From Rhodobacter capsulatus SB 1003 (GTDB lineage Bacteria > Pseudomonadota > Alphaproteobacteria > Rhodobacterales > Rhodobacteraceae), in NCBI RefSeq assembly GCF_000021865.1, contig NC_014034.1, forward strand, positions 2,040,001 to 2,072,000: a stretch of 32,000 nucleotides of DNA, written 5' to 3'. Below are positions 1-32,000 of this stretch, one piece after another; within the stretch, counting starts at the first letter, position 1; each line of letters begins with the position of its first letter. The translations under genes and the position numbers were made by a program. The notes under the pieces were generated by a model, which ran no database searches, had not been told where the DNA came from, and saw nothing but the letters and a program-made list of their open reading frames with translations.

Positions 1-15
1 GATGCGCTTTGCATG

Positions 16-276
16 TCAGAAGCCGAAATGCGTCCAATGCGGCATCGGCGGCGCGGGCCCGCGCGGCGGCAGGCCGATGTCTTTCCGCATGTGGTCGTCC
101 ATCTCGGAAAAGCGGGCGGCAAGGCCCCGGTTGCGCTGGTGGGTGACAAGCGCGGCAACAAGGCTCAGCAGCACCCGCCGCGGGCCATGCGCCGCCAGCA
201 GCGTTTCAAGATCAAGTTTCAGCGACAGCGCGAAGTCATCGGTTCTGGTCATGTCCTTTCCGGTGCGGATCGGCAC
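16..276 (-). CDS. DUF1127-type small protein
   Basis: The 86-aa ORF carries ...FSEMDDHMRKDIGLPP, the D-x-x-L/M-x-DIGL signature of DUF1127 small proteins. The ORF at 8774..8983 has the same motif (LDDHLLRDIGLAP). The start is uncertain: GTG at 276 or ATG at 252. Confidence 0.7.
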   Translation of the reverse strand: MPIRTGKDMTRTDDFALSLKLDLETLLAAHGPRRVLLSLVAALVTHQRNRGLAARFSEMDDHMRKDIGLPPRGPAPPMPHWTHFGF

Positions 277-639
277 CGGCCTCTGGGTTGGGATGGAAAA
301 AGACCGGAACGGCCAGGGGCCAGACGCAGGCGTGGGGGGATCCGGTCGAAGGTCAGACGTTGTGCAAAAGCACCCGGGGCGGATGGCTTACGCGGTATGG
401 CGCGTGCCAAAGACGGCGGCCGCAAAGGCGCGCCATAAGTGAGCCCACCCGGTTCGGAGGGTTGGATGCATAAATCGTCATGATCCGCCCTCCCTGTCTG
501 AATTGCCGGATGCGGGCAAAATGCACGCGCCCCCGAGTCGCGCCAAGAAAAAAGCCGCACGCCGGGCTTGACACACCCGGGCCGTGTCCGCGCGGCCACA
601 GCCCCTTGCCCGAGACCGCGGGGCATGAGAAAAGCCCGC

Positions 640-1257
640 ATGACCGAAATCATCGCCGAAAACCCCGTCGAACACACGCTGCTGGATGATGTCCAGGGCA
701 TCGCCTATGGCACGACCATGGCCGCCTTCGGCATCGTGCTGCTCACCCATCTGGGTCTTGTCACCGGCCAGACCGCGGGGCTTGCGGTCCTGATCAGCTA
801 TGCCACCGGCTGGGGCTTCGGGCCGGTCTTCTTCGCGATCAACATTCCCTTTTACTGGTTCGGCTACCGGCGCATGGGGCTGGGTTTCGTGATCAAGACC
901 TTCCTTTCGGTCGCGGCGCTGTCGGCGCTGGCCGCCTTCCTGCCCGGCTACATCAATTTCGCCAATGTCAACCCGATCGTCGGCACGGTGATCTTCGGCT
1001 TTCTCTCCGGCTCTGCCTTGCTTGCGCTTTTCCGCCACGGTGCCAGCCTGGGCGGCGTCGGGATCATGGCGCTTTACCTGCAGGACCGCACCGGCTTTCG
1101 CGCCGGCTGGACGCAGCTGATCTTTGACGCCTGCGTCTTCGGCCTCGCCCTCACCCTGCGCGACTGGAAGACCGTCGCGATCTCGGCGCTCGGCGCGCTC
1201 GTCATCAACATCGTCATTGCAATGAACCACCGCCGCGACCGCTACATCGCCACCTGA
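640..1257 (+). CDS. YitT-family integral membrane protein, copy 1
   Basis: ORF 568..1257 trimmed to the ATG at 640 (MTEIIAENP...). The protein is multi-pass and hydrophobic. The motif GLVTGQTAGLAVLISYATGWGFGPVFFAINIPFYWFGYRRMG matches the YitT/DUF161 membrane-domain pattern (G-x-TG ... NIP-x-F ... G). A paralog follows directly. Confidence 0.7.
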   Translation: MTEIIAENPVEHTLLDDVQGIAYGTTMAAFGIVLLTHLGLVTGQTAGLAVLISYATGWGFGPVFFAINIPFYWFGYRRMGLGFVIKTFLSVAALSALAAFLPGYINFANVNPIVGTVIFGFLSGSALLALFRHGASLGGVGIMALYLQDRTGFRAGWTQLIFDACVFGLALTLRDWKTVAISALGALVINIVIAMNHRRDRYIAT

Positions 1258-1296
1258 TCCGTTGACAGGACAGCCCTTCTGACGCATATTAACGTC

Positions 1297-1908
1297 ATGA
1301 GTGCTGACCCATCCCCCCGCCGCTACACGCTCTTCGAAGATGCCCAAGGGCTCGTCCTCGCCTCGGCACAGGCGGCGCTGGGCATTCACCTGTTGCGCGC
1401 GGCGGGGCTGGTGACGGGCGGCACCGCGGGCACGGCGCTGATCCTGTCCTACGCCACCGGGCTCAATTTCTCGGCGCTGTTCTTCGGGCTCAACATCCCC
1501 TTTTTCGCGCTGGCCTTCCGGGCGCGCGGCCCCGTCTTTTGCGCGAAATCACTGGTCACCGTCAGCTTCGTCTCGATCCTGGCCGAGGCGCTCAAACCCG
1601 TCCTTGTCCTGCAAACGATCCACCCCGCCGCTGCGGCGCTTTTGTTCGGCGTCTCGGCGGGGGTCGGGCTTTTGGGCCTGTTCCGTCATTCCGGCACCTT
1701 GGGCGGCGTCTCGATCGTCGCGCTGATCGTGCAGGACCGCTACGGCTGGCGCGCGGGCCATGTGCAGCTCGCCCATGACCTGATCCTCTTTGCCATCGCC
1801 AGCCTGATCCTGCCGCTCGACCGGATCGGCTGGTCATTGCTCGGCGCCGTCGTTCTGAACTTCGTCATCGCCTTCAACCACCGCCGCGACTGGTATATCG
1901 TGTCGTGA
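1297..1908 (+). CDS. YitT-family integral membrane protein, copy 2 (tandem paralog)
   Basis: This 203-aa ORF has the same layout as copy 1 (GLVTGGTAGTALILSYATGLNFSALFFGLNIPFFALAFRARG ... FNHRRDWYIV versus MNHRRDRYIA). Its stop overlaps the start of the SMR gene. Confidence 0.7.
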   Translation: MSADPSPRRYTLFEDAQGLVLASAQAALGIHLLRAAGLVTGGTAGTALILSYATGLNFSALFFGLNIPFFALAFRARGPVFCAKSLVTVSFVSILAEALKPVLVLQTIHPAAAALLFGVSAGVGLLGLFRHSGTLGGVSIVALIVQDRYGWRAGHVQLAHDLILFAIASLILPLDRIGWSLLGAVVLNFVIAFNHRRDWYIVS

Positions 1909-2240
1909 TGAAACCCTATCTTTACCTTCTCATCGCGGTGCTGTTCGAGACCTTCGGCTCCACCTGCCTGCAGGCCTCGAACCAGTTCACCCGGCTCTGG
2001 CCGACGCTGGGCGTGATCTTCGGCTTCGGCGTCGCCTTCTGGTTCTTTACCCTGGTGCTGAAATCGCTGCCGCTTGGCATCACCTATGCGCTCTGGTCGG
2101 GGATCGGCATCGTGCTGATCACCGCCTCGGGCTGGCTGATCTTTCAGCAAAAACTCGACGCGCCCGCGCTTTTCGGCATCGGGCTCATCATCGCGGGCAT
2201 CGCCGTCATCAACCTGTTTTCATCCGCAGGCCATCCCTGA
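1905..2240 (+). CDS. SMR-family small multidrug-resistance transporter (EmrE/Qac-like)
   Basis: 111 aa with four hydrophobic helices. The membrane-embedded Glu of TM1 is conserved in AVLFETFGSTCLQ. The ATG overlaps the upstream stop (GTGATGA), which suggests translational coupling. Confidence 0.85.
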   Translation: MMKPYLYLLIAVLFETFGSTCLQASNQFTRLWPTLGVIFGFGVAFWFFTLVLKSLPLGITYALWSGIGIVLITASGWLIFQQKLDAPALFGIGLIIAGIAVINLFSSAGHP

Positions 2241-2309
2241 CGCGGTTCTTGCTGGCCAAACGGCTGCTTTTCCCGTAAGGGCAGCACAAATCTCGAACAG
2301 GCGGACTTC

Positions 2310-4127
2310 ATGGACATTCGCAATATTGCGATCATCGCACACGTTGACCACGGCAAGACGACCCTCGTCGACAAGCTGCTGGGTCAATCCGGGGCATTCC
2401 GGGAAAATCAGGCCGTCGCGGAACGCGCGATGGACTCAAACGACATCGAACGCGAACGCGGCATCACCATTCTGGCCAAATGCACCTCGGTCGAATGGAA
2501 GGGCACGCGGATCAACATCGTCGACACCCCCGGCCACGCCGATTTCGGCGGCGAGGTGGAGCGCATCCTCTCGATGGTCGATGGCGTCTGTCTTCTGGTT
2601 GACGCCGCCGAAGGCCCGATGCCGCAAACGAAATTCGTGACCTCGAAGGCCCTCGCCCTCGGCCTCAAGCCCATCGTCGTCTTGAACAAGGTCGACAAAC
2701 CGGCCGCCGAGCCCGACCGCGCCCTGAACGAGGTCTTCGATCTTTTCGCCAACCTTGGCGCCACCGACGAGCAGCTTGATTTCCCGCATGTCTATGCCTC
2801 GGGCATCGGCGGCTGGGCGGATCGCGAGCTTGACGGGCCGCGGCAGGATCTCTCGGCGCTCTTTGACCTGATCCTCGAACATGTCGAGCCGCCGAAACAG
2901 GAATTCCGCGCCGACGAGCCGTTCCAGATGCTTGCCACCACGCTGTCGGCCGACCCGTTCATCGGCCGCATCCTGACGGGCCGGGTCGAGGCCGGGCGGC
3001 TCAAGGTTGGTGACACGCTCAAGGCGCTCTCGCGCACCGGCGAGCGGATCGAGCAATTCCGCTGCACCAAGATCCTCGCCTTCCGCGGCCTGACGCAACA
3101 GCCGATCGACCTGGCCGAAGCGGGTGACATCGTCACCATCGCCGGCATGACCAAGGCGACCGTGGCCGACACCCTTTGCGCTTTGGAAGTCGAAACCGCG
3201 ATCCCCTCGCAACCGATTGATCCGCCGACGATTTCGGTCACCTTCGGGATCAACGACAGCCCGCTTGCGGGGCGCGACGGCACCAAGGTGCAATCGCGCG
3301 TCATCCGCGAACGGCTGATGAAGGAAGCCGAAACCAACGTCGCGATCCGCGTCGAGGACACGCCCTCGGGCGATGCTTTCGTCGTCTCGGGCCGGGGCGA
3401 ACTGCAGATGGGCGTTCTGATCGAGAACATGCGCCGCGAAGGCTTCGAACTCAGCATCTCCCGCCCGCGCGTGATCTTCCGCGAGGAAAACGGCGAGCGC
3501 ATGGAGCCGATCGAAGAGGTCATCGTCGATGTCGATGACGACTATTCGGGCGCGGTGATCGAGAAACTGACTGGGCCTCGCAAGGGCGATCTGGTCGAGA
3601 TGCGCCCCGCCGGTCACGGCAAGACCCGGATCGTCGCCCATGTGCCCTCGCGCGGCCTCATTGGCTATCAGGGCGAATTCATGACCGACACCCGCGGCAA
3701 CGGCGTCTTGAACCGCATCTTCCACGGCTGGGCGCCCTACAAGGGCCCGATCCAGGGCCGCCGCCAGGGCGTGCTGATCTCGATGGAGAACGGCGTCTCG
3801 GTCGCCTATGCGCTGTGGAACCTTGAAGAACGCGGCAAGCTTTTCATCGGCGCGCAGGAACAGATCTACGAGGGCATGATCATCGGCGAGCATTCGCGCG
3901 ACAATGACCTCGAGGTGAACCCGCTCAAGGGCAAGAAGCTGACGAACGTCCGCGCCTCGGGCACGGATGAGGCCGTGCGCCTGACGCCGCCGGTGCGGAT
4001 GAGCCTGGAAGAAGCCATCGCCTATATCGACGACGACGAACTGGTCGAGGTGACGCCGAAGATCGTGCGTCTGCGCAAGCGGCTTCTGGACCCGCACGAG
4101 CGCAAACGCGCCTCGCGCTCGGAATAA
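2310..4127 (+). CDS. typA: Translational GTPase TypA/BipA
   Basis: 605 aa. The GTPase motifs are present: [21 protein letters not shown] and NKVD. The full length reads as the EF-G-like BipA architecture. Confidence 0.97.
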
Positions 4128-4133
4128 GACGTC

Positions 4134-4160
4134 AAAAGGGGGGCTCTGCCCCCCTTTTTT
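4134..4160 (+). terminator. Rho-independent terminator of typA (A-tract upstream, so potentially bidirectional)
   Basis: AAAA GGGGGGC TCT GCCCCCC TTTTTT lies 10 nt after the typA stop. Confidence 0.85.
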
Positions 4161-4300
4161 CATTCGTGCCGAATGAAATTCACCTCCCCCCGGGATATTT
4201 GAGGCAAGATAAAGACTTGCGAGGTGTTCTTCATCTTTCTGCAAAGACCGCGGGGGGAATTTGCACAGCAAAAAAGGGGGGCGCGAAGCCCCCCTTTTTT
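4138..4300. repeat. Structured intergenic element, copy 1 (related to 30632..30744)
   Basis: The layout is G6C/GC6 hairpin, then an 8-bp hairpin TTCATTCG-TGC-CGAATGAA (4159..4177), then the core CCCCCCGGGATATTTGAGGCAAGATAAAGA (4186..4215), then GCGAGGTGTT, then CACAGCAAAAAAGGG plus a second G6C/GC6 hairpin. The same ordered blocks recur after dcd. Confidence 0.5.
4270..4300 (-). terminator. Rho-independent terminator of the ABC transporter operon (bidirectional hairpin)
   Basis: On the minus strand, GGGGGGC TTCGC GCCCCCC TTTTTT lies immediately after the stop at 4304. T-tracts are present on both strands. Confidence 0.85.
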
Positions 4301-4303
4301 CCG

Positions 4304-5431
4304 TCAGCGAAACAGCACCAGCGCGCCGGGCGACCAGGCCACCCGCGTCTGGGTGCCGACATCCAGCACCGGGCGACCAAAGACGTTGCGCATCGAAATC
4401 CGCACCGGGGTTTCGACGCCGTCAAGCTTGACGTCGTAATAGGTCATGTCGCCGTAATAGACGACCTCGTCGATCACGCCGGGGGATTCGCGGTCCTGCG
4501 CTTTCTGGCCCTCGTAGAGGATCGTCAGCGTCTCGGGACGGAAGCCCACCGCGGGCGTGCCGCCCGTGGGCTTGGCCGAGGCCTGCTCGTCGGTCACCTC
4601 GACCGCGCCAAGTCCCGCCACCTCCAGCTGCACATGGCCGCCGCCCTCGCCCAGCACCCGGGCGGGCAGGAAGTTCATCACGCCGATGAAATCGGCCACC
4701 CGGCGCGAGGCCGGACGGCGATAAAGCGTCTCCGGGTCGGCCAGCTGCGCGATCTCGCCTTCGAACATCACGGCGATCCGGTCCGACATCACCAGCGCCT
4801 CTTCCTGGTCATGCGTCACCAGAACGAAGGTGATCCCCACCTCGCGCTGCAGCTTGATCAGCTCGATCTGCATCTGCTCGCGGATCTTCTTGTCGAGCGC
4901 CGAGAGCGGCTCATCCAGCAGCAGCACCTTCGGCTTGAGGATCAGTGCCCGCGCCAGCGCCACGCGCTGCCGCTGCCCGCCCGACAGCGCATGCGCCGCC
5001 CGCGCGCCATAGCCCTTGAGGCCCACCATCTCCAGCGCCTCTTCGACGGCCTTGGCCTTTTCGGCCTCCGACCGCGGATCGCGGCGCAGCCCGAAGCCCA
5101 CGTTCTGCGCCACGCTCAGATGCGGGAAGATCGCATAGCTTTGAAACACCATGTTCGTCGGGCGCTTGTTCGGCGGCACGTCTTCCATGTGCTTGCCGTC
5201 GATCAAGACCGCGCCCGAGGAAATATCCTCGAACCCGGCGATGGTGCGCAAAAGCGTGGTCTTGCCACAGCCCGAGGGGCCCAGCAGCGAAAAGAACTCG
5301 CCCTCGCGGATCGTCGCGGTGATGCCGCGCAGCGCGTGGTAATCGCCGTAATATTTGTGCACGCGATCGAATTCGATCATCTTGCGGCGCTGTTCCAGCG
5401 GCACTTTCGCGGTGATGACGTTCTGGGTCAC
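4304..5431 (-). CDS. ABC transporter ATP-binding protein, PotA/PotG-like (polyamine-type importer ATPase)
   Basis: Walker A GPSGCGKTT, signature LSGGQRQR and Walker B LLLDEPLSALD are present, with a C-terminal TOBE-like regulatory extension. The start overlaps the stop of the upstream permease gene. Confidence 0.9.
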   Translation of the reverse strand: MTQNVITAKVPLEQRRKMIEFDRVHKYYGDYHALRGITATIREGEFFSLLGPSGCGKTTLLRTIAGFEDISSGAVLIDGKHMEDVPPNKRPTNMVFQSYAIFPHLSVAQNVGFGLRRDPRSEAEKAKAVEEALEMVGLKGYGARAAHALSGGQRQRVALARALILKPKVLLLDEPLSALDKKIREQMQIELIKLQREVGITFVLVTHDQEEALVMSDRIAVMFEGEIAQLADPETLYRRPASRRVADFIGVMNFLPARVLGEGGGHVQLEVAGLGAVEVTDEQASAKPTGGTPAVGFRPETLTILYEGQKAQDRESPGVIDEVVYYGDMTYYDVKLDGVETPVRISMRNVFGRPVLDVGTQTRVAWSPGALVLFR

Positions 5432-6234
5432 AGGAATCCTCCGGTGTCTTTGGCGCCGGTCTTCGCGATGCCGCGGCGGCGGAAATATTCGGCAAGCGTC
5501 AGCAGCAGCACCGAGCAGACGACAAGCACGGTGCCAAGCGCCATGATCATCGGGATCTGTTTCGGAAAGCGCAGCTGCGAATAGATATAGGTGGGCAGCG
5601 TCGTCTGCTCTCCCGCCAGAAAGAAGGCGATGATGAATTCATCCAGCGAGATGGTGAAGGCCATCAGCGCCGCGGAAATGATCCCCGGCGTCACCAAGGG
5701 CAGGATGATCAGCCGGAAGGTCGACCATTTCGTCTCGCCCAGATCATAGGCGGCCTCTTCCAGCGAACGATCCAGCGAGGAGAAGGCCGCGTTCAGAACC
5801 GCGATCGCATAGGGCGTCGCCACCAGCACATGGCCAAGGATCACGGTGAAGATCGACATCGGCACGCCAATCGCCAGCAGCACCACCAGAAGCGACACCG
5901 CCAGGATGATCTCGGGCAGCACCAGGGGCAGCATGATCAGCCCCATCGCCCCGGCCTTGCCGCGGTAATTGTAGCGCGTGGCCGAGCGCGCGGCAAAGAT
6001 GCCCAGCGTCGTCGCCAGGATCGAGGTCGAAACGGCGACGATCAGCGAGTTCGTCAGCGCCGTCGCCAGCGACTGGTTCTCGAACATCTGCCCGAACCAT
6101 TTCAGCGTGAACCCCTTCAGCGGAAAGGCGATCACCGTGCCGTCGTTGAAGGCGAAAACCGGCAGAAGCGCGATCGGCGCATAAAGGAAGGCAAGATAAA
6201 GAAAGGCATAGCCTCTCAGACCGGAGAACTTCAT
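5428..6234 (-). CDS. ABC transporter permease, PotC-like
   Basis: The track ORF 5428..6726 was trimmed to the ATG at 6234 (MKFSGLRGYAFLYLAFLYAPI...). That ATG overlaps the stop of the upstream permease (ATGA). The protein is a multi-pass BPD-type inner-membrane component. Confidence 0.85.
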   Translation of the reverse strand: MKFSGLRGYAFLYLAFLYAPIALLPVFAFNDGTVIAFPLKGFTLKWFGQMFENQSLATALTNSLIVAVSTSILATTLGIFAARSATRYNYRGKAGAMGLIMLPLVLPEIILAVSLLVVLLAIGVPMSIFTVILGHVLVATPYAIAVLNAAFSSLDRSLEEAAYDLGETKWSTFRLIILPLVTPGIISAALMAFTISLDEFIIAFFLAGEQTTLPTYIYSQLRFPKQIPMIMALGTVLVVCSVLLLTLAEYFRRRGIAKTGAKDTGGFL

Positions 6235-7109
6235 TTGCCCCCCCTCAGGAAGCGGCGGTTGAGGAACAGGAAGATCAGCGCCACCGCCGACACGACCAGC
6301 ATCGCCGAAACCGCCACCGCCGCGCCCAAAGGCTTGTTGTCGATCTTCAGCATGTCTTTCTGGATCAGGTTCGCCACCATCGGCAGCTTGCCGCCGCCGA
6401 TCAGCTCGGGCGTGACATAATCGCCGATCGTCGGGATGAAGACGATCATCACCGCCCCGATCACCCCCGGCATCGCCAGGGGCAGGGTCACCCGCCAGAA
6501 GGTCATCAGCCGACTTTCGCCCAGATCCTGCCCGGCTTCCAGCAGCGAGCGGTCGATCTTTTCCAGGCTGACGAAGATCGGCAGGATCGCAAAGGGCGCA
6601 TAGGCATGCGCCAGCGTGATCGCGATGGCGCCCACCGAGTTCAGCATCTGCAACGGGCTGTCGATGACGCCCAGCCCCATCAGCGTCGAGTTCACCACGC
6701 CGTTGAAGTTCAGGATCACCTTCCACTGGAACACCCGGATCAGATACGAGGTCCAGAACGGGATGGTGATCAGGAACAGCCAGCGCGACTTGTGCGCCGC
6801 GGGCACGTTGAAGGAAATGAAATAGGCGATCGGAAAGGCCAGCAGCACGGTGACCAGCGTCACCAGCGCCGACACCAGCACCGAGCGCAACAGGATGGTG
6901 CGGAAGATCGGGTCCGACCAGGCGTCGATATAATTCTGCGTGGTGAACTCATGCACCACGACCAGATAGCCATCCTTGAAAAAGGAATAGGCGACGATGG
7001 TCACCAGCGGGGCCGCCAGCAACAGAACTGCATAGATCAGCGTTGGGCTGACCATGAACCAGCCGCTGGCCGCCTCCGAGCGCGCCACCGCGGGTGGAGA
7101 TGCCGACAT
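6231..7109 (-). CDS. ABC transporter permease, PotB-like
   Basis: 292-aa multi-pass membrane protein and first gene of the operon. The EAA-like loop LEAGQDLGESRLMTFWRVTLP is typical of binding-protein-dependent importers. Confidence 0.85.
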   Translation of the reverse strand: MSASPPAVARSEAASGWFMVSPTLIYAVLLLAAPLVTIVAYSFFKDGYLVVVHEFTTQNYIDAWSDPIFRTILLRSVLVSALVTLVTVLLAFPIAYFISFNVPAAHKSRWLFLITIPFWTSYLIRVFQWKVILNFNGVVNSTLMGLGVIDSPLQMLNSVGAIAITLAHAYAPFAILPIFVSLEKIDRSLLEAGQDLGESRLMTFWRVTLPLAMPGVIGAVMIVFIPTIGDYVTPELIGGGKLPMVANLIQKDMLKIDNKPLGAAVAVSAMLVVSAVALIFLFLNRRFLRGGK

Positions 7110-7206
7110 ACTCTATTCTCCTCAGCGCTCTCAGCGCGTTTGGGCCAAATTTGCACAAGGTTTCGGCAGAGGAAAGGGGGACGATGCCCCGGCTTGCGGC
7201 CTGTTT

Positions 7207-7220
7207 CGGGAAATTTCCCG
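7207..7220. promoter_or_regulatory. Perfect 14-bp palindrome CGGGAAATTTCCCG upstream of the ABC operon (candidate operator)
   Basis: Exact inverted repeat about 100 bp upstream of the start at 7109. No other function is evident. Confidence 0.3.
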
Positions 7221-7276
7221 CGATTGCCCAGCAAAGCGGCAGCATTGCTGCCACTCTGCAACCGGAACGTGCAGGT

Positions 7277-8686
7277 TCAGACCGGCAGATCGCGGGGCGG
7301 ATTCTCCAGCAGCGCCCGCAGCTTCGCGATCGCCCGCATCAGCCGGTCCTCGGGCACGCCCCCCGCCAGCGCGAAACGCACCGCATTCGGCGCATGGCCG
7401 TCGGCCAGCACATATTCATCGGCCGAGCGCACCAGCACCCCCTCGGCCTCGGCGACGCGGGCAAAGGTCGAGGCCCGCCAGCCCGTCGGCAGACGCAGCC
7501 AGATGAAGCTCAGCCCCGGCTGCCAGGCGATGTCGTGATCCTCCATCGCCTGCACCACCATCTGCAGACGGCGGCTCATCACCTCCTGCGCGGCATGGCG
7601 CAGCCGCATCGCCTCGCCGCTGGTGAAGAGCCGGGTGATGATGTCGGTCACCGGCCGCGGCAGGCCGAAGAAACTGTGCTGCGCCGTCAGCCGCCCGGCC
7701 TCGCCCATGCCCTCGGGGGCGATGACGATGCCAAAGCGCATCCCCGCCGAGATCGTCTTTGAAAGCGAGGTCACATGCCAGGTCCGTTCCGGCGCGATCG
7801 CTCGGATCGCCTCCAGCCCGGAGACCGGCGCAGTGTAGCAATCATCCTCGATGATCTGCAGATCATGCCTGCGCGCCACCTCGGCGATGGCCTGCCGACG
7901 CTTGTTCGACATCCGCGCCGTGGTCGGGTTCTGCGCATCGGGCGTCACGCAGACCACCTGCCCGCCGTAGCGACGACAGGCGGCATCCAGCGCCTCGGGG
8001 ATCATCCCCTCCTCGTCCAGCTTCACCGGCACCACCTCGGCCCGGCTCAGCCGCGCGGCATGGCGGAAACCGGGATAGGCCAGTTCCTCGCACAGCACCA
8101 CCGGCCGGTCGCCGCGCAGGCAGCATTGCAGCACGATCGAAATGCCGTTCTGCCCGCCATGCGTCAGCACCAGATCATCGGCGCCGATCAGCCCGTGCAG
8201 CGAACAATGCGAAAACCAGTCCAGCGCCGCCTCGCGGCAATAGCGGTCGCGGCGCAGGCCGGGATATTCCAGATAATGTTCGCCCAGCTCGGTCGCGGCA
8301 TCGGCCATCGCCTGCGACAGCGCCACCGATTGTCCCACATCGGGCAATTGCGGCGAGCGCAGGTCGATCACCCCATCCGCCGCCGGATCCGAGAGCGGCT
8401 GCTGATACAGCGATTCCGTCGGCCCCAGACGGCGCGATTGTGTCGATACAAACGTGCCGTGCCCCACCGCCGCCTCCAGCAGACCTTCCTGCGTGGCAAT
8501 CTGATAGGCGCGGGCCACGGTTCCGGGGGTAACCCCCAGTTTCCACGCCAGATCGCGCACGGTCGGCAGCCGCGATCCGGGCGAAAGATCGCCGCGCCGC
8601 ACGCCTTCGCGCAGCGCGCGCACCAGCGCCAGATATTTCGGACCGGATTGCACCGGCAGGTCGGGTTTCCAACTTGTATCAGTCAC
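7277..8686 (-). CDS. MocR-type regulator (GntR winged-HTH fused to a class-I aminotransferase-like PLP domain)
   Basis: The N-terminal GntR HTH reads RLPTVRDLAWKLGVTPGTVARAYQ. The C-terminal fold-type-I domain has the PLP-lysine motif SLSKTISAGMRFG. The start is GTG at 8686, preceded by GAGGGAAAC. Confidence 0.9.
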   Translation of the reverse strand: MTDTSWKPDLPVQSGPKYLALVRALREGVRRGDLSPGSRLPTVRDLAWKLGVTPGTVARAYQIATQEGLLEAAVGHGTFVSTQSRRLGPTESLYQQPLSDPAADGVIDLRSPQLPDVGQSVALSQAMADAATELGEHYLEYPGLRRDRYCREAALDWFSHCSLHGLIGADDLVLTHGGQNGISIVLQCCLRGDRPVVLCEELAYPGFRHAARLSRAEVVPVKLDEEGMIPEALDAACRRYGGQVVCVTPDAQNPTTARMSNKRRQAIAEVARRHDLQIIEDDCYTAPVSGLEAIRAIAPERTWHVTSLSKTISAGMRFGIVIAPEGMGEAGRLTAQHSFFGLPRPVTDIITRLFTSGEAMRLRHAAQEVMSRRLQMVVQAMEDHDIAWQPGLSFIWLRLPTGWRASTFARVAEAEGVLVRSADEYVLADGHAPNAVRFALAGGVPEDRLMRAIAKLRALLENPPRDLPV

Positions 8687-8713
8687 AATGTTTCCCTCGC
8701 GCCGCTTGTGCGG

Positions 8714-8761
8714 GAATTGTAATCTCTTCCTACCAGCAAATATAGAATTGTATCAATACAG
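8714..8761. promoter_or_regulatory. Candidate MocR operator in the divergent promoter region
   Basis: The direct repeat GAATTGTA occurs at 8714 and 8745 (31-bp spacing). An inverted repeat TGTAT-CA-ATACA lies at 8749..8760. This AT-rich island sits between the divergent MocR and DUF1127 genes. Confidence 0.35.
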
Positions 8762-8773
8762 AAAAGGTGCCCC

Positions 8774-8983
8774 ATGACCAGCCTGTCCCACCCCGTCTCG
8801 TCGCTGTCGCGTCGTTCCGCGACGTCGCCGCTTGCGGTCGTGCTGGGCGCGGTTGCCCGTTGGCGCGATGACCGCCGCGCCCGACTGGCGCTGGCCCGCC
8901 TCGACGATCATCTTTTGCGTGACATCGGCCTTGCGCCCAGCGGCGCGGTGCAACCGCTGCCGTCGCGCTATTCGGCCTTCTGA
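8774..8983 (+). CDS. DUF1127-type small protein
   Basis: 69 aa with RLALARLDDHLLRDIGLAP. The ATG is preceded by GAAAAGG. Confidence 0.8.
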   Translation: MTSLSHPVSSLSRRSATSPLAVVLGAVARWRDDRRARLALARLDDHLLRDIGLAPSGAVQPLPSRYSAF

Positions 8984-9020
8984 TCCCGAGCGCCGCAGTC
9001 CCCTGTCGGCCTCTTCCTGT

Positions 9021-9049
9021 GGCCGGGTGCATCGCATCCGGCCTTTTTT
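9021..9049 (+). terminator. Rho-independent terminator of the DUF1127 gene
   Basis: GGCCGGGTGC ATC GCATCCGGCC forms a 10-bp stem with one G-T pair and is followed by TTTTTT. Confidence 0.75.
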
Positions 9050-9055
9050 CCCGTT

Positions 9056-9913
9056 TCAGGCGGCGCTCCGGCCCATCAGCACCCGCACCTCATGCGCCTT
9101 GAGCGCGCGGCGGGCCGCGGTCCAGCCTCCGCGTCGGGCGATCCTGTCCAGATCGGGGAAAATCGCAGCCAGTTCCGCACGTTGCGGTGCGTCCAGCTGG
9201 GCCAGGGTCTGGTCGCCGGGCTGAAAGCTTTCGGTCCAGGCGCCGTTGGCCCGGATGATCTCATGCGCGTCAAGCATCAGATGCAGATAGGTGACCTCGT
9301 CGCGCTTCAGCCGGGTGATGCCGGGCTGACCAAGCATGTGCAGCGCCGCCGCCAGAACCTCGGCCTCGCCGAACAGCAGTTCCGCCCGCGCCCCCGAAAT
9401 CAGCATCCGGTGCTGCGGGCTGACCAGCATGTCGGTCTCGGGCAGACCCTCGCCCAGGGCCCCCGCGGCGATCCGCACCGGCTGCAGCTGCGGCACCGCC
9501 GCCAGATCCGCCGCCTTCAGCCGTCGCCGTCCGATCCAGCGGATCGGCTGATAGCCATTGTCGCGCGTCAGCACCCGGTCGCCCGGCCGCAGCTTTTCCA
9601 CCGGCACCTGACCGCGCTTGGTCTCGATCAGCGTGCCGGGGGTGAGACAGGGCATATTGCGCAGCAATTCGACGTTTTCGATGTTGGAAAAGCGCCTCGT
9701 CGCGCCGCTCAGCCAGAGGATCGTGCCGGATTCGCCGGTGATCACCATCCGCGACCAGTCGATGTCCTGGCGAAACAGGCAAAGCCGGTCCACATCGCTG
9801 GTATAGGCATCCTCCGCGCCGCCCGAAAGCGAATCATCGCCCGCCCCCGCAAGCATCGTATCGGCCGCCGCCGTTGTCAGCCTGTCGTTCTGCTCCGTGC
9901 CGGTGATCGCCAT
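9056..9913 (-). CDS. Short Hint-domain protein A (one RTX-like repeat, degenerate junction, Hint module)
   Basis: The track ORF was trimmed to the ATG at 9913 (MAITGTEQND...), which is preceded by GGCAGGAACAAG. The N-terminus carries LAGAGDDSLSGG. The Hint module starts at the Cys codon 9647..9649 (NMP-CLTPGTLIETKRG...) and aligns without gaps to the C-terminus of the giant protein. Confidence 0.85.
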   Translation of the reverse strand: MAITGTEQNDRLTTAAADTMLAGAGDDSLSGGAEDAYTSDVDRLCLFRQDIDWSRMVITGESGTILWLSGATRRFSNIENVELLRNMPCLTPGTLIETKRGQVPVEKLRPGDRVLTRDNGYQPIRWIGRRRLKAADLAAVPQLQPVRIAAGALGEGLPETDMLVSPQHRMLISGARAELLFGEAEVLAAALHMLGQPGITRLKRDEVTYLHLMLDAHEIIRANGAWTESFQPGDQTLAQLDAPQRAELAAIFPDLDRIARRGGWTAARRALKAHEVRVLMGRSAA

Positions 9914-10034
9914 CTTGTTCCTGCCTGTCCCGATCGGGCTTTGCAGAAACAATCGGTCGGCACAATGGCAGATTGGGGCCGCAAAAGCGGCAAAGCCGGT
10001 GCGCTCTCGTGGCGGGAAGATGGCCGGGGCCGCC

Positions 10035-10793
10035 TCAGGCCGCCGAGCCGACCTCGGCAAGGGGGCGCACTGCGACGGCTCCGGGATGGTCCGGGGCCGC
10101 CAGGCCCGGCAAGGCCCGGGTCACCGCGTCGCGGCTGTCGCTTTCCAGCGCCGCCAGACTGGCCTCGGTCGGCAGGAAGCTTTCCGACCAGGCGCCATCG
10201 GCCAGAACCAGCTCGTGATGCGCAAACAGCAGCTGCCAATAGTCAACCTGGGCGGCGGGATGCAGGGTGATGCCGTCAAGCCCGACCAGATCGCGCGCCA
10301 TCGTCAGACGTTCGCCGCTTTCGCCCCCGCCCGGCAGACAGGTCAGGAAACGGTGGTTCGGCGACACCAGCATGTCACGTTCGGGCAGGCCCTGCCCCAG
10401 CGCCCCGGCGGCGATTCGCACCGGGCGCAGCAGCGGGTTGAGCCCCAGCGCCTGCCAGCCGAAGCGGCGACGCCCGACCCAGAGCAATTCCTGCATGCCG
10501 TTGTCGCGGGTGATCACCCGGGCCCCCGGCACCAGCTCCGAGACCGGAACGCCCCCCTGCCCGGTGGCGATCAGGCTGGTGGCGGTGAAACAGGGCACCG
10601 CCGCGGCGATCTGCGCCAGATCAAGCGCGAAGATCTGCCCGCCCGCGGCATCGCGGCCCTCGGCGCGGCCGCCCAGACCGTCGTAGCCGTCAAACTGAAG
10701 GCGGATCTCGACCATGGAATAGTCGCCCCCCCAAGGCCCGGAAGGGTTGCCAAAAACCGCCGCCCCCGGCGTGAAGTTGCCCGTCGCCATCAT
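10035..10793 (-). CDS. Short Hint-domain protein B (unique 67-aa N-terminus plus Hint module)
   Basis: The track ORF was trimmed to the ATGATG at 10793/10790 (MMATGNFTPG...). The Hint module starts at the Cys codon 10590..10592 (AVP-CFTATSLIATGQGG...) and contains RDNGMQELLWVGRRR, PVRIAAGALGQGLPERDMLVSPNHR and HELVLADGAWSESF. Confidence 0.8.
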   Translation of the reverse strand: MMATGNFTPGAAVFGNPSGPWGGDYSMVEIRLQFDGYDGLGGRAEGRDAAGGQIFALDLAQIAAAVPCFTATSLIATGQGGVPVSELVPGARVITRDNGMQELLWVGRRRFGWQALGLNPLLRPVRIAAGALGQGLPERDMLVSPNHRFLTCLPGGGESGERLTMARDLVGLDGITLHPAAQVDYWQLLFAHHELVLADGAWSESFLPTEASLAALESDSRDAVTRALPGLAAPDHPGAVAVRPLAEVGSAA

Positions 10794-10978
10794 CCTGCGC
10801 GTCCTGATCCGGAGCCATCGGGGGACACCCCACGGCCCCCGCATGCCAGCATACTCCGAAACCCGCCCTTCCAATAGGTTAACGATCCAGAAATTGTCAC
10901 AATTTGTCAGAACTTTCCGTTTCCCGCCACGATACCGGCGCAATCCGCCCCGATCCCGCCAGATCAGCCCGCGCGCGC

Positions 10979-11010
10979 AACGGAAAGACGCCCGGGGTTT
11001 CCCCCGGGCG
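10979..11010 (-). terminator. Probable terminator of the giant RTX-Hint gene
   Basis: On the minus strand the hairpin CGCCCGGGG GAAA CCCCGGGCG is followed by TCTTTCCGTT, about 27 nt after the stop. It shares the 16-mer CCGGGGTTTCCCCCGG with the hairpin at 30716..30731. Confidence 0.5.
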
Positions 11011-11036
11011 CCTTGCCCCCACCGGCTTGTCTTGCC

Positions 11037-11621
11037 TCAGCGGTGCTTGAGCAGCGCCGCCTCGTGTTTCTTCAGGATCTTGCGCGCCGCACCATAGCCC
11101 TCAAGGCCGTCACGGCTGCGCAGCTCCGGGAACAGCTCCAGGATCTCGGCGCGTTGCGCATGACCCAGACCTTGCAGCGACTGATCCCCCGGCTGGAAGC
11201 TTTCGGTCCAGGCGCCGTTGCCCAGAACCACCTCGTGCCGGTCGAACATGAAGTGGATGTAGCTGGTGCCCAGCGTCTCCACCGGCTTCACGCCGCGGTT
11301 GTCGATCAGATGCTTGGCCGCCACCAGAACCTCGTGTTCCTCGAAGTAAAGCGCCGTGCGTTCGTTCGCCACCAGCATCCGGTGGTTGGGCGAAACCAGC
11401 ATGTCGCGTTCCGGCAGACCGTTGCCCAGGCTTCCGGCCCGGATCAGCACCGGCTTCAGATGCGGCGTCGCCATCAGCTGCGCCCGGGTCAGATCGGTGC
11501 GGCCGATCCAGCGGATTTCCTGAATGCCGTTGTCGCGGGTCAGGATCTTGTCGCCTTCGCGCAGCTCTTCGACCAGCCGCTCGCCCTTCGGCGTCGCGAT
11601 CAGCGTGCCGGGGGTGAAGCA
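11037..11621 (-). other. Hint module plus C-terminal tail of the giant protein (aa 1872-2065)
   Basis: The Cys codon is at 11619..11621. The blocks are CFTPGTLI, ILTRDNGIQEIRWIGR, PVLIRAGSLGNGLPERDMLVSPNHR, HEVVLGNGAWTESF and the tail QRAEILELFPEL...KILKKHEAALL. Confidence 0.8.
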
Positions 11622-14600
11622 GGGCGGGATCACCTTCTCGATGTTGCGGAAGGTCAGCGAGCCGGTGACATTGCCGTGATCGTCAAGGAAGGTGACGGTG
11701 CCGTTTTCCGGGTTCGTCGGATCGTAGTTGATCCGCAGCGGCCCCGCCGTCGTCAGATCGAGCGTGTCGAAATCGTCGCCACCCTCGTTGCCGTCGATGA
11801 AGTCGTGGTTGCCGCCGTCGCGATTGACCACGATGAAGACGTCGCGGTCATCGCCGCCCAAAAGCGTGTCGACGCCATCGCCGCCGATCAGCGTGTCATT
11901 GCCCACGCCGCCGTCCAGCAGATCCTGGCCCTGACCGCCCGAGAGGCTGTCATTGCCCGCATCGCCGTAAAGCCGGTCGTCGCCGTCGTCGCCGGTGATC
12001 GTGTCATCGCCCGCGCCGCCGCGGATCGTGTCCTGACCGGTCCCGCCCGAGGCCAGATCGTTGCCGTCCCCGCCCAGGATCGAATCGTCGCCCTCGCCGC
12101 CGATCAGCGTGTCATCGCCCGCCCCGCCGTCCAGCGTGTCCGAGGCCGAGCCGCCGTCCAGGCTGTCATTGCCCGCACCGCCCAGCAGCGTGTCATTGCC
12201 CTCGCCGCCCAGCAGCGTGTCATTGCCCGCGCCGCCATCAAGGCTGTCAGACGAATTGCCGCCGTCCAGACTGTCATCGCCCGCGCCGCCCAGCAGCGTG
12301 TCATTGCCTTCGCCGCCGGTGATCGTGTCCTCGTCGATGCCGCCGTCGATCCAGTCGTTGCCGTTGTCGCCGCTCAGCAGGTCGTCGTCGTCGCCGCCAT
12401 AGATGACATCGTTGCCCTCGCCGCCGCGCACCGTGTCACGGCCGTTTTGCGGCACCGGGTCGGTGTCGTCGGTGACCTCGGTCGGGCTTGTGGTGCCCGG
12501 GCCGTTGTCGGCGTAGATCGTGTCATTGCCGTCGCCGCCCGAGATGCTGTCCGAGCCCTCGCCGCCGATCACCAGATCGTCGCCGATCCCGGCCGCGACG
12601 GTGTCGGCATCGTCGCCCGCGTCGATCACGTCGTTGCCCTGCCCCGCGTCGATGCTGTCGGCATCGTCGCCGGTGCGGATCGTGTCGTTGCCGGTCCCGG
12701 CAATCACCTTGTCACGGTCGTCATTCGGATCGCTGTCGGCGCCGTAAAGCCCCGGATAGGCGATGTCGGGGCGGCCGGTGCCCGAGGTGTCGATCAGGTC
12801 GTCGCCGTCGCCGCCATCGACCAGATCGCGGCCTTCGCCGCCGGTCAGCGTGTCATTGCCAAGTTCGCCGTAAAGCGTGTCATTGCCGGTGCCGCCGCTG
12901 ACGCTGTCATTGCCGTCGCCGCCGTCGATGCTGTCATTGCCTTCGCCGCCATCGATCGTGTCAAGCCCGCTGCGCCCGTCCAGGATGTCGTTGCCCGCGC
13001 CGCCAAGGATGCTGTCGTCATCCAGCCCGCCGGTGATGCTGTCATTGCCCGCGCCACCGTCCAGCGTGTCATCGCCCCGTTCGCCGAGGATGGTGTCGTT
13101 GCCCTCCCCGCCCAGCACCGAGTCATCGCCCGAGCCCGCCTCGATCGAATCGTCGCCGGTGCCCGCGTTCACGGTGTCATTGCCGACGCCCGAGCGGATC
13201 GTGTCATTGCCCGCCCCGGCCACGACGCGGTCATCCTGCGGGCCGTCGCCCGGGATCAGCGCGTCATTGTGGTCGATCCTGTCGCCATCGGGATCGCCGG
13301 TGTAATCATAGTCGATCAGATCGGCGCCATCGGTGCCGGTCACGATGCCGTCGCGGTCGACGATGATGTTCTCGATATTGGTGAAGGTCAGCGTGCCGAC
13401 GACATTGCCGTCATCGTCAAGGAACTGCACCGTGCCGTTTTCGGCATTCGTCGGGTCATAGAGGATGTTGGTGCGGCCCGCCCCGGTCAGGTCGAGCGTG
13501 TCATAGTCGTCGCCGCCCTCGTTGCCGTCGATGACATCGCCCGCGCCCGCCGCCGCGCTGGCCACGACGAAGGTGTCGCGGTCGTCGCCGCCCGACATCT
13601 GGTCGGCCCCCGCGCCGCCGGTCAGGCTGTCATTGCCGGTGCCGCCGAAGATCGTGTCCTCGTCGATGCCGCCGTCGATCGTGTCATTGCCGGCATCGCC
13701 GTAAAGCAGGTCGTCGTCATCCTCGCCATAGATGACATCGTTGCCCTCGCCGCCATGGATCGTGTCCATGCCGTTGTTTTGCACCAGATCGGTGGCGTCG
13801 GGGATGTTGATGATGTCGGGCACGGTCGGGCCAAGGCCGCCGTAGATGATGTCATTGCCCGCGCCGCCATCGACCACATCCGAGCCCTCGCCCGAGGTGA
13901 TCGTGTCGTCGCCCTCGCCGCCCAGCACGGTGTCGGCATCGACGCCCGCGTCGATCCAGTCGTTGCCGCTGCCGCCCTCGATGCTGTCGGCGTCGTCGCC
14001 GGTCAGGATCGTGTCATGGCCCGCCCCGCCCAGAACGGTGTCGCGGTCGTCGTTCGGGTCGGTGTCCGCCGGGACAAGCCCCGGATAGCCCAGATCGGGC
14101 GAGGCCAGGTCATTGCGGGTATTGATGTAATCGTTGCCGTCGCCGCCCTCGGCCCGGTCGGAGCCAAGCCCGGTGGTGAGGCTGTCATCGCCCGCCCCGC
14201 CCTGGGCGGTGTCATTGCCCGCGCCGCCTTCCAGCGTGTCGTTGCCAAGCCCGCCGATCAGCAGATCGTCGCCCTTGCCGCCCACCGCCAGATCATTGTC
14301 GTCGCCGCCATCCAGCGTGTCATTGCCGTCGCCGCCGCGCAGGGTGTCGGCGCCGCCCTCGCCCGACAGGCTGTCATCGCCCGCGCCGCCATCGACGGAA
14401 TCATGGCCCGTGCCCGCGGTGACGGTGTCGTCGCCAAGCCCCGCCAGAACCGTGTCATCGCCCGCGCCCGCGCGGATGCGGTCATCGTTCGGCCCGTCGC
14501 CCGGCAGGATCGCGTCATTGCCATCGACCATGTCGCCCTGCGGATCGCCGGTATAGCCGGTGTCGATCAGATCGCCGCCCGCCGTGCCGTCGACATAGCC

Positions 14601-21219: not shown

Positions 21220-21720
21220 TCACCGCAAACGAATGACGGTTGCGGCAATGGCGATGAACGCGGTGAAGCTGGTGTCGGTTTTGCAGCAGCGCGTGGCGAT
21301 CCCTCTGTATTCCTTGAGCTTTCCGAAGAAGTTTTCGATCAGGTGGCGCCACTTGTAGGTGTCACGGTCAAATTCAGCTGGGAAGCGTCGGTTGGACTTG
21401 GGCGGTATCACCGCCTCGGTTGCCGCCTCGGCCAAGGCCTCGCGCAGCCAATTCGCGTCAAACGCCCGGTCTGCAAGCAGCTTTCCACCCGAGAGCCGCT
21501 CGATGAGCACCGCAGTCGCGCAACAGGGGTGGCAAAGCAGGAAGCGCGCACTCTTTCCCCCAATCGGTCGTGTAACCGCGTTCGCGGGCCGAAGGGCGTT
21601 TCGCATCGTGGCGCCGCTTGCGGGCGCGGTCGGGGTGGCCGCTTCGGTGGTCACAGCCTCGATCCGCGACCGCATGCCGATGGCATTCTGCGGCCCGCGA
21701 CGGGACGAAGGGCGCGGGCA
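21220..21720 (-). pseudogene. IS5-family (IS427-like) DDE transposase remnant
   Basis: The C-terminal part, LLADRAFDANWLREAL...VIPPKSNRRFPAEFDRDTYKWRHLIENFFGKLKEYRGIATRCCKTDTSFTAFIAIAATVIRLR, matches the conserved IS5-family C-terminus. The upstream part is degenerate: only GPQNAIG-like traces remain, there is no N-terminal HTH region, and I found no terminal inverted repeats. Confidence 0.6.
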
Positions 21721-21933
21721 ATGACCTGTCGCCCGACAAAACACCCGGTACATCGGACAAAAACCGGGAACGGCCGACAACAGCCAATTTGTGTCGACAG
21801 ATCATCGCGTCATGGATGCTACGGGCTTCCAAAGGGCGCGCGCACTTTGCACGCCGTGCAACGCGGTGATGACGGTGCCATCGCCACATGAGGCTTGGTT
21901 TCCCGTTGATAGAGAGCCGGGGGGCGCAGCCCC

Positions 21934-22692
21934 CTACCCGGCCACCAGCCGCAGCGCGCGGGCGCGTTCGGGCGGGATCGCGCCGATCTCAAGCCCGGTA
22001 AACACGTGCAGCGTGCCCAGATCCTCGTCCACCACCGCATGATCCGAGACCCAGCCGCCCATGCCCAGATAAGAGCGCAGCAGCGGCGGCATCTTCAGCA
22101 TCGCCTGTTTCGGATCGCCCTTGCGCCCCAGAAGCTGGCGCGCATAGCGGATCACCTTCGGCGCTTTCACCCGCACCCGCCAGCGCTTCGGCGCCAGATG
22201 GCGCTCGGCCAGAACCGCAAAGGCATCGGCGCAGCTGTCGAAATCGGTGGTCAGGAAGGAGGAGCAGCCAAACAGCATCTCGATTCCCTCGGCATCGACG
22301 AGCCGCGTCACCGCCCCCCAGGCCAGCCGCAGGATGTCGGGATCGCGGCAGTCGGGATCGACGCAGAACCGCCCCATCTCCAGCATCCGCCCGGCATAGG
22401 CCGAAAGCGGCGTCAGGTCGTAAAATTGCGCCGAATAGCTGCGGTGCAGCTCGCGCCCGCTTTCCAGCGGCAGCAGCCGGAAGCAGCACACCAGCCGCCC
22501 GCTGCCCGCCTCCTCGACCAGCACATGGCGGCAGGCCGCGTCGAAAGCATCGGCATCCAGCGCCTCGCCCGCCGCAAGGCCCCGGCCGCGGGCCGAGACA
22601 AAGGCGCGCCAGCGCAGCGCCTGCGCCGCCTGCACATCCGCCTGCGATTGCGCGAGTCGGGCCAGATAACGGCCCCTCGAAAGCGAAAACAT
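21934..22692 (-). CDS. OlsB-like GNAT-fold N-acyltransferase (COG3176 putative hemolysin / ornithine-lipid synthase type)
   Basis: The track ORF was trimmed to the ATG at 22692, preceded by GGGGAG. RGRYLARLAQSQADVQAAQALRWRAFV...LEMGRFCV is characteristic of the OlsB/acyl-ACP-dependent N-acyl amino acid synthase family. Confidence 0.7.
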   Translation of the reverse strand: MFSLSRGRYLARLAQSQADVQAAQALRWRAFVSARGRGLAAGEALDADAFDAACRHVLVEEAGSGRLVCCFRLLPLESGRELHRSYSAQFYDLTPLSAYAGRMLEMGRFCVDPDCRDPDILRLAWGAVTRLVDAEGIEMLFGCSSFLTTDFDSCADAFAVLAERHLAPKRWRVRVKAPKVIRYARQLLGRKGDPKQAMLKMPPLLRSYLGMGGWVSDHAVVDEDLGTLHVFTGLEIGAIPPERARALRLVAG

Positions 22693-22810
22693 CGGCTCCC
22701 CCGGGATCAGTCGCGCCGATCCTACGGCAAAGACCTGACAGCGAAAAGACATTCGGCTGCGACCGAAGCGCCCCGTGCGGGGGGATCCCCGCGACGGGAC
22801 CCGGCCCCGG

Positions 22811-23248
22811 TCAGTTGTCGAGCAGCTTGCCCGCCGAAACGCGCCCGAACGAGCCCAGAAGCTCGCGGACAAGGCCCAGCCCCTTGATGTTGCTCTTCGT
22901 CACCCGGCGCGAGAGCACGACAACCTCGCCCCGCTCCATCCCGAAGCGCTCGACATTCTCGACCATGCCCTTGTCGTCGAAGCTGATCGCCACCACCTGC
23001 CGGTCGATTTCCTGCGGCGCCCGCGCGCCGTAATGCTTCCAGCGCGAGCCGACATAGAACCAGCCCGCCCCCTGCAGCACCCCCATCGAGGAGGGACGGC
23101 CGATCACCGCCGACACTTCCTCGCGCGAGCTTTTGCCGACCTCGATCTTGGCCAGATCGGTTTCGGTCGGCACATAGCCGTGGTTTTGATAGATCGGGGT
23201 GCAGCCCGCCGCGAACAGCACCGCCGCAACGGTGACATAACGCGCCAT
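22811..23248 (-). CDS. bamE: Outer-membrane protein assembly factor BamE (SmpA/OmlA lipoprotein)
   Basis: The track ORF was trimmed to the ATG at 23248. The lipobox is MARYVTVAAVLFAAG-C. The block GYVPTETDLAKIEVGKSSREEVSAVIGRPS is typical of BamE. Confidence 0.85.
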   Translation of the reverse strand: MARYVTVAAVLFAAGCTPIYQNHGYVPTETDLAKIEVGKSSREEVSAVIGRPSSMGVLQGAGWFYVGSRWKHYGARAPQEIDRQVVAISFDDKGMVENVERFGMERGEVVVLSRRVTKSNIKGLGLVRELLGSFGRVSAGKLLDN

Positions 23249-23387
23249 GCGGCGAATTCCGAACGTGCTGCTCAAGCCTACCCCCTCTTGCCTCGTGACC
23301 TCGGGCCTTCTATCCCGATTACAACAGGATGCCGCCGCCCTCAAGCGCCTCTGCCGTCCTGACCCGCCTGCGATCCCGGAGACCGTG

Positions 23388-23954
23388 ATGACCGACACCG
23401 ATGCCCTGCCCTTCAGCCATGCGCTGCGCCCCGCCGAGCTGGCCGCGCGCAAGCCCACCCGCTTCGACATCGCCCCCGACGCCGCCACCTGCGCCGCCAT
23501 CGCCGCCTGGGCGGGGATCGAGGCGCTGGAAACGCTGCGGCTCAAGGGCACGTTGACCCCCACCGGCCGGTCGGACTGGGCGCTGGACGCCGAATTCACC
23601 GCCCGCGCCGTGCAGGCCTGCGTGGTGACGCTGGCGCCCGTGACCACCGATCTGCGCGAAACCGTCGCCCGGCGCTATCTGGCGCAGATGGAAACCCCCG
23701 CGGGCGACGAGATCGAGATCCCCGAGGACACCGATGCCGAGCCGCTGCCCGACCGCATCGATCTGGGCGCGGTCGCGCTCGAGGTGCTGGAACTGGCGCT
23801 GCCGCTTTATCCGCATGCGCCCGATGCCGCGCCGGTCGCGGCGCAGGCCGCCCCGCCCGGGGCCGCACCGATCCGCGACGAGGACACCCGTCCCTTCGCC
23901 AATCTGAAAAGCCTTCTGGGGGGCAAACCCGGGGGGGAAGACGACCAGTCCTGA
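23388..23954 (+). CDS. YceD/DUF177-family protein
   Basis: The track ORF was trimmed to the ATG at 23388 (MTDTDALPF...). It has an acidic C-terminal half and sits directly upstream of rpmF and plsX, as YceD usually does. Confidence 0.7.
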   Translation: MTDTDALPFSHALRPAELAARKPTRFDIAPDAATCAAIAAWAGIEALETLRLKGTLTPTGRSDWALDAEFTARAVQACVVTLAPVTTDLRETVARRYLAQMETPAGDEIEIPEDTDAEPLPDRIDLGAVALEVLELALPLYPHAPDAAPVAAQAAPPGAAPIRDEDTRPFANLKSLLGGKPGGEDDQS

Positions 23955-24152
23955 GCGCGGCGTTTCGGCCCGGTTGCGACGCGGTTGTGACGGTGCCGAA
24001 AAAAGCTGCAAAAAGGGCTTGCAACGGGGCGGAACTGCAGTATGTTCCCGGCCTCATTCGAACGCAGGGTTCGCCCCCGGTCCGCCACTGGCTGCCGTGA
24101 CGAAACCCCAGGCAAAACAGGGCCTTGCGCCCCCAGAACCGAGGTTAGACAC

Positions 24153-24359
24153 ATGGCCGTCCCGCAGAACCGAGTCACGCGCTCCCGTCGTAACATGCGC
24201 CGCGCGCATGACGCCCTTGTGGCCGCCAACCCGGCTTCGTGCCCGAACTGTGGCGAACTGAAGCGCCCGCACCATGTCTGCGGCGCCTGCGGCCACTACG
24301 ACGACCGCGAAGTGGTTGCGCAAGCGGCCGAAGTCGATCTGGACGACGACGCGGCGTAA
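24153..24359 (+). CDS. rpmF: 50S ribosomal protein L32
   Basis: [22 protein letters not shown]... with the CPNCGE...CGACG zinc-ribbon. The SD GAGG lies 8 nt upstream of the ATG. Confidence 0.95.
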
Positions 24360-24407
24360 GCCCGTCCCTCCGCCATGGTCAAACTGTTCAAACAGGAGAC
24401 GACCACG

Positions 24408-25574
24408 GTGGGAGTAGAAGCTGACGTTACGTCAAGTCGCGGCTGTCCTGCAGCCGCTCAAGCGCCGGATGTTTCCGGCGCTTTGATTTCCGGCGTCCCG
24501 GTTTCCGCCCCGCTCGTGCTGTCGATCGATGCAATGGGGGGCGACCGGGGCCCCGCGGCCGTCCTGGACGGGATCGCCCTTGCGCGCCGGAAGTATCCCG
24601 ATCTGCATTTTCTGGTGCACGGCCCCGAAGCCGAGCTGGCGCCGCTGGTGAAGGCGCGCAGGCTGAAGTCCTGTGTGACGATCCGTCACGCGACCGGCGT
24701 TGTCACGATGCATGACAAGCCCGCGGCGGTGATGCGCGGCGGCAAGGACACGTCGATGTGGTCGACGATCGATGCGGTGCGCGACGGCGCGGCGCAGGTC
24801 GCGGTGTCCTGCGGCAATACCGGCGCGCTGATGGCGGTCTCGATGCTGCGGCTGCGCAAGATGCCAGGGGTGAACCGGCCTGCCATCGCTGCCTTCTGGC
24901 CCTGCAAGAATCCCTCCGGATTCAATATCATGCTGGACATGGGCGCGGATGTGAAAGCCGAGGCCCGCGATCTTCTGACCTATGCGCTGATGGGCTCTTC
25001 CTATGCCCGCAACGCGCTTGGTCTGGACCGGCCGCGGGTCGGGCTGCTCAATGTCGGCACCGAAGAACACAAGGGCCATGCCGAGCTGAAGATCGCCGCC
25101 GAGATGATCGGCGCGATGGAAACCGCGGGCGGCTATGAGTTCGTCGGCTTCGTCGAGGGCAACGACCTGCCCGGCTCGCGGGTCGATGTGATCGTCACCG
25201 ACGGCTTCACCGGCAATGTCGCGCTGAAGACCGGCGAGGGCACGGCGAAATTCGCGGGCGAGCTGATGCGCGAGGCCTTCACCTCGAGCCTGCTTTCGAA
25301 GCTCGGGGCGCTGCTGGCCTCGGGGGCGCTGAAGCGGCTGAAGGCGAAGATCGACCCGCGCCGGGTCAATGGCGGGGTTTTCCTCGGCCTGAACGGAACC
25401 GTGATCAAGTCGCATGGCGGCGCCGATGCGACGGGGGTGGCGGCGGCCATCGACCTTGCGGCGCGGCTGGCCGGTCTGGGCTTTGCCGAACGTCTTGCGG
25501 CCCGGGTTGCCCTTGCGTCAGCAAACGGTCAGGATGCAGCCTCGGCGGAGGCAGGAATCGAGAACGCAAAATGA
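24408..25574 (+). CDS. plsX: Phosphate acyltransferase PlsX
   Basis: The SIDAMGGDRGP motif and full-length PlsX similarity are present. The GTG at 24408 is preferred because AGGAG lies 9 nt upstream. The in-frame ATG at 24375 has no SD, so the start is uncertain. Confidence 0.9.
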   Translation: MGVEADVTSSRGCPAAAQAPDVSGALISGVPVSAPLVLSIDAMGGDRGPAAVLDGIALARRKYPDLHFLVHGPEAELAPLVKARRLKSCVTIRHATGVVTMHDKPAAVMRGGKDTSMWSTIDAVRDGAAQVAVSCGNTGALMAVSMLRLRKMPGVNRPAIAAFWPCKNPSGFNIMLDMGADVKAEARDLLTYALMGSSYARNALGLDRPRVGLLNVGTEEHKGHAELKIAAEMIGAMETAGGYEFVGFVEGNDLPGSRVDVIVTDGFTGNVALKTGEGTAKFAGELMREAFTSSLLSKLGALLASGALKRLKAKIDPRRVNGGVFLGLNGTVIKSHGGADATGVAAAIDLAARLAGLGFAERLAARVALASANGQDAASAEAGIENAK

Positions 25575-26545
25575 CGATCAGAGCGGTGGTCCGTGGCGTG
25601 GGGCATTACCTGCCCGCCCGCGTGGTGGAGAATGCCGAGTTCGAGGGCAAGCTCGACACGACGGATGAATGGATCCGGTCCCGCACCGGGATCGAACGGC
25701 GCCATTTCGCGGCCGAGGGGGAAACCACCTCGCAGCTGGCGATCAAGGCGGCCGCGGCGGCGCTGGCCGATGCGGGGCTGAGCGCGGCGGATATCGATGC
25801 GATCGTGGTCGCGACCTCGACGCCGGATTTCACCTTCCCGTCGGTTGCGACGATGGTGCAGGCGGGGCTTGGCAACACCAATGCCTTTGCCTTTGACGTG
25901 CAGGCGGTCTGCGCCGGCTTCGTCTTTGCGCTGGCGAATGCGAACGGGATGATCCTGTCGGGCCAGGCGAAACGGGTGCTGGTGATCGGCGCCGAGACGT
26001 TTTCGCGGATCATGGACTGGGCCGATCGCGGCACCTGCGTTCTGTTCGGCGACGGCGCCGGGGCGCTGATCCTCGAGGCGGCCGAGGGCGCGGGCACGGC
26101 CGCCGACCGCGGCATTCTGGCAAGCGACCTGCATTCGGACGGCCGCTACCGGGAATTGCTTTACGTCGATGGCGGGGTGTCGACCAACGGCCAGTCCGGC
26201 CATCTGCGGATGCAGGGCAATGCCGTCTTCAAACATGCGGTGCAAAAACTGGCCGAGACCGCGCATGCGGCGCTCGCCAAGGCCGGTCTGACGCCCGAGG
26301 ACGTGAGCTGGATCGTGCCGCATCAGGCGAACCTGCGCATCATCACCGCCACGGCGGAACGGATGGGGGTGCCGATGGAGCGGGTGGTGGTGACGGTGGC
26401 CGATCACGGCAACACCTCTGCCGCATCGATTCCCCTGGCGCTCTCGACGGCGCGGGCGCGCGGGCAGATCAAGGCGGGGGATCTGATCGTGACCGAGGCG
26501 ATCGGCGGCGGTCTGGCCTGGGGATCGGTGGTCCTGCGCTGGTAA
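25571..26545 (+). CDS. fabH: Beta-ketoacyl-ACP synthase III
   Basis: The active-site Cys is in AFDVQAVCAGF, with HQANLRI and GNTSAASIP also present. The start overlaps the plsX stop (ATGA). Confidence 0.95.
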   Translation: MTIRAVVRGVGHYLPARVVENAEFEGKLDTTDEWIRSRTGIERRHFAAEGETTSQLAIKAAAAALADAGLSAADIDAIVVATSTPDFTFPSVATMVQAGLGNTNAFAFDVQAVCAGFVFALANANGMILSGQAKRVLVIGAETFSRIMDWADRGTCVLFGDGAGALILEAAEGAGTAADRGILASDLHSDGRYRELLYVDGGVSTNGQSGHLRMQGNAVFKHAVQKLAETAHAALAKAGLTPEDVSWIVPHQANLRIITATAERMGVPMERVVVTVADHGNTSAASIPLALSTARARGQIKAGDLIVTEAIGGGLAWGSVVLRW

Positions 26546-26656
26546 AGAGGTGATTACGGTGGAAAAAGCCGTCTCAACCTTGCCGCGCAAGCCATTGATA
26601 TTGACTCGGGAAATACTTGCCCCCATCGTGATCCATATCACTCCCGGGGGATTGAG

Positions 26657-26959
26657 ATGTCAGAGAAAACCCTGACCCGCATGGATCTGAGCGAAGCCGT
26701 GTTCCGCGAAGTCGGGCTCAGCCGAAATGAATCCGCGCAGCTGGTCGAAACCGTGTTGCAACATATGTCCGACGCGCTGGTGCGCGGCGAGACGGTCAAG
26801 ATCTCGTCCTTTGGCACGTTTTCCGTGCGCGACAAGACCTCGCGCATGGGGCGCAACCCGAAGACGGGCGAGGAAGTGCCGATTTCGCCGCGGCGGGTGC
26901 TGTCGTTCCGGCCCTCGCATCTGATGAAGGACCGGGTTGCCGAAGGCAATGCAAAATAG
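26657..26959 (+). CDS. ihfA: Integration host factor subunit alpha
   Basis: 100 aa with [10 protein letters not shown]...[30 protein letters not shown], the HU/IHF fold signature. Confidence 0.93.
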
Positions 26960-27014
26960 GGCCGGTTGAACCGGTTCACCGAATTGAGCCCGAGCAGGGG
27001 ATGATCGCGCCGCG

Positions 27015-29255
27015 ATGACGAAGTCAGCCGAGGCCTTCCGTACGATTACCGAGGTGGCAGAGCTCCTCGAAACCCCGACGCATGTGCTGCGATTCTGGGA
27101 AAGCAAGTTTCCGCAGATCAAGCCGGTGAAGCGGGCGGGCGGGCGGCGCTATTACCGCCCGGCCGATGTCGCGCTGCTGGTGGGGATCAAGCATCTGCTG
27201 CAGGTCGAGGCGCTGCCGATCAAGGAGGCGCAGGCGCGGCTGAAATCGCAGGGCGCGAAGAAGGTCTCGGCGCTGGGGGCCGAGATGCTGAGCGCGAATC
27301 TGCCGCGCGAACCCGTGCCCGAAGCTGCGCCCGAACCGGTCGCCGAAGCGGTGCCGGAAGAGCCGGTTTCCGGGCTTCTGTCGGAAGCGTTCGAGGAAAA
27401 CGTCGCGGACGAACTGGCTTTCGTCCCCGAGGAACCAGAGCCGGTCGCCGAGGAGATGCCGGAAGAGCCGGTTTCCGAGCTTCTGCCGGAAGCGTTCGAA
27501 GAAAACGTCGCAGACGAACCGACCTTCCTCCCTGAAGAATCGGAGCCGGTCGCGGAGGCGGTGCCGGAAGAGCCGGTTTCCGGGCTTCTGCCGGAAGCGT
27601 TCGAAGAAAACGTCGCGGAAGAACCGGCTTTCGTCCCCGAGGAACCGGAGCCGGTCGCCGAGGCGATGCCGGAAGAGCCGGTTTCCGAGCTTCTGCCGGA
27701 AGCAGTCGAAGAAAACGTCGCGGAAGAACCGACCTTCCTCCCCGAGGAACCGGAACCGGTCGCGGAGGCGATGCCGGAAGAGCCGGTTTCCAAGCTTCTG
27801 TCGGAAGTGTTCGAAGAAAACGTCGCGGAAGAACTGGCTTTCCTCCCCGAGGAACCGGAACCGGTCGCGGAGGCGATGCCAGAAGAGCCGGTTTCCGGGC
27901 TTCTGTCGGAAGTGTTCGAAGAAAACGTCGCGGAAGAACCGACCTTCCTCCCCGAGGAACCGGAACCGGTCGCGGAGGCGATGCCGGAAGAGCCGGTTTC
28001 CGAGCTTCTGCCGGAAGCGTTCGAAGAAAACGCCGCGGACGAACCGACCTTCCTCCCCGAGGAACCGGAACCGGTCGCCGAAGCGGTGCCGGAAGCGCCC
28101 GAAGACCTCGGCGCGGAGGATCCGGCAGCGCCTCTGGCGACGCCCGAGGCAGAGGCCGAACGGGGGCTGAGCCCGGAGGAGCTGGATCGGATCGACGAAG
28201 AACGTCGGATCGAACGGGCCCGGATCGAGGCCGAGGCGCGGGCGCTGGAAGCGGCGCAGGCGGCGGTCGAGCAGGCCCGCCGCGAGGCGGAAGCGGTGCG
28301 GGCCGAGCTGCAGCGGCTGCGTCGCGAGGCCGAGCACGCCCGGGCGGAAGCGGCCCGGGCCAAGGCCGAGGCGGAGCTTGCCGCCCAGGTCGCAGCCGCG
28401 GCGCGGGACGCCGCCGAGGCGGAACCGCCCGAGCCCTGGCCTCCCGCCGATCCCGTCACTGCGCCGGAACCGGCTGCGGTGCCGCTGCCCGAGAGCCCGG
28501 TTGCCGCCGCCTTTGACCCGGCCCCCGCGGATGCGCCCGACCCCGCGGCGACGACCGCGGATGCGCCGCCCTTCGAGGATATCGCCTATCGCTTCATCGC
28601 GCCCCGGCCGCTGGCGCGCCCCGCGGTGGTGGTGGCGCCCGAACCGGAGCCGGAGCCGGAGCCCGCGCCCGCCCCTGCCCCCGAACCGGAGCCGGAGCTG
28701 CCGGTTCAGGGCTCGCTTTTCGATTACTTCGCGCAGCCCCCCGAGGCCGCGCCGAAACCGGCGCCGGTCGCCGAGCCGGCCCCCCTGCCCGAGCCTGTTG
28801 TGCCCGAGCCTGTCCCCGAATCCGTGGCAGAACCCGAGCCGGAACCGGAACCGGAACCTCTCGCGGAAGCCGCGCCGATGACCGGGATCGCGGCAGCGCC
28901 CGCTTTCGCCGCGCCCGAGCCGATTCTGGTCTTCGCCGCCCCGCCCGATCCCGAGCCGGAACCAGAGCCCGAACCGGAGCCCGAGCCCGACCCGGCGTCG
29001 GAATTCGATCCGCTCGACCGGGTGGTGTCGCTGATCCTGAGCGGCACCGCGCCGCTGCAGGTGGAACTGGCCGCGGCCGGGCAGATCGATCCGACGGCGA
29101 ATCCTCTGGGCGCCCTGCGCGAGGATCTGACGCGCTTTGCCCCCGACGCGCTCTCGCCGATCGAGCGGATGCGGCTTCTGGCGGCGCATGACCGTCTGGT
29201 GCGGCTGGCCGGGCGTCTGGCGCAGCCGCCCCGGCCGGTTCCGGCGCGGCGCTGA
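27015..29255 (+). CDS. MerR-family HTH protein with a very long acidic Pro/Glu-rich repetitive extension
   Basis: The N-terminal MerR HTH reads [45 protein letters not shown]. It is followed by 7 x 35-aa repeats, a charged Ala/Arg/Glu helix, EP-dipeptide runs and a non-repetitive C-terminal segment of about 85 aa. Confidence 0.85.
27331..28100 (+). repeat. In-frame 105-bp tandem repeat, 7 full units plus partial flanks
   Basis: The unit marker CCGGAAGAGCCGGTTTCC recurs at 27354, 27459, 27564, 27669, 27774, 27879 (as CCAGAAGAG...) and 27984, and a diverged partial unit starts at 28089. The unit encodes [35 protein letters not shown]. Confidence 0.95.
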
Positions 29256-29308
29256 GGATGCCCGTCGTCCCCGCCTGCAAGTCCGTGCAAAAAATTGCGT
29301 TTTGCCGC

Positions 29309-29337
29309 TTGCACCCGGGGGCGCAATGGCTCTATAT
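29309..29337 (+). promoter_or_regulatory. Sigma-70-like promoter of tRNA-Pro
   Basis: TTGCAC (29309..29314), a 17-nt spacer, then CTATAT (29332..29337), 9 nt upstream of the mature tRNA 5' end. Confidence 0.5.
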
Positions 29338-29346
29338 GCGCCTCGT

Positions 29347-29424
29347 CGGGCCGTGGCGCAGCCTGGTTAGCGCGTCCGTCTGGGGGGCGGAAGGTCGTGA
29401 GTTCGAATCTCACCGGCCCGACCA
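29347..29424 (+). tRNA. tRNA-Pro (anticodon GGG)
   Basis: The acceptor CGGGCCG pairs with CGGCCCG. The anticodon loop is CTGGGGG. The T-arm is GTGAGTTCGAATCTCAC and the A-CCA end is encoded. Confidence 0.9.
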
Positions 29425-29430
29425 TCAAAA

Positions 29431-29466
29431 GAACGCTCACTCCGGCTGGAGTGGGCGTTCTTTTTT
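29431..29466 (+). terminator. Rho-independent terminator of tRNA-Pro
   Basis: GAACGCTCACTCC GGCT GGAGTGGGCGTTC followed by TTTTTT. Confidence 0.85.
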
Positions 29467-29493
29467 GACCAATTCCAGTTCCGCGAGGCCGCG

Positions 29494-30585
29494 ATGATGC
29501 ATGGTGTTCTTCCCGACAGCGCCCTGCGCGCGATGATCGCCCGCGGCGAGATCGCCGCCGCCCGTCCGGTGACCCCCGAACAGATCCAGCCTGCCAGCCT
29601 TGATCTGCGGCTGGGCGAGGTCGCCTATCGCATCCGCGCCTCGTTTCTGGCGGGGCGGGGCCAGCGGGTCGAGACGAAGCTTTCCGACTTCGAGATGCAC
29701 CGGATGCGCCTGTCCGAGGGCGCGGTGCTGGAAAAGGGCTGTGTCTATCTGGTGCCGCTGATGGAGCGCCTGGCCCTGCCCGCCGGTCTGACCGCGGTCA
29801 GCAATGCGAAAAGCTCGACCGGGCGGCTCGATCTGCTGACCCGGGTGATCACCGACGACGGCACGGAATTCGACCGCATTCCCGAGGGCTACACCGGCCC
29901 GCTTTACGCCGAGATCTGCCCGCGGTCGTTTTCGGTGCTGGTGCGGCCGGGGATGCGGCTGAACCAGATCCGCTTTCGCGCCGGGCAGGCGGCGCTTTCC
30001 GACCCCGAGCTGAAGGCGCTGCATGCGGCTGAACCGCTCGTCAGCGGCATCGGGCACGGCGGGGCGGTGATCGACCATGGGCTGGGCTTCTCCGTCGATC
30101 TGCGCCCGGCGGAAGGAGATCTGGTCGGCTACCGGGCGAAGCCGCATGCCGGGGTGGTCGATCTGGACCGGATCGCGCATTACCCGGCCAGTGATTTCTG
30201 GGAAGAGGTGCGCACGCGCGAGGGGCGGATCATTCTCGACCCTGGCGCCTTCTACATTCTGGTCAGCCGCGAGGCGGTGGTGATCCCGCCCGATTTCGCC
30301 GCCGAGATGGCGCCCTATCTGGCGATGGTGGGGGAATTCCGCGTGCATTACGCGGGCTTCTTCGATCCCGGTTTCGGCCATGGCGCGGCAGGGGGCGAAG
30401 GCTCCAGGGGCGTGCTGGAAGTGCGCTGCCACGAGGCGCCCTTTGTTCTGGAACATGGGCAGGTGGTGGGGCGGCTGGTCTATGAGCGCATGGCCGGGCG
30501 GCCGGAGCGGCTTTACGGCGCCGGGATCGCCTCGAACTATCAGGGCCAGGGGCTGAAGCTCGCCAAGCATTTCCGCGCGGGGTGA
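29494..30585 (+). CDS. dcd: 2'-deoxycytidine 5'-triphosphate deaminase, long form (DCD family)
   Basis: 363 aa. The N-terminal LPDSALRAMIARGEI...QIQPASLDLRLGEVAYRIRASFL is typical of the roughly 360-aa alphaproteobacterial Dcd-like proteins. Confidence 0.75.
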   Translation: MMHGVLPDSALRAMIARGEIAAARPVTPEQIQPASLDLRLGEVAYRIRASFLAGRGQRVETKLSDFEMHRMRLSEGAVLEKGCVYLVPLMERLALPAGLTAVSNAKSSTGRLDLLTRVITDDGTEFDRIPEGYTGPLYAEICPRSFSVLVRPGMRLNQIRFRAGQAALSDPELKALHAAEPLVSGIGHGGAVIDHGLGFSVDLRPAEGDLVGYRAKPHAGVVDLDRIAHYPASDFWEEVRTREGRIILDPGAFYILVSREAVVIPPDFAAEMAPYLAMVGEFRVHYAGFFDPGFGHGAAGGEGSRGVLEVRCHEAPFVLEHGQVVGRLVYERMAGRPERLYGAGIASNYQGQGLKLAKHFRAG

Positions 30586-30631
30586 GGGGCGCGCGGATGG
30601 ATTTCGCCGCGGCTTTGCCTGCGGCGACCCG

Positions 30632-32000: not shown

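Follow-up and report, generated by a model that had tools for sequence, protein, structure and literature searches.

The locus considered here, three co-oriented minus-strand genes of Rhodobacter capsulatus SB1003 that each end in a module of about 190 aa beginning with cysteine, raises the question of how such genes belong together. An earlier note on this DNA saw in them one functional locus, possibly a self-processing or self-ligating surface protein with exchangeable C-terminal modules. The answer depends on what the modules are, on how the genes have been inherited and on what may happen at the shared cysteine.

Hint_2 modules in three co-oriented genes

The three open reading frames are present in the window (the whole stretch of DNA that was analysed, 32,000 nucleotides) exactly where the earlier note had placed them, and the gene models in RefSeq and GenBank for R. 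capsulatus SB1003 are identical. RefSeq names all three products 'Hint domain-containing protein', so the family to which they belong is real but has already been annotated.

11037..17234, minus strand: g1 (ADE85645.1 / WP_013067624), 2065 aa, 208 kDa, pI 4.05; RTX/cadherin-like, with a C-terminal cap-Hint-tail cassette
10035..10793, minus strand: g2 (ADE85644), 252 aa, Hint-only protein
9056..9913, minus strand: g3 (ADE85643), 285 aa; one residual RTX repeat, cap, Hint domain, full tail

GC3 is high in all three, as usual for coding sequence, and g2 and g3 each have their own start and RBS. An HMM search with the module found no further Hint genes in the window, and an Rfam search of the window returned two tRNAs and nothing else; on its 3' side the array is followed by a YjiS-like ORF and then by MocR.

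The modules start at Cys1872 in g1, Cys68 in g2 and Cys89 in g3 (codon 9647-9649, minus strand) and are 194, 185 and 197 aa long, respectively, in keeping with the earlier description. The sequence blocks then named as shared are all seen in the three-module alignment, and the identities counted by hand over the first 80 positions from the cysteine were reproduced exactly (52/80 for g3 against g1, 45/80 for g2 against g1). The profile search against the Hint clan and the structure prediction that had been called for both gave a clear result. Pfam Hint_2 (PF13403) matches all three C-termini significantly and end to end, with E = 3.7e-57 (g1), 1.3e-42 (g2) and 3.4e-60 (g3), bit scores of 193, 146 and 203 against a curated cut-off of 28.4, and coverage of the 147 profile positions from 1 to 147 in g1 and g3 and from 1 to 146 in g2; as a sequence resemblance, this lies far beyond chance. 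The AlphaFold2 models of g1 aa 1830-2065 (pLDDT 92, pTM 0.81) and of g2 (pLDDT 82, pTM 0.80) are Hint-like, and Foldseek matches them (E 1e-5 to 1e-3, prob 1.00) above all to Tetrahymena BIL2, the Prp8, gp41-1 and DnaB inteins, a C. thermocellum BIL and Vint, the g2 model also matching Hedgehog 1AT0. The proposed membership of the Hint superfamily, of the Hint_2 (bacterial intein-like) type, is thus upheld by profile, model and structural comparison alike. Pfam Hint (PF01079, Hog) gave no match at E<=0.01. A sequence search of the PDB returned one weak match only, to the A-type BIL 2LWY, which suggests that no Hint_2 structure has been solved.

Hint catalysis uses a first-residue Cys, Ser or Thr as nucleophile and a block B of the form [TS]-x-x-His. 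As previously proposed for Cys1, and now seen in the alignment for the block-B His as well, these residues are retained in all three modules, where block B reads S-P-N/Q-H; among 162 related modules, Cys1 is kept in 150 and the block-B SxxH in most. In alignment numbering, T52, G55, S119 and E182 are invariant and C43, H122 and S183 nearly so. The domain ends in ...G-A-W-T-E, with no His-Asn and hence no intein block G, and the last predicted strand is followed by a nearly invariant Ser, whose '+1' status depends on the published domain boundary. Compared with a canonical intein, the domain is C-terminal rather than inserted, lacks His-Asn and has just a 54-aa tail behind it. For Hint plus tail, dN/dS is 0.14-0.20 in g1, 0.20-0.42 in g2 and 0.16-0.29 in g3; purifying selection acts on all three modules.

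The Hint domain is part of a larger cassette, newly defined here, in which a three-strand cap comes before it and the protein closes with a conserved, helical tail (about 45-54 aa). Among the best 150 representatives of the family (out of 24,057 clusters), all but one, 149, have this cassette at the C-terminal end. The parts of g1 and g2 are as follows:

15165..15332, minus strand: first internal g1 cap motif, aa 635-690 (DYDTLDITG...NGTVEFLDADGNVTGALNFTEIENI); closes an RTX block, no Hint domain after it
14619..15161, minus strand: two Big_9 / Cadherin_5 domains of the g1 passenger, aa 692-872 (Pfam)
13350..13508, minus strand: second internal g1 cap motif, aa 1243-1295; closes RTX block B
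11631..11774, minus strand: third g1 cap, aa 1821-1868; three beta-strands abutting Cys1872, linker V-I-P-P
11202..11621, minus strand: g1 Hint_2 domain, aa 1872-2011; Cys1872 codon 11619-11621, block B Ser1948-x-x-His1951, last beta-strand ending ...AWTE2011
11040..11201, minus strand: g1 tail, aa 2012-2065; conserved, basic (pI 9.4), mostly helical, closes the protein
g2, minus strand: disordered N-terminus (aa 1-24), cap (aa 29-58), Hint domain from Cys68 (codon 10590-10592), shorter tail

The g1 tail starts with the nearly invariant Ser2012 and F-Q-P, directly after the invariant Glu2011, and tails of the family usually terminate in a hydrophobic stretch. The 33 HemolysinCabind (RTX) stretches detected by Pfam confirm g1 as the 2065-aa RTX giant that had been described; its N-terminus shows neither a signal peptide nor a TM segment, and Pfam at E<=1 finds no matches in g1 aa 1-160, g1 aa 360-575, the cap or the tail. 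Among g1 orthologues, passengers vary and modules are conserved. The protein encoded by g2 belongs to a conserved family with members of about 252 aa; Pfam detects no RTX repeats in it, and the residues upstream of its Cys1, the would-be passenger, number just 67.

Inheritance of the array

The Hint_2-cassette family comprises 24,057 clusters at 50% identity (threshold E<=1e-3). At the level of species, 54/81 loci have two to four co-oriented Hint genes, the extra ones almost always downstream of the g1 orthologue, and in 27/81 the g1 orthologue has no neighbouring Hint genes. Other genera, too, show the order g1 (large RTX), g2 (Hint-only, about 252 aa), g3 (RTX protein). The genes that flank the array vary by lineage, giving at least three different contexts; the conserved neighbours at related loci are housekeeping genes, e.g. 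those for a MobA-like NTP transferase, a Zn_peptidase (PF04228), a DAO/GCV_T dehydrogenase, a Liv-type ABC system, VTT/DedA, DsbB, an HD dGTPase and Fe-S biosynthesis. The suggested comparison across genomes thus finds both linkage and order conserved in many related genera, and the view that the clustering is no accident holds, since the array persists in 54 of the 81 loci despite differing flanks.

The modules themselves do not appear to be exchanged. Of 135 modules, 130 are nearer to the module of another species than to their own neighbour, which argues that the three are ancient positional orthologues; those of SB1003 share 43-54% aa identity, and their longest exact DNA matches are 24, 17 and 11 nt. 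Together with the conservation of the C-termini, these observations speak against the earlier idea of exchangeable C-terminal modules, and gene conversion or cassette exchange is likewise rejected on module orthology and the shortness of the exact matches. The genes g1, g2 and g3 are separate, co-inherited family members and not spare parts for one another.

The short length of g3 has an explanation of its own. In relatives, its orthologues are full RTX proteins of about 530-720 aa, and only SB1003 and a few further strains have a short g3. One feature accounts for the difference:

9814..9821, minus strand: deletion junction in g3, in-frame, about 1044 bp or 348 codons of RTX repeats, relative to strain SP108

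This comparison between strains shows g3 of SB1003 to be an in-frame RTX-deletion allele, in which one weak RTX repeat is retained. The earlier description of 'two minimal Hint genes' therefore holds for g2, which is ancestrally Hint-only at about 252 aa, and not for g3, which owes its size to the deletion. In the strains represented by L002/L005, the g3 tail is frameshifted. Decay of the short genes g2 and g3 in SB1003 was considered and rejected on dN/dS.

Candidate regulatory elements were located around g1:

17737..17753, minus strand: CtrA-box-like GTTAA-N7-TAAAC, about 500 nt upstream of the g1 ATG
17673..17681, minus strand: GAAACAATC, core of a gGAAACAATC element conserved upstream of g1 in 27 related loci of many genera
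10986..11013, minus strand: GC-rich hairpin right after the g1 stop (-41.6 kcal/mol, z -3.6), followed by UCUUUCCGUUG

Since the hairpin and UCUUUCCGUUG resemble a terminator, g1 may be a transcription unit of its own. The CtrA-like half-sites are conserved in Rhodobacter and Sinirhodobacter, with a variable spacer. A scan for sigma-70 promoters was uninformative, no ECF-type -10 was found at a fixed distance from the GAAACAATC element, and a sigma-54-like match adjoining GAAACAATC in SB1003 was rejected, as it is not conserved in relatives. The three genes are perhaps co-regulated.

Proposed export and cleavage, and competing readings

The features of g1 fit those of RTX substrates, namely Ca2+-binding nonapeptide repeats, acidic character and no N-terminal signal peptide. 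Neither the window nor the 20-kb surroundings of 80 related loci contain T1SS genes (ABC exporter, MFP, TolC), and export by this route is for that reason an assumption; unlinked T1SS genes are common, so their absence near the array is compatible with export. We know of no reliable sequence model for T1SS C-terminal signals. Because they are acidic and lack a signal peptide, g1 and g3 would probably be exported via an unlinked type I secretion system. Outside the cell, Ca2+ would fold the RTX beta-rolls and the cap abutting Cys1; the Hint domain would then perform an N-to-S acyl shift at the Pro1871-Cys1872 bond, and the thioester would be resolved mainly through hydrolysis or thiolysis, separating the RTX/cadherin-like passenger from the Hint-plus-tail piece. 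Such a release of the passenger has been published for B-type BIL domains in vitro. With moderate confidence, we favour a joint reading in which R. capsulatus has inherited vertically its version of an old array of paralogous genes, and in which every module would cut at Cys1 to detach the passenger on its N-terminal side, probably once the protein has been exported. Counting against this model is g2, whose lack of RTX repeats, shorter tail and 67-aa passenger are not explained by simple release of an exoprotein. In addition, the conserved tail and the Glu|Ser pair suggest chemistry beyond plain N-terminal hydrolysis.

That chemistry could be a Hedgehog- or BUBL-like 'clip and link' reaction, in which the Cys1 thioester is captured by a specific nucleophile (a lipid, a group on LPS or peptidoglycan, or a lysine in a partner protein, for instance g2 or g3) rather than hydrolysed, leaving the RTX passenger covalently anchored or cross-linked and making the conserved tail an adduct-recognition region. 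The arrangement of a Hint domain with a helical C-terminal extension of about 45-54 aa parallels Hog, i.e. Hint plus a sterol/adduct-recognition region; the top structural match, Tetrahymena BIL2, joins its N-extein to lysines without ATP; RTX proteins already own one Ca2+-dependent example, the SPM of FrpC (PMC7078468); and the co-inheritance of three paralogues would suit partner roles. However, Hog homology is lacking at the sequence level (PF01079 is unmatched), no acceptor candidate was found, g1 stands alone in 27/81 loci, and the B-type BIL assays in print show cleavage only (PMC4031507, PMC7765530). We regard this reaction as unlikely, if worth keeping in mind. Slightly less likely still is its most elaborate form, a Ca2+-triggered, ATP-independent g1-g2-g3 'clip-and-link' set driven by the deeply conserved gGAAACAATC element and, in Rhodobacter, by the CtrA-like box, with g2 as minimal partner or regulator and with an acceptor (a lipid or glycan of the envelope, or else a lysine on one of the partner paralogues) that the tail would choose as the Hedgehog sterol-recognition region chooses cholesterol; if true, a surface structure would be covalently built or anchored after export.

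The favoured cleavage model also has to be set against readings that dispense with cleavage or put it to another use. Hint_2 may no longer be an enzyme and may instead give T1SS substrates a folded domain at the C-terminus for export, retention or interaction, which would agree with the position of the cassette at the extreme C-terminus, the site of T1SS signals, with a g1 module that is 66-97% identical across genera against passengers of about 460 to 2983 aa, and with a basic, helical tail that is typically hydrophobic at its end. It is hard to reconcile with the retention under purifying selection of residues needed only for catalysis, Cys1 (150/162) and the block-B His (most modules), or with g2, which carries the module yet has no RTX repeats for export, and we hold an inert domain to be rather improbable. 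True splicing would excise the Hint domain and join the RTX passenger to the tail (e.g. as a secretion signal), Glu2011|Ser2012 replacing Asn|Ser; the last predicted Hint strand does end at the invariant Glu followed by the nearly invariant Ser, the place of the intein terminal Asn and +1 residue. Yet His-Asn is absent, cyclisation of Glu is no established route, and reviews give BILs no +1 nucleophile route and type B BILs cleavage only (PMC4031507), which makes splicing very unlikely. Even less can be said for g2 and g3 as orphan C-terminal modules recombining into the giant gene, as in polymorphic-toxin/CDI loci. The large gene lying upstream does have its 3' module repeated in the co-oriented genes that follow it, but the modules are ancient orthologues and not homogenised copies, with exact DNA matches of 24 nt at the longest; g2 and g3 are each equipped with a start and RBS of their own and evolve under purifying selection; the g3 orthologues of relatives are full RTX proteins; no toxin domain follows Hint, no immunity-like gene is present and the tails are conserved. 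This scheme is already largely refuted, and the chance that it applies here is close to negligible.

Relation to known systems and significance

B-type BIL domains, which correspond to Pfam Hint_2 (PF13403) and occur in variable proteins of secreted type (RTX, FhaB), were reportedly treated in Amitai et al. 2003 (Mol Microbiol 47:61) and Dassa et al. 2004 (JBC 279:32001). In type B BILs, intein block G is absent and cleavage is uncoupled from splicing (PMC4031507; PMC7765530). They share with the present modules the Hint fold, the N-terminal Cys, block B and the absence of block G (His-Asn), as well as their occurrence in variable secreted-type proteins with RTX repeats, and their reported activity is cleavage, not splicing; we infer a B-type assignment from Pfam Hint_2, taxon and RTX context, not from the original B-type sequences. 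In the literature within reach, neither the conserved cap and tail nor the constant placement at the C-terminus nor the conserved g1-g2-g3 order is described, and a literature search for Hint-domain proteins in Roseobacter returned no matches. The Ruegeria pomeroyi protein YP_168868 is a secreted 2164-aa RTX protein with an A-type BIL, and exoproteome peptides are absent from its BIL region, suggesting processing in vivo (PMC2953401). Like g1, it is a Rhodobacterales RTX exoprotein bearing a Hint-type domain; however, its domain lies inside the protein (aa 158-359) and closes with His-Asn, whereas that of g1 is C-terminal and ends in Thr-Glu.

Hedgehog Hog resembles the cassette in having a C-terminal Hint domain and then a short extension closing the protein, and its Cys1 thioester frees an N-terminal secreted passenger, as proposed here; the likeness is one of architecture only, with no sequence homology beyond the superfamily, the cassette being bacterial and its passenger RTX. 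Tetrahymena BUBL BIL2 (PDB 6Y75/6TMM) is the best structural match to both the g1 and g2 models and forms a thioester that can be transferred to lysine, but its sequence identity to the modules is 10-12%, and it ends in Asn and lies between ubiquitin-like domains. The SPM of FrpC/ApxIVA (PMC7078468) is also a Ca2+-triggered autocatalytic processing module inside large RTX proteins, although of unrelated fold and chemistry (Asp-Pro cleavage and an isopeptide link). The PT-HINT domains of polymorphic toxins (MafB, CdiA-like) likewise sit close to the C-terminal end of large secreted proteins and are accompanied by repeated genes downstream (PMC4524018, PMC4725963), whereas the array here has neither toxin domain nor immunity genes and its C-termini are conserved, not polymorphic. 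A polymorphic toxin with immunity was rejected: only the conserved 45-54-aa tail follows Hint, and the downstream genes are Hint paralogues. Rcc00280 reportedly represses RcGTA (Ding et al. 2019, cited in PMC9638019); like g1 it is an R. capsulatus RTX protein, described as extracellular and Ca2+-binding with a regulatory phenotype, but it is a different gene. The identity of g1 with Rcc00280 was considered and rejected, as ADE85645 falls near rcc01900 by accession arithmetic, and a literature search for rcc01898-01901 returned no matches.

The combination of RTX and BIL was reportedly published in 2003, and known Hint chemistry is unchanged by the present analysis. In one comparative study, the Hint_2 domain and RTX repeats were over-represented in fast-responding marine Rhodobacteraceae (PMC12487129). 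Hint_2/BIL proteins, for which the search gave about 24,000 clusters at 50% identity, belong to the most expanded protein families of the Rhodobacterales, and the conserved chromosomal trio with its defined cap-Hint-tail cassette offers an experimental handle on them in the genetically tractable R. capsulatus SB1003, further handles being the natural minimal member g2, the natural RTX-deletion allele g3 and the conserved upstream motifs.

The Hint trio and its C-terminal cassette

The trio of Hint genes is real and its Hint assignment is right. The three ORFs lie where the earlier note had placed them, have coding-type GC3 and, like their neighbours, match protein entries of R. capsulatus SB1003 exactly:

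11037..17234, minus strand: g1, the giant, 2065 aa (ADE85645.1 / WP_013067624 / D5AUK6)
10035..10793, minus strand: g2, the middle gene, 252 aa (ADE85644)
9056..9913, minus strand: g3, the last gene, 285 aa (ADE85643)
Flanking genes: PPK2 (ADE85646) and a MocR/GntR regulator (ADE85641)

This MocR-trio-PPK2 arrangement is repeated in six other R. capsulatus assemblies, and 'Hint domain-containing protein' is the existing RefSeq name of all three products. Accession arithmetic puts the locus tags near rcc01898-rcc01900; none of the three genes is rcc00280, which encodes an extracellular RTX protein that represses the gene transfer agent (PMC9638019).

Pfam Hint_2 is matched end to end in g1 (aa 1871-2017, E 3.7e-57), g2 (aa 67-209, E 1.3e-42) and g3 (aa 88-234, E 3.4e-60), which confirms by HMM the clan proposed by eye; the modules begin at Cys1872, Cys68 and Cys89, respectively. 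A recount of the hand-aligned identities to g1 returned exactly the same values (52/80 for g3, 45/80 for g2), and over whole modules identity is 54% for g1-g3, 47% for g2-g3 and 43% for g1-g2. The module HMM found no further Hint gene in the window. AlphaFold2 models of g1 aa 1830-2065 (pLDDT 92, pTM 0.81) and of full-length g2 (pLDDT 82, pTM 0.80) were both assigned to the Hint fold by Foldseek, as predicted. The best matches were Tetrahymena BIL2 (6Y75/6TMM), Prp8, the gp41-1 and DnaB inteins, the C. thermocellum bacterial intein-like (BIL) domain 2LWY and a Vint domain, with Hedgehog 1AT0 also among those of the g2 model; by sequence no close solved structure was found, 2LWY reaching only E 1.4e-3.

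An alignment of the three modules with 40 homologues, read together with the models, shows that the conserved unit exceeds the Pfam domain and comprises a cap, the Hint domain and a tail (the cassette). The cap consists of three strands (…D-x-D-T-L-D-L…Y-D-P-x-N-x-E-N-G-T-V-x-F-L-D…F-x-N-I-E-x-V-I-P) and abuts the first Cys (Cys1). The Hint domain conserves C-F-T-x-G-T, T-R-D-x-G, V-S-P-x-H-R (block B; Ser1948 and His1951 in g1), H-E and G-x-W-[TS]-E, and its final predicted beta-strand stops at E2011, an invariant Glu, and the Ser that comes next is nearly invariant too; His-Asn at the domain end is absent from the alignment and the models. The conserved tail, about 45-54 aa long and for the most part helical (S-F-Q-P…Q-R-x-E…L-F-P-E-L…A-A-R-x-x-L-K-x-H-E-A-R-x-L), forms the end of the protein. 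With sequences clustered at 50% identity, a cassette profile matches 24,057 cluster representatives at E<=1e-3, of which 6,718 reach E<=1e-30, and the match extends to the C-terminus in 149 of the 150 best representatives. Cassette proteins range from about 340 to 3,850 aa; the named ones are nearly all Rhodobacterales 'Hint domain-containing proteins', usually with RTX repeats.

Upstream of its module, g1 (208 kDa, pI 4.05, 18% Gly, 19% Asp+Glu) carries a passenger with 33 HemolysinCabind stretches and two Big_9/Cadherin_5 domains (Pfam); its tail is basic (pI 9.4), and the protein has neither a signal peptide nor a TM segment. Two internal cap motifs (aa 635-690 and 1243-1295) close RTX blocks with no Hint domain after them, so the cap looks like an RTX-block terminator that doubles as the N-terminal neighbour of the predicted scissile bond. 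A stretch of about 200 non-RTX residues (aa ~365-575; window ~16100-16150 to 15510) recurs in 71-77 of 80 g1 orthologues and has no Pfam match; it is a putative, uncharacterised conserved passenger domain.

Conservation of the array across genera

With one genome per species, at least 80 loci encode a product 66-97% identical to the g1 module, in Rhodobacter, Sinirhodobacter, Phaeovulum, Gemmobacter, Thioclava, Aliiroseovarius, Phaeobacter, Rhodovulum and others. A six-frame search with the module HMM revealed two to four co-oriented Hint genes in 54 of 81 species-level loci, the window being counted with the 80. In every multi-copy locus but one (L015), the additional copies come immediately downstream of the g1 orthologue; by best-match class, the arrangements seen most often are g1 alone (27), g1-g3 (19) and g1-g2-g3 (10). 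The linkage expected of one functional locus is thus kept, whereas the exchangeable modules also envisaged are not borne out: 130 of 135 modules are nearer to another species' module than to their own neighbour, and the g1 module is 80-90% identical between genera versus ~55% to the adjacent g3. The locus is conserved as a unit but is no carrier of exchangeable modules. Between the SB1003 modules, exact DNA matches extend to no more than 24, 17 and 11 nt, and recombination does not keep the array copies similar. Comparison with other strains and species gives a dN/dS for the Hint domain and tail of 0.14-0.20 for g1, 0.20-0.42 for g2 and 0.16-0.29 for g3.

Judging from their orthologues, g2 and g3 are not one kind of short gene, and the description 'two minimal Hint genes' holds for g2 only. 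The latter belongs to a well-defined Hint-only family of ~250-255 aa (316 matches at E<=1e-20) with a disordered N-terminus, its own conserved cap motif (V-E-x-R-L-x-F…G-x-I-E-G-R-D…) and a shorter tail. By contrast, the short form of g3 is confined to some R. capsulatus strains: SP108, SP36, SP18 and Rhodobacter sp. TJ_12 encode an orthologous RTX protein of ~515-720 aa, and the R. aestuarii frame has 649 codons, its start position being uncertain. Comparison with these orthologues places in SB1003 an in-frame deletion of ~348 codons, so that the cap now follows the first RTX repeat, with the junction at window 9814-9821. In two R. capsulatus assemblies, L002 and L005 (g3 at 815-1777 in each), a frameshift replaces the end of the conserved tail, giving 320 aa, which may reflect relaxed constraint on g3 in R. 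capsulatus.

Upstream elements and surroundings

The following elements accompany the array:

17737-17753, minus strand: CtrA-box-like GTTAA-N7-TAAAC, ~500 nt upstream of the g1 ATG, with a flanking ATTGTT near 17822
17673-17681, minus strand: 9-mer GAAACAATC (consensus gGAAACAATC), ~60 nt downstream of the CtrA-box-like site
10986-11013, minus strand: GC-rich hairpin after the g1 stop (12-15 bp, -41.6 kcal/mol, z -3.6), then UCUUUCCGUUG
9946-9954, plus strand: second GAAACAATC copy, ~35 nt upstream of g3

The first, within the 900-bp region upstream of g1, is the only near-consensus CtrA box in the window (expected 0.29). Its candidate half-sites are invariant and its 7-nt spacer variable in R. 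capsulatus strains, R. aestuarii, TJ_12 and three Sinirhodobacter species (8 related loci), a pattern that reads as a phylogenetic footprint. The 9-mer occurs only twice in the window (expected 0.13; 0/100 shuffles) but has 35 occurrences across related loci totalling 1.42 Mb. Of these, ~29 precede the Hint array by ~30-640 nt, mostly before g1 and usually in gene orientation, in 27 loci of many genera (L007-L086). No partner motif at a fixed distance was found in these 27 loci, and the copy upstream of g3 was not seen in relatives. The hairpin looks like a terminator and, since it is strong and follows the g1 stop, the three genes may be separate transcription units. An AT-rich stretch (~10870-10940) precedes g2.

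The array remains linked despite lineage-specific flanks: MocR/PPK2 in R. capsulatus, Zn_peptidase upstream and MobA-like downstream in many genera, DedA elsewhere. Type I secretion system (T1SS) components were not found among conserved neighbours in the 80 related loci. A PF04228 putative neutral zinc metallopeptidase gene lies upstream on the same strand in 31 loci (L018, L021, L023-L025, L028, L030 and others), and in 24 of these it is the gene next to g1; R. capsulatus lacks it at this position. Elsewhere in the window, a tRNA gene (21033-21118) is followed by a DDE transposase fragment (DDE_Tnp_1_2, 21220-21780), probably an IS remnant since gene calls from other strains give it only 96-110 aa. 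A 746-aa protein (27015-29255, plus strand) has an HTH-like N-terminus, MerR-type by eye, and 7.3 tandem copies of a very acidic, Pro/Glu-rich 105-bp (35-aa) repeat with PEPE runs (27333-28099; up to 76% GC); the precomputed plus-strand Pfam list is empty there and an overlapping minus-strand ORF has no match.

Predicted activity of the modules

Type B BILs carry the intein motifs except block G and combine intein-like cleavage of the N-terminal flank with atypical C-terminal cleavage, uncoupled from splicing (reviews of Amitai 2003 and Dassa 2004; PMC4031507, PMC7765530); the features examined would fit this class. Selection on the catalytic residues makes N-terminal autocleavage at Cys1 the activity with the best support, and a reasonably probable one. 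For g1 and g3, which resemble T1SS substrates (RTX, acidic, without signal peptide), cleavage would presumably follow export, and Ca2+-dependent folding of the RTX block and of the cap beside Cys1 may time it. Processing in vivo has been suggested for a secreted Rhodobacterales RTX protein, the Hint domain of which lacks peptides in the R. pomeroyi exoproteome (PMC2953401); that domain is, however, internal and an A-type BIL, whereas the modules described here are C-terminal. Nine RTX proteins with Hedgehog/intein homology were noted in a 2010 review.

Simple hydrolytic release explains poorly the conserved tail, the conserved Glu|Ser junction and the conserved Hint-only paralogue with its 67-aa passenger. 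These features keep alive a transfer of the passenger as in Hedgehog or in BUBL, the Tetrahymena system containing BIL2, which we consider unlikely. BIL2 joins its N-extein to lysines without ATP, and the self-processing module of FrpC is a clip-and-link module in RTX proteins (PMC7078468). The same three features would also allow splicing by the Hint domain, to which we give very little credence. Autocleavage at Cys1 remains the favored reading. The trio belongs to a known, already annotated family, to which the present analysis adds a defined cassette, a conserved paralogue order and conserved upstream elements.
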